Shown here: piece after piece, positions 1 to 64,000 of the stretch
How positions within the stretch are numbered: position 1 is the first letter of the stretch
Layout: every line of letters begins with the position of its first letter
Notes under the pieces: generated by a model
What the model was told of the DNA's origin: nothing
Seen by the model: only the letters and a program-made list of their open reading frames with translations
Database searches by the model: none
NCBI GenBank assembly: GCA_024679065.1
Contig: JAGIQG010000003.1
Coordinates: 38,812,001-38,876,000, forward strand
DNA length: 64,000 nucleotides
From: Sphyrna mokarran
Lineage: Eukaryota
Direction: 5' to 3'
Position numbers and translations under genes: made by a program

Positions 1-20
1 ATAGAACGCATAAATCAGGA

Positions 21-108
21 CAGTAAGAAATCTCACGATACCGGGTTGAAGTCCAACAGGTTTATTTAGTATCACTAACTTTTAGAGTGTTGCTGCTTCA
101 TCAGGTGA
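21..108 (-). mobile_element. Short Penelope-derived terminal-repeat fragment (family A) with degenerate hammerhead motif
   Basis: Matches the end of the GIY-YIG element at 58494-58580 (cagtaagaa.tctcac...tccaacaggtttattt...). Minus strand reads TCAC-CTGATGA-...-AAAA-gt-TA-GTGA, with GAAA mutated. Confidence 0.75.
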
Positions 109-112
109 ATCA

Positions 113-228
113 CTTTGTCAAGCTTTGACAAAGAATCATCTGGATTCGAAACATCAGCTCTTTTCTCTCCTTACAGATGCTGCCAGACCTGCTGAGATTT
201 TCCAGCATTTTCTCTTTTGGTTCCACAT
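113..228 (+). mobile_element. Short Penelope-like terminal-repeat fragment (family B) with variant hammerhead
   Basis: Homologous to 28662-28800 (ttgacaaag..tcatctgga...ctgccagacctg.tgagattttccagcattttctcttttggtt). Short inverted repeat ctttgtcaa/ttgacaaag at the 5' end. Confidence 0.65.
121..159 (+). ncRNA. Putative minimal hammerhead ribozyme, U3-A8 core variant
   Basis: AGCT(121-124)-TTGACAA-a-GAATC/GATTC helix II-GAAA(148-151)-ca-TC-AGCT(156-159). Confidence 0.55.
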
Positions 229-1677
229 TAAATCACCTTTGTTCCATAATCTGTGACACATGTATCCAACAAAAACGTTCATTCCAATTTTGAAATTTCA
301 ATTGGTCAAACATTCACAGGTATCGTATTCCAGACTTCCACTACACTTCGTGCCAAAAAATAGTTGCTGATTTCATTCTTAGATGACCTGCTGCCTTACG
401 ATTATGCTGCCCTTTTCTGAATTTTGTCATTGTTTCTTTGCATCTACCCTAACAAATCCCCTCATCAGTTTAATGACTGTGTTATTATATATTAACTGCA
501 TTTAAATCACCATAAAAATATCATGTGTCATAAATGGACACTCAACAAAACCAATTCCATCATCCATTTCTCCCCAGTACTCAAGTCATGTCAATCATGT
601 GTCAATTCTCAGTGAGTACCTTCATACATTGCTTCAAACACTTAATGTATCTAGGCTTGGATAAAAGTAGAAAAAAATGAACTCTGAAGGAGTTAGAACC
701 ACAGTGACAGTGAGCTTCACATTCTGCTGATGTTGTCAATGTTAAAATGCAAAAGGCATTTAACATCATGATATACAAAGGAATATATGACCACAGATTA
801 CTAATGAAGTCTAACCGCATTTAGTTGGAGGAAAAATAATTGTTAAAAAACTGTGAAGAGTGGTAATCATTTAATAAAGAATTGCAATATGGTATTAAGA
901 TTGATAGATTGTCGACTGCATGTATTTTGTATTGTAGGCTGCATTACATTTACATTACAAAAGGAAATAAGCTGTCATCATTCTACATTACTGAGGTGCA
1001 AAAGGATGTTTTTGAGGTATTTCTGAAAACATGATACTTTAGACAAATATTTTAAAATAATCTAAATCAGATACTGCAACACTATATTTAATCCAACAAA
1101 ATAATTGCTCTGTTTATTATACTGCCTGGGTTAACATGTTTCACAGTTGAAGTGGAGTGCATGCCAAGTATTTTAATGCTAGAATTGCAGATATATTTGA
1201 GCCTATTATACATGATTGACTATTATATAAATGACCCAAAAATTGAGAATTATGCATGTTATAATAAAACAAAAACATGTATTTAGACAAGTTAAACAAT
1301 AAGATTATTACTACTCGATTAGAAAAAGCTTTGAAAAACACTAATTGGAAGTATAATGGAAGTTTAGATCCATACCATAATAGTTTGTCTGTGGAATACA
1401 CACTTGGGCATGAAATTTCATTCCCCAGTTGGGCACACAAAGTTATCGGCTCCCAAAGCGACGTCAATCTTTTCCGCTACTCCATGTTTAAATCTCTAAT
1501 CAGGTTTCCACAATGGCTGCTGCTTTGAAAATGGCACAAATCAAATGTGGCTGAGACTGCAACGTACAATACTTTATCCTTCCCAATATGGTTTGGCATT
1601 CCTGATCATGTCATACTCCTAAAACACCCACTTGGTTGTTCAACTGAAAGACCCCTCACCGGCTTCCACTCTACTGA

Positions 1678-1823
1678 TGTGGAGATGCCTGTGTTGACTG
1701 GGGTAAACACAGTAAGAAGTCTCACGATACCAGGTTAAAATCCAACAGGTTTATTTGGTAGCAAAAACTACTAGTTTTCAGAGTGCTGCTCCTTCGCCAG
1801 GTAAGCGATTACTTCTTATTGTG
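1678..1823 (-). mobile_element. Penelope-derived mini-element (family A) with TSD
   Basis: Family A sequence plus a short inverted piece. Flanked by tccactc(t/g)actga at 1665-1677 and 1824-1836. Confidence 0.75.
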
Positions 1824-1894
1824 TCCACTCGACTGAGCCAGATGGAGCCAGAAAATCACCTGCCTTAGCTTTATTTCCCATTATGCATAATCAC

Positions 1895-2130
1895 CACTGG
1901 AATTCTCCAAGGATATATCTTTGTGACACATCCTATTTCTCATCTACACGCAAGGCCTCAACAACATCATTTTAAGACATGTCATTAGCTCTACCTCACT
2001 GCTTCCTCCACAACCACTTCACTGACTCAATGTTGTCAGGTGATTTGTTGACATCCTCTCGTGGGTTAGCCATCATTTCCTCTAATCAAACATAAGGAAG
2101 ACCACTGGCAACACCTAAGGCCTCTGACAC
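1895..2130 (+). mobile_element. Degenerate L2 LINE RT fragment
   Basis: Frameshifted translation GILQG.../LFLIYTQGLNNIILRH resembles the L2 RT GVPQGS..LFLIY.LPLG.II region. Confidence 0.55.
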
Positions 2131-2179
2131 AACCTCTGTTTCTGCAGCACCAGAAATATTATGCCAATGCTTTTCAACT

Positions 2180-2600
2180 CAAAGATGACCAAAGAAACTG
2201 TCAGCAAGAACTTTGGAAACCAGGGTCTCATGCTTCCTTCTTAGATACCTTACCACTCCACATGCAACATTAGGAGTTCCAGCTGCGAATGAAACGTTGT
2301 CTCAGAACTAGACTGAGCCTACTTTCCAAACTGGACAGAGAGGATACAGACCAGCCAAGACATTTAGAAAACAAGTTATGACTCACATAGTACAGCCTGG
2401 AAATTTATGCTGTATATATGAGAAACTTTGGTAATGGACTAAGTTGGACCACAGGAATTGTCTCTGAGATGGACTCTTTCATAGCAAAGGTATGTAGCCC
2501 ACTTGAGTAGAGAGAGACCCCAGAAATCAGCATTACCATCAAGAAATATTTTCAAATGCATAAACACTGAATACCTGATTGACTTGCTACAGACATAACT
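2180..2600 (+). mobile_element. Gypsy/Ty3 integrase C-terminal relic
   Basis: From 2213: LETRVSCFLLRYLTTPHATLGVPAA (cf. RFL..YRTTPH.TTG..PAEL); later VYMRNFGNGLSWTTGIV. Confidence 0.7.
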
Positions 2601-2626
2601 GATGTCTCATTCAAAGGTTGTGGAAA

Positions 2627-2758
2627 GGGCAGCATGGTAGCACAGTATTTAGCACTGCTGCCTCACAGTACCAGGGAGCAGGATTCAATTCGGTGACTGT
2701 GTGGCGTTTGCACATTTTCCCTGTGTCTGCATAGATTTTCCCTAGGAGATCTGGTTTC
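2627..2758 (+). mobile_element. HE1/V-type tRNA-derived SINE, 5' part
   Basis: GGGCAGCATGGTAGCACAG...GCACTGCTGCCTCACAG head and start of the V-like body. Confidence 0.8.
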
Positions 2759-2950
2759 AAGTTTATTTATTAGTGTCACAAGTTAGTTTACATTAACATA
2801 GCAATGAAGTTACTGTGAAAACCTCCTAACTGCCATATTCCAGAGCCTGTTCGGGTACACTGAGGGAGAATTTAGCATGGCCAATGCATCTAACCAGTAC
2901 ATGTTGCGGACTGTGGGAGGAAACCGGAGTGCCTGGAGGAAACCCACAAA
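2759..2950 (-). mobile_element. V-type SINE 3' part with alternative tail
   Basis: Reverse complement of the V body plus a ...cacagtaacttcattg...cttgtgacactaataaataaac tail. Confidence 0.75.
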
Positions 2951-2974
2951 GATATCATCACTATTATTGCATCA

Positions 2975-4377
2975 CAGCTGGATAGGATATTTTCCATAGT
3001 GCACAGGAACCACTGTGTGCCTTTTATTTCTGTTGTTTCTGCCACATAAGTCTTCAACTTGGCAGAAGTGCTTTACAAGTTCAATGGCTGGACTTTCTCT
3101 CTTAGGTATTAAAATACATATTTGCTGATGTCCCAGTATCCATTTCCAGTTTAAGAGGCTTCCCATTTATCCAGAATTTTACAATAATGGGGTCCATCTT
3201 GTCTGTTTTTAGATTAAACAGGGAGTGAATACCAGAATCATTGGTGCTCTTATACATTGTGTACTTGTAAATCTGGATTGATCAATTACTCAGCAATCTT
3301 GATGTAGCTCTGCACTGTTTTATCAAATGCCCTCTTTTGTGACAAAGAAACATCCAACCTCGTTAAACTGACACAATTAAGGAATGTGGTTGCCTTCATA
3401 TTAATAACATTTAAGCATTACTTATTGGTTGTCTATTTTGTACCTTTTTATTTTGTTGATGGCTGAAATTGCTTTTCTTTGCACGGCTGCTTCAGCAGGT
3501 TTAGCACTATGGCTGGCTGCAGGCTCCTGCCTCAACTGGTGAATGGATCTATTTTATGTGCTCGGCAGCTCTTGTGCACCTTTTTCAATGCTTTCTATGG
3601 CCAGCGCTATGTCCATTGATCATTTCAATTTTATGTCAAACTCTATAAGCAATTTTCATTGAATAGCATTGTTCAGGGAACAGACTAGTCTGTTCCATAA
3701 CATGTCATTGAGGGTGACTCCAGAATCACAACACTCCAATAATTGCCTCAGTTTAGAATGTAAATCGTGATTGATCCGCCTAGGGCTCTTGGCCTCAAAT
3801 CAAATTTGAATCTCAAGGGCGAGACTGATGGTTGAGGTTGCAACTGAGCCTTCATGAAATCCAGACGCTCACTAAAATTGTTTGCAGTTAAGCATGCTTG
3901 GGGCTGTAAGATTTCAAATAAAGTTATAGATCAGATTTCCACAAGCACTTAGGAGAATTGCTTTGCATTTTGCCTTCTCTCCTATTTTGTTTCCATGGAG
4001 ATAATACCCATAGCATTCAATGTATTATCTAATTCTCCATGGAGAACCAGTAAATTTGCCCAAAAAAAGACATTCTGGTGAGTATTTCTTTTTCCTCAGA
4101 CTTTGATTAAAACAGGATACCAACAGATGTTAGGCCAGAGACTGTGTCCACGTAATTTTTCCTTGTCACACATTCATAGTCTTCATGAGTGAATCCAAAA
4201 GTTATTTATTACTAAGAATTATACGGCAACCGCATGACAGTAACCAGCTCCCAAAATATCTCTTTGCCTAAGAGAACTTTCCCCACTGGGATGATTCTCC
4301 ACTCTCTGTCCCCATTGGTCACTCAAACTAGGTGCCTCTTACTGTGGTGTATTTCCCTTAAAGGGACAATCACCACA
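2975..4377 (-). mobile_element. Gypsy/Ty3 LTR retrotransposon relic: probable 5' LTR, PBS-like site, gag, protease
   Basis: Minus-strand KAILLSACG (~3950); GVTLNDMLWNRLVC...IALAIESIEKGAQEL (~3570-3720); CCHC knuckle CHKRGHLIKQC (~3312-3345); protease DPIIVKFWINGKPLKLEMDTGTSA (~3123-3194). TG-starting LTR-like segment ~4175-4377. Confidence 0.8.
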
Positions 4378-4549
4378 CCTGAAAATAAAGTTTATTTTTA
4401 AACTTAAGCAGCCCCTAGGAGTTCAGCTTCACACAGCCACTGTCTCAGACTACAATAGACTGTTCACATCCACAGTATGCTGTTTGCCCTAATCTGAGAG
4501 AATATAGAACTAGAAACTCATCTTAGTTACAAACTAAATACTGTATTTA

Positions 4550-4880
4550 TCAGCAGCCTACTTCCACCTCTGCAACATTTTTCCACGTTAATCAAAATTG
4601 AGCCAATCTTCCATTGAAGTCTTCTTTTTCTCCAGCTTCCACTCTTTATAATCTTAATCCAATGCAAAATCTAGCTGCTTACCTCCTAACATGTACCAAG
4701 TCCTATTCACCATCACAATGTACTTCTAGTCCAATACTTTAAATTTACATGTTAATTCGAGTGCTCTAATTTTTCATTGATCTCACCCTTATTGATCCCT
4801 GTAGCATCCTCCACGCCACGACAGTCTGAAAATGCTGCATTCTTGCAAATCTTCTCTCTCAAGCATTACCTTCATCTTGC
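4550..4880 (+). mobile_element. Degenerate L2 LINE 3' ORF fragment
   Basis: gcctacttccacctctgcaacat... and ...ctaacatgtaccaagtcctattcaccatcac resemble the L2 ORF2 C-terminal region. Confidence 0.5.
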
Positions 4881-4883
4881 ACG

Positions 4884-5663
4884 TAAGAACATAAGAAAGA
4901 GATGTAGGAGTAGGCCATTTAGCCCTTCGAGCCTGCCCCGCCATTCAATAAGATCATACTGATCGGAAGTGGTTCAGTTCCACTTTCCTGCTTTCTCCCC
5001 ATAACCCTTAATTCCCTGTCTATCAGAAATCTATCTACCCGTGACTTAAACATATTCAACAAGGTAGCCTCCATCACTTCAATGGGCAGAGAATTCCAGA
5101 GATTCACCATCCTTTGAGTGAAGAAGTTCCTCCTCAACTGTGTTCTAAACTGCCCCCTCCCCCCTTATTTTGAGGCTGTGCCCTCTAGTTTTGATTTCCT
5201 TTCCAAGTGGAAAGATTCTCTCTACCTCTACCCCTTTTTAGCTCCTTCGTTATCTTGTAAGTCTTTATAAGATCCCCCCATCAGCCTTCTAAACTCGAAC
5301 AAGTACAGGCCCAGTGTATTTAATGTCTCCTCATAAGCTAACCCCCTCATCTCCGGTATCAGCCTGGTGAACCTTTTCTGTACTTCCTCCAAGGCCAATA
5401 TATCCTTACGCAAATAAGGGGACCAAAACTGCAGACAGTACTCCAGCTGCTGCCTCACCAGTGCTCTGTACAATTGCAGTAAGATTTCCCTGCTTTTATA
5501 TTTTATCCCCCTCACTATAAAGGCCAACATTCCATTCTCCTTCTTGATCACCTGCTGCACCTGCAGACTGAGTTTTTGCGATTCGTGCACAAGAACCCCC
5601 TGGTCCCTCTGCACAGTGACATGCTGCAACTTTTCACCATTTAAATAATATTCCTTCCTATTT
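4884..5663 (-). mobile_element. CR1 LINE 3' fragment (host of the younger CR1; resumes at 7063-7122)
   Basis: ORFs 5228-5629 and 4919-5137 encode the CR1 ORF2 C-terminus (LEYCLQFWSPY, FFTQRMVNLWNSLP). (TTCTTATG)n tail at 4884. Confidence 0.92.
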
Positions 5664-5689
5664 TATTGTAGGAAGAGGGAGTAAGTGGA

Positions 5690-6529
5690 GTGATCAGCAA
5701 GTTTGCAGACGATACAAAGATGGCTGGACTTGCGGATAGTGAGGAGCATTGTCAGGCGATGCAGCAGGACATAGACAGGCTGGTAGCTTGGGCAGACAGA
5801 TGGCAGATTGAATTCAATCCTGATAAATGTGAGGTGATGCATTTCGGGAGAAAAAATGTAGGGGGGAGGTATATGATAAAGGGTAGACGTATTAAGAGTA
5901 TAGAAACGCAGAGGGATCTGGGAGTGCAGGTGAACAAGTCTCTGAAGGTGGCAGAGCAAGTGGAGAAGGTTGTGAAGAAAGCATATAGCATGCTAGCCTT
6001 TATAAGAAGGGGTATAGAGTACAAGAGCTGGCCTTTAATGTTGCAGTTGTACAAAACGCTGGTTAGACCTCATTTGGAATACTGCATCCAGTTCTGGTTG
6101 CCTTACTACCAGAAGGACGTGGAGACTCTGGAAAGAGTGCAGAGGAGGTTTACCAGGATGCTGCCCGGTATGGAAGGTCTGAGTTACGAGGAGAGATTAG
6201 GCGAATTGGGACTGTTTTCCTTAGAAAGACATAGACTTAGAGGAGATCTGATAGAGGTGTACAAGATTATGAAGGGGATAGATAGAGTAAACAGGGTTAA
6301 GCTTTTTCCTAGGATGGACTCAAATAGCACGAGGGGTCACGGGCTTAGGGTGAGGGGGGTAAGGTATAATTTGGATGCGAGAGGGAGTTTTTTCACACAG
6401 AGGGTGGTGGGGGTATGGAATGCGCTGCCAAGTAAAGTGGTGGAGGCAGGTACTCTGGAGTTATTTAAGAAATACTTAGATGGGCACATGAACAAAATGG
6501 GAATGGAGGGGTATAGAAAACTGATTTAA
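5690..6529 (+). CDS. CR1 ORF2 C-terminal part (RT FADD motif onward), 5'-truncated
   Basis: 279-aa open frame: [48 protein letters not shown]. Lacks the RT N-terminus and endonuclease. Confidence 0.9.
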   Translation: MISKFADDTKMAGLADSEEHCQAMQQDIDRLVAWADRWQIEFNPDKCEVMHFGRKNVGGRYMIKGRRIKSIETQRDLGVQVNKSLKVAEQVEKVVKKAYSMLAFIRRGIEYKSWPLMLQLYKTLVRPHLEYCIQFWLPYYQKDVETLERVQRRFTRMLPGMEGLSYEERLGELGLFSLERHRLRGDLIEVYKIMKGIDRVNRVKLFPRMDSNSTRGHGLRVRGVRYNLDARGSFFTQRVVGVWNALPSKVVEAGTLELFKKYLDGHMNKMGMEGYRKLI

Positions 6530-6616
6530 AATAGGGATCATGAGCCTTGGCAGTCCCTGGGAAGTGTGTAAATAGATGATGATATTGATGTACTTGTTTT
6601 TATCCTACAGGTGCTT

Positions 6617-6737
6617 TGGTCCACCTTGTTGTCTAACGAGGGGCATACACGCGATGGGTCGTGAGAGGGCTGCTCTTGGATTTTTTTCGAGAGTATCCTA
6701 CTGCTTCACATCGTTAGTGTACGCTTGACCTGGACCA
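6617..6737 (+). other. Predicted multi-stem RNA structure in CR1 3' UTR
   Basis: Hand-paired helices 6617-6623/6731-6737, 6624-6630/6635-6641, 6642-6656/6709-6725 and 6666-6680/6686-6699, with several G-U pairs. Confidence 0.6.
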
Positions 6738-7117
6738 TTTGATGGGCAACACGACAGCTCAGTGACTATCGCTGTGCTGTGCAGATACATGGATTTGGGC
6801 CTGTGTCTGTGGGAGTTTGCGCATTCTCCCCGTGCTTGCGTGGGTTTTCTCCGGGAGCTCCGGTTTCCTCCCACATCCCAAAGATGTGCTCTTAGGCTAA
6901 TTGGCAAAACAAATTCTCCCTAAATTGTCTCAAATTTGGTTTTTAATCCATAGACCTATAAACATGGACAGGGATCGCGTGTAGAAGTGGGAACATTGAG
7001 GTGGCGGCGCGGGCTCGTTGGGCCAAAGGGCCTGTTTCCCATGCTGTTTTTTGTTCTTTGTTCTATTTCTTCCAAAATGGATAATCTCACATTTGCTAAT
7101 GTTACACTCCATCTGCC

Positions 7118-7279
7118 ATCTTTGGATTTTGGGAAAAAACCAGAGCACCCAGAGGAAACCCACGCATACACAGGGAGAATATGCAAACTCCACATAGACA
7201 ATCACCCAAAGCTGGAATCAAACCCAGATCCCTGGCACTGTGAGGCAGCAGTACGAACTACTGTGCCCCCATGTCACCC
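7118..7279 (-). mobile_element. HE1/V-type SINE (head and body)
   Basis: Reverse complement of head and V body, joined to the CR1 at shared catctttg. Confidence 0.85.
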
Positions 7280-8538
7280 TAAAATGCTTTAAATAAAAAG
7301 TGGAATCACAAAGATAAAAAGGAAACTATTGCCCAGTTTTCAAAATCACAAATGGAATACTGATGAGAACTGGATTTTTCTGCATCTTGACAATGTCTGG
7401 TTCAGTTTCCCACAGCGGGTCCTGAAGCTCATTAATCCATGTAACTGCTGTATAACATGCTCATCAATGTCAGTCTTTCCTTACATTGTACAAAGGCTTT
7501 ATCATCTTGAGCGATAAAAGATTTAAGCAGTTTCTTCGCAGCAGGCTTCACTTTCATTTCTCACAATTACAAAGGCGGGTGTCACTTTTCAGAATATTTT
7601 GATTATTTTTCTACAGATAGGATTTGAAAATAAGAATTACCATTGTTCTGTCAAACAAAGCATGTTCAAATAAGTCTTTTTTTAAAAAAAATGTAGCTAG
7701 ACAATTAGAAGTTCATCCGCTGAATAGAAGTTGTGTTTTTCCAGGAATGAAGTAGTTAGTAATTTATTGCTTGTCCAGATTATTTAAAACACTTCTCATA
7801 CACAGGGTATCAGGAAGTCTTTTCAACCTGTCTGACAAGCAATGAACAGAGCAAAGCTTTCCGAACAAAAATCTAAGAGTCAGGCTTTTAAACAAACAGC
7901 TGTAAAAACATCAGCCAGGCTTGCAGAGATATAGACAGAGTTCAGGCATTATATCTAATTTTAGCAAGACAACCTACTGGTGTGGAGCAGTGCAGCATGC
8001 GTTATTGTTCACATTATAGGGTAGATGGTCCAGCTGAACAAAGTGAATTTGATCAAAACTGCTGGCTTGTCTGTTCAGCCACTTTAAAATAAAGCAGCTT
8101 AAATGATTCTGACCAAGCCTCATCTCACCAGGTGTCTGCATTAAGATGCTCAGACCACTTCTGGCAATGATTGGAATCACTGAACCAGAGAAGGTATTCA
8201 CAGCAGATCCAAATTGTAACAGTGGGAATCAAAACGAGTTGCAAAGAGAGGGAGACCCTTTCACAATGTAAATTCACAAGTTAAGCGAAAAGCAATCGAA
8301 AATTTTTTTTCATTTGGAAGCACACAAAGTAACATTTTAAAATTGAAGAGAACAAAATGAATTACACACACGATACTTATGTATCAAAACTAAAAGGAGT
8401 TGGCCCATTGCATCAGATGGATTATTGACCATGTTACCCATTTTGTATAATTTTTATCTTTCCTGAAACTCCTATTTCATTTCAAATAAATCATCTAAAT
8501 GAGAGTAAAGAGTAGCTCTAACATTAATGACTTTATGT

Positions 8539-8658
8539 GTAGGATTTTACGGTCTCACTCGAGTGAGACTGGAAATTCCCGCCCAGGGTCAACACACATT
8601 TGTTGTCTGCCCCTCATCTGCTCTGATTCTGTGGCAGGCAAGACAGTAAAATTCCGCC
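8539..8658. mobile_element. Short MITE (Harbinger-like TIR family)
   Basis: Ends ggattttac / gtaaaattcc. Internal 18-bp palindrome gtctcactcgagtgagac (8552-8569). Similar to 32636, 38121, 46147 and 53660. Confidence 0.6.
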
Positions 8659-9500
8659 GTATGTATTTAGTGGCTGAAAACCTCTGAATGAGTTTTAAAA
8701 ACAAGAAACAGCAGTTTCTAAGATGGCTGAACATTTGCTTGACTGAGCCTCACAAATTCCAAAGCCATTACAACAGAGTCAACCTTTCTAGAAAACCCAT
8801 CAGAAACAATAACCTTGAAAGAAAGCACACGGACTATATTCTAACCCATTCACAAAGTATTAGGTGCCAGCGGCTCAATGAAGTCCGGCAGTGAAAGAAA
8901 TTCACCCAGCCATAATCTAATCATGTAAACCATGGACTTGGAATGACCATGTCTAAAACTGGTTAGTTGCAAAGAGAAGGTCACATAACAAGCCAACGAA
9001 AGCTTTTTTGTGTGTTTAAGAAACCACTTTTCTTCAGGCCACAAGATAAAAGCAGAGTAGATGCCAAAAATCTGGCCCTCTAAATGGGCTACTCTTTTCT
9101 CGCTATCCAGCCTACAAATTTGATCCTTGGTTTGTTGTTCAATCACACATGTTACTGACAACATTTTAAGAATCAGCCCCGCAGCTGTTGACTCCATAAA
9201 ATGAGGTATAGTCATACTTAAATAATCCTGATGTTGAATTGAGAGGAACCATCAAGCTCAACTGGGAACCATTCAAGTCATCAGTCTACAAGACCCATAT
9301 AACTTTAACTTTAATTAGATACTGAAAAAAAAGGGCTTAATCTATCCTTCCACTCTATAACTTGTGGATGCATCCATGTGTGTGCAAGAACATTCGTGTG
9401 TGTAAAAGTCAGAGCATTTTAATTTTATTAGACTTGGTTAAATACAGTTAATACTATTCACTTTTCTTGCTTTCAAATAAATTTGTCCGTGCATGTCTTA

Positions 9501-9720
9501 GTAAGAAGTCTCACAACATCAGATTAAAGTCCAACCAGTTTGTTTGATAGTAATCCCACAAGCTTTTGGAAACAGTGTTCCTTCGCACATCTGATGAAGG
9601 AACACTGTTTCTGAAAGCTTTGTGGGATTACTATCAAATAAACCGGTTGGACTTTAACCGGGTATTGTGAGACTTCTTATTATGTTTACCCCAGTCCAAT
9701 GCCGGCATCTCTACCTCATG
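9501..9720. mobile_element. Inverted pair of Penelope-derived terminal repeats (family A)
   Basis: 9501-9584 is the imperfect reverse complement of ~9596-9680. Confidence 0.8.
9586..9624 (+). ncRNA. Putative minimal hammerhead ribozyme (core intact)
   Basis: CACA..CTGATGA(9591-9597)-AGGAAC/GTTTCT helix II-GAAA(9613-9616)-gc-TT-TGTG. Confidence 0.55.
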
Positions 9721-10520
9721 TGTACATCTCATACAGTCACAGCACACAGACAATTAAACATCACCGAATTGGCAAACACAGCCTTTAAAAAAACATGTTG
9801 TGGTCAAATGAGAAGTAGGGAAAGAGAAGAGCCATTCGACCCTTCCACACCTGAATTAACAGGATAATTCCAACAGATTGGGGTGAGTTAATTTCAACTA
9901 AATTGTCATCTTTGAGACCTATTCTAGCACACACAAATCAGCATGTCACAACTAAGCACACCACTTAACCAGCAGTAGTGCCATTGTTTGCCACTTGTTA
10001 TATGCATCAAGTACTCACTTATTCATTACAATCCCCATATAACAGTACATTTTTGCAATACACACCCAGGAAGAAGGCAACAATTCTGCACAAAAGGCTG
10101 GAAACAGCATGATCTTGGCAAGCCTGTTTCCACTGCCAAGTACAGAAATGCTTATTCAGCTTTATGCATATTCTTTTGCCTTTGACTTTAAAGAGAGACC
10201 ATTAAACTTTACATTCTGATGACGATTTCAACTTCATTTTCCTCAAAGAGATCAATCAAGAAAATGAGATTTTTTTTAAAAGTAAAACCAAGTCATATAC
10301 AAGATCTGCAAGATTTAACATTTGAATTAAGACACTGTTATCACTGTTCTTTCAAACATGTGCCTCAAAAGTGCCAACAGTTTTAACTTCAGAGGTCAAA
10401 ATTCAACTAAATTACCAGTTAAACACATGAACAAGAAGACATTGAAAATGAACATGCATCCAAGTATCACACTTGATAATATGGATGTAACTGTCTCCAA
10501 AAGTGGATTTTATTTGAAAA

Positions 10521-10833
10521 ACAGCACAGTGGTTATACTGCTGCCTCACAGCACCAATGAGCCAAGTTTGATTCCTGATTTGGGCCACTGTCAGTGCAGA
10601 GTCTGCTCATTCTTCCCATATCTGTATGGGTTTTCTCTGGGGCTCCGGTCTCCTCCCACAGTCCAAAGATGTGTGGGTTAGGTGGATGGATTGGCCATAC
10701 TAAAATTGCCCCTTAGTGTGAGGGAGACTAGATAAGGTAAATGCATGGGATTATAGAGATGGGGCCTTGGTGGGATTGTGGTCAGTGCAGACTCAATGGG
10801 CTGACTGGCCTTATTCTGCACTATCGGATTCTA
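10521..10833 (+). mobile_element. HE1/V-type SINE with CR1-type tail
   Basis: gcacagtggtta..ctgctgcctcacagc head, V body, ...gcagactcaatgggc...ttctgcact..ggattcta tail. Confidence 0.85.
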
Positions 10834-11104
10834 TCAACAGTGATGAGCTCTTTCCACATGCAAACAGGGATTGTTGCAAAGACTAATAGAAGATGGGGAT
10901 TATACAATTACTCATACAATATATTCCTTTTTCTCAGCTACATTATACAGTTTCAAAATAACAAGCCAATTCATATCAAATAAATGCAGGGAATAATTTT
11001 AAAATCAGTACTAGTTCAAACCAGAAAACAGGTCCCAAATTAATTGATCGAGTGGTGAAAAATAACTTCACCAAGGAGAAACATGACCATAACATTTTAA
11101 AATT

Positions 11105-11400
11105 TAAAATTTATTTATTATTGTCACAAGTAGGCTCACATTAGCATTGCAATGAAGTTGAAGTTACTGTGAAAATCCCTGAGTCACCACCTGTAATGAT
11201 ATACTGAGGGAGTATTTAACATGGCCAATGCACCTAACCAGCACAATTGTTGGACTGTGGGAGGAAATCAGAGCACCCAGAGGAAAGCCATGCAAACATG
11301 AGTAGAACATGCAGATTTCACACAGTCAGTGACCCAAGTGGGAACCAAACCCAGGTCCCTGGTGTTGTGAGGCAGCACTGCTAATCACTGCACCACCCAC
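11105..11400 (-). mobile_element. V-type SINE with alternative tail
   Basis: Head at ~11400, V body, tail ...cacagtaacttc...cctacttgtgacaataataaat. Confidence 0.8.
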
Positions 11401-11599
11401 ATCATCAGAAGAAAAGATTAAAACACTATATCCTGCAAGTCGAAATGTCATATATTCATAAATATCTATATCCATAAACAAAATAACTTTTGGAACTTTT
11501 CTCCCTCTCACTGCCTCTTCTGCTGGCCAACCCTCTTACTCGGCAAATCCTTCTCCTGTACCCCCTCACTTATTGCTTCCGTCTCCCAAATAGTCACCG

Positions 11600-11900
11600 T
11601 GAATGAGAACTTGGGACAGATGCCGCAAGAGTGAGGAGGGCTTGGGAAAGGGAGAGGAGCTACAGCTGAAGGACTGGGGCCAAGGGGACCAGTGAATAGG
11701 TGGATTGGGGAAGGAGTCATGTGATCAGGAGACACTGGCAGGAGGGTATGCAAACAAGAGAGTTGGGGAGAGAGATGGACAAAGAAAGGGTCAGGGAGGG
11801 AGGTGTAAGTAGAAGGGTCAGGGAGAGAAAGGAGACTGGGAGAGTCTGGGAGGGAAATGGCAAACAGAAGGGTTGAGGAAGAACAGCAAGCATAAGATTG
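11600..11900. repeat. Purine-rich low-complexity tract
   Basis: GA-rich with repeated agggtcaggga units. Confidence 0.5.
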
Positions 11901-12535
11901 GGAAACAGAAAAGAGTCAGTTAATAAGCCAACTGGGTCACTAGCTGCTGTGTTGGCCCCAGCAAGGACAAAAACTACAGCACAAATCCCGACACTAAATG
12001 CATACAACAGGCCCAGTATAAGTGATGCAAACGCAGAATTATACTGAATGAGACATCTTCAATCGGGAACAATGTAAATACAATACTACTTGCATGTGTC
12101 TCTGTTCCAACCTATTTCTGTCTGTCACCCTTTCCCTGTGTCTCCTTCCTCATCCTGTCACAAGCCTCATTGAAAAGTGCTTGTAATATTCATTGATATG
12201 TGTCTGTTAATTTGTTCTCTGTGTGCTATTTGTCAAATCCAAATGTGGTTAGAGAAAAGAAACTAAACAGAGAAGCAGCTGGGAAGAAGCATGCAGACAT
12301 TTTAAAAGCAATGTAAATAAGCTCCTGTTTAGACATAGACAGTGGTGTGTTATTCTAAAAGGCATAAAACACAACTGTGCCTTATTAAACTAACCTGATA
12401 TACAAGAAACCAAATTCTGAGGCAAAAGTTGTTCATTTCCCCTGACAAGCAACTTAGCTAACTTTGAGAAAGACAGAAGTTCATATTGTGGACCAACTTT
12501 AATTTATATGATGACATAACATTTCCATCAAGATT

Positions 12536-13290
12536 ATAAGGAATAAGAACAATACCAGGTCATTTGACCCATTGAACCTGCACCACCATTGAATAAGATT
12601 ACAGCTGATCTGATAACAGCCTCAACTTTTCTGCCCGATCCCTATAACCCTCAACTTCCATTTGGATCACATCTATCTGTATCAGCCTTAAATATATTCA
12701 ATGACCCAGCATCCATGCTCTCTCTAGAAAAAAATTATAAAGAGTAACGTGCCTCAAGGAAGAAATTCCTTCTCATCTCCATCATCAATGGGAAATCCCA
12801 TATTTTGAGACCCTCAGTCTAGATTCTCTACAGGGGAATACTTTCTCAGCATTGATCCTATGAAACCCTTTCAGAATTTTATATGTTTCAATCAGATCAC
12901 CTCTCATTCTGCCAAACCTCAATGAGTATAAATCCAACTTGAGCAACCTTTCCTCAGATCAGAAACCTCTTCATCCCAGGAATCAGCCTGGTGAACCTTC
13001 GTTGAATGCAAGTAAATCATTCCTTAATTTGGGAGACCAAAACATACACAGTGATCTCTTTGCAATCCTATTTATGATCTGTCTAGTTGTGGCAAAACTT
13101 TGCTACTTGTATACTCCGCCCCCTATTTAATAAAGGCTAACATTCAATTGGCCTTCCTGATTACTTGCTGTATCTGCATGATAACTTTTTCTGATTCAGG
13201 TACAAGGACATTTAGATCCCTCTATACACCAGCACTCTGAAGTTTCTCTCTAAAGTGTGTTTAAACAATATTCTATTTTCCTATTCTTCG
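12536..13290 (-). mobile_element. Degenerate CR1 LINE 3' fragment
   Basis: Colinear with the CR1 at 4884-5663 (cagcctggtgaaccttc, ggagaccaaaac, ggccttcctgattacttgctg). Confidence 0.8.
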
Positions 13291-13368
13291 CAATAACAAA
13301 AAGTCCCTTCCAGGTTAATTAGATAAGCATTTAGAAATGTCAATCCAAAATTGCAGGTGTCACCTCTG

Positions 13369-13675
13369 GAAATCATAGAATCCCCACAGTTACAGAAGGA
13401 GGCCATATGGCCCATCAAGTTGTACTGACCACAATTCCACTCAGGCCCCATTCCCACACATTTGCCCTACTAATCCCCCAAATACTCAGGGCAATTTAGC
13501 ATCGCCAATCAACCTAACCCGCACATCTTTCAACTGTGGGAGGAAACTGGAGTGCCCAAAGGAAACCCACACAGACACGGGTAAAACATACAAATTCTTC
13601 ACAGACAATGACCCAAACTGGGGATTGAATTTAGGTCCACATCGCTGTGAGGCAGCAATGCTAACCATTATGACA
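13369..13675 (-). mobile_element. HE1/V-type SINE with CR1-type tail
   Basis: Full head, body and tail on the minus strand. Confidence 0.85.
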
Positions 13676-15229
13676 CTCCCAAATCTAAGGATCGCAAATT
13701 ATAAAACACTTTTGCGTCATAGACAAGGAGCAAATAAAGACTTAGCTTTCAATGAGAAAAGCCATCATGTTTCCAACAAATGCTTATTTCAAATCGTATA
13801 AAGAGCTAACTTTTGGCATATTGCCAGATGGACTTTCATGGATTTAGTGATCCAGAGGGAATTTAAATTGAAACCAATAGCTTGCATGGTCATTTTTCTG
13901 GCAATACCCTACAAATGGCCAGATTTATTGAAATTTGCCATTACTTTTGCGTTCAGTCTTTGGATTGCGCATCCAATTATCTACCAAACCCATCTCAAGT
14001 CCTTATTCAGAGAGGTGATTGTTTGATTAGGCTGAAAGATACTCACCAGATCTCCAGAGATCTTCTAAGCTGTTCAGAAGAAAATGGGCACACAGAAGCT
14101 GAAGAGTGTATAATTGGCAAAAGAAGAACATGTGAATGTTGGCCTCCACCAGAAGCTGAAAGAATTAGATGGACACAGTACAGCATTTCTACTCCCCAAG
14201 GTCCTCACAGTGATGTTAAGCTTCAGTGGAACAAGGCAATTCAAACAGGGATCCAGTGCCAGAAGAAATGACAAACCCCCACAGAAGCAGAGTTAGATTT
14301 AAAATGCTAGATATGATATGCAGAGAAATGGAAGCATTTATGAGGAGAGCTCAATAGATTTCATCAGAGGAAAGAAACATGGAGCACAGGAGTGATTAAA
14401 AAAGGAACACCCAAGAGAAGTGAAATATAAAAGAGAGAACATTCAAACGCAGCACCAATGAAGAGGATCCAAGAGAAGTATAACATAAAAAGGAAGCACT
14501 TGGCAGCAGTATATGTAAAAAGAGCATCTTGAGTAAAGTAAATTTATAGCTTAACATTCTATGCCCAAGACGACCACTCCAGTTAATATTGAGTAATTTA
14601 CAGAGAACCCTTTCAGTGCAAGGAGCCATACGGTGTGTGTGTGTAAATCAATGGCACAAGTCAAATTCTGTCACATACTCCATGAGCAACCTTTCTGTGA
14701 GGAATGCGTATTTATTTCAGTGTAGCTATAGGGTCAAGTACTATCTCTCTCAGTTTCAACTGTCCCTTGCAGACCAAAGCACAGTTGCAAACATAGACAA
14801 GAGAGTAGAAGAAAATATTTAAGGATACCCCGGCTGCCGGGCAACAAATGCTGAATACAGGACAGCACCACACAGCATGTCAAATCTACCTGATTATCTA
14901 AGATAGTGATCATGTTGATTTCTCTGTATCCTTCACATCAGGAGATTACTGCAGTAATCAGCAACAATTTACGTAAAATTCCAATGTTTACTGCACCTTC
15001 AGACACCATTTCATGCTTAAAAAACTTTCTGGGATACACAGAATTTCAGGTTATGTAGCATTGCTCAATTATTTAAGAGAAAATCAGGCAAGGCATCCAG
15101 ATAGTTCAAATGGATCATTCACTTTGGAGAAAATAACTTTGGGCATTCTTTATAACTTTCAATCTACATCTTACCCTTTCATAGGTAACATACTAACAGC
15201 ATGTCAGCTTCATCAACAAATTAATAACA

Positions 15230-15930
15230 TGGGCTAGAACTTTATGCTTTATTACAGAGGGTTTTTAAGCAGGGAGTAGGAGCATAAAATCACAAGGAAG
15301 GGGATTCCCTTCAGGTCCCCGTCGACACAGCCTTGCAGTGATTTTACGTTGGGGCAGGCAACGCCTTGGATGGTAAGCCAGTCTTTGCCCCATTTGAGGC
15401 ACTTAAATGGTCAATTAATGGTGATTTATTGATCATTTATTTCCTGCTTCGCCTCAATTTTAGGGCAATGGGTAGAAATCCAAAAATAAAGTTAGATCTT
15501 GGATGGAAAGGGAGAGGTGCTTCCATCATTAGCTCCCTCCAGACTAAGGCCACCCACCCTTTAAAATTCAGTGGCCTCCAATCCTCTCTTCCCCACCTAT
15601 TCCTTGAGAGCCTTATCATTTCTTCCCTCTCCACCTGGGAACCTTATACTCACCTGGATCTCCAGGTCCCAGAACTTGGTCTCAGACTGCTCTATGCAGT
15701 TCCTCTTCAGGCCACTGCAGTGCTATTGCTGCAGGGACAAGAGGTCTGCTAACCAATCAGATTGGCCAGTAGCTCTCCAAGGTAGGACCTGCTTCTGAAT
15801 AAAGGGCAAAATTACCAGATACTACCAATCAATGCTCATTTAAGTGTAGATTGGCTGCAGAGTAGCCAGAGCTAGCGGGGCTTTTTAGATGGTGCTTCCA
15901 AGCCCCTGCTATCTAAAAACTCAAGCCATA
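15230..15930. mobile_element. Probable non-autonomous DNA transposon (Harbinger-like), degenerate
   Basis: GC-richer block with gggctagaacttta / taaaaactcaagcc ends resembling the other MITE termini. Confidence 0.35.
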
Positions 15931-16168
15931 GTCTTTCACAAAATAGTTTCCAAGCAGAATGATTAGATTATAAGAAATGATCACAATACTAGGACAAAGA
16001 TGAAAACATATGTTGATGATCCAACTTAAGTATTGGTGACAGTACTCCAGTTATAAGTTGTATGATCGATTAGTTCGTATAAGCCAAGCACCCTGTTCTA
16101 ATGCACAAACTTACATCCATTTCATTTACCCAAAGACCTTTCTATTAGATGATTTTAAGAAATCCATA

Positions 16169-16920
16169 GGGGGCAATCTTACTGGCTCATCATGCTGATC
16201 GATCAGCGATAAAAGCCAGTAAGATTGGGTGAGAAGTGAAAAACCAGGTTTGTGCCCATTCCTCAGCTCTTGCAATGATGTTGGCTCAGTTTTGCCAGCA
16301 TAATCAGCTTCGTGACCAGGATGGCTGATTTAAATATTTATGAGGTGATTTCAATACAATGAGTCCCGGACAATTGCCTTACCAAACTCGCCAGTCGAGC
16401 TCCTCACTGGTAATTATTGCATATAGACTGCACCAATGGGGACTAGGTGTGATGGCCTCACTGGTAGGAACAGACCCCATTGAAGCTCTCCAGGTAATCG
16501 GGAGCAGAGCCAGATAGTATCCTCTGGGCAATGCCAGCCTGGTATCCTGGCAGTGCCAAGAGGGCAGGCCCATGATGAGGGACAGAGAGTACTTAATATC
16601 GGGGTTTGAGGTGGAGATCAGCCAGGTGCTGATCAGTCAAAGAGGAGTGGGCACGGAGGGGTAACAGATTCCCTAGTGCATTGTGTACACTTGTACATAG
16701 TGCACTATGAGATCAGAGTGCATGCGCAATAGCACTCCTACAGGTCAGCAGTCAGCTTCCTGGCAAGAATAAGCTTTGTCCACTGTCTTTGCTGGTGAGA
16801 AAAACATTTTGCCTCATTTTTTCCATAAGATAACATCTGGGTACTCATCTAAAAAAAATTCAATTTTCTCCCTTTTTCATGTTCGTTCGACACTTAGATT
16901 TTTTTTGTAAGATTGGCCCC
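16169..16920. mobile_element. Non-autonomous DNA transposon with 14-bp TIRs
   Basis: gggggcaatcttac (16169-16182) versus gtaagattggcccc (16907-16920), 13/14 inverted match. Flanks ata/att are compatible with a 3-bp TSD. Confidence 0.65.
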
Positions 16921-17784
16921 ATTGTGTTGTTGGGATCTCAACACAATACAGAAATCGTACACAGTGTGGAAGGGAACTTCTAACCAGCTAATAAAATCTA
17001 CAGATAGCACGTGTCAAGGAATTAGTAAAGAATTAAATGGTTATTGGACAAACTAACACAGATAGCTTACACATATGTGAATGCAGTAAATGAATCAAAA
17101 CAAATTATGATTTTAAAACATATATGCTGATATTTTAAGTGTGTTTAAAATGCATTGTCAACTTCAGAGAAGCTAAGTTATTGAAAGGTATGATGGTAAA
17201 GTCATTAGTTTAAATCCAAAGGTCTGGGAACCTGTTAATCGGCAGCAGTCTTATTGGGTGGCATCCCTGACAGAGTATGCATTATGTAACATTATTTAAT
17301 AAATGCATTCATTACCCAGACACAGGATAGGTATGAATCTGAACGCAGGAACACATGTCTATTCAATTTGGCATCCATTTTGACCTTGCGGTACTATATG
17401 TCGTTACTAGGCAAGAGAGATGCAGTTAGTGACAAGGGGGGAGGCTACATCCGCAATCAGTTGGACAAATAAGATGTCACCATGCTAATTAAGTATCTTA
17501 TGATTGGCTGGTGCATTTAACAGAGATTTGTATTGATGTGTAGCTATTAAATATAACCGATTTTAAGTTAACAAAAGGCAAAACTATTCATTATGAAAAA
17601 GTATAATTGATCTGCATTTGATTCTACGTCCTTCAGAGAGATTCTGTAGCTCTGACCGTAGAGCTATTTAACCCTTCATGAGGTTCCGGTCAGCTGTATG
17701 TCTGTACTGTTTTGTCTTACATTTAACATTAAACAAATTTGATATGTCGTTTGCACAGAGATATTTGCCTTGCAAGTTTTGAAT

Positions 17785-18742
17785 TAGAGTCATAGAGGTT
17801 TACAGCATAGAAACAGGCCCTTCAGCAAGGAACTTGTCCATGTTGCCCTTTTTTTTTAAACCCCTAAGCTAGTGTCAATTGCCCAGCTTACTCATGTAGT
17901 GTCCAAACGCTTTTAAAAAGATAAAATTGTACCTGCCTCTACTACTACCTCTAGCAGCTTGTTCCAGACACTCACTACCTTCTGTGTGAAAAAATTGCCC
18001 CTCTGGACACTTTTGTATTTCTCCTCTCTCACCTTAAATTTATGCCCTCTAGTTTTAGACTTCCTACCTTTGGGACTGGCTGATCTATGCCCCTCATTAT
18101 TTTATAGAACTCTAAAAGGTCACCCCTCAACTTCCTACGCTCCAGGGGAAAAAAATCCCAGTCTATCAAGTCTCTCCTTATAACTCAAACCATCAAGTCC
18201 CGTTAGCATTCAAGTAAATCTTTTCTGCACTCTCTCTAGCTTAATAATATCCTTTCTATATTAGGGTGACCAGAACTGCACACAGCATTTCAACTGTGGC
18301 TTACCAATATCTTGCACAACTTCAACAAGATGTCCCAACTTTTGTATTCAACATTCTGACCAATAAAACCAAGCATGCTGAATGCCTTTTTCATCACTCT
18401 GGCCACCTGTGACTCCAATTTCAAGGAGTTATGAACCTGTACCACTAGATCTCTTTGTTCTGTAACTCTCCCCAATGCCCTACTATTAATTGACTAAGTC
18501 CTGCCCTAGTTCATTCTATCAAAATGCATCACCTTGCATTTATCTAAATTAAACTCCAACTGCCACTCATCAGCTCACTGGAACAATTGATCAAGATGCC
18601 ATTGCAATTGGAGATAACCTTCTTCACTGTGCACTATGTCACCAATCTTGGCGTGGTCTGCAAACTTACTAACCATGCCTACTATATTCTCATCCAAATT
18701 ATTAATATAAATGACAAACAACAGTGGACCCAGCACCAATTG
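17785..18742 (-). mobile_element. CR1 LINE 3' fragment
   Basis: VLGPLLFVIYINNLDENIVGMVSKFADHAKIG (ORF 18575-18910) and CR1 C-terminal ORF 18290-18475. Tail at 17785. Confidence 0.9.
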
Positions 18743-19099
18743 TCTCAAACTTAGACACAATTGGCCATCTTTTGATATTTCCCCACAACATACAGCAACC
18801 ATTTTAGCAATTTCAAAGATCGAAGGTGAAAAACCCTCTCTGGTGTAGTGAAACTTCTCATGCACACAAATGACAGTTGTAATCTTACAAACTGGGTCTA
18901 TGCAGTGCATTTCAAGGACTGTGGTTCCATAGGGGCAACGTGCAAAATATAATTGTATGACACATCACACATACTTCAGTCAATTTGAACCTACTGAGCA
19001 AAAAAAGGACAAGCTACAGAAAGAAGGCAGAGCTGTGGACCAGAACTTGGAGTAGGTATATCAACAACTTATTTTATATAGTCTTAAATGTAAACAAAA

Positions 19100-19530
19100 T
19101 ATGACACCGTACCAAGTGGAGATTTTAGCCCAACGTCAAAGACTTGGTCAAAGAGATGGATTTCTAAAAATGCCATCGAGGAGCAAGTTGAGAAATAGAG
19201 GTGGAGAAGTGTGGGAAGGATATTTGAGAGTGGAAGACATATGCAACTGAAAGAACGCCAACCAATGGTCAAATGATTATAATTGGTGATTTTTCAAGAG
19301 GGTGGAGTTAGGAGAGTGCAGAAATATCAGAGGGTTATGGAGCTGGAGGAGGTTGAAAGAGGGGCAAGGCCATGGACGAATTTGAAAAGAACGATAAGAA
19401 TTTCAAATCATGGTATGGGTCCTTGTCGATAAGCAAGCACAGGGGTGGGAAATGAATGAACTTCATGTTTTGCACGAGCTCAAGTTTACAGTGAGTAAAA
19501 TGTGGGAAATCAACCAGGGCTGTGTCCCAC
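19100..19530 (-). mobile_element. Degenerate L2-like LINE fragment
   Basis: Purine-rich plus strand typical of the antisense L2 3' region (gagggttatggagctggaggaggttg...ggccatggacgaatttgaa). Confidence 0.4.
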
Positions 19531-21461
19531 CACTAAATAATTCTCTCTGTATATGTCTGGTAATTTTTTATCATTATTGCAACAGTACTTCTTTAATTTC
19601 AGGATTTCTTGTTATTCTTTACCAAAGTTTTTAACAGAATCAGAATTTCTCACTTTGGGCAAAGCTATACAATATTACCCATGTGTAAGAACAGGCCTGA
19701 AATATCAATTCAGAATCTGGCCCTGTAATTTGTTTTATAGTCACAGAAAATGGAAGTCTGATTGGAGCTAGTTTTCATTCAAGTTGATATGGCAAGATTA
19801 TGACCAATGGGCTCAATATTACTTGAGGAATTAATGTCATTTCCTTGAACTCTGCCTGTAAGAATTCCATCATCTATCATTTAAAAAGAAACAGCTTCCA
19901 TCTACCAATTTTGTTCTGTGGTAAAGTCCTAATTCAAGTTTTATAGCAACATTATAATTAGTCCTTCCTCTGGTCTATCTTTATGGGCTTGGAGCTGGAC
20001 TGTATAGAATCTCTAGAGGTTATAGACTGCTATCATCTCCATCTATAGTCAATGATTATGTACTCTTTTAATTCGCAGCTTCTCTGAAACATTCTTGTGA
20101 CATTTAATTTTTAATTTTCAGACAGTAAGTTGTACCAAATAATTTCCCAACCATTCCGCCATATTTAATCAATTCCATCATCTCATGAAGGGCTAAAGAT
20201 CTAATATCTTGATCTTTGATCAGATTAAGTACACATTCTCAAGTATGACACCTTTGAAAGATCTAATGCTACTGCCGCATGTTTAATTATATAACTATAG
20301 CATTCTGACAAAAAATTAAATCATATGCTGCATTATTTCTCAACTTCATATCCACTTCCCCAGGCTCCACTTTCCCTCAGCTCCAACGCGACCTATATTT
20401 TTACATTAACCTTCGACTAAGCCAGTATTCCTCTGTTGGATTAACGCTAATCCATTTGCAGGCAGGCAAATGCCAGCAGACTCAGTTTTATGGTCCTTCA
20501 TTGGAACTGTTCACTCCATGTTGTGCGAACTCAGGCCAAGTTCTTGTTGGTCTCCATTTTGGTCCAGACTCTGCTGCCTTAGTCTGAATGACCTTTGCTT
20601 TACAGCTAACCACTTCCTTTGCCAGGCTATGTCTGCTATGCTCCACTTGTCTTTTAAGACCATTGCTGCTCCCAGTATTAGATCCTCACTTCCCTAAAAC
20701 TGTACACACTCTTTTTACTTACTTTCCAAGCTTATTGGTTCCCTGAACTTTCATTGCATTTGCTTTCAATTCCTCTGTTTCTTGCTTCCCTGCTGTTCTA
20801 CCAGCTCCACACTTGAGGCAATGAAACAATTTCATTGGCTCCTTGCATGAAGCTTTGTGGCCTCGTGGTCAGTTCTCTACTCCTGAGTCTGGCAAATTCC
20901 AGCAATTTTCACAATGCCCCTTCGACACTTTCTGGATCCACTTCCTCTGCAAAATGGTGTCCAAACCTGGACAATGTGGATGCTCCAAGTTGACTCCACT
21001 GTTTCTAAATTGACTTCAAACTATCACAACCCTCAAACTTCAATTCTTTCATCCGATCTGCTCTCTGTCTTACATTTACAATCAAATCCTGTTGATTTCT
21101 CTCCTATGACTGTGTAATCTGATTCCCCATCTATGTCTCTTCATGGGCATATTTTGGCTGCTGTTTGGAACCTGAGGTAGGTGTTTCAATCTCCTTTTTT
21201 AAAAAAAAAATCCTTCCTGTCTCGTCAACTACTACCTCCTCAGAGTCAAACACTAAGTTCTAAATTTCCTTCCAGAATGTCTGCTCACTCATATAAAGAG
21301 CTCCTTACTATCCAGTGCAGTAATGAGAAAATTGCAATTGACCTTAGTTTCTCCAGTTTGGGAAAACAAGAAGTCAGAGGGAAGAAAACAGAGAATATGG
21401 GCTTCACTTATTGATGACAATACCGATGAATGCTGTGTGAGTCTATGTCATGTGAGGACAG

Positions 21462-21535
21462 GATGTGGAGATGCTGCCGTTGAACTGGGGTAAAAACAAA
21501 AAGAAGTCTCACAACACCAGCATAAAATCCAACAG
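21462..21535 (-). mobile_element. Penelope-derived mini-fragment (family A)
   Basis: gatgtggagatgc...gaagtctcacaacaccag...tccaacag, flanked by gt(g/a)aggacag at 21452-21461 and 21536-21545. Confidence 0.7.
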
Positions 21536-22711
21536 GTAAGGACAGAGTCAAATCTTAACAAGCATTCCTTTTGTCATGATCCTAGAGCAGCTTTCAGGAT
21601 TGATGTGGCCTTTGAGTAAAATTGCCAATTTAATGACAACTGATGTTGAATTAGAAGCAGTTTTGTGTTGTCAGACTGAATCACTCTCGCACACAGCCCC
21701 CATGCTGTTATTTAAAGTGTCCTGGAAGCATAACTTCTTGTCACAACCAGTCAATTTTGTTCATTTCTTCATAGTACAATTTACTTTGGATTGACTCAGA
21801 TTGATGAGCCAGTTTTGCCAAAGATATTCTGTTTTCAAGAAAAAACACTCATAATGTAAAAGCTTGCAAACATTCGTATCAAATGACTTTTAAACTTCAA
21901 GGTGGTCATAAAATACCAATTTTTTAAATTCTTTCATGGGATGTGGGCATCACTGGTAAGGCCAGTATTTGTCCTTAAAGCGAGTGGTAAGTCTGATGGA
22001 GCCCGCCACCTTCCCATCTTCAACCTAATTAACTCCAAGACCCCTAGATGGTCTTCCTGCCCGAATCCCAGATAAGGCCCTTAAGTAGGTAATTAATACC
22101 CACTTCAGAGCCTCATCCCCAACCACTAGCATTAACCCAGCAGTTAATAGGGTGATCACCATGCAAACTCTATTGGCTCCCTGGTGGGGCAGACACAGTG
22201 CCTAACCAAGATGCTTGACATTGGGAAGGGAAAGGCTCACGAGCTCTCCCAATCACTTCCTGCTAATATTTACCTCTGGCCTGGGATACAAAGATATTCC
22301 TCGGACTCGGATTGATGTCATGCTGAAGCTGTCACTGCCTCCCTAGTGGCATTGCTGTTCAATAAAACTGCTGGCCTCTGACAGACTAGAAATTCTCAGC
22401 AGATAGGACTTCCATCACTCCCATTCTCTTTCCCACCTCCAGCATGATCCGAAAGTCTTTTTTTCCTCAAATGGAATACCTGCTGCTGGCCTGTCAACCA
22501 CCTGAGTGGAACACGATGCAGTGGGCCTTCCCTAAAAAGAATTGACATGGGGCTCGTGGCAGCTCTCTGCCCAGTGGCTGAAACTCCAGTCACTTCAGCA
22601 AGATTGTGTCCATAGTATGCAAAATTCATTTACTCACATTTTGTGGGGGCTACCTTAGTGATTGAAAATGGGCCTAGAGATTGAAAATGGCACCCATGCC
22701 ACGCACATGTA

Positions 22712-23053
22712 GGGAAGATAGTGGCCTGGTGATATTATCACTAGACTGTTAATCCAGAAACTCAGCTAAAGTTCTGGGGACCCAGGTTCGAATCCTGCCC
22801 CGCCAGGGCAAATGGTGAAATCTGAATTAAAAAAAATAAGAAATTAAGAATCTAATGACAAAAATGAAACCATTGTCAGAAAAACCCACTTAGTTCAAGA
22901 ATGCGCTTCAGGGAAGGAAATCTGTTGTGCTTACTTGGTCTGGCCTGCTTGTGACTCAAAAACCACAACAACGTGGTTGACTCTCAACTGCCCTTGGGCA
23001 ACGAATACTGGCCCAGCCAGTGACACTCATGTCCCACTAATTAATTAAAAAAA
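22712..23053 (+). mobile_element. tRNA-derived SINE (second family)
   Basis: Box A-like TGGCCTGGTG and box B GGTTCGAATCC. Homologous to 56572-56915 and 62061-62420. Tail shared with the LINE ending at ~60195. Confidence 0.8.
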
Positions 23054-23609
23054 CATGCAATTTTGTTGCAACTGAGAGTTCATAAAGGCTCTCTATTCAA
23101 AACAGAGCAGACTACATTTTATTTACTCTTGCCAGAGAGTAACAGGTGGAATGAGCATGTGTGAGGTCCTGCATATACTTAGCCCTGTTTGCTTCAGTCT
23201 AAGCAAAGACTTCATTCTACTAAGCTTAACAATTGTAGATAGCTTGACTACGTGTAGAATCAGAAGGCATGATGGGTTAGCTAAAAATTGGCTGCATTCC
23301 TGAAAGGTCCACAATGCAGGCAAACAACAGCGTAACAGCAGCTGTAAGGTGCTGCTTCTACAGCCTGTGAAGGACACTGCCAATAACGAGATAATGCTCA
23401 AAATATATTGTGGAACTGTGTTCAGTTCAGTGCATTCAAGTTCAGGACAGGGATTGGCTGAGCAACCAGTCTCCAAGTTTGCTTTTTATTGCTCCTGTCA
23501 ATTTTTTTTTAAAGTTCTGTTCAATAAAATAAAACCATTTAAAAATTCACACCAAATGCTGTCCTCTCATCTGTTGAAATGAATGAATGGACCTAACAAC
23601 GTGGTTTCA

Positions 23610-23830
23610 TTGAAGGCTTCCCTGTGTTTCAGAGTAAGATTGGCTACATAATATCAGAATGAAGTGTAAGCAATCTAAAGGGATTCTACTCCTTCAACGT
23701 CCAGCTGGTGTGTGACCAAAGGCAGAAAATCATGCGGGTCAATATCCAGTATCCTGGGAGCAGTCAAGATGCCTTCATTCATTGGCAGTCTGCCATGCCA
23801 TCTGCATCTGAACTACTTCACACAGCCTAG
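23610..23830 (+). pseudogene. PIF/Harbinger DDE transposase relic (HARBI1-like)
   Basis: GFPVFQSKIG then, from 23672, NLKGFYSFNVQLVCDQRQKIMRVNIQYPGSSQDAFI (cf. NRKG.HS.NVQ.VCD...YPGS.HD.FI). Confidence 0.8.
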
Positions 23831-25049
23831 GTCCACCAGGGCCCCAGGCTTACAATGAAAGTCATGCCATCACATGGACTGTGATAAAACAAATGATTGG
23901 CATAGTGAAATATTTCCACTGCCTGTACAACTCTGGAGAAGCACTCCAAAAGTCAGCCAAATAGGTGACAAGATTCATAGTGGTCTGCTCCCTATGACTC
24001 AAATTCAGTCAAAAAACTCAGTTTGTGGCAAATATCTGAAGAGCAGGAGGATATGGAAAGAAGGAAGGAGCCTATACGTCCCCTTTCTGCCCTGGCTGTG
24101 AACAACTTACACAAGTAAACACATCTCCGGACCCCCATTCACCAACAGTCCCACACTTTATTCCTCCCTTCGTCACAGATCATCGCAGTGTTCCCTCAAT
24201 CTCAACATTGAAATAAAGCCAAAATGAACATTGCAAATCAAATTCATGAATCAAAACATGCTTTATTGCAAGTTTGGGTATTCACTTTGTATCCGTCTTC
24301 CACGTGCCTGAGTTAGTGCTCCAAATCAGTCCTACCTCAATGGCCTGTAACATGGTAAGTGCAAGGCTGCTAGCTTTCTATAGGGGAGAGTATAGATAAC
24401 CGTGTAGGATGACCTTGCACCTGGGCCAAAGAGGCCCGGCTTCACGCTGCATTATATTAGTATGATTGGCAGTAGTCTGGGCTGAGCTGCCAATGGCAAG
24501 TGCACTGACCGAGTGAGGACAAATGCTGTCATCCTGCTGAGACTACAGATTTCTGTTCCATGAAGCAAATGCCAGCTGCCCAGTGTTGTGCCCCTGCAAT
24601 CTGAGCAATCTGCTGGAAATGAGTTTATCTGACTGCTGTGACACTCTGCATGCCACTGTGAACTCAGCAAGCCTCAGCTTTCACAAGAACAGTCTGACAC
24701 TACATGGCAACACTTAGACACTGGGTGGCTTCTGCTTACACCGCAACAGAAACTGAGATTTTTATTGTTTTTTCTCCGTATTTCTTAAAAACACTTACTT
24801 TACTGCAAGTTCACCACAAGTCATCATGGATATCATTTTTGGATTTCAAAACCTTTCCTCATACTACACAAATTACAAACACCAATGAGGGGGAAGTTTC
24901 AAGTTTCCCTTCTGGGTTTTGAACACTTGGCATCTACCCTCAGCCATGCCCTTAACAACATGCATGCTTTAGACCACCTGCAGCTTGTAAATCCAAATCG
25001 ATTGTGGAATGAGGGAGAAGTGGGATGTGAGGAGGAAGAGAGGTAAAAT

Positions 25050-25710
25050 ATTGGCCATGGCCTTAGTAATGCTGACTCCTATAATGAGCTTCATTTCCTT
25101 CAGGGAGTTAGAGCACGCAAATGTGCTTTTTCTCCAGGGATTAATACTTACTGGCTCATATTTTTCTGTCAGAGAGGGGGAAGCATTTAAGTGAGTGCAA
25201 TGCAAACCGTTTGAGTGATGTAGGTGACATGGTTGGGCAAGCTGTGGGATGTGGCTGTGAGACTTGCAGCAGTGCTGAATGTGTGAAGGGGAGGTGCAGT
25301 TATGAATGTTAGATCTGAATCCTGATAGGGATTGTAGATGAGTGATGTTGGTGCAATATACTGAGTAATGCATGAGGCAAGTGGTTGACAGATTTGATTT
25401 GCTCCATGTCCATCACTTTATGTAAATGGAAGAATATCATCAAGGTTAGTAGTGTAGTTGGTGATATATGACATTTAAGTATGAATTCATTAACCTTGAC
25501 CGTATGGTTGATATTTGCCAAATTATTTCAGCACTGCTTCCTTATCCTTGGGGCTTGACCTTGACATTGTCTGCCATAGATAGCTTATGATCCCCATATC
25601 TTCTGAGTATTGTCTGGGGAGTCTCCTGGCCTGTAGCTACAGTTGTCAAACTATTTACATTTCACATCAAAACTTTCTTTCTCCATGCAGGACTCCAGTG
25701 CAGCACAGTC
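25050..25710 (-). pseudogene. Harbinger Myb/SANT-like second-ORF relic
   Basis: Minus 25554-25492 reads APRIRKQC*NNLANINHTVKV (cf. RT..QCRKK.NDL); EMKLIIGVSITKAMA near 25050-25100. Convergent with the transposase relic. Confidence 0.55.
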
Positions 25711-26411
25711 TCACCCAGGTTTTGCCATTATTCAGATTGTCAGGTGTCTTGTGCAAGGAATTCAACCGCCTGAGTCTTTCAGGAGGCACAGGCTACTTTA
25801 ACCTATACAAGCCTCTGACGATTTTGAACCCCCTGCTGAAGCATAGTTATATCTGGCTGCATGCTAATGTTATGGTAATGAGTTGGCAAGATGCCCATGT
25901 CACAATAAACAGAGCAGGGTGATCATGCCATGTGATTCCTATTCCTGTTTCAGGGCTGTCCAATTTAACTCCCACAAACTTTCTGGAGACTTTGCTGATA
26001 GGCAGCAAACAGAAAATGTAGTCATTGAACGCTAACTCTATTGAACAAATACATAAATCACAATAAAAATAAATCACACCACTAAATCAAGATTGTGTTA
26101 TGTTTATATTGATATACTGTGTATGCTGAGGAAAATATAAAAGAATCATTGACTAAATTTTGATGTGAAATGTAAATAGTTTGACAACTATTATTGCAAA
26201 TTAATCTGAGAGTTCTTTCAGTGTAATAGGAAAGTATTTGTGCAAGTTGCACAAATTATCTCAGGTCATTTCTGACCCCTGGTGCAAATTTGGGAACAGA
26301 ATAGATGTCTTCGCTGTTCTGCGTTCCCAGTAAGAAAATGTTACATCTCAAGTTCCAAGGTAAACACAGTTACAAAAATAGGCTGGAAATAGTTTTGTTA
26401 TTTTTAAGACA

Positions 26412-26705
26412 ACACAATGGCACAGTTGTTATCACTGCTGGCTCAGAATGCCAGGGACCCGGGTTCGATTCCTGGCTTGAGTCACTGAGTGTGTAAAGGT
26501 TGCACGTTCTCCTTGTGTCCATGTGAGTTTCCTCCGGTTGCTCTGGCTTTCTCTCACAGTCTGAAAAATGTGCTGATTAGGTGCATTGACCATACCAAAG
26601 TCTCCCTCAGTGTAACCGAGCAGGTGCGGTTTTAGTGACTAGGAGATTTCCACAGTAACTTCATTGCAGTGTTAAGGTAAGCCTACTTGTTACACTGATA
26701 AGTTT
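26412..26705 (+). mobile_element. V-type SINE with alternative tail
   Basis: Box B GGTTCGATTCC, V body, tail cacagtaacttcattgcagtgttaaggtaagcctacttg. Confidence 0.85.
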
Positions 26706-27987
26706 TAAAGGAGTTTGGAACATCAAATTGATGGCCTTGAATATTTACATTTTAATCACCTTTGTTTTCATAAGTTTAGGATTTAAAAGCATTACATTCA
26801 TTGAACATTTAAATTCAACTATTTTCTAAACCCATCCATTAAAATATGGTCAAAAGTTCCAAACTTTAACAACTAACTTACCAAAGAGAGTGCATATCTA
26901 TTATCCTTTTAAAATATAAAACTTCCCCTGAGAAAGGAAAAGCAAATCCCCATTTATATTCAAAGTGCAAAGTATCATTCATCAACTGGAAACAATTACA
27001 AAATTTAACAACATATATCAAGTACAGAGCTCCAAACAAAGGTAACATTTCCTTGTTTTTCTGGTTCCCTCATGCAGAGGATATGGCAATGTTTCCATAC
27101 TATATATTGTCTCAAACTAAGTACCCCCCAGCCCCCTTTTCGGACTTCAGCTGCTTCTGTTTTAAGGTACCAAGCCCAATTCTAGTAATATTGAGGCAAC
27201 TATAAAAGACAAGAAAATTGTCTTTTTCTAGACATTCTGGATTTCAAAGAGAATGACAATTTCTTGCGGAAATCAACCACAACAGAATGACAACTGAACA
27301 GAAGACTGGATCTAATTGACAAAATGTATAATACAAAAGGTTAATTGGGTTGTTTGAACACTGGTGAAGGCTTGCCGGTTTGAGACAATCAGCCCCCTGT
27401 ATGTATTTTGTGTACTAATACATGATAAGAAATGGATTGGATTTGCAAAAGAAAACACAACTATCACTGTAGTCCTTTCACTATGAGCTTTGGATATCTG
27501 CAACCCACAGTACTATTCTTCATGCTCTAGTGGGTCAGCAACTAGTCTCTGGTGCATCAAAACCAATACCAAACTGCTTGCATTAATTAGTTCCTTCCGT
27601 TGTAGCTCTATAATGAGGCTCTTTGGGAGTCGAGAGATTAAGGGGAGAAAAGCATTGAGATATGTCTATGTGAGAATGAAAGATGTGAAAGCAGTCATAC
27701 CAGGGCAAATTTTAATCCTGTTTTTCTTCCCCCATTATTAGCAGTATTGACTTGATAATGAGTCGTTCCGAATTTCTTTTCAACTCTCCACATGCTAACA
27801 TTTCATAACTGTGGCATCTGAATTTAAGCATTGTTGTCAATATGAGCTACAACCTTACCAATACACCAAATATTGAAGTAATTTTCTGACTGCAAAACAT
27901 TTTGTATTGCAGAGTTCTTTTGGAAGCTGCACACCATATCTTTGTTGCATTCACAGGTAATCTTACAGTCAAAAAACAAATATTCAT

Positions 27988-28456
27988 CATAAGAACATAA
28001 GAAATAGAAACAGGAGTAGGCTATCCAGCCCCTCGAGCCTGCCCTGCCATTCAATAAGATCATGGCTGATCTCCAGTGGTTCAGTACCATTTTCCTGCTT
28101 TCTCCCCGTAACCCTTAATTCCCTTGTCCATCAAAAACCAATCCACTCTTGACTTAAATATATTCAGAGAGGAAGACTCCACCACTTCAACAGGCAGAGA
28201 ATTCCAAAGATTCGCCACCTTTGAATGAAGAAATTCCTCCTCAACTGTGATCTGAACCGCCCTCCCCCACCTTATTTTGAAGCTGTGCCCTCTAGTCCTG
28301 TTATCTTTGCTAAGTGGGAAGAGTCTCTCAACCTCTACCCTATCCATTCCCTTCATTATCTTATATGTCTCTATAAGATCCTCTCTCAGCCTTCTAAACT
28401 CCAATGAGTACAAACCTAGCGTATTTAGTCTTTCCTCATAATCCAATGCCCTCATC
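27988..28456 (-). mobile_element. CR1 LINE 3' fragment
   Basis: ORF 28081-28458 (YEERLNTLGLYSLEFRRLR, NLWNSLP). Same subfamily as 4884-5663. Confidence 0.9.
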
Positions 28457-28661
28457 ATAAGAGCATAAGAACATCATTTTGAACCCCAAAGCAAAATCTT
28501 GAGGCAGAAGAAAGGTGAAACACTTGGGTGCAACAAATATTGTTCAAATTACTGTGATAATGGGTAAGAAATTGGTTTTGAGTGGGAGAAAAAAAGTAGC
28601 AAGGAAGCAGGATCAAGAAAGACCATTCCAGAGTCTGAGGCCAAAAGTCTGTCGTTCAATT

Positions 28662-28800
28662 GAGGTTTGACAAAGGGTCATCTGGACTTGAGAAATCAGC
28701 TCTGTTCTCTCCTCACAGATATTGCCAGACCTGTTGAGATTTTCCAGCATTTTCTCTTTTGGTTTCAGATTCCAGCATCCACAGCAATTTGCTTTTTTAT
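28662..28800 (+). mobile_element. Penelope-like terminal-repeat fragment (family B)
   Basis: Homologous to 121-228. TTGACAA at 28667-28673, helix II gggtc/gactt, GAAA mutated to GAGA. Confidence 0.65.
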
Positions 28801-29405
28801 CCAGTTCAATTTCATAAGATGGCAAATTAAATCAGCAGTTTTTCAAAATATCATTGAATATTACTGCATTACATGCTACTGAAAGTATATGCTCATTAGT
28901 TTATAGATTTACGCACTGCAACCAAAATCAACAATATTTACTTAGAATGACAAATACTAAAAATAGGGAGCATTGCAGGTAGTGGCTCCATGCTTATAAT
29001 CACACAAACAAGTAGGGAAGATTTCATCTGTGTAGTGAAATTATTGCCAAGTTCTTTATTAAGATATTTATAATTCCACTATTTTTATTAACAATGGTGA
29101 AATTGTCCATTTTTTTTCTGGTATTTGTGAATTTATCTCACTGTTTCTTTCTCCAAGCAAAACAGGACATAAAGATTGCTATTTCTGAGCTCAAATCCAT
29201 TGACTCTGCTCAGAAAACAAAAACAAGTGACTTGTCATGGACATATGCTGAAGCTGAGCACAAAGTTGAGCAATTCAAATTGTTTCCAATTGCACATATT
29301 TAAGTGGTCGCAATCCTAAATACTGAATGTTGACTAAACAAGCAATACTTGGCCAAATCGAGTACTGCCTGTCAACTGATTTACCAGATAGCCCTCTTTC
29401 AATTA

Positions 29406-29568
29406 GGCACTCCATAGATGTGCAGGTTAGGTTGGTTGGCTTGCTAAATTGTCCAAGTGTCAGGGGGGCTAGTTGGGTAAATATGTGGGGTTACGGGGGT
29501 GGGATCATTGACGGTGCAGCCTCGATGGGATGAATGGTTTCCTTCTGCACTGTAGCGATTCTACGATA
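29406..29568 (+). mobile_element. HE1/V-type SINE 3' part
   Basis: gatgtgcaggttagg...ccttctgcactgtagcgattcta. Confidence 0.75.
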
Positions 29569-30946
29569 CTCACAAATTTACAAAATACATGGCAAATTCT
29601 CGATGCAGAGCAGCAAAGAAAAAGTTAAAGCTTTATAATTGCTGAGAAAAGATTATATTTATATACAATTTTAGACAGAAGAAATATCCGAGATTGGACG
29701 TTGTGGCCAAGTCCAAAATTCAACACAATGATTTATAAATCTTACTTAGTTATTGAAATAAACCACAAAATTATGACTTCAAACTGATAATAATATATTA
29801 GGTAGGAGAATTTTAGGCCATAAACTAAGCATGTGGATGAATGCAAGGTATAATGTACCATTTGTAAACCTCAACATGATTAAGTATGTCCCAATATTTA
29901 TTCCCACAAAAAAGTGACAAGCTGTGAAAACTACTAGATGGTTGATCAGGAGATAATAATATTCAAGAGGCAGAGTTGCAGGATTTTAAAACCTAAAATG
30001 CTGAAGGATTTTAAAATATATTACACTGACATCAAAAGACCAACCTTCTTAATTTATCACTGTAAACTCTGAAGCTCAAAGTCTTTTCCAAGTGTTGAGA
30101 GCTTTCTCTGGAGATAATCATACAAGTGCCCTTTTATCTGCAATACCTCTGTCAGGCTCCATCATTAGGATCTTCAGCTTGGGTCAAATAATGGTCTGTT
30201 CTAGCAGGCTAAGAAAACAGGTTTTGATTCCTTCAATAAATTGAGTTACAATCCTCCCCACTCTTTTGCTTTTACAAACAACTCTCAAAGAGAGGAAATT
30301 GAACCACGTGAATATTTAGGAGACTCTATTCTGGAAGTTAAATAAACTGATGACTGGCTCAGTTACTGCAACAGGATACTGATAGCTTTCTATTGGAGAT
30401 CATATGATCTATCTCCTTCTGTTAACAGCAACATGGGGTATTTCAAACAGGAGTTTTCAAATCTAAGCTAATGAGACTCAGGCTGATCTATGTTGCGTGT
30501 TCTTATATAGACCCAAAGGAGACACTTTTTATGTGACATTCCACACAGGGATTGTTGGCCAAAATTCTCTCAATTTACAGTGTATTCATTTCCTAAAAAC
30601 TAGGCCAATAACACAGCTCAAGGGTGGAGTTTTTCTGACATGCCACTTCCAGATGGTTGCATCTGTCCACCATCCTACGATCAAGTTGCTCATGGGAGAC
30701 TGCCAGCTGGCAAGAACCAACTAAATATCACGTTAAAACCATACAACCAATTTTCAAGCATATGGCCTCATTATTTCAAACCTTGAATTCAGAGAAAACT
30801 ATCCCAAAGTGTATCACAGCTTTTTATTTATGTTCAAGTGAGATGAATGCATTCTATAAGACAAACTAATGAGTTAAGAGCATTTTCATTTGACAGTTAA
30901 ATTGAAGAAAACCATTTGTGCACTGCACTTATATAGGTGGCATCTT

Positions 30947-31280
30947 TAGAATCATAGAATCCCTACATCTAGAAGAAGGCCTTTCTGTCCATCGAGTCTG
31001 CAGTAACTGTCTGAAAGAACACTTAATCCAGGAACACCCCCCCCCCACCCCCATCACAATTCCTGGAATAACCATATGCATCTACCTCACTAATCTCCCT
31101 AATCTACACATCTTGGGACATTAAGGGGCAAACTAACATGGCCATTCTACCTAACCTGTATATCTTTGAAATGTAGGAGGAAATCAGTCCCATGCAAACA
31201 CGGGGAGAATGTGCAAATTCCATACAAATCGGACCTGGCTCCCTGGCACTGTGAGGCAGCAGTGCCAAACACTGTGACAT
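30947..31280 (-). mobile_element. HE1/V-type SINE
   Basis: Reverse-complement head (gcactgtgaggcagcagtgc), V body and CR1-type tail. Confidence 0.8.
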
Positions 31281-31309
31281 GAAGCAAGCCCCTCTCACAT
31301 ATTCATAAA

Positions 31310-31545
31310 AGTGCCACTACTTGAAGAGCAACACTTCACCCTGGTTAATCTTTATCCATCAATCAAATCACTGAAGGATAAATCATCCATCTGATCGCTT
31401 CTCCGAATGCTGAATTGGGACCTTGCAGCATACAAATTCCAACAATATTTGCCATTACAACAGTGATTAAAGTTATTTAATGGTGAAGTGCTTTGGGATA
31501 TTATGAGATCATCAAAGACACTATATAAATGTAAGTTACTTCCTT
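31310..31545 (+). mobile_element. Deu-domain SINE relic
   Basis: ...cattacaacagtga...gtgctttgggat...ctatataaatgtaagt. Related minus-strand copies at 33800, 39440 and 63780. Confidence 0.55.
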
Positions 31546-32635
31546 TGTTTAAATATCAAAGAATTACTTTCTTCACTTTTTTTTCTTCTAGTTACAGATA
31601 TTTTTAAGAATGTACATTTATGTGAAGTACTACTTCCCATCACCTTGAATTAATAAAGGTCATGACTGCCCCTCAGATACAGTCGAAGTTAAAAGAATCG
31701 CTAAGGCTTGAATTTGGAAGTGGACGCGGAACACGTTCCTGGCTGTGATGGACATCAAGCGTGAAACCCGCGCTGGGAAAGGCTGGGCGCTGCCTGGAGA
31801 GGACGGTTGCCGAGAGCAAGGAAGATACAGAGTGGCACTTCAAATGGTTTTCCTAAGGGGACAGCCATCGCAGAGCTATCTAAAAGAGCTGCAGATATGT
31901 AATAAATAAATGGCGATAGTAAAATTATTGCAATACCTTGACAGCAAATTAAAACACAACCTTCAATCCCCAAACACCTCTCTCAATTTTATTTCAACCC
32001 AGACTGATCATTCCACCCTGGGTCGAGGTTCAGGCCAAAACGTAAAAGCTGCCTTGCCAATCGGCCCATTCGCTAATAGTAAAAGTAGATGTGCCAGGTG
32101 AAATTGCAATCAATTGGTCCATTAATAGGCTAAAGTGCGTGTTTGTTTGTTAGCAGGTGTAGCTCTGATTCTCTCAAACACCTCTGACTGAAATGTTGCA
32201 CGCATGCACGATGATATTGGGACGTGCACCTAGCGTCTTTTTGCACAGTTTTGCGCACTTTCAATCGAGTGTGCAGCCATTTCACCCAAGGAACGTAAAA
32301 TTCTGCTGTAAGTCTTTAAAGTAGATACTTCTGGCATTTCTCGGAAAGAAAGTTTCCTATTCTAAAGGTGGATAGTATTTTTTTAATTACTCAAGTCTGG
32401 ACACAGAACATTTAGGATGCTGAAATAGTTTATACGAATTACAAACAGAATTTGTTGTGTTTTCTTGCATGTATTGTTATTTCCTAATTCATACTGTTCT
32501 AACATGGTAAATGGGAGTCTAAATTTTATCCTGGATGAATTTGTGGATACATGGTATGCCCGAATCTAGCATTTATGATCAGTTATCTTAATTAGTACAT
32601 TCAAAATTGTTATTAACCCACATGGGGATGGACAC

Positions 32636-32765
32636 ATGGGCAGCATTTTACTGGCACATCTGCCCAAGGTCCATACGATCCAGCCTGAGGCCAACAGAGA
32701 ATGTCATTCTCTGAACCTCGCCTGCCACCTGAATCGGGGGGGCGTGCCGGTAAAATTCCAGCCCA
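32636..32765. mobile_element. Short MITE (Harbinger-like TIR family)
   Basis: gggcagcattttactggcac / gtgccggtaaaattccagccc inverted ends. Confidence 0.65.
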
Positions 32766-32802
32766 TGGAGCCAATTTGCTTCTGAATAATACCCCAGTTT
32801 CA

Positions 32803-33125
32803 CTGGCGGTATGGTGATGCAATGGTTAGCATTGCTGCCTCACGGCATCAGGGATCTGGGTTTGATTACAGCCTTGGGTGACTGTGTTGATTTTGCACGT
32901 TCTCTTCGTGTCTGCATTGGTTCTCATGGTACTGCAGTTTCCTCCCACAGTTCAAAGATGTGTAAGGTAGGTTGATTGGCTGGGTTAAATTGGCCTTAAT
33001 CTCCCAAAATGTGTAGGTTTGGGGCAAATATGTGGGGTTACAGTAATAGGACCTGAATGAGATACTCTATTAGAGAGTGCAGACACAATGGACTAAATAA
33101 CCTCCTTCTGAACTGTAGGGGATGC
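32803..33125 (+). mobile_element. HE1/V-type SINE
   Basis: Head ggttagcattgctgcctcacggc, V body and CR1-type tail. Confidence 0.8.
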
Positions 33126-33799
33126 AATGATTGTATTTGCAGCTGACACACATTTCTGGGAACCTCCAAATGGACGGGAAGCTTCTGCTTGATGACAGCA
33201 TGACCATTTAAACTAGACATAAATGACTGGATAGTAACGTCATAATTTCATCCATACTATCTGGTGGGCTGAATGATTGCTATATGCTATGGCTAACAGA
33301 ACGTCCATGACACTGCAAGGCTGTTCCTTCAGATCAGAAAAGGAGGAGCTTTAACTTCCTGTGTCCTCAGGTAATTTTTTTAATAAAATTACATATTGCA
33401 GCACTATTGTACCGCTGGAATGTCAGTCACTGCTATTATCCGCAAACTTCAATTTTTTCAGAGTTTGTACACCTACTGTCCTTTACAGCATGCATAATCA
33501 TATAACTTCCTCACTCCTTATTGTGCAAGCTGCAGCCCTGACCAGTACTTATCCAAAACACAAGCTAACACTAGAAGTACTGACAGGTTCAGCCAAGTTC
33601 AAATTAAAGTCATGCAAAATACATCTGACTTACAATAACCCCAGAGTGCAAGAAGGAAAAATGCTAATCACTTCCATTTTTATACATGCTAACCATCAGC
33701 ATTTTAATCTGATTGTCAGTGTTTCAATTTGTGCATTAGCATTCCACAAAACAGTCCTTGAAGTGTAATGTAATATAACTGTATGGCTTTAATAATTAA

Positions 33800-34220
33800 A
33801 AAGAACTTACAGTTATATTGTGTTCTTCACATCCTTAGCATCTCCCAAAGTGCTTCAAGTCAATGAACTGCTGTATAGTCACCACTGTAATATAGGTAAA
33901 TGGAACAGTCAATTTGTGCACAGCAAGATCACACAAAAAGCAATTAAATAAAGACAGGGTACTGTTAGAGTAATACAATTCGGACAAGATACCAACAGGA
34001 TGCTATGTTTCTCTGTGAATAATACCATTGGATTTTTTTGCATCTAAGAGGACATTCGGCTTGCACTTTAATGGATCAGCCGAAAGACAATACTGCAAAC
34101 AGTGTAGCACCCCCTCAAGACTGCACTGAAATGTCAGTCGACACAAGATGATCAAGTCTCCAGAATTTGGTTTTAACCTGTAACTTTCTAGTTTAGAGGT
34201 GAGAGTATGCTCTCTGTGTC
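33800..34220 (-). mobile_element. Deu-domain SINE relic
   Basis: cccaaagtgcttc...gtcaccactgtaat...aatttgtgcacagcaagatc...gcacccc.tcaagactgcactg. Confidence 0.6.
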
Positions 34221-34232
34221 AACACTAACTAG

Positions 34233-34404
34233 AATGTGGAGTTGCCAGCGTTGGACTGGGATGGGCACAGTAACAAGTCTCATAACACCAGGTTAAAAGT
34301 CCGACAGATTTGTTTGGTAGGATGAGCTTTCGTATAACTGCCCCTTCCCTCACCTGATGAAGGGACAGTGCTCTGGAAGCTTATTCTATCAAGTAAACCT
34401 GTTG
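34233..34404. mobile_element. Inverted Penelope-derived mini-element (family A) with TSD
   Basis: Inverted arms around tcacCTGATGA (34354-34360; GAAA changed to GGAA). TSD aac(a/g)ctaactag at 34221-34232 and 34405-34416. Confidence 0.75.
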
Positions 34405-34778
34405 AACGCTAACTAGCGCACAGTTTAATGAGGCATAGAAATATTTTTTCTTGGTTTGCTCAAAATGAATAACAAATTTTATTTTGTATTTTTTCTTTCT
34501 GAAACAACTTGATATAAAATGCCATTTGGAAACATATCTTTTCAGTTCTTCTCACTGTATGAAGAGCTGGTGTGATGACACTGTTGGCAAACCAATCTGC
34601 AGATGCTGACAAAGAACATCACAGTGACAACCAAAGCTTGCCCTTCTTTCATCCCCACCACCAAATTTCACACAAAGTACCATAAATAGCAATGAGTAAA
34701 CTGGCCAGATAATCAATTTTTTGGGGTATTGATAAATTGACATGGGAAGAACGTGCTTGCTCAGTGTCATGGACCACT

Positions 34779-35300
34779 ACAAAGAACAAAGAAAATTATA
34801 GTACAGTAACAGGCCCTTCAGCCCTCCAAGCCTGCACCAACCACACTGCCTGTATGAACCAAAAACTTCTATCCTTCCAGAGACTATATCCCTCTATTCC
34901 CATTCAATTCATGTGTTTGTTCAGGCACTCCTCAAAAGTCACTATCGTATCTGCTTCCACTTACTCTCTTGGCAGCGAGTTCCAAGCACACACCATTCCC
35001 TGTGTGAAAAACTTGCCTCGTACATCTCCTTTAAAACTTACCCTTCTTTGACTCTTCTACCCTGGGAAGAAGCTTCTCACTATCCATTCTGTCCATGCCC
35101 TTCATAATCTTGCAGGCTTCTATCAGTCTCCCTCAACCTTTGTCATTCCAGTGAGGATAAACCAGGTTTCTCCAACTTCTCCTCATAGCTAATGTCGTCC
35201 ATACCAAGCTACATTCTGGTAAATCTTTTTTATACCCTTTCCAAATTCTCCACATCCTTCTGGTAGTGTGATGGCCAGAATTGAACATATATTCAACTGC
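34779..35300 (-). mobile_element. CR1 LINE 3' fragment
   Basis: CR1 C-terminal sequence (cacatccttctggtagtgtgatggccagaattg) and a (TTCTTTG)n tail. Confidence 0.85.
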
Positions 35301-35611
35301 TTGAACAGACAACCAGGATTCTGCATTTAACATCTCATCTGAAAGGTAATGTAACTATTTGGCACTCATATGCCAGTGTAGATTATTAGCTCAAATCTGG
35401 CTTAGGGCTGAAAAACATGGGCCATTTGGTAGAGAGTAACAGAGCCCTATTGGTCATGAGTCAAATGTTCAGCTAATTATGGGAGACTTGATAATGATGC
35501 AGAATTTAATGTTTCACATCTGAAAGCTCCTTAATTATGAAACATTTTATATCTGCAGAGGAAAAGAACAATGTTACATTGATTGACTAGGAACATGTAG
35601 AGGAGATAGAC

Positions 35612-35890
35612 ATTCATAGAATTCCTGCAGTGCAGAAGGAGACCATTTGGCCCATTGAGTCTGCATTGACTGTTTGACAGAATATCTTACCCAGGCTCCC
35701 CTCCCCACCCAATCCCCACAATACCCCATATTTATCATGACAAATCCAACTAACCTACACATCTTTGGACTGTGGGAGGAACCCGGAGGAAATCCATACA
35801 GACATGGGAAGAATGCATAAACTCCACACAGTCATCCAAGGCTCAAACTGAACCGGGGTCCTTGGGGCTGTGAGGCAACTGTGCTAGCCA
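35612..35890 (-). mobile_element. HE1/V-type SINE
   Basis: Reverse-complement head, body and CR1-type tail. Confidence 0.8.
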
Positions 35891-36134
35891 TTTGGGAAAA
35901 TCTCCATTCCCAATTTATCATGTGAGGTCTGCCTTTCTTTTCCACCTTTGTAGTCTATTCTTTATTAATATTAATTGTTTAGCAGTTAATTGTACCCCTC
36001 AAACAAGTGCCAGAAATAATTTACATTTTTCTCCCCAATTAAAAAGTGTGAAAAACAACCTTTTTTGTGTAACATGGTGTGGAATTGTGGGATAATCTGA
36101 GAAAAGACATTCACTTCCAATGCACTGAAATCAT

Positions 36135-36670
36135 TAGGCCACAGCTCAAGCAGTTCTGGATATCACCTCGTTGGAAGAATATATTGGTCTCAGCTGGGAG
36201 GACAAAAATGCTCTGGAGAGAATGCAAAGGAGATTACAGGAAAGTTGCCAGAGCTTGAAAATTGCAGCTACAATGAAAGATTGAATAGGTTAGGATTGTT
36301 TTCCTTGGAACAGAACAGACAAAGGGCTGACTAATTGAGTTTTAGAAAATTGTGAGGAAACTAGATAGAGTAGAACAGGAAAACGCTGTTTCCCTAGCTT
36401 TGGGGCCAATTACCAGGGGGCATAGATTTAAGACGATTGGTAGAAGGATTAAAGGCTGCAAAATGAAAACCTTTTTTCACCAGAGGCTGGTTGGCAGCTG
36501 GAATTCCCTGCCCAAACTGGTGGTTAAGGCTGAAATGCTCAACTCCTTCAAAAAGGCACCTGGATCAGCATTTAAAATACCATAGCTTGTAAGGCTATGG
36601 ACCAAGTGCCAACGTAGACATGATGGCTGCATGGCATTTTTCTTCATTACAACTTTTCTAATGGTTCAAT
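36135..36670 (+). mobile_element. Old CR1 LINE 3' fragment
   Basis: ORF 36352-36585 TRGHRFK...FFHQRLVGSWNSLP. Confidence 0.8.
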
Positions 36671-36689
36671 GGTTTTTAAGTACATTGTA

Positions 36690-37150
36690 GATTTACTAGA
36701 ACAATATCTGGACTTTAAAGGTTAAGCAATCAGGAGAATTTAAACAAACTAGGGTTGTGTTCCTTGGAACTTCAAAGATTAAGCGATGATTTAATCAAAG
36801 TTTTCAACTTATTAAGGAGAATATATTGCATAGTTTTTGAGAGAAACTATTCCCACTAGGTGGAGAATCAAGGTCTAAGGGTCATAGTCCAACAATTAGA
36901 GCCACATCTTTCAGGAAGAAAATTACAAAACACCTTTACCAAAGTCTGATAGAAGCTTAGACCCTCTTCTACAAGTAACAATTGATAAGAGATCAATTGT
37001 TATTTGTAAAACTGAGATGATATATTTTTGTTAGCCAAGGCTAAGGAATATGGGACAGAGGTGGGCACATGGACTTAGGTCTCAAATCAACCAAAATCTC
37101 AAGCAATGGCAGAATTGATTTAAGAGGCTAAAAAACCTTCTCCTATGTTC
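36690..37150 (+). mobile_element. Second, older CR1 3' fragment in tandem
   Basis: Degenerate repeat of the same ORF2 C-terminal region (aggggtcatagt, aaggaatatggg, ttcctatgttc tail). Confidence 0.6.
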
Positions 37151-38120
37151 TGAAAATTTTCAGCTGAAATAATGGCAATCTTGAATAATTAAACATTCTC
37201 CATAGATTAAATAAAACAATCAAAACTAAAGTGTAACATTCATATTCCACATATTGATTGCTCATTTTTTTATGAATTTCCATACATTTAATTTTGTCAA
37301 GCTTTAATAGAAAATAATTCACACAAAAATTCATCCACTTACTTTAATAAAACTCAATTAAGTACTATAACGAAGATTAAAGTATTTTTAATGTAAAATA
37401 TTAGATGTCACCCCTGTGAATATTTCGTAATGAGAATGCATTCATGCATTGTGTCCCACAAAATCTCTTCATTAGTCAAAAGAATTTCTGAAGATTACAT
37501 TTACTTATCTCAACTTTTAAGCTTCAGCTACACTGCAGCTTTCAACCTTGCACTTGTTTGTTAAGTGTGTAAATAGGCAACTACACTTTACTGAAGGTCA
37601 CATGAAAATAACCCACAACTGGGAGCACAAATGGATGTATTTGCAGAACACTGTTCCTCAACAGACCAATTATTAATGTTTGTAAAAGGCAGCTGGAATT
37701 TTTGTCACTCCATTAACCTTAAAATTTTACCGCACAATTTTTAAAGCATTCATGCAATCTAATATACTGTCAGATCAGTTATATACCATATTTGGTTATA
37801 TTGTACTGCGAACAAACTAAGGTCAGTGTGAGTTGGCCCTCTGGATTGACATAACCACTTAATGCACTTTAGAGTTAGATCAATAAAATATTTCAAGCTG
37901 TATTCTCATCATTCTGTACATCACTCCAAAGTCCTTCCATAGTAAATTGCAATAAAACTATTTTTGTAATCAGATAATCTAGCCTGCTGAATTTCATGAA
38001 TACTTGGACATTTTGTCTTGTGCCATTTTCATAACTAATCGCATTATGCGCATGCAAATGGAAAATGTTTTTATCAAAAGCATTTCCACTAAAATACTGT
38101 CCCTTAAAAAGGACAAAATG

Positions 38121-38256
38121 TAGGGAAGTATTTTATTGCTTTGTCGTGGCTGGAGTGAGGCTTGGGCCAGAAAATACAATGGGCCATTCAAAATCCCACT
38201 GACCTCATCAAGACTGGAAGATCCTGCCAGCAAGACTGGCTGTAAAATTCCACCCA
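38121..38256. mobile_element. Short MITE (Harbinger-like TIR family)
   Basis: gggaagtattttat / gtaaaattccaccc ends; internal ccactgacctc shared with the 53660 copy. Confidence 0.5.
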
Positions 38257-39439
38257 CTGTTAAGGGCACAGCTAATATAAAAATCAGGCTATTCCAAATC
38301 CCAGAAGGGAAACCTGAAACACCTGCTCTGTAATTTAAGTTTGATATAATGGGAGGAAAGATTTGAAAACCAGAGATTAATGTCTCAGATGCTTTTGCAG
38401 TGATTTTAAATAAATGTTTAGTGAACAATTAAACAACAAAGTCAATTTGAAACACATTTAACTAAAACGGCCATACACTATATTTCTAATTTTAATTAGT
38501 TTCAAATACCATTTCTGTCCATAACTACAGACTTATTTCTCCGCAAACAACATGTTATACATTTTTAAAAGCCATAAGCCAAATCCAGTAAATGTTACCA
38601 AACCAAGCAGTTTTATTTTTTGGGTTTGCTTCTGATATAGCACAAAACAACTGGCTCTTTAAGCAGGCTTTTTCTCAGACACTGCTTGCCCCAAATTCAA
38701 ACAGCTATTTCTGCTATAGACTGAAGAGTTCAAAGCAGCTCCCTTTCATAGGTTGAACTGCTTCTGATATACCACTTTTCCCTTTTGATCTTCTCTTATG
38801 TGAACTAACCTCCTCAGAAGTCAAACTTAATTACCTTCATTTTGTGAATCCGTCTTACAGAATGTACTTGCAAAGATCACAACCTGTCACCTCATTTGAA
38901 CTCTGATATCTTACTCAAACTCTTGATGTTCTTCTATTTTCCATTGGTACCACTTTGCCTTCAGTAAACATCACTCAGCAGTGCTGCAGGGCTCATCATC
39001 ATATCAAAAACACTAGTTCAAAAGCCTAGCCAAATTGTCCCTGCCGTTATGAAGCTTTTGTTTTAAATTGTTTCTCAAAACAAATAACCAACAAAACACC
39101 TTCCAAATTACTGGATTGCTTTGAGTTTTTATGTTATCACGATTTTTTCTGACACCACTGTACCTGTGGCCCAGTGGTAAAAACCCTTCCACACTGTCTT
39201 ACAATCTTTAAAAACTAATTTCCAGAACACAGTTTCACACAGGCTGGAATAAAAACTAGATACATTTAAAAAATTGTGTGCATTTCCATTTTTTATTAGT
39301 TACAAAAATATTGAACTGGAGAGGAGGGATAAAGAGAAATACTTCACTAACTATCAAGAATCATCCAATTCAGTAGTGAAGAGATTATTTATTTTCCAAT
39401 TGGGTGCGTCCCATGAATGGAGTGGCCAATTAAAATGAA

Positions 39440-39810
39440 AGACTGACTCGCACTTAAACAGCATGTTCCAAGGTCACAGGATGCCTCAAAGTATTTATAT
39501 GCCAATGATTCACTAGGTTGTTACCATCATAGCTTAGGAATTTCAATTGCCAATTTGCACACAGCAAGGTCCCACAACAATGTGTCAATGACTAGATAAT
39601 CTGATTTTGCCATATCGATGGAGCGACAAATATTGGCCAGGACACCAGAGATAACTCCTTTGCTCTCCTTCACAGTAACATCATCAGGTCTTTCATGTCC
39701 ATCTGGACAGAGCTGCCAGTTTAACGTGTCATGTGAAAGATAGCACAGCTAACAATGCACACTCCTTCAATCGATGTGAGCTTTGATTCTTGTGCTCAAG
39801 ATCTGGGTGG
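39440..39810 (-). mobile_element. Deu-domain SINE relic
   Basis: gccaatttgcacacagcaagg...tattggccaggacaccagagataactcc...gtttaacgtgtcatgtgaaaga. Confidence 0.65.
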
Positions 39811-40148
39811 CAGAATGGTGGTGAGACAGGGTGGGATGAATGTTGATGGGTTGTCATGTGGTGAATCTCCCTAGTATTTGTCCAACCTGAACTGACTGTT
39901 GCCTGAAACTTTTTTACGCTAAATACTTCCTTTTATTGTCACCAAACATTACGATCCCCTTCAAAATATATTTCACAAATTGTACTGGCTTTCTAATTAG
40001 ATGCAAATGAGTGTAATCTTTTAAATAATGCATAATATGATAGTCTACCAATTCAGAATTTCATTTTATAAATGGAAATGTTGACAACTTTAGATAGAAA
40101 TAAGGATGATAAAACCAACACGAAACATGCTTATATTTATTCCAAACA

Positions 40149-40310
40149 TGTGTGGGTTAGGTTGATTGGTCATGCCAAAATTGACTCTCATGTCAGGAGA
40201 TTAGCTAGGTAAATAAGTGAGGTTACAGGAATAGGGCTTGGGTGGGTTTGTGGTGCAGACTCGATGAGCCAAATAGCCTCCTTTTGCACTGTTGAGATTC
40301 TATGATTCTG
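40149..40310 (+). mobile_element. HE1/V-type SINE 3' part
   Basis: tgtgtgggttaggttgattgg...gcagactcgatgagcc...ttctatgattct. Confidence 0.75.
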
Positions 40311-41073
40311 AGAGTTGCTTTTAAGTTTGTATTACTTTAAAAACATGTTTGGCAGGGAAAAAAAAATAAGTGGAATTAACTACTATAATTTTGAAACCAA
40401 CTTCCTTTAATGACACAGTTCAAGGATTACAGAAACGCACATTACGGGTATATAACATCAAGTTCAGGACTGGACAAATTGAGTATATTCAAAAAATATC
40501 TACAGTGCAAATTCAAATCTACAGTTCACACTTTAATAGATCGTTGCTAGATTACTAAAATTCCAATCATATCCAAATTACGTATTATTGCATTCATTGA
40601 AAATTCATCAGATGCTTTGAATTGTAATATTACTATCCATTAAATGCAATATGGCTTCAGTTAGTGGATAATAAATGAGACCGCTGTCACCTTCAAGTGC
40701 ACTGTCATTGCTCTATTTTCAGTGGAAACCATAATTTATTCAAGCATACAAACGAAATACTTTGTTTAGAGTTCTGTTCCTGAAGTAGCTTTTGTGCTGG
40801 ACAGTCCAATTATTGTACAATCAATGCACTTTTAAATGGCAGCAGGGATTCCCATTTTACAATAAGGTTAAAAATAGCTTCCAGAGCAAAATATTTTTAA
40901 AAGTACAGATACAGGAAAGTACAAGACTACAGACTCTTTTTTTCGCAAACTCAGTTTGTGAGCACCACGACCCAACATAAATCTGATAACACCACTGTGA
41001 GAGAAGAAGAAATGCTTGCAATTCAGTCTTTGTGATACAGATATAGATTGGGACTCACATATTGTTAAAGCTT

Positions 41074-43157
41074 TAGACGGGGTAGAAATTGTAAAATGTG
41101 TTCAGGAGAATTTTCTAAATCCGTATATAGAGTGCCAACTAGAGAGGATGCGATATTGGATCTCCTATTAAGAAATGAGTTAGGGCAGGTGATGGATGTG
41201 AGTGTGAGGGAACACTTTGGATCCAGTGATTATAATGCCATTAGTTTCAATTTGATCATGGATAAGGGCAGATCTGGTGCTCGGGTTGAAGTTCTGAACC
41301 GGAAAAAGGCCAAAAATTTGATGAAATGAGAAGGGATCTGGGAAGTGTGGATTTGCACAGGCTGTTGTCTGCTAAGGATGTAAATGGATAGTAGGAGGCC
41401 TTCATAGGAGAAATTTTGAGAGTGCAGAGTTTGTATGTTCCTGTCAGAATTAAAGGTCAAGTAATTGGAAATAAGGAACCGTGGTTTCAAGGGAGATTGT
41501 AACACTGATTAAGAGGCAGCAGGGAACAGATCAGATTCTCGAGCAGTATAAAAAAATGCAAGAAGCTACTTAAGAGGGAAATCAGGAAGGCTAAAAAAAG
41601 ACATGAGGTTGCTTTGGCAGACAGAGTGAAGGAAAATCCAAAGAGCTTCTATAGGTATGTAAGGAGGAAAAAGATAGTGAGGGATAAAATTGGTCCTCTT
41701 GAAGACCAGAATGGTAGACTGTGTATGGAGCCAAAAGAGATGAGGGAAATACTAAATGGGTTTTTAAATGTTTAAAAAAGGTTCCAAAATAAATCTGGGA
41801 AATTATAGGCCAGTAAGTTTGACATCAGTGGTGGGCAACTTATTGGATGGTGTGATAAGGAATAGGACCTACAAATATTTCGATAGACAGGGATTTATTA
41901 GGGGGAGCCAACATGGCTTTGTGCGTGGTAGGTCTTGTTTGACCAATCTATTAGAGTTTTTCGAGGAGGTTACCAGGAAAGTGGATGAGGAGAAGGCGAT
42001 GGATGTTGTCTACCTGGATTTCAGCAAGGCCTTTTATAAGGTCCCTCATGGGAGGTTAGTTAGGAAGGTTCAGTCACTAAGTATACATGGGGAGGTAGTA
42101 AATTGGATTAGACACTGGCTCAATGGAAGAAGCCAGAGAGTGGTTGTGGAGGATTGCTTCTCTGAGTGGAGGCTAGTGGTGTACCGCAGGGATCGGTGTT
42201 GGCTCCATTGTTATTTGTCATCAGTATCAACGATCTGGATAATGTGGTAAATTGGATCAGCAAATTTGCTGATGATACAAAGATTGGAGGTGTAGTGGAC
42301 AGTGAGGAAGGTTTTCAAAGCTTGCAGAGAGATTTGGACCAACTAGAAAAATGGGCTGAAAAATGACAAATGGAATTTAACACAGACAAGTGTGAGGTAT
42401 TGCACTTTGGAATGACAAACCAAAGTAGAACATACAGGGTAAAGGGTAGGACTCTGAAGAATGCAGTTGAACAGAGAGATCTGGAAATACAGATACAGAA
42501 TTCCGTAAAAGTGACACCACAGGTGGATAGGGTCGTAAAGAGTGCTTTTGATACATTTGCCTTTATAAATCGGAGTATCGAGTATAAAAGTTGGAGTGTT
42601 ATGGTAAGGTTGTTTAAGGCATTGGTGAGGCCGAATTTAGAGTATTGTGTACAGTTTTGGTCACCTATTTACAGGAAGAATGTAAATAAGGTTGAAAGAA
42701 TGCAGAGAAGATTCACAAGGATGTTGCCGAGACTTGAGAAGCTAAGTTACAGAAAGAGATTGACTAGGTTAGGACTTTATTCCCTGGAGTGTAGAAAAAT
42801 GAGGGGAGATTTGATAGAGGTACATAAGATTTTGATGGATATAGATAGAACGAATGCAAGCAGCCTTTTTCCATGAGGCTAGAGGAGAAAAAAAACCAGA
42901 GGGCATGGATTAAAGGTGAAAGAAAAAAGATTTAAAGGGAATATTAGGGGGGCTTCTTCACGCAGAAAGTGGTGGGAAGGTAGAATGAGCTGCTGGATAA
43001 AGTGGTAAATGCGGGGTCACTTTTAACATTTATGGAAAACTTGGACGGGTTCATGGGTGAGAGGGATGTGGAGGGATATGGTCCAAGTTCAGGTCAACGG
43101 GCCAAGGCAAAAAATGGTTCGGCACAGACAAGAAGGGCCTGTAGTTTTCTATGGTTC
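41074..43157 (+). mobile_element. CR1 LINE: endonuclease C-terminus, RT and 3' end, with internal deletion near 41765
   Basis: PTREDAILDLLL...HFGSSD (APE endonuclease); [39 protein letters not shown] (RT). Stops and frameshifts present. Confidence 0.93.
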
Positions 43158-43726
43158 AATAGTGTATCAATTTTTATTTAAATGAGATCAGTACCAAAAT
43201 CACAATGAAAGGTCCTTGAACGAAACTACAGAGAAACAGCTAATAGTTTTCGTCATTTGATTGAAATAAATAATGATTCATGACAGTATGTCCTTGTGCC
43301 GGGCTTGCCGCACCATTTCTCTTATTAGGTCTCAAAAGCTTAAATAGTTATAGTGAGAAACAAATATCTGAATGAAACAATCAGGCAAGTAATTTTGGTT
43401 TCACTACAAATCCAATGACAGGAACCAGTACCAAACTGCAGGATTCTAAAGTTAGGAAATTGTAATGACTGGAGGTAAGAAGTCCCAAATTTTGAAGTAC
43501 TAGAATAATTGAGTTGGAAGAGGAAGAAATAAGGTTCATAGATTTAAAAGGCTAATGTAGAGGGAAGAGGGATGAGAAAGGAAGACAAGAGGGAGAGAAA
43601 ATGAGGACAGAGAAACAGAGTGAGGAGAAAATTTATTGAAATAATAAGAATATAAACAATGGCAGGACTAGTGACGTTAACTATTTCACTGAATAAATTT
43701 TAATTAATGAATTAAATATTATAAAG

Positions 43727-44370
43727 ATGGCAGGGCAAGTGTTGTGTGGCAGCTGCAGAATAGGGGATTGCATCGACACCCACATAATGCAAGCCAAACA
43801 CACTTGCAGTAAGTGTCTGCAGCTGGAGAAACATCAGCTCAGAGTCATTGAGCTAGAGGCCGATCTGCAGATGGTGCGACAAATCAGGTACGGAAAATTT
43901 CCCTTGCTCAGGGACAAGAGGGTGTAACTATGAACGAGGCATATAAAGGAATAGAGAAGTTACAAGTACAGGAACTTCAACCTTCACAATTATCCAATAG
44001 GGTTGAGTTCCTTGCTGCCTGTATGAAGTATTGTAGGGGCTGCAGGGTGCGTGACTGAACTGTGGCACTGTGGTACAGGAAGCGGTGGGGGAGGGGGGAG
44101 TTTTGGGACAGTTAAAAGGAATGTACATAGCAGAAGACTGTACAGTCAAGGAGATAGACACAGTCCTCTGCAGCCGAGAGTAGGAGCCCAGAACGCTACT
44201 TAGCGGACAGTGGCAGGGCTTTGAGACATCTGTTCTGGGCTGGAGAGGAATACAGTGGGAAGAGAAAGATCTAATTCTTGTAGTCTATGCAGGTATCAAC
44301 AACACAAGTAGGACAAGGAGAGACGTTGTAGTAAGACAGAATGAGCAGCTCAGACTAAATTAGGAAGTAC
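43727..44370 (+). mobile_element. CR1 ORF1 relic (Cys-rich/zipper N-terminus, esterase-like remainder)
   Basis: MAGQVLCGSC...TCSKCLQLEKHQLRVIELEADLQ; downstream degenerate V.AGINN motif. Confidence 0.65.
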
Positions 44371-44379
44371 AACAAAGCA

Positions 44380-44920
44380 GGGTGTGATGAGTGGTGTGCC
44401 ACAGAGTTCAGTTTTTTGGGCTCAACGTTTTACAATTCACATCAATGACTTGGATGAAGGGACTGAACATATGCTTGGCAGATTTACCAAAATTCTATAG
44501 ATTCTGCAATGGTTCCTGAAGATCACAAGATATAAAATGTAACCTGCCATTTAAGAAAGGAGGAGAGAGGGAACAGGGAACTTCAAACTTGCTAGACTGA
44601 CATCAATAGCAGGTAAAATACCATTCTAAAGGATGCGATAACTGGATTTTTAAAAAATAATGTTGAATCGGGCAGAGTTAACATAGATTTTTTTGAAGAT
44701 GCAATAACAGAATAGATGAGAGAACCAGTGGACACAGTGAACTTGGGTTTTCAAAAGACTTCCAATATTGTCCCATATAAGGGGTTAGTAAACAAAAGAT
44801 CAAGTGATTAAGGTGATAGTGCGAGAAAATAGCATGGAACTAGATCAGACATAATCTAGTAAAACGATAAAGCAAGTTTGAGAGGCCAAATGCCCACTCC
44901 TGCTCCTATTTCCTACTTTC
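44380..44920 (+). mobile_element. Scrambled CR1 RT fragments and tail
   Basis: SGVPQ...IHINDLDEG segment (44390-44480) precedes a FKKGG...LTSIAGK segment (44490-44800), then a ctcctgctcctatttcc tail. Confidence 0.65.
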
Positions 44921-44935
44921 CAGTATTCCATATTG

Positions 44936-45190
44936 GAGAGAGAGAGAAAGAAGCAAGAAAACACAGGAGCAGAGACACAAACAAAAAGAGAGAAAAGCAA
45001 GGTGAAAGAGAGAGATGGAGATGGAGAAGGAAGGAGACAGAAGGAAAAAAAGGAATACACGAAAGGAGAGAAAGAAGGATGAGAGAGGGGAAAGGAGTGA
45101 GGAAATAAAGAGAAGCTGAATGGAAGGAATAAAGAAAGATTAAGCAGAATGAAGAATAACAACAGTACATGAAGGAAAAAGAAGATAGAG
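44936..45190. repeat. GA-rich low-complexity tract
   Basis: Almost pure purine on the plus strand. Confidence 0.85.
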
Positions 45191-46146
45191 TGGTAATTAC
45201 TTATCATTTATCTCATCAAGTGCAGACAATCAAGACTTTGAAAGGTCATAGCCATTAAATTACATTTTAAATCGAACTTGTAGAGTGAACTTCGATGCTC
45301 ACATATGTGGCTTAAAATATCAATTATCTGTTACACATTTCTTCATCTATCTCTCCCATCGACGGAGATCTGCAATAAATACTGGTCATGGATCAAGACA
45401 TTGCATTTATGGCACTTTTTAAGGGAAATCACTGATCTGAACCACTTCAGATTCATATTCTGGTCAATTCTGATATAATTTATTTCAGTGGGAATTCCAC
45501 TTTTCTCCTGAAGCTTTTCCACCTATTCATTTTAATAGGCAATAGAGCCACAAGCCTGCTGAGGCCAGGGATACAGTCAGGCTGCCACCTGTCATTCTAT
45601 TTACCTTTGGAAGCATAACAAACAAGGAAACGGTTTACAAAGATTTCATAACCACTTCTATCACTTCTATCCTTTTAGAGCAAAGGTTTGTTGAATTCAG
45701 AGCAAGAATCCTTCCTCAGTCCAAGCAGCCTGATTCAAATAGTTGCATTCCTCCTGCTACCAAGATGAGAAAAAAGTTAACTAAAATTTACTTGGCATAC
45801 TCGCATTCTTATTTTCACTTCAGAGAACATGAGATCAACACTGACTCGTCAATCTTGTGTTATCTGGAGGTGACAACTTGTAAATTATACAAAACACTAT
45901 CAGCTGTGATGATGTGACTGTGATTCTAACATTCGCATTTACGCAAACTCATACAAAAAACTCCTCTGTAGATGCAACCAAATAATTGCAATATGTACAA
46001 AATTTAAAACAGCTTTAAGTTGGCACCAAATCATTTGCTAAACACTTTGGTTTTAATCTCCAAATGCAAATATTTTTGGCAGTATTGTGGTTCTCTCACC
46101 CCCCCTACAAGAACTTCTTAATGCACACCTGTATTTTGGAGACATT

Positions 46147-46297
46147 GGGCGGGATTTTCCAGGCACACTTGCCCCAAAATTGGAAAATCCTGCCTTAGGT
46201 CACCAGACCATTGTGTGGGTCTGTTTCCTAACCCCCTTCCCACTCCCGCTCATGACAATTCCTGTGGTGGGCAGGATAGGAAAATTCATCCCCCCCC
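46147..46297. mobile_element. Short MITE (Harbinger-like TIR family)
   Basis: gggcgggattttcc...ggaaaatcctgcc terminal hairpin; ends ggaaaattcatccc. Confidence 0.65.
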
Positions 46298-46649
46298 ATT
46301 ATGGTTTAGGTCTGTAAATTTCTTACTTTTTTTCTTGATAAAAAAAAATCATGCAATAAAACTACTTCAATCAAATTTACAAAGTTGGGGGCGATTGTCC
46401 CAGAAGTCCTGTATTGGCAAGAAAACCAACTTATGCAGAGGGTGATAACTGAATAGCGCAAACTGTCCAAAATGACATTGGACTCTGTTAGTCTAAAAAC
46501 ATTTGAGTGAATTTGACTTGAGCACTGAGGGAGTGGGCATTTAATTTAAAAGAAATAACTGTTGTATTCAAACAGACAGGCCTCTTTCTCAGTCCTATAT
46601 ATTCCCCAAGTTTTTTATAAATGGAGGTTGAGAGACTTGGCTAGTAATA

Positions 46650-47770
46650 CGTTATGATCCTTGACCACACCCTGAAATTGGACTGGGGTTGGGGTGGGTG
46701 GGATCTGATTCAGGATCAATAACACTTTGTTTAAAAAAGTAGATAAAGGGTGAGACTCAACACACCTGCTTTTGGAAAACAGCTAAGATTCTACAGGTTT
46801 TGAACAAACAAGAACAAAAAACTTACTATCAATGTTCAGAAAGATAAAACAATTTATAATATGTATCTTCTGTTCTAATATTTACATTAAGTATATGATG
46901 CATATGAATTAACAGATTGGACATTTCAGGTTAAATGACAGATGCAACCAAAACAGATTTCATGAATTTCTCTACAAATCACCCCAGATGTTCATCCTAC
47001 TGTCAGTCAACCAATCGCACTCAAACTTTGTCTTTCTTACAAGTTTCCAATCTCCACTTTTGAAGATCTGGCCTTGAACTTCTCGCCAACCACCCCCACT
47101 CAGACAGCTTTAACAATGGGTACACTCTCAGGGTCTCAATCCCACCTTCTGATATTCCTCCTGTCTTGATTCCCGGGTACAACATTTGCTTATAAGCATA
47201 CTTTCAGACCTGTGGCCAGATCAGGTAGAACACCACTGCTCCAAAGAAATATCTTTGTGTTAACGACTTTCTTATACAGTCTTTACCCCACAAACTTTTC
47301 TGTAATTTTGTAACTCAACATACCTGGGATTTCAGCCTATCCCCATCTCTGTGGCACTTGTTGGCTAGCACATGTCTTAAACAGACTGCCTCAAGAATTG
47401 ATCTGGTAACCTATCAAAAAACTCCCAAAGGATCCCACACTTATTACTCAGCAAGACCCAATGGAACAAGCATTGGAATAGCCCTTATATCAAATATTAC
47501 TGCTAATTTAGCATCCAGGGATACAGAGTTTGATGGAGTTCATGACACATGAAAGGAAAACATTAAAATATAAACTCAATTCTCTTCATACTTCAGCTTT
47601 TAATTTCACAACTATCCACCCCCCTTGCCCACTACATTAAACAGACTAACAATGTCACAGAATGAATAGATTCTAAAACTACAAACCTCCTAACTTAAGT
47701 GCTGAAAAAAACTTGTCCTTTTATCAGTTCTAACCAAAACTAAATTACAAAATATATTTTTGTCACAACG
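46650..47770. mobile_element. Possible solo-LTR-like element
   Basis: Termini cgttatga / tcacaacg form a short inverted pair resembling TG..CA LTR ends. No clear TSD. Confidence 0.3.
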
Positions 47771-48502
47771 TATTTTTCCTTTTTATGGCAGTACTCTACT
47801 TACTTCAGCCATGAAAAGTGATTAACTCTCATAAGGAACAATCAACAATTATTGACTATGACATTGTGGTGTCAGTGCAATGAATAGACCATTTTGTTTT
47901 CAGTCTGCCTACTTTTCCTTCGCCTTTCATCTGCTCCATCCTTCAAACGTGTGTGTGCAACTGAGACTTCAATCAAAAACATATTTAAGAAGCATAATCC
48001 TATTCAGAGATATACCTAGAAGACATATCCCTGCTCCTAGTGTCTGCTTTATGAAAATAATGTGCAACATACTTATATCTTTTGGTTATCACTCTTACAC
48101 TATAAATCCAACTAAGCAGCAAGTTATAAGCTGCAGCTGGAATTTAACTACCTGAACGCTGAACAAACTCTGCTTATCTTACGTTGACTTACCCATCCTG
48201 CGAAGATCATGAAGTTTGTGATTGTTACTTTGTCATATCAGCATGCTCCAGTAACAATGCTTTCAAAGCTGTTAAATATTCATAATTCCATGTGCCCACT
48301 ATTAATGCTGAATTATTTCAATCACCCCTATTTCACTATAGTTGTTGATTTTCTAACGTAATCAATCTCAGAGATGACAAACAGCATCGTTTGCCTCCTC
48401 ATACAACAGTTCTTATGGTAAGTACACTTGCAGTGTGTAAGCAAGAATACTTCACACTGGCCACAAACTTGGTGCAATAGGCTGGATTTCCTGTTAACAC
48501 AG

Positions 48503-48577
48503 TAAGAAATCTCACAACACCAGGTTTTTACTGTGTTTATCCCAGTCCAATGCCAGCATCTCCACATCATTACTACA
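48503..48577. mobile_element. 75-bp inverted Penelope-derived mini-element with perfect 11-bp TSD
   Basis: tgttaacacag at 48492-48502 and 48578-48588; two family A pieces in opposite orientation. Confidence 0.8.
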
Positions 48578-48781
48578 TGTTAACACAGAGGAAGGGGGTG
48601 CATAGAAGAAATACTCTGCCAAGCACTTAAACAAGTTCCTCATCCATTTCTCCCAATCCACACTCAGATTTTGTGATATTCACGTCTGCTTTCAGTGTCC
48701 AGAAGTCCCTTATCGCACTATTCTGCATCTCTGAATACTTAATACAAAGCTTATGTTTTTGAGATCCCCCACCTCTCTACA

Positions 48782-48889
48782 AATTTCTCTACAAATCATC
48801 CCAGATGTTCATCCTACTACTGTCAGTCAACCAATCTCACTCAAACTTTGTCTTTCTTACAAGTTTCCAATCTCCACTTTTGAAGATCT
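48782..48889 (+). repeat. Direct copy of 46965-47069
   Basis: Two substitutions and a 3-nt slippage insertion over ~105 bp. Confidence 0.92.
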
Positions 48890-48912
48890 CTTTGTATCCT
48901 CCAAAGAATTTA

Positions 48913-49375
48913 TTTTCCTATTTTTCTGCATACAAGTTAGCAGCAAAGTTAGCTACAGTACAGTTGGTCACTGGTCTCAGCAACAATCCACTGGTTACTT
49001 TTGCCCAACCTAAAAATGACCCATTTATCCCATTGCTACTTCCTGTTACAAACACGCTATCCATGCTGAAAAATCTTTAACTTTCTTAGCCACAGATGGT
49101 GCATCTTCTCATTGTGTTTTTCTTTGTCAGAAGAATATATTTTTGTTGAGTGTTATAAATTCAGGCTCACTAGTAATGCTATCAGCAACAAACATGGGAA
49201 AGAAACTTTCATGATTGGAGAAGCAGCTCCTTGCAGACCTGTTACTTCCATGTACCTGCAATTTGAACAGAGAGTCCACGAGCTGGATACAGAGGCACGG
49301 ACAGCCAGATTGTTGCCCGCAAATCATTTGTTGAATAACCCGTGTTAGGTAATGAGAGGCATTGCTATATGTTGC
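48913..49375 (+). repeat. Direct copy of 53821-54283 (463 bp)
   Basis: Ungapped alignment by eye, about 16 substitutions. Confidence 0.95.
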
Positions 49376-50999
49376 AAACTCCACGCATCCTTTTACTTAT
49401 ACGTTAGCAATTCATCACCAATTTACACTGCCATATTTCAGATGGCTGTCAAAATCTAAGGATCTCCTGTGTACTGAAATTGCCATAAGGCAATCCAAAT
49501 TGCCTATGCTATCAATTTGCTTGAGAATATCTTTCCCCAAAATAATAGTTTTATACAGCAACATTTGCAATATTTCTTACAAATCTGATACCCACACTGA
49601 CTTGTGCCTATAGAAATCAAAGTCTAGAAATTATATAATAAAACAGTTTCCCAACAGGTTTATTTGGTAGCACAAGCTTTTGGAGTCTTGCTCCAAAAAG
49701 GGGGAGAGGAGGAGGAGGAGGAGGTTACACTAAAATCAAGCGGGAAGACCCCTGAGGGAGGGATGGAAGGAGAGGGGTGAGGCCCGGCTGTAGAGGGTAA
49801 TATGAGATATTGGAAAGATAGCCTTTTGATGGGCATAAGGGACCTGCAAAAAGGAGATTCTCCCACTCCTTTCCCAAAACCAGCTTGCCCTGTAAACTTT
49901 GTTGGGCCACGTATTTAGCATGGGACTTTCCTGTCATGGACAAAATAATGGTGGGAGTGAAAGGCCCTTAAGTTGCTCCTGTAAGAGCCTCATTGGTCCA
50001 AGGGAACACAGGCCCAACCACTCCTGTATCTCCTGCCAAGTTTCATTACAGTCAGGGATGAGCAGTTAGGCTGTGGGAAGATCATGCCCTGGATTTTACA
50101 AAATACCTACCTTCAATCCTACCAGAAGATGAGCATAAAGATCAAAATAGGGTTGGATTTTATCTCCTTCTACATTTACTTCTCTGGATAATCCCAAAGA
50201 TGGTTTCTATGATAGCAGATTCTGCTATGCTCATCAATTATTGATAAAAGCAAAGTATCACTGGATGCTTTTGATCTAGTTGCCCACAAATGCAATACAC
50301 TGAATTTCCATACAACAGGAGAAATGTACACTGCTTTCAGGATTTACAAAGATTATGACCAAAAAATAATGCAAGTTACCGTTTCTGGTAAGTAACTTCA
50401 CAGAATTGGAAAATACAAAAAGAAATTCAGCATTCAAGCAAAGTAAGAACTTTAGCAGATAGATTGATGTCATCACTCCAAATATACAAGTGGTCGGCAT
50501 TCTGTTCTTCAACTAACAGGTGTCAATATCAATTTTGAATGTGAATAAAACATGCAGAACCGTGGGCAGATTTGACACATCCTGAAGTATGTAAGTGCTT
50601 TACAGCTAAACAGAATTGAAATGTCATGCCATCTAAATCACAAGTTTGCAACATGTTCATGTCTAATTTATAAAGAGACACAACTTCTTCCCATAATATT
50701 GTAAGTGAATTCTGTAAGTTGCAATGTGAATTCTACAAAGTGTTTTTATCTGGATTTTATGCATATAAATTTAAATAATACTTGGTCATCACTGATGGGG
50801 TGAGTTTATAATACACACCTCGGTGAAAGATTTTCAGCGCATATATTGGAAGTTTCACAATCTGACTCTAGCCAAGAAGTTAACAGAGCAGATGTCCCTG
50901 TTCCTGCAACAAAAGCTGTCAGATCACCTGGGAAAAGCCAACACAGAGCTATCAGATAGGGATTAATGAAAATAATAAATCAGCTAGATAGAGGGGGTA

Positions 51000-51390
51000 A
51001 CAATTATGGAAAGAGACTTGAGAAATTTTACACTACAGCTGAGAAGACAGAGAGGTAGCCAAAGAGACGTTTACAAGGTTCTGAGTGCTTATCATTTGGT
51101 TAACAACAGGTTAATAGACTGATCAAGAGCAGAAGAGTATGCCTTACAGATGATGATAAAGAGTTTAGCACAAGATCAGAAAGAATTATATTTACACAAA
51201 AGGTGATTGGAATTTTGAACTGTTACAAAGCCCCTGGTGAAACATCCACAAATTTATTTAACGTGGGATGTTGGATTAATAAAGATGAACATTAAAGAGT
51301 ATGGGATAGAGAAAAGCAGAATGGTGGTTGATGGACAGTTTTGACAAGCAAATGGAAAATTCCTGTGCTGTAACATATCCATGATTCTAT
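51000..51390 (+). mobile_element. Very old CR1 3' fragment
   Basis: tatggaaagagacttgagaaa...tttacacaaaaggtgattgga...aaagagtatggg...atgattctatg. Confidence 0.5.
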
Positions 51391-51688
51391 GAATTGCAAT
51401 TAAGAAATAAACAGAAATTACACAAGTCTACCTTTGATATATTAACACATGCTGGTTCATATGATTCAAATACTTCACAAACAATATTCGTGACTTTGTC
51501 TGATGTATCCCAGGTACCTTGTAAATAGCAAACTTTGGTTAAAATGAAACTTGTCTCATAATAACTGACCAGAACAACATATTTTAAAACCTACTTGATC
51601 ATCATTTCAGCCAATAAAATCTTAACATGTTTTGGCTTAATGTTGTATTTGAAATATTTCCACTTTGGGAATATAATAGAAGTAGTAA

Positions 51689-51994
51689 GGGCGGCAGATG
51701 GCACAGTGGTTAGCACTGCTGACTCACAGCACCCGGGTTCAATTCCAGCATTGGTCATTTTCTGTGTGGAGTTTGCATATTCTCCCCTTGCCTGGATTTC
51801 CTCTGGATGCTCCAGTTTCCTCCCACCAAGTAAAGATGTGCAGATAAGGTGGACTGGCCATGCTAAATTACCCTTATTGTCAGGGGGATTAGCAGGGGTT
51901 ATGGGGATAGATCTGGGTGGGATTGTTTTCAATTCAGGCTTGATAGACCAAATGGCCTCCTTCTGTACTGTAGGGATTCTGTTCTATGATTCTA
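51689..51994 (+). mobile_element. Near-complete HE1/V-type SINE
   Basis: Box A TGGCACAGTGG, box B GGTTCAATTCC, V body, CR1-type tail with TTCTATGA repeats. Confidence 0.9.
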
Positions 51995-52202
51995 AATACT
52001 CCTAGATCACTTACATCGTGGTCAAAAAGTCCACTCTACTGCAGCTAAGAATTGTCTTAACTCATCACTTTGTTAGCAAGATTGTTTGCGTACCATCTAT
52101 CCTCATGTTTTATGTTAAACTCCAACATTTAAGCCAAAATTGCTTGCCAATGCCCATTAGAATCCAGATCAGAATCAACAAAATTCAATTAAATGCAGAG
52201 CT

Positions 52203-52522
52203 TTAAAAGCCATTGGACAAGACTTTTGATCGGAATGAATTCAAACACTTTTTTTGCTTTGGGTCTTTGGTATTTATTTCATGAACTGGCTGGTCCAACG
52301 GATGCACAAACAGCTTAGTGTAGATTTGTATGTCATTTGTACCTGGAGCCTGCTGCTTGAAGTTGCCTTCTGAGGGCTTCAGGGTACAGGTGATATGCAG
52401 ATCCACACTAAGCTGTTCCAGCATCCGTTGGCTCAGCAAATTCATGAAATATACACCAAAGACCCAAAGCAGAAAAAGTGTTTGAATTCATTTAGACTGA
52501 AAGCCTTGTCTAATGTCTTTAA
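52203..52522. repeat. 320-bp imperfect palindrome (~148-bp arms, 24-nt spacer)
   Basis: 52203-52350 aligns to the reverse complement of 52375-52522, for example aatgaattcaaacactttt..tgctttgggtctttggt. Confidence 0.92.
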
Positions 52523-52529
52523 TGCAAAC

Positions 52530-52772
52530 ACCAACACCTGGAAGTTCCCTTCCAATTGCATACCATCTTGACTTTGAATCAGATCACTTTCTTTCACTCC
52601 CACCGGGTCAAAATCTTACAACTTCTTTCCTAACTGCATTATGTATGTGTTTATGCCACATGAGCTATGTGATTCTTGAAGGCAACTCACACCCACTTTT
52701 TCAAAGGCAGTTAGGAATAGGCAATAAATGCTGGCCTTGGCAGCAACACTCACATCCCAGAAGTAAAAAAAG
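52530..52772 (+). mobile_element. 3' end of second non-LTR family
   Basis: ...ggcaataaatgctggccttggcagcaacactcacatccc, as at 60140-60180. Confidence 0.7.
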
Positions 52773-52911
52773 GAACTATCTTATTGTGCTTATAGTCTTT
52801 ACTGTTTGCACATTTAATTGAAATGGTCTCTTTGACAACACAAGATCATAAGAAATAGTAGCAGAAGTAGGCCAATCAGTAAGATTGTGGCTGATCTGTT
52901 TATGCCCATGA

Positions 52912-53485
52912 TTCATAGAGTCATAGAGATTTACAATATGAGAACAGGCCTTTCAGCCCAACTTGTCCATGCTGCCCTTTTTTTTTAAAAATCCCTATGT
53001 TAGTCCCAATTACCCCAATTTGGCCCTTATCCTTCTGTACCCATCTTACCCATTTAACTGTGTAAATGCTTTTTAAAAGACAAAATTGTACCCACCTCTG
53101 GCAGCTTGTTTCAGACACTCACCATCCTCTGTGTGAAAAAACTGCCCCTCCGGACATTTTTGTATCTCTCCCCTTTCACCTTAAACCTAATTTTAGACTC
53201 CCTTACCTTTGGGAAAAGATATTGACTATTTAGCTGATCTGTGTCCCTCATTATTTTATAGGGGTGATCTTATAGAAGCCTCAGACTGCTATGCTCCAGA
53301 GAAAAAAGTCCCAGTCTATCCAGCCTCTCCTTATAACTCAATCCATCAAGTCCCAGTACCATCCTTGTAAATCTTTTCTGCACTCTTTCTAGTTTAATAA
53401 TATCCTTTTACAATAGGGTGGCCAGAGCTGCACACAATATTCCAAATGTGGCCTTACCAATGTATTGTACAACTTCAACAAGACA
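52912..53485 (-). mobile_element. CR1 3' fragment (same subfamily as 17785-18742) within older CR1 pieces
   Basis: Near-colinear with 17785-18335. Older CR1 pieces at 52845-52900 and 53490-53950. Confidence 0.85.
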
Positions 53486-53659
53486 TTCCTTCTCATAGGC
53501 AAGGACACACAGATCCCTTTGCAATGCGTCATTCTGCAGCGTCATTTTTATTTAATTAACATACTAATTTTCTAATCTTCCTGCCAAAGTGAACAACCTC
53601 ACATTTTCTCACATTATATCCTGTCTACCAAATTTTTGCCACTCACTTAACCTCTCCTT

Positions 53660-53788
53660 GGGGTGAATTTTCCCATTCTACCTGCCACAGGAATCTTAGT
53701 GGGTAAGAGGCGGACCATGGAAATGTCCATTGACCTCAGACGGAACTTTTTTCATTTTGGGGCGAGCGCAGCTGGGAAGTCCTGCCCA
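53660..53788. mobile_element. Short MITE inserted in CR1
   Basis: ggggtgaattttccc / gggaagtcctgccc ends; CR1 sequence on both sides. Confidence 0.6.
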
Positions 53789-56571
53789 TTATCTCTCTGG
53801 AGATTCCTCCATACAATTTCTTTTCCTATTTTTCTGCATACAAGTTATCAGCAAAGTTAGCTACAGTATAATTGGTCACTGATCTCAGCAACAATCCACT
53901 GGTTACTTTTGCCCAACCTAAAAATGACCCATTTATCCCATTGCTACTTCCTGTTACAAACATGCTATCCATGCTGAAAAATCTTTAACTTTCTTAGCCA
54001 CAGATGGTGCATCTTCTCATTGTGTTTTTCTTTGTCAGAAGAATATATTTTTGTTGAGTGTTAAAAATTCAGGCTCACTAGTAAGGCTATCAGCAACAAA
54101 CATGGGAAAGAAACTTTCATGATTGGAGAAGCAGCTCCTTGCAGACCTGTTACTTCCACTTATCTGCAATTTGAACAGAAAGTCCACAAGCTGGATACAG
54201 AGGCATGGCCAGCCAGATTGTTGCCCGCAAATCATTTGTTGAATAACCCGTGTTAGGTAATGAGAGGCGTTGCTATGTGTTGCTCTCATTCTATTCTGTG
54301 GAATTCAACTGAATAAATAACATTTGTAGTGAACCTTCAGCCAGAGAAATCAAATCTCAGATTACAAATCCATTGGTGTCAGTGCAATTGCCCTCATTTA
54401 CAATGATCAGCAAGCTTTTTGGATGTAAGGATCAGATTAGAAGTGATTTTCAAATTCCGTAGGCAGGAATGATTACTGCACCTCATTGAGAACAACTCAG
54501 CTACGGGTAAAGAATTTAACAGCTCATGGGAATGTTAATTAGAGCCAATTAGTTCCAGAGTGACCTCCATTGACGACATAAAATTAGCCTTGCAGATTTG
54601 TGCACTGCATTTTTTTGCCAAAGTGCAATCCTCGGCAATTTGAAATGTGCAGTTAGATGGAGATATTTGCTGGACATTAAGACATTGAGCATTACTCATT
54701 GAGAAAACCAAAAATGAAATGAACAAATGAGAATTCCCTTCCTGGTAGAAAGTGATTTTATTTTAATCTAACTCCCACATTTATTGGATATGCTCCTCTT
54801 TTGAGTCCCTCACCAAGCTGGAAGGCAGTAAACTTACATCAGCAAATCCCCAATTAGCTAGCAGTTCAACTGGAAATCCTGCAAGTCAGGAACACGTCAA
54901 GGTTGCCTACCAACTCATAATAACCCCAACTAGAAAATGCAATCTCTCCTCTCTCAACACGGTTTTTTGTAACATACTTAACATCATCTAAATCAGCATC
55001 CAGATTCCAAGAACTGTTTCCATTCCACCTGCAGAAAATAAGGGCTTCTGTGAGCAGAACGACGCGACAAAGACGTAAGAATGCAAGATGTGCAAGAGAG
55101 TTTATAATTTTAAAAAGTGGAGGAACCAAACTCCAAGTAAATTGGCATCTCAAACTATCAAAGTCAGGGAAAACAACAATGAGCAAATTTCAGGGGATAC
55201 CTTCATGAAATATTTCTCTCAAGGCTCCAACAGAACAGGCAGCATTGTGAAGCTGGTTCAACTGAGAGGGGAAGGGGAATTGATGGAAATCCATTTAGCT
55301 CTATTATAAATAAATGTGACAGCATGCAGTGCACCAAATTCGAATTGTTTCATCTGGGAAATGAGGGAAAAATGGCACCATTATAACAGTGCTGCATTAT
55401 ATTGAACATCAATCAGCCATGAAGAGTAGTGAGGAAGAATTATGATGGGACATTAAGATGACTACAGAGAAAATTTGGGTTGTTAAAAACTAGACTTTTT
55501 GTCACATTCACTATTGATTTTTTGTAATGAACAAAGCATTATCAATTTATAACTTCACCTGTGCAAATAGTTCCTTGTGTGGCCTTGGTGTCAAATTTTG
55601 TTTGGCAACACTAACATTAAATTGTATAATGTGACAGAAATTACATAAATGTAAGCTGTCATTGTAAAAATATTGCCAAGGAACTAATTTACAATAACAA
55701 GTTCCCATTTTCCAGTGAATTTCCAGTATAAAACTTGGAAACATTTTCCTGTATCAATCATCTCCCATTGGTTATAGCTAGGATCCTAAAAATAATAATA
55801 CTGTGTTTTGGAGAAAATTAACAGAAGTCTGACGACACAAGAAAGATTTACAGATTACAAGAATGCATTGCAAAGCAAAAAAATCCATTTACTTTTAATA
55901 TGCACCTTCATAAGGCACATCCAGAAATAAAAACTTGAGGACAGCGAATTCTTTTTTTATGGATTCAGTGCAATAAAACATATTGATAGTGTCATTAATG
56001 CTTTAATTACAGATAATGGTTCACCTTCAAGGTCTAAAACATGCTGGAAGAAATATACCATTCCTTAAAGTGTTAATACAAAAAATCTGGTTGTTGCTGC
56101 TGCTCTTGTAAAAGACAGCTTTTGACAAGAAAAGGTAATTGAGCAGTTTTAAAGATCTCTTGACCCTGGTGGACTGTTTACAAAAGGGTCACATGGAGGT
56201 TTACAGATTTGAATGAAATAGGTATGCCTGGAAAATGGTTTGAGGCAAGATGATCAATCTCTTAGATAAGGAACACACCAGTTCCTAAAGCTCCAGACCC
56301 AGTCCCAAATGAAGAGCATGAATGGAAGTTGTTGTAGATTTGGAAACTGACTGACTGCAAATGCTCCTTAATGCTGCTAAAAAAACAGTGCAAGAATCAT
56401 CAATTGTTTCATGGATCAGTACTGAGAAACCAACAGTATAATCCAGACATCATTTTGAGGACTATCCTTTTCCCTGAACATAACATTTTTTCAGAATTCT
56501 TCTATTTTGTTTATGTGTATTGGAGAGAAAATTAGAATATTTTAAGAGAGTAATATTAATATGCTTTCATA

Positions 56572-56915
56572 TGTTTTTATTCATTCCTGGGACATGGGCA
56601 TTGCTAGCTAGCCTGTATTCATTCCCCATCCCAAGGTGCCCAAGGGCGATTGAGAGTCAACCACATTGCTGTGGTCTGTAGTCACATATAGGCAAGAATG
56701 GCAGATTTCCTGCCCTAAAGGACATTGATAAACCAGATGGGGTTTCCAACAATCAACAATGCCTTCATGATCATCAGTAGATTTTTAATTCCAGACTTTT
56801 TTATTGAACTCAAATTCCACCAACTACCATGGTGGAATTTGAACCCAAGTCCCCAGCACATTAGGTGATTTCTGGATTAATATTCTAGCATTAACACTGG
56901 CTCATTGCCTCCCCT
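56572..56915 (-). mobile_element. tRNA-derived SINE (second family)
   Basis: Homologous to 22712-23053 and 62061-62420. Confidence 0.8.
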
Positions 56916-58493
56916 ATTTAAAACTGTATGTCAATAAGCTTTATCTTTATACTTGATAAAGATGGTTTTATAACAAATTATTAATTTTCTTGTTTATTGA
57001 AGAAAATCGGACATTGAGTGGTTATTCCAAGATTAATAGATAAAGCACATAAATGGCCATACAGTTAGCTCTAAAAATCATTTAAATTTGAATTGTGATC
57101 CATAGAGATAGTGGAACTAGAGACAGACATTGCACTCCTCCTGTCTCTATCATAACAATCTGACTGATTCCAGAAAGAACTAACAACAGCAGAAGAAAAT
57201 GTTGTGAAAAAAAATCTAAATTAAAGTCTTCAAAAGGAACAGAGGAAGAAATACGTACTGGGAGAACACTGCACATTCTAACTTTGGTTCAAAACGTTTG
57301 CATTGTTGAGGTGTGGCCTTATAAATTTGGATAAATCTAAAAATGAGATGTCAACCTGATGAAGCTACAAAACAGGGCAGCAATGTACAACCACTGATAA
57401 CTCTAGATCTGTCATATCCAGTGGTGAATGACGGTGGACAATTACACATCTAACTGAAGAAAAAGACTCCATAAATATTCCCGTTCTTAATGATGGAGAG
57501 TTTGTGCAAAAGACAAGGGTGAAGCTTTTGCAACCAGTTCCAGTCAGAATTGCCCAATGGATGATCAATTCGCAACTTCTGAGGTCCCCAGAAGTGACTA
57601 AAGGCATTAGATACAGCAAAGTCTATGGGATTTGTCAATATCCTGGTTAGAGCACTGATGATTTATTGTCCAGAAACAGCCAAGTTTGTTCTAGCACATT
57701 TTCCCCGGGCATTGTAGAAAAGTGTCCAATTTATGTCCCGCCCACAAAAATCCAATCCAGCCAATTACCACCTCGTCCATCCACTTTTACTCACTAACAG
57801 TGTGAAAGTTGTCGTCTTTAACAATTCTATCAAATGATACTTACTCAGCAACACACTGCTCACTGATGCTCAATCTGGATTCCACTAAGAGCACTCAACT
57901 TCACATAGTACAACAAATGAGTTAATTCCAGAGATGAGGTGAAAGTGGCTCTCTCTGCCATTAAGACAACAGGTGACAGAATAATATCAAGCAGCCTTAG
58001 CAAAATTTTAGTCAACAGGTACCAGGGTTGGCAGGAACTCTCCACTGGTTGGATTTTAACTCATCACAAAGGGAGATGGTTGACATTGCTGCAGGCATTC
58101 CAATGGGTAGTGTTCTAGGTCCATCATCCTTCAACTGCTGCTTTATCAATGGAGCACCTTCCATTGTAAAGTCAGAAGTGGGCATGTTCACTGATGTTTG
58201 CACAGTGATGGGTACTATTCACAACTCCTCAGAAGCGATCTGTGTCCAGAAACAGCAAGACCTGGATAGCCTTCATGTTAGGGCTATGTGGCAAATTAAA
58301 TTCAGACCACACAAGTACTGAGCAAAGACCATTTCCAACAAGCAAGTCGCTAAATATCTTCCCTTGTCATTCTATACGAATACCATCAGGGAATCTACTG
58401 ATTCCATCATCAACATCCTCAAGGGAGGGGAGAGTTACCATTGATCAGATATATAACTGAAACAGCCAGATAAATGCTGTGACCACAGAGCAG

Positions 58494-59620
58494 TAAGAAG
58501 TCTCACAACACGAGGTCCAACAGGTTTATTTGGTAGTAAATATCACTAGCTTTCAGAGTTTGCCCCTTCGTCAGATGAGTGGGAGTTCTGATCACAAACA
58601 GGGCATATAAAAACAGACATAGTTTACAAAATACTGATTAGAATGCGAGTCTTTACAGCTAATCAAGTCTTAAAGATGCAGACAATATGAGTGGAGATAG
58701 CATTAAGCATAGGTTAAAGAGACGTGTATTGTTTCCAGACAGGACAGTAAGTGAGATGTTGAAAGGTCAGGCAAGTCATGGGGGTTACAAATAATGTGAC
58801 ATAAACCCAAGATCCCAGTTGAGGCCATCCTCACGTGTGTGGAACTTGGTTATCGGTTTCTGCTCAGCAATTCTGCGCTGTCATTTGTCATGAAGGCCAC
58901 TTTGGAGAACGTTTACCCGAAGATCAGAGGCCGAATACCCATGACCGCTGAAGTGTTCACCAACAGGAAGGGAACAGTCTTGCCTGACAATTGTCAAGCA
59001 GTGTTCATTCATCTGTTATCATAGAGTCTGCATGGTCTCTCCAACGTACCATGCCTCGGGACATCCTTTCCTGCAGCGTATCAGGTAGACAACGTTGGCC
59101 AAGTTGCAAGAGTATGTGCCGTGTACCTGGTGGATGGTGTTCTCACATGAGATGATGGCATCCATGTTGATGATCCAGCATGTCTTGCAGAGGTTGCTGT
59201 GGCAGGGTTGTGTGGTGTTGTGGTCACTGTTCTCTTGAAGGCTGGGTAGTTTGCTGTGGACAATAGTCTGATTGAGGTTGTACAGTTGTTTGAAGGCAAG
59301 AAATGGGGGCATGGGGATGGCCTTGGCAAGATGCTCATCTTCATCGATGACACATAGCTTCTCCGCTCCAGGGAAGTATTGGACAACGAAGGGTACTCTG
59401 TCCACTGTGTCCCACTTTTGTCTTCTGAGGAAGTCGGTGCGATTTTTCACTGTGGCGCATCAGAACTGTTGATTGATGAGTCCAGTGCCATATCCTGTTC
59501 TTATAAGGGCATCTTTCAGCATCTGGAGGAGTCTGATCCGATCCTCCTCATCGAGCAGATCCTGTGTACATGGCAGGCTTGTCCATAAAGGATGGCTTCT
59601 TTAACGTGTTTAGGATCGAT
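58494..59620 (-). mobile_element. 5'-truncated Penelope-like element (Cys motif plus GIY-YIG endonuclease, terminal repeat)
   Basis: ORF 59019-59450: RVPFVVQY.PG, PC...CKTC, NVVYLIRC..GC...YVGET (GIY-YIG). Family A terminal repeat at 58494-58580. Confidence 0.9.
58543..58578 (-). ncRNA. Putative minimal type I hammerhead ribozyme (core intact)
   Basis: Minus strand TCAT-CTGACGA-aggggcaaactct-GAAA-gc-TA-GTGA; helix I TCAT/GTGA; same strand as the GIY-YIG ORF. Confidence 0.65.
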
Positions 59621-62060
59621 GGGAGAGGGGGAGTGGTACCATTGATCAGATATTTAACTGAAACAGCCAGATAAATGCTGTGACTACAAAGCAGGTCAGA
59701 AGCTGAAATTACGTAGAAAAGAACTCACCTGCTGACTTCCAAAAGCTTGCCAAGCATCTACAATGAGGTTAGCATATGTTCCACTTGCTAGGGTGAGCGC
59801 AGCTCCAACAATACTCAAAAAGCTCAAACAGCATTCATTCTATCCACCACCACTCCACAGTAGCTGCAGCATATACAGAACGCTTGGTAACAACTCAACA
59901 AGGTTTCTTCAACGGCATCTTCCAAACCTAGTGACTTCTATTATTAAATCTATTGCCTTCAGCCTTCTCATGGGAACTCTGCCAACACTACCTGCAAGTT
60001 CCTGAAACTGAATTACCATTCCTTTACCTTTGTTGTCATAATCCCGGAATTCACTTCCTAACAGCAACATGAGTGTACTGACACCAGTGCAGCAGTTCAA
60101 CAAGGTGGGTTGCTACGATCTTCTCAAGACAATTCGGAATGGGCAATAAATGCTGGTTTTGCCAGTGACACACACATCCCACGAATGAATAAAGGCATAA
60201 AAGCAAGAGGAAAAAATAAGCAAGGGATATATCAAATTTTATTGCAAACACTGACAAAGCTACAGCAAAACTGCATAATCACCAGGAAATAATACAGCGC
60301 GTCACAGATGCTGTCCGTTGTTTATAAATTTTTCTTTTAATGCTCAAGATATTTATATTTTAGAAATATGTAAGAGAGGCACGAGAGGGAAATTTCACAG
60401 TCACTTCATTGTAATGTTAACATAAACCTTACGTGTGACTAATAAGCTAACTTTTAATTTCAACCTTATTGACATTGCATGGCATCCTCCTGCTCTTGAG
60501 CTGAAGGGCCTCCTATTGGTCCTACAATTTCAAGCAGCCATCCATTGTGCTTAATTAGATAGTGAGCCTGCCTACTCTCTCCTCCCCCCCAGCCATTAAT
60601 TGATCAACTGAGGGAATCCACTGGTGAGTGATTGGTCACCACACTCAATTTTAAGCCTTTCAGGAAGGTCCTGAAACCTGCAGGAAAATCCTGCCTCTGG
60701 TCTTTTGTTCCAAATTGTTCCTGGCTGCTTCTACTCATTTTTCTTTATTTATTGTTTTAATACATTTCTGACCTTTTTCATCCTCCCTTTGCTTCTGGCT
60801 TCCTGACTGACTCAAGTTAAAGGGATGCTACCAAGAAATGACTTGTGCAGCGTACAAGTAATCTTTGTTGTGTGAATGTAAAATACATATTTTGTTCAAA
60901 CTGGCCGAGTATTTTTTTTAAATTAATCTTCCTCAACTTACTGATTTGTTTCATTTTAATCTGGGTAGTCAGTCACTTACATTGGTAATGTTAAAATAAA
61001 ATGGAAAAAGGGGTGAAATCCTTGCCAAAGGTCATAGAGAGTCTAATCAAAAAACAGAATATCTCAGATGCTGGAAATACACAGCAGTCCAGGCAGCATC
61101 AATGGAGAAGGGGAGAATGATGCATAGGGAAGCTGATGTCTTTTGGCACATTAAAATTCTTTTTTAATGACTGCCTCATGATGTTACTCTCTGGTGTTCG
61201 ACAATCCTGATACTTAATTTGAAAGAGACCAGCATCTACATAGTTTATTACAACTTAATTCAAAGTGCAAAAGGATTCTCTATAAATCACCTGAGCTGTA
61301 AAGGGATTATAACATTTACAAAGGTAGCAGGAAGCACCTGATTGTCAGGTCCGATTAATTAGGGCTCTCACATGTACAGCAGTACTTTAATATTCTTCTG
61401 GTCTAGACATAGATAATTGAAATCAGCAAGGGGGGGGGACAATGGAGTTTCACACTCATTTTTCTGTTGATGTTGAATTTTGCTCGATTCCAACAGAGTG
61501 ACAGGTGCAACCTTTCATTTTATACAATAGACAGATATAATGTTCATACAAATTTAATGAAACGTGTCAAAGAATAGATAAAATTGGAAATTTTTCCCTC
61601 TATATGCTTTTGCTTTCAGCAGAGAAATTGAAAATAAGGTCCATACAGTGATCTTGATGGCATTTTCCCTACATAATTTCCTTCTGAATAATCATCTCCT
61701 ACCAGATACCACAATCAAACTTTTACAGGTTAATCAACAAAGGAGCTGAGAAATCAGAAGTTCCAGTTGCTTAGCAAGAGTGCTGTATAGAAGTAATTCT
61801 TAAGGTTCCTGACCAACCCATACAAATTAAAAAGATTGTTCTCACAAAAATGTGTAATTGGACATAAATCTTTTCAGACAACTTTGCTTCAACAATATAT
61901 TTGCTGAAGGTGAAAATACACATTCTATTAATGATGTTTTCAAAATTTTAATCAACATGTACATTACCCCAGGTCTCTTTGTAAAAGTCGCTTTACAGAA
62001 TAAAATCATAATCAATACTGTTCCTCACGGCCATGCTTCATAACAAAACTGATCCCAGAT

Positions 62061-62420
62061 TTTCTTTTTTATTCATTCATCAGACATGGGCATCACTGGC
62101 TGGCCAGCATTCATTGCCCATCCCTAACTGTCCTTGAAGGGTAGTTGAGAGTCAACCATATTGCTGTAGCTCTGGAGTTACATGTAGGCCAGACCAGATA
62201 AGGATAGCAGATTTCCTTCCCTAAAAGGAATTTGCGAACCAGTTTTCCAACAATCGACAATGGTTTCACGGTCATCATTAGATTCTTAATTCCAGATAAT
62301 TTTTATTGAATTCAAATTCCACCATCTGCCATGGGGGGATCTTAATGCAGGTTCCTAGAACATTAGCTGAATTTCTGGATTAATAGTCTAGTGATAATGC
62401 CACTAGGCCATCGCCTCCCC
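62061..62420 (-). mobile_element. tRNA-derived SINE (second family) with TSD
   Basis: Full-length copy; cccagat at 62054-62060 and 62418-62424. Confidence 0.85.
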
Positions 62421-63287
62421 AGATGGGACTTTCCAAAGTACTCAGCTCCGATTGCTGGTCTTGTGGAGAAAGTTAGATTAATTTAAATCCTAGAACCCTA
62501 AATTATATGCTGAGCAATTGATGTGATTATGTATTCCTGTAAAGTTTTCAGAGAATATTCAAGCAGACGAAAGTCATCACAACTTGGTCACATGGTTGTT
62601 CGTGGGCAAAAAAAAAATATTTAAAAAGAGATGGGCTAAGACAATAAATCTGACAGCAAAGAACTTGGGAGCAATGTGGTTGAAACATTGTGGGTTGAAA
62701 TGAGGCCATCAGATCAAGGAATGAAGCCAGAGGAAACCAAATGGGGAGGCTGAGAAATGGAAATGGAAAGATTCTGCAAGAGATACTACAAAAAAAAGAG
62801 ATAAACTTCTTGATCAAAAATGTTTCCATAAAAGTATTAGACCAGATCTATGACAACTCAAAATGAAGTCTGTGGATTTATACTTGCACTGGGCACCTTG
62901 TGCTTTAAACCCAAAATAATTTCAGGTAAGGCATGGCTCATGTGTTCATTGTGAAAAGTTTTATCAGAACATAGAACCTCCAAACGCCACTTGGAAAAAT
63001 AAAGCAGTCCTGCTGGTTTCATTTCAATGCACCAATCAATTCAATTTAGTGTACAGACAGTCCTTGGATTTGCAACACAATTGGTTCTGAAAACCATGTT
63101 GCAGCTCAAAACCTCGGAAGCTGGAACTGATTTCCCCATCAGAACAATGTTACAAATGGGAGATTGGTTCCTGAATTCAGGTTGAAAATCACTGATGGGG
63201 CGACTGGCAGTGTTAAGTGCTTTCAACTCTTGCCCCATCAAGTCACTAAGGCAGCTGTTGATGCCTCCATGCCACAGCACAAGTTCC

Positions 63288-63293
<6 letters not shown>

Positions 63294-63319
<26 letters not shown>
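63294..63319. repeat. (TG)13 microsatellite followed by G runs
   Basis: Read directly from the sequence. Confidence 0.95.
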
Positions 63320-63779
63320 GGGGGGGGGTGGGGGGGAATAAGTAAACCACCTGATCACTCATTTGCTTGTTTAACTTTGAACTTCTGTAAGTCTGAGTGC
63401 ACGTGTATAAATACATTAAAAATTGCAACTGTTGTCCCTAAAATATTAATAGTTTAGATACTTGTTTCCAACCTAATAAAGACCGTCGAACTGTCCAATC
63501 AAACAGATGGGCTGTGCAGAATTTCAATGCGCACATAGGCTCGTGCTGACATGGCATCACAAAGACAAAACTGACATTGCAAATTGTGTCACTGAGGTGC
63601 CAATTTAGAAATGTTGTAAGTGCCATTTGTCGTAACTCGAATGTCATAAAATCGAGCCTCATCCAGCCACAAAGAGCCTGAACATGAGCACAGGCTATCA
63701 CCACTGATGGTTGTCAGAAAAGTTTCACTTTGAAAGTGCAGCCACTGTTGAATATAGAGGAATCCAGCAACTTTTGCAC

Positions 63780-64000
63780 TGAGCATTGCCCCACAACAGC
63801 AATGAAATAGATGACCTATTTTAATGATGTTAGTTGAAGGGTAAATATGGGTCAGGATGTTAGGAGAACTTCCTTGGTTGTTCTCTAATAGTATAGTCTG
63901 ATATTTTTCAGCAATCTGAGAAGGTATACTACAGCTACTTTCTCACAACCTGCTACTTCCATGTTCAGTTCAACTACTCACAGTGCTGCACTGAAGTCTC
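63780..64000 (-). mobile_element. Deu-domain SINE relic (runs off the window)
   Basis: cccacaacagcaatg...gatgttagttgaagggtaaatatgggtcaggat...cagtgctgcactgaagt. Confidence 0.55.

Follow-up and report, generated by a model that had tools for sequence, protein, structure and literature searches.

It is unexplained why SINE bodies, V among them, have changed so little across hundreds of millions of years. For the long conservation of SINE bodies in general, the available part of PMC5499810 sets out three models, namely help with the partner LINE, a recombination hot spot and a benefit to the host. The closest described pair is that of HE1, a shark V-SINE, and HER1, its CR1-like partner LINE in sharks and rays (PMC3747384, PMC4824008, in their available parts). 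As in that pair, a tRNA-derived head, a V body and a CR1-type tail follow one another in this order at the locus described here, together with a CR1 ORF2 of the elasmobranch type. Unlike in HE1/HER1, the head and the V body lie inside the LINE's own 3' UTR and have no B box, the free SINEs used for comparison being probably of the HE1 type.

Capture of SINE pieces by other elements has precedents. A case in point concerns MER6, a Mariner-derived MITE with a V domain (PMC6887750, available part), in which a V-SINE piece was likewise captured and spread by a mobile element; its carrier, however, is a non-autonomous DNA element and not the partner LINE, and no selection at the RNA level is expected there. 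Along the same line, SINE- or tRNA-like pieces are found in LINE consensus sequences, such as a Ceph-SINE/RTE-like stretch in the 5' UTR of Ingi-3_AC and a tRNA-like stretch in RTE-1_DAn, and recombination with a SINE has been suggested for LINEs of this kind (PMC5786205, available part). These belong to other LINE clades, hold the piece in the 5' UTR or at an unstated position, and contain no V domain, whereas the Repbase survey of the same paper, in the part available, names only RTE and Vingi as contributors of SINE bodies and reports no match between CR1 and V. Chimeric Alu/LINE-1 insertions also combine a SINE and a LINE in the same orientation within one target-site duplication (TSD; PMC13174262, available part), yet they are one-off events that mostly involve a full-length, then-active Alu and the 5' end of L1, while the shark SINE piece is internal, 3' of ORF2 and promoter-dead. 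A search of the openly readable literature turned up no CR1 family whose 3' UTR holds a V-SINE. Walsh et al. 2013 reportedly described BovB LINEs with fragments of CHR2 SINEs at their ends; if so, there too a LINE family took up SINE pieces and kept spreading, although BovB is of the RTE clade and the SINE is not its partner, unlike in the shark CR1 case. Precedents are thus at hand both for a DNA element that took up V and for LINEs of other clades with SINE-like pieces.

Here, I describe such an arrangement in a 64-kb stretch of Sphyrna mokarran DNA, the whole of which is called the window. The reading I prefer, with a probability of roughly one half and with one copy examined, is that an ancestral CR1 subfamily captured the head and the V domain of a V-SINE in its 3' UTR long ago and has carried them since. 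That an active, autonomous CR1 lineage has domesticated the head hairpin and V domain of its own parasite as a selected RNA element of the 3' UTR is a more tentative proposal, in which I would place somewhat less belief. The lineage is presumably multi-copy and the module presumably under selection. If the proposal is true, V would be conserved without a Pol III promoter and without the borrowing of a LINE, which would point to a function in the retrotransposon RNA itself, testable in cis; sequence would have flowed from a SINE to its partner LINE, against the usual direction, and shark repeat libraries would be prone to mis-annotation on this account. A LINE family carrying V in its own UTR would also separate the three models of conservation and open the first of them, help with the partner LINE, to a direct test. 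Were the copy a one-off chimera, its significance would be small.

The copy spans positions 5664-7062 (+) and is flanked by two copies of the 6-bp TSD CTATTT, the left at 5658-5663 (+) and the right at 7063-7068 (+). It interrupts an older minus-strand CR1, whose 3' part lies outside the element at 4885-5657 and which continues at 7069-7121, followed by a free SINE (~7111-7278, minus strand). Once 5664-7068 is deleted, the frame of this host element is stop-free, so that 5664 and 7062 are the correct ends, and the single TSD that the initial annotation had placed around the ORF2 end and the UTR holds on both counts. The 5' junction (5664-5671, +) is that of a truncated copy, with 8 nt ending in a stop of the ORF2 frame. 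With a TSD and a 5' truncation, hallmarks of target-primed reverse transcription, the copy is one recent, 5'-truncated insertion that arose in a single event. The surrounding stretch (4885-7280) is a set of nested insertions, the old CR1 being broken by the LINE copy and, ~45 nt further on, by the free SINE.

Inside the element, the 3' end of a CR1 ORF2 (5672-6529, +) comprises the end of the reverse transcriptase (RT) domain and the C-terminal region, without stop or frameshift; the initial annotation was right about the open frame but not about its length, which is 285 codons from stop to stop and not 279. Homologous to these 285 aa are 5,560 proteins at E ≤ 1e-20, the named ones being RT-type proteins of sharks, rays, turtles and birds; the records themselves read "reverse transcriptase", and the proteins are probably of the CR1 type. 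The nearest proteins among the matches listed are four unnamed records with 76-80% identity, named shark proteins reaching at most 66%; when longer proteins were searched, none of the 120 matches listed exceeded 68%. As none of the matches listed exceeds 80% identity, a young high-copy family is not demonstrated. A tree was built from 45 rows, comprising the query, 31 selected homologues and 13 pieces from the window, of which 10 were short. There, the four proteins at 76-80% group with the query alone, with support of 99/99, and no window copy falls inside this group. Protein search and tree agree in making this ORF2 homologous to CR1 RT, and from its sequence the LINE appears to be a distinct subfamily among the chondrichthyan-type (shark-type) CR1s. 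The 285-aa end of this 5'-truncated copy, checked for RT and endonuclease domains, gave no Pfam match. None of the 128 frames of at least 72 aa in the window matched Pfam, and no host gene was found; this screen took 128 of 133 frames, three others being run separately and two antisense frames of the ORF omitted.

The 3' UTR (6530-7062) is 533 nt long, whereas six further CR1 3' ends elsewhere in the window, read by eye and all outside the ORF2 clade of the query, have UTRs of ~55-100 nt, much as first annotated (~530 nt against ~100 nt elsewhere); a seventh CR1 end, near 36600, has no recognisable tail. With no window copy inside the query's clade, the window is uninformative on the UTR length of sister copies. 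The UTR is also rich in CpG, with an observed/expected ratio of 0.65 against 0.24 in the window, and its 20 CpGs are matched by none of 116 windows of the same size. The stretch between the stop codon and the SINE head (6530-6743) has 7 of them, a count that 3 of 291 windows reach.

This stretch begins with a proximal part without a detected homologue (6530-6612, +) and continues with a predicted folded domain (6613-6742, +), a three-way junction with a long G-U-rich hairpin seen on the sense strand only. The fold z-score of 6614-6713 is -2.8 on the sense strand and +0.4 on the antisense strand, and on the sense strand 6613-6742 lies within the most stable 0.33% of 10,646 windows, the adjacent 6745-6874 within 0.56%. 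Neither a homologue nor an Rfam match was found for 6613-6742. Over the whole UTR, Rfam returned one chance match (E = 4) and none when repeated, which leaves a 5S or other small-RNA head upstream unsupported; a stretch at 6607-6655 that resembles the tail in inverted orientation was rejected as not significant (p 0.06-0.37). Directly before the folded domain, at 6590-6616 (+), a pyrimidine tract is followed by CAG/G at 6611/6612, resembling a splice acceptor.

That 214 nt without a homologue separate the stop codon from the head would be accounted for if a tail-less source element had read through into a flank ending in an old SINE, a 3' transduction present in one or a few copies, and the splice-acceptor-like motif could then be genomic. 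But flanking DNA is CpG-poor, as the rarity of windows with 7 CpGs, and the lack of any with 20, makes plain, and old free SINEs lose both their CpGs and their head folds, which the UTR module has kept. Transduction is accordingly rated as quite improbable.

The SINE-derived part opens with the 5' half of a tRNA-like head (6744-6780, +), in which the A box is degenerate and a hairpin at 6754-6780 seems to have been kept by compensatory changes. A second predicted hairpin (6781-6810, +) stands in place of the missing B-box/T-arm stretch, ~18-20 nt long in free copies. A position weight matrix built from 9 free heads gives 20.8 bits at 6745, above all 126,578 of the 126,578 background positions and lower than intact free heads, whereas by pairwise comparison the match is weak (shuffle p 0.02). 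The homology is limited to the first ~37 nt, the B-box stretch being absent from the alignment. A profile HMM of the free heads did not match the UTR head, ARAGORN and Rfam found no tRNA there, and an A/B box pattern with at most one mismatch was not met at the head, the same pattern also missing several decayed free copies. The diverged tRNA-like head first annotated at ~6744 is therefore real by the weight matrix, its tRNA derivation resting on homology of the 5' half to the free heads.

Over 28 nt, this head departs from the free-SINE consensus by 11 substitutions and one deletion (~41% diverged), and its hairpin has an energy of -14.0 kcal/mol against -13.4 for the consensus, a stability attained by 0.28% of 20,000 random mutants. 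Of the 9 free head copies, with 2-5 changes each, 7 to 8 fall at -4.3 to -8.5 kcal/mol, and one at -13.9. Two G-C pairs have become A-U pairs by double changes in the UTR head, a count favoured by the structure having been taken from the same row. The hairpin was picked after the fold had been seen, and the reference is the consensus of the window's free SINEs, perhaps not the donor.

Downstream follows a V-type SINE body (6804-6921, +). By BLAST, 6792-6921 is 72-81% identical to the free SINEs of the window, and a profile of 10 free copies gives this piece 102.5 bits, which upholds the V-type body as homology to these SINEs. The latter are probably HE1-type V-SINEs, and the shared body is probably the V domain. 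The V core (6804-6888) differs from the free-copy consensus at 10 of 85 sites and is 88% identical to it (11.6% diverged), whereas 11 of 11 free copies are 16-23% diverged.

A core nearer to the consensus than any free copy could speak for the LINE UTR as the source of the V domain, as the initial annotation had also suggested, and a LINE origin of conserved SINE bodies has been proposed (PMC5786205, available part). Yet the tRNA-derived head is properly placed upstream of V, at the position it has in a SINE, which sets the direction as SINE to LINE; V-SINEs occur from vertebrates to cnidarians (PMC4824008, available part) while the ORF2 makes up one subclade among chondrichthyan-type CR1s; and V is absent from five distant CR1 ends in GTDB and from the six ends of the window. 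A LINE source is therefore not supported and is, to my mind, scarcely credible.

Divergence along the captured module is uneven, 11 of 27 sites being changed in the head against 10 of 85 in the V core (p = 0.002), while in free copies it is 13.5% in the head and 18.5% in the V core. Of the CpG sites inferred for the V core, 4 of 6 are kept here, whereas the free copies keep 11 of 57 (p = 0.025), and the head has kept 0 of 3; the retention of CpGs first claimed for the SINE-like part thus stands for the V core, as for the whole UTR with its 20, and fails for the head. Retention of the V-core fold is borderline (p = 0.05, i.e. 5% of 3,000 simulations). There is no significant inner TSD around the module (p = 0.50), so that it lacks, as annotated, a TSD of its own and the mark of an independent insertion. 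A wider, degenerate direct repeat at 6534-6544 / ~6990-7002 (+) would bracket the additional stretch of UTR, but at p = 0.10 it is no more than suggestive; removing the stretch between its arms would leave a UTR of normal length. The module is of SINE origin, with a divergence both uneven and structure-preserving, and with the head hairpin and the CpGs of the V core kept it does not, as first proposed, look like a decayed secondary insertion. Together with the position of the module inside one TSD and behind an intact stop codon, these observations support indirectly that it descends from a lineage that replicated under selection on its RNA, and did not simply decay where it stands; the tests for signs of replication are each modest, some were picked post hoc, and all agree.

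A spacer (6922-7001, +) separates the V body from the tail and has no significant match to the free-SINE spacer (p 0.21) or to CR1 ORF2 ends (p 0.22), the 77 nt at 6925-7001 matching neither; a duplicated ORF2 end in the spacer was considered and rejected. The tail proper (7002-7062, +) is of the CR1 type, with a stem-loop at 7019-7034 and then a short terminal repeat of the TTCTTTG type, which it shares with the CR1 at 34785-34990. The stem-loop is no more stable than its shuffles (z -0.74). Against a profile built from six CR1 tails, this 61-nt end reaches 31.3 bits, and against one built from six free-SINE tails 11.9. In pairwise alignments the two best CR1 copies, one of which has the same terminal repeat, reach 55 and 51, against 24-35 for seven free SINEs. 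The initial annotation had an ordinary CR1 tail after the V body, which is confirmed, and also proposed the SINE as the functional 3' end, which is not supported, the tail being closer to CR1 and the preceding 77 nt being like neither. As the tail fits CR1 better than a free SINE, the SINE piece reads, as far as the sequence goes, as internal, ahead of a LINE-type tail.

The same tail scores weigh on a variant of lineage-level capture, in which the SINE would have replaced the whole 3' end of the LINE and the tail recognised by ORF2 would derive from a SINE subfamily. The stretch 6744-7062, 319 nt, has about the length of a free copy, the full free-SINE profile aligns over 6792-7038, and no other tail lies between the stop codon and the head; set against this are the CR1-like tail, by profile and by best pairwise match, and a spacer unlike that of the SINE. 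Replacement of the whole 3' end is unlikely in this light.

The junction between ORF2 and UTR bears on how the two came together. It lies directly after the stop codon, which is placed in ORF2 as in the nearest protein, P0012, and among the 120 listed matches, all tested, no protein relative reads on into the UTR. The position of the junction counts for capture, because a one-off switch need not respect the end of an ORF. In such a switch, RT would have started on a separate, non-autonomous V-bearing RNA and then been switched or ligated to a CR1 mRNA, and the resulting chimera would be confined to one locus. SINE/LINE chimeras with a single TSD are common in mammals, with 452 Alu/L1 cases (PMC13174262, available part), a single copy has been seen here (n = 1), and structure and CpG signals indicate that the module replicated, not from which promoter. 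On the other hand, a module that has no B box but 214 nt of additional sequence upstream of its head does not qualify as a functional Pol III SINE, the junction comes immediately past the stop codon, and the Alu/L1 survey, in its available part, covered L1 5' ends, which is the opposite order. A one-off chimera is, like replacement of the whole end, an unlikely account.

If capture by an ancestral CR1 is the right reading, the head and V domain of a V-SINE would have entered the 3' UTR of a master CR1, by insertion or template switch, upstream of the CR1-type tail. Its transcription having passed to the LINE RNA, the SINE piece would for that reason have lost its Pol III promoter, while RNA folds and V core would have been kept. 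ORF2 would recognise the terminal stem-loop and repeat, prime there and copy the entire 533-nt UTR; recognition of a stem-loop by stringent LINEs has been shown for L2, SART1 and R2, not for CR1 (PMC5135761, available part). Within the LINE transcript, the captured piece would most probably serve as a structured RNA element that contributes to stability, to the assembly of the RNP or to the way in which the tail is presented.

Further copies were sought in several collections. BLAST within the 64 kb of the window revealed no second copy, and nothing for 6530-6790 or 6922-7062; plasmid and phage records gave no match. A GTDB scan recovered 8 CR1-like loci on contaminant contigs, at 50-76% identity, none of the eight with a match to the UTR (five had short UTRs, one was cut off and two did not reach the end of the ORF). 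An antisense frame across head and V gave no candidate protein, and the matches to a 50-aa frame of the UTR were 2 low-complexity ones, due to chance. The consensus library of PMC13343379, in its available part, includes shark CR1 families, and a motif search met no match within the first 400 characters per entry, a stretch outside which the 3' ends lie. The collections searched contain little shark DNA, hence these blanks weigh little as regards a second copy. The vertebrate-type CR1s in bacterial genome records (L001-L007; P0002, P0003, P0181) are most likely contaminant contigs.

Other features of the window deserve mention. A second type of free SINE, at 11095-11400 (-), 26410-26710 (+) and 2766-2955 (-), has the same head and a V-like body with a different 3' tail, so that, alongside the HE1-like copies, two tail types occur on one SINE body within the same genome. 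At 2625-2955, two truncated SINE pieces lie back to back in opposite orientation. A frame of 146 codons at 59022-59459 (-), without a Pfam match, looks similar to the GIY-YIG end of Penelope-like elements. Long self-complementary repeats occur at 9499-9741 and 52206-52520, which on either strand fold more stably than anything else in the window (z -15.7 and -9.8), and a weaker one at 34234-34413; all three look like Penelope-derived or MITE-like hairpin elements.

What the first reader, a model, noticed from the sequence alone, without database searches (positions are those of the whole stretch)
6617..6737. Compact multi-helix RNA fold in the CR1 3' UTR
Seen: P1 TGGTCCA/TGGACCA (6617-6623/6731-6737) closes a junction containing the hairpin CCTTGTT-gtct-AACGAGG and a long arm (6642-6656/6709-6725). 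That arm is capped by a 14-bp hairpin (6666-6680/6686-6699) with a U5 loop. Several pairs are G-U, which work only on the sense strand. Unpaired GGTC (6657-6660) is complementary to junction GACC (6727-6730), so a pseudoknot is possible. A further hairpin follows (~6755-6780). No hammerhead core is present. Inference: an unrecognised cis-acting RNA, such as an RT/RNP binding site, stability element or ribozyme.
Basis: partly seen in the sequence, partly recalled or inferred. Interest (0 to 1): 0.75.

Follow-up and report, generated by a model that had tools for sequence, protein, structure and literature searches.

The report
Conserved RNA fold in CR1 retrotransposon
A jumping gene with tens of thousands of copies in this genome carries, in its untranslated tail, a predicted 120-base RNA fold with no match in Rfam that its subfamilies have kept, next to a captured copy of a short parasitic element, and the two together likely act as a protein-docking unit that helps the gene copy itself.

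Summary
The fold is real as a prediction: z = -4.72 on the + strand, against -2.35 on the - strand. It lies in the 3' UTR of a high-copy CR1-type LINE (one 20-mer has 21,326 exact copies). I found seven subfamilies. All predict the same three-way junction. The fold differs by 9-18% between them, where synonymous ORF2 sites differ by 36-44%, and the changes mostly keep the pairing; strict two-sided covariation is thin (4 pairs). It is the first part of a larger conserved cassette: a splice-acceptor-like motif, the junction, a captured tRNA-derived SINE with a damaged promoter, and that SINE's central (V-type) domain, which differs by only 3-8%. Other CR1 families here have short UTRs without it. 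No Rfam, hammerhead or HDV-like match. Copies' 5' ends do not pile up at the fold or at the acceptor, which argues against self-cleavage or frequent splicing. Best reading: a selected cis-acting protein-docking domain that helps retrotransposition (about 0.45). Function is untested; RNA reads gave no test.

The parts
5671..7064 (+). 5'-truncated CR1-type LINE copy (subfamily A here), ending in a short tandem tail
   Evidence: Full-span alignments to family copies at 90-96% identity end at 7064 and stop at 5671; the label CR1 is recalled from ORF2 motifs and tail, no reference library was on hand
5672..6529 (+). C-terminal 285 codons of ORF2, open
   Evidence: no Pfam hit by itself, but a subfamily-B copy (L176) has an 819-aa open stretch with endonuclease and RT domains
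6530..6582 (+). Variable spacer, shortened or replaced between subfamilies
   Evidence: 40-47% substitutions and 59-147 gap columns between subfamilies
6583..6611 (+). 3' splice-site-like motif: branch-like 7-mer, pyrimidine tract, CAG|G
   Evidence: CAG|G in 7 of 7 subfamilies, 11-13 pyrimidines in the 15 bases before it; use not shown
6617..6737 (+). Three-way-junction RNA module: P1, 7-bp hairpin P2, long arm P3 with 14-bp cap, 5-base single-stranded junction
6744..6805 (+). Relic of a tRNA-derived SINE head; internal promoter boxes altered, 18 bases over the second box deleted in all but the oldest subfamily; predicted to be refolded into a second multi-helix domain
   Evidence: Alignment to the majority of 15 free SINE loci; alignment and folds
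6806..6890 (+). Central conserved SINE domain (V-type; name recalled), two predicted hairpins
   Evidence: Matches free SINE copies in the window; 2-6 substitutions in 79 columns between subfamilies; folds
6891..7002 (+). Variable region after the SINE domain
   Evidence: 30-46% substitutions and 56-103 gap columns
7003..7064 (+). Ordinary CR1-type 3' tail hairpin and tandem repeat
   Evidence: Shared in kind with the short-UTR CR1 families; 1-4 substitutions in 46 columns

Best explanation
The stretch is a predicted three-way-junction RNA in the 3' UTR of one CR1 LINE lineage, kept together with a captured SINE domain, and it likely serves as a docking site for proteins that raise the chance that this RNA, rather than a competing SINE RNA, is reverse-transcribed. 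Shown: the place in the element, the seven subfamilies, the captured SINE, the low divergence and the pair-keeping changes. Inferred: one ancestral CR1 gained about 450 bases of extra UTR ending in a SINE of its own partner family, which supplied a usable tail; the SINE promoter decayed, deletions trimmed the spacer and the region after the SINE domain, and selection on the copying lineages kept the acceptor-like motif, the junction, the refolded SINE head and the V-type domain as one folded unit. Untested: which protein binds (host RNA-binding or export factor, or ORF2p) and at which step (stability, export or RNP assembly).
For: Divergence between subfamily majorities: module 11/119, 14/120, 22/119 and 12/120 against four-fold ORF2 sites 11/25, 10/25, 14/33 and 9/25; V-type domain 2-6/79; flanks on both sides 30-47% with large deletions. 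Refolding null (same substitution types at random places): p = 0.003-0.007 for E1 to A, C, D, B1 and for A to B1; four ORF2 control stretches p = 0.17-0.76; head plus V domain p = 0.007 and 0.033. 20 changes in 92 paired columns against 14 in 28 unpaired. In 18 real copies 94.4% of 825 cells pair, against 36-44% when slid; 4 pairs change on both sides. Sense strand folds better in 7 of 7. Cassette-bearing ORF2s form one clade, 10 of 11 rows, support 100/99; the eleventh is a nested insertion. The lineage is autonomous and abundant: 21,326, 6,062 and 30,306 exact motif copies. No pile-up of 5' ends at the fold, which fits a binding element rather than a cutting one.
Against: No binding, expression or probing data: two raw RNA runs gave 0 reads, which is no test. 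Two-sided covariation is not above shuffles by pair count (77 of 500), only by score (2 of 500), and kinship alone can give that. With the fixed structure, E1 to C and E1 to D are not significant (p = 0.079, 0.16), and B1 to A is borderline on refolding (0.056). Six of 46 pairs are broken in at least one subfamily and one is lost to a gap. The middle of the long arm takes another register in RNAalifold on real copies. Other abundant CR1 families in the genome do without the cassette, so it is not needed for CR1 copying in general. Some old copies carry a young module between old flanks, so sequence exchange between subfamilies occurs. The seven subfamilies are about three independent lineages of one genome.
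Confidence: 0.45

Rival explanations
1. The cassette is a terminal exon: the branch-point/pyrimidine/CAG motif is a working 3' splice site, and the fold just behind it controls its use or is what a spliced RNA delivers (an ORF2-less LINE RNA, or host transcripts ending in the LINE tail); splicing factors bound there could also aid 3' end formation or export.
For: CAG|G is invariant in 7 of 7 subfamilies and 11-13 of the 15 preceding bases are pyrimidines although the tract itself has changed; spacer deletions in B1 and D stop about 21 bases before the AG; the three bases after CAG|G vary freely.
Against: Spliced retrocopies are at most rare: 39 hits with a foreign 5' side at 6611 against 19 at a control site; of 30 of the 39 inspected, 1 joins the LINE's own ORF2 at a GT and microhomology explains it as well; 1 hit in subfamily B1; 21 hits with CAG kept, none joined to an ORF2 donor. 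These patterns see only part of all possible donors. T-rich DNA stays pyrimidine-rich by transitions alone.
Confidence: 0.2
2. The fold is a neutral passenger; its low divergence comes from sequence exchange (gene conversion or template switching) confined to the similar cassette, and its stability from chance and G-U tolerance.
For: Old E-type copies with a young A-type module (115-118 of 120 identical) between old flanks exist: 5 clear cases among 21 loci. Most pair-keeping changes are one-sided transitions.
Against: Such chimeras are rare: none among 177 other copies classified. Module variants follow the ORF2 subfamilies. The captured domain keeps its own diagnostic differences from the free SINE. 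The refolding null keeps the substitution types and is still rejected. Deletions hit both flanks and spared the cassette.
Confidence: 0.13
3. The cassette controls translation of ORF2 or protects the long 3' UTR from decay (a 3' translation-enhancer-like or decay-blocking fold).
For: It begins 28-170 bases after the ORF2 stop; sense-strand, multi-domain fold. A loop-to-arm contact (P2 loop with 6657-6660) pairs in 88.9% of cells.
Against: Distance to the stop is not kept; no conserved reading frame follows; the loop contact has no two-sided change and is weak in subfamily A; a 5'-3' decay block would favour copies starting at P1, which is not seen.
Confidence: 0.14
4. The fold is a self-cleaving ribozyme of an undescribed class.
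For: Compact three-way junction with conserved single-stranded junction bases; ribozymes are known in other non-LTR elements (PMC8501958, search listing and start of abstract only).
Against: No Rfam hit; no hammerhead core, pistol-like motif or HDV-like descriptor hit in 7 of 7 (descriptor written from recall, no positive control). 5' ends of 88 copies are dispersed: 2 in 6600-6617, 7 in 6618-6737, 0 in 6738-6744. A cut here would part ORF2 from the tail needed for priming (established TPRT model).
Confidence: 0.06

Closest known systems
3' tail stem-loop of stringent LINEs (UnaL2, ZfL2, SART1; CR1 tails shared with SINEs)
   Same: Structured cis element in a LINE 3' UTR acting at RNA level (PMC5135761, passages read).
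   Different: Those are small hairpins at the very 3' end; this element keeps such a hairpin at 7003-7046 and has in addition a 120-base junction about 270 bases upstream.
HE1 V-SINE / HER1 LINE pair of sharks and rays
   Same: tRNA-derived head, central domain and CR1-type tail; the pair is listed in PMC3747384 (table passage). Identity of the free SINE here with HE1 is recalled, not tested against a reference.
   Different: Here the SINE sits inside the autonomous LINE, with its promoter damaged; the usual flow is LINE tail into SINE.
MER6 (Mariner-derived MITE carrying a headless V-SINE)
   Same: A V domain carried by another mobile element after loss of SINE promoter function (PMC6887750, passages read).
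   Different: MER6 moves as DNA and the domain may be a passenger; here the carrier moves as RNA and the domain is more conserved than synonymous sites.
R2 3' UTR structure
   Same: Long, folded 3' UTR read by the element's protein (about 250 bases needed; PMC5135761 passage).
   Different: Other clade; no Rfam match; not shown to bind RT here.
HDV-like, hammerhead and twister ribozymes of non-LTR elements
   Same: Compact multi-helix RNA in a retrotransposon.
   Different: Those lie at the 5' end (recalled) and have catalytic cores that are missing here.

Membership tests
CR1-type LINE | ORF2 with AP endonuclease and RT domains | tested here: met
   L176: Exo_endo_phos_2 E 3.5e-9 and RVT_1 E 1.4e-28 in an 819-aa open stretch; same clade as the window's ORF2
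CR1-type LINE | Short tandem-repeat tail after a 3' hairpin, frequent 5' truncation | tested here: met
CR1-type LINE | Placement in the CR1 clade against named reference RTs | not tested
V-SINE (HE1) relic | tRNA-derived head followed by a conserved central domain shared with free SINE copies | tested here: met
   Alignment to the majority of 15 free SINE loci; hits in the window
V-SINE (HE1) relic | Match to the published V-domain consensus | not testable with these tools
   Original paper not held; name recalled
Independent SINE starting at the fold or at the head | Copies with a common 5' end at the head | tested here: not met
   1 of 88 ends in 6745-6830, 0 in 6738-6744; no family with the fold before an intact head among 15 of 45 hits inspected
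Hammerhead ribozyme | CUGANGA and GAAA core | tested here: not met
   0 of 7 subfamilies; Rfam none
HDV-like ribozyme | Nested double pseudoknot P1-P1.1-P2-P3-P4 with catalytic C in J4/2 | tested here: not met
   0 descriptor hits in 7 of 7 (recalled descriptor, no positive control); Rfam none
Twister, pistol, hatchet and other Rfam families | Match to the covariance model | tested here: not met
   No gathering-level hit in the window; best E-values 2.8 and 9.8 in 6500-7100
Self-cleaving RNA of any class | Site-specific cleavage in vitro | not testable with these tools
   Indirect only: no 5'-end pile-up
3' splice site | Branch point, pyrimidine tract, YAG|G | tested here: met
   Motif in 7 of 7 for tract and CAG|G; branch-like 7-mer clear in E1, E2, A0, A, weaker in the rest
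3' splice site | Junction reads or spliced copies | tested here: inconclusive
   No RNA reads; spliced retrocopies not enriched

The most novel reading that the evidence does not exclude
An autonomous LINE captured its own SINE parasite and turned it, with an undescribed three-way-junction RNA and a splice-acceptor motif, into a selected 300-base RNA machine that wins back the reverse transcriptase; this would show that the V domain, conserved across vertebrate SINEs for unknown reasons, works for the element at RNA level and independently of a Pol III promoter.
Probability: 0.3. Interest if true: 0.8.

Novelty: new variant of a known kind. Interest (0 to 1): 0.58.

Why it matters
Structured cis elements in LINE 3' UTRs are known, but mostly as one small terminal hairpin. 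Here a large fold with no Rfam family is under apparent selection in a lineage with tens of thousands of copies. Why SINE central domains are so conserved is an open question (three models are listed in PMC5499810, passage read; 'role still unclear' in PMC11481361). A LINE that carries such a domain in its own UTR makes the question testable in one construct: delete the domain or the junction and measure retrotransposition. Low divergence in the copying lineages also points to benefit for the element rather than for the host.

Tried and rejected
DNA search of the own genome with 6560-6800 returned nothing because common words are skipped; patterns were used. Rfam: nothing. An alternative P2-loop contact: 89% paired, no two-sided change, left open. 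A coding exon after CAG|G: subfamily A has a stop and D a one-base deletion (read from the alignments). K-turn, loop E, SECIS, export-element and microRNA readings were considered by eye from recalled motifs and dropped because the needed bases are missing or not conserved; not tested by a tool beyond Rfam. An older family with the fold before an intact SINE head: 45 hits, 15 inspected, none. No genome-wide search with the RNA model R1 was made, so remote homologues in other contexts are not excluded. Earlier findings of the scan: nothing. Literature searches that found no description of this cassette: (open-licence PMC and bioRxiv only); Repbase and Dfam were not available, where a consensus of this family may well be on file; no supplements were opened.

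Full report
Observation. The helices are as described. The + strand folds at -50.6 kcal/mol, z = -4.72, 0 of 200 shuffles; the - strand at -34.2, z = -2.35. Pair probabilities are high except at the end of P1 and the middle of the arm. Rfam has nothing in the window at gathering level and nothing better than E = 2.8 in 6500-7100.

Context. The fold lies 88 bases after the stop of a 285-codon ORF2 end, in a 5'-truncated LINE copy spanning 5671-7064. The genome is 2.77 Gb; the repeat content suggests a cartilaginous fish (inference from recalled SINE types). A 20-mer from the fold has 21,326 exact copies, control 0. DNA contigs of two further coded organisms hold the stretch. Raw RNA runs gave no reads, so expression is untested.

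Subfamilies. Patterns aimed at variants gave 6,062, 489 and 420 further exact hits. A tree of 115 copies was cut by eye into seven groups, 97 copies in all, the rest left out: A (window type), A0, B1, C, D, E1, E2. E copies are the most decayed (7-8% from their majority, against 2.3% for A). E1 has the longest UTR. A subfamily-B copy has an 819-aa open stretch with endonuclease and RT domains. Other CR1 families in the loci have short UTRs and no cassette. In a tree of 19 ORF2 ends, thinned from 43 hits (26 with cassette, 14 short, 3 unassigned and dropped), 10 of 11 cassette rows form one clade at 100/99; the other row is a short-UTR element followed by a nested truncated copy. One gain is the simplest reading; the tree is midpoint-rooted.

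The cassette. Behind the fold, 6744-6890 aligns with the head and central domain of the free tRNA-derived SINE of this genome (majority of 15 loci). E1 keeps nearly the whole head with altered promoter boxes; the others lost 18 bases over the second box. Head and central domain are predicted to form two more domains. Before the fold, all seven keep a pyrimidine tract and CAG|G. That the free SINE is HE1 and the domain is V is recalled; PMC3747384 lists HE1/HER1 as the V-SINE/LINE pair of sharks and rays (table passage).

Selection. Between subfamily majorities the module differs at 9-18% of sites, the head relic at 7-19%, the V-type domain at 3-8% and the tail at 2-9%, against 36-44% at four-fold ORF2 sites (25-33 sites only) and 30-47% in the two flanks, which also lost long stretches; flank values rest on gap-rich alignments and C's spacer may not be homologous. 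All seven fold alike. Changes fall at 20 of 92 paired and 14 of 28 unpaired columns; 16 of 46 pairs vary, 8 of them staying paired throughout, 1 gaining a pair, 6 breaking in some subfamily and 1 meeting a gap. Placing the same substitution types at random and refolding gives p = 0.003-0.007 in five of six directions and 0.056 in the sixth; four ORF2 controls give 0.17-0.76. With the fixed structure two of seven tests are not significant. In 18 real copies (the window and 17 picked as little decayed among 38 scored), 94.4% of cells pair, 4 pairs change on both sides, score 0.116 (2 of 500 shuffles), pair count 77 of 500; the structure came from the same families, so these lean in its favour. 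RNAalifold on those copies recovers P1, P2, the lower arm and the cap but shifts the middle of the arm.

Pseudoknot. The proposed one forms only in A and A0. A contact of the P2 loop with the same four bases pairs in 88.9% of cells without two-sided change; four-base matches arise easily, so this stays a lead.

Cutting or splicing. A ribozyme or a used acceptor should leave copies that start at one place. Copies with a foreign 5' side number 39 at 6611 and 19 at a control site, 1 in B1 and 21 with CAG kept, against about 20,000 motif copies; each pattern sees only about a quarter to a third of possible 5' sides. Of 30 inspected, at least 9 are the LINE itself with a small indel and 1 joins ORF2 at a GT. 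Of 90 copies anchored further 3', 88 were placed (duplicates not removed): ends are dispersed, about 7-14% per 100 bases through 6430-6737, none at 6738-6744. No hammerhead, pistol-like or HDV-like core was found in 7 of 7.

Exchange between subfamilies. Five of the 21 loci are old E-type copies with a young A-type module between old flanks. None was seen among 177 other copies classified (these were ascertained by module patterns). Conversion therefore occurs but seems too rare to explain the conservation, and it would not explain pair-keeping changes.

Mechanism. Shown: position, history of capture and trimming, low divergence, pair-keeping change. Inferred: the folded cassette benefits the copying lineage. 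I commit to a protein-docking role that aids stability, export or RNP assembly and so favours this RNA over free SINEs with the same kind of tail (0.45). Rivals: working splice acceptor (0.2), translation or decay control (0.14), neutral with conversion (0.13), ribozyme (0.06).

Literature. Passages only were read of PMC3747384, PMC6887750, PMC5786205, PMC11481361, PMC5499810, PMC5135761 and bioRxiv 10.64898/2026.01.13.699120; PMC8501958 was seen as a listing. PMC6887750 describes a V domain carried by a DNA transposon; PMC5786205 describes LINE parts in SINE bodies, the opposite direction, and mentions one possible LINE-SINE recombination in a 5' UTR. Eight searches found no account of this cassette; the two original HE1 and V-SINE papers, Repbase, Dfam and all supplements were not seen.

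Verdict. Interest 0.58.

Noticed in passing
L279, L281, L282, L283, L289 (module near locus position 1510): Old E-type copies whose module (and in some the SINE domain) is young A-type between old flanks: likely gene conversion confined to the conserved cassette.
   Followed up: partly
window 9541-9650: Inverted repeat with a hammerhead-like core (CTGATGA at 9591-9597, GAAA at 9613-9616), resembling Penelope-like element ends (recalled); related repeats near 20-130 and 1700-1810. No Rfam hit at gathering level.
   Followed up: no
window 6624-6641; E1 copies such as L062, L076: In the oldest subfamily hairpin P2 is a perfect 18-base palindrome with a self-complementary loop, which could allow RNA dimers; the loop is changed in all younger subfamilies.
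   Followed up: no
window 6631-6634 and 6727-6730: GACC stands in the P2 loop in E2, B1, C and D and in the junction in A and A0, so a partner for 6657-6660 exists in most subfamilies but at different places.
   Followed up: partly
window 6701 and 6710: The window copy differs from most family copies at these two places; both lie in the long arm.
   Followed up: partly
L142: One copy joins ORF2 at a GT directly to the base after the CAG; either a spliced retrocopy or a microhomology deletion.
   Followed up: partly
window 2628-2760, 7117-7270, 10520-10830, 11224-11400, 13504-13680: Free copies of the tRNA-derived SINE whose central domain matches the captured one.
   Followed up: partly
window 4890-5640, 17830-18750, 34880-35270, 41768-43080, 53030-53480: Other CR1 families with short 3' UTRs and no cassette.
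   Followed up: partly
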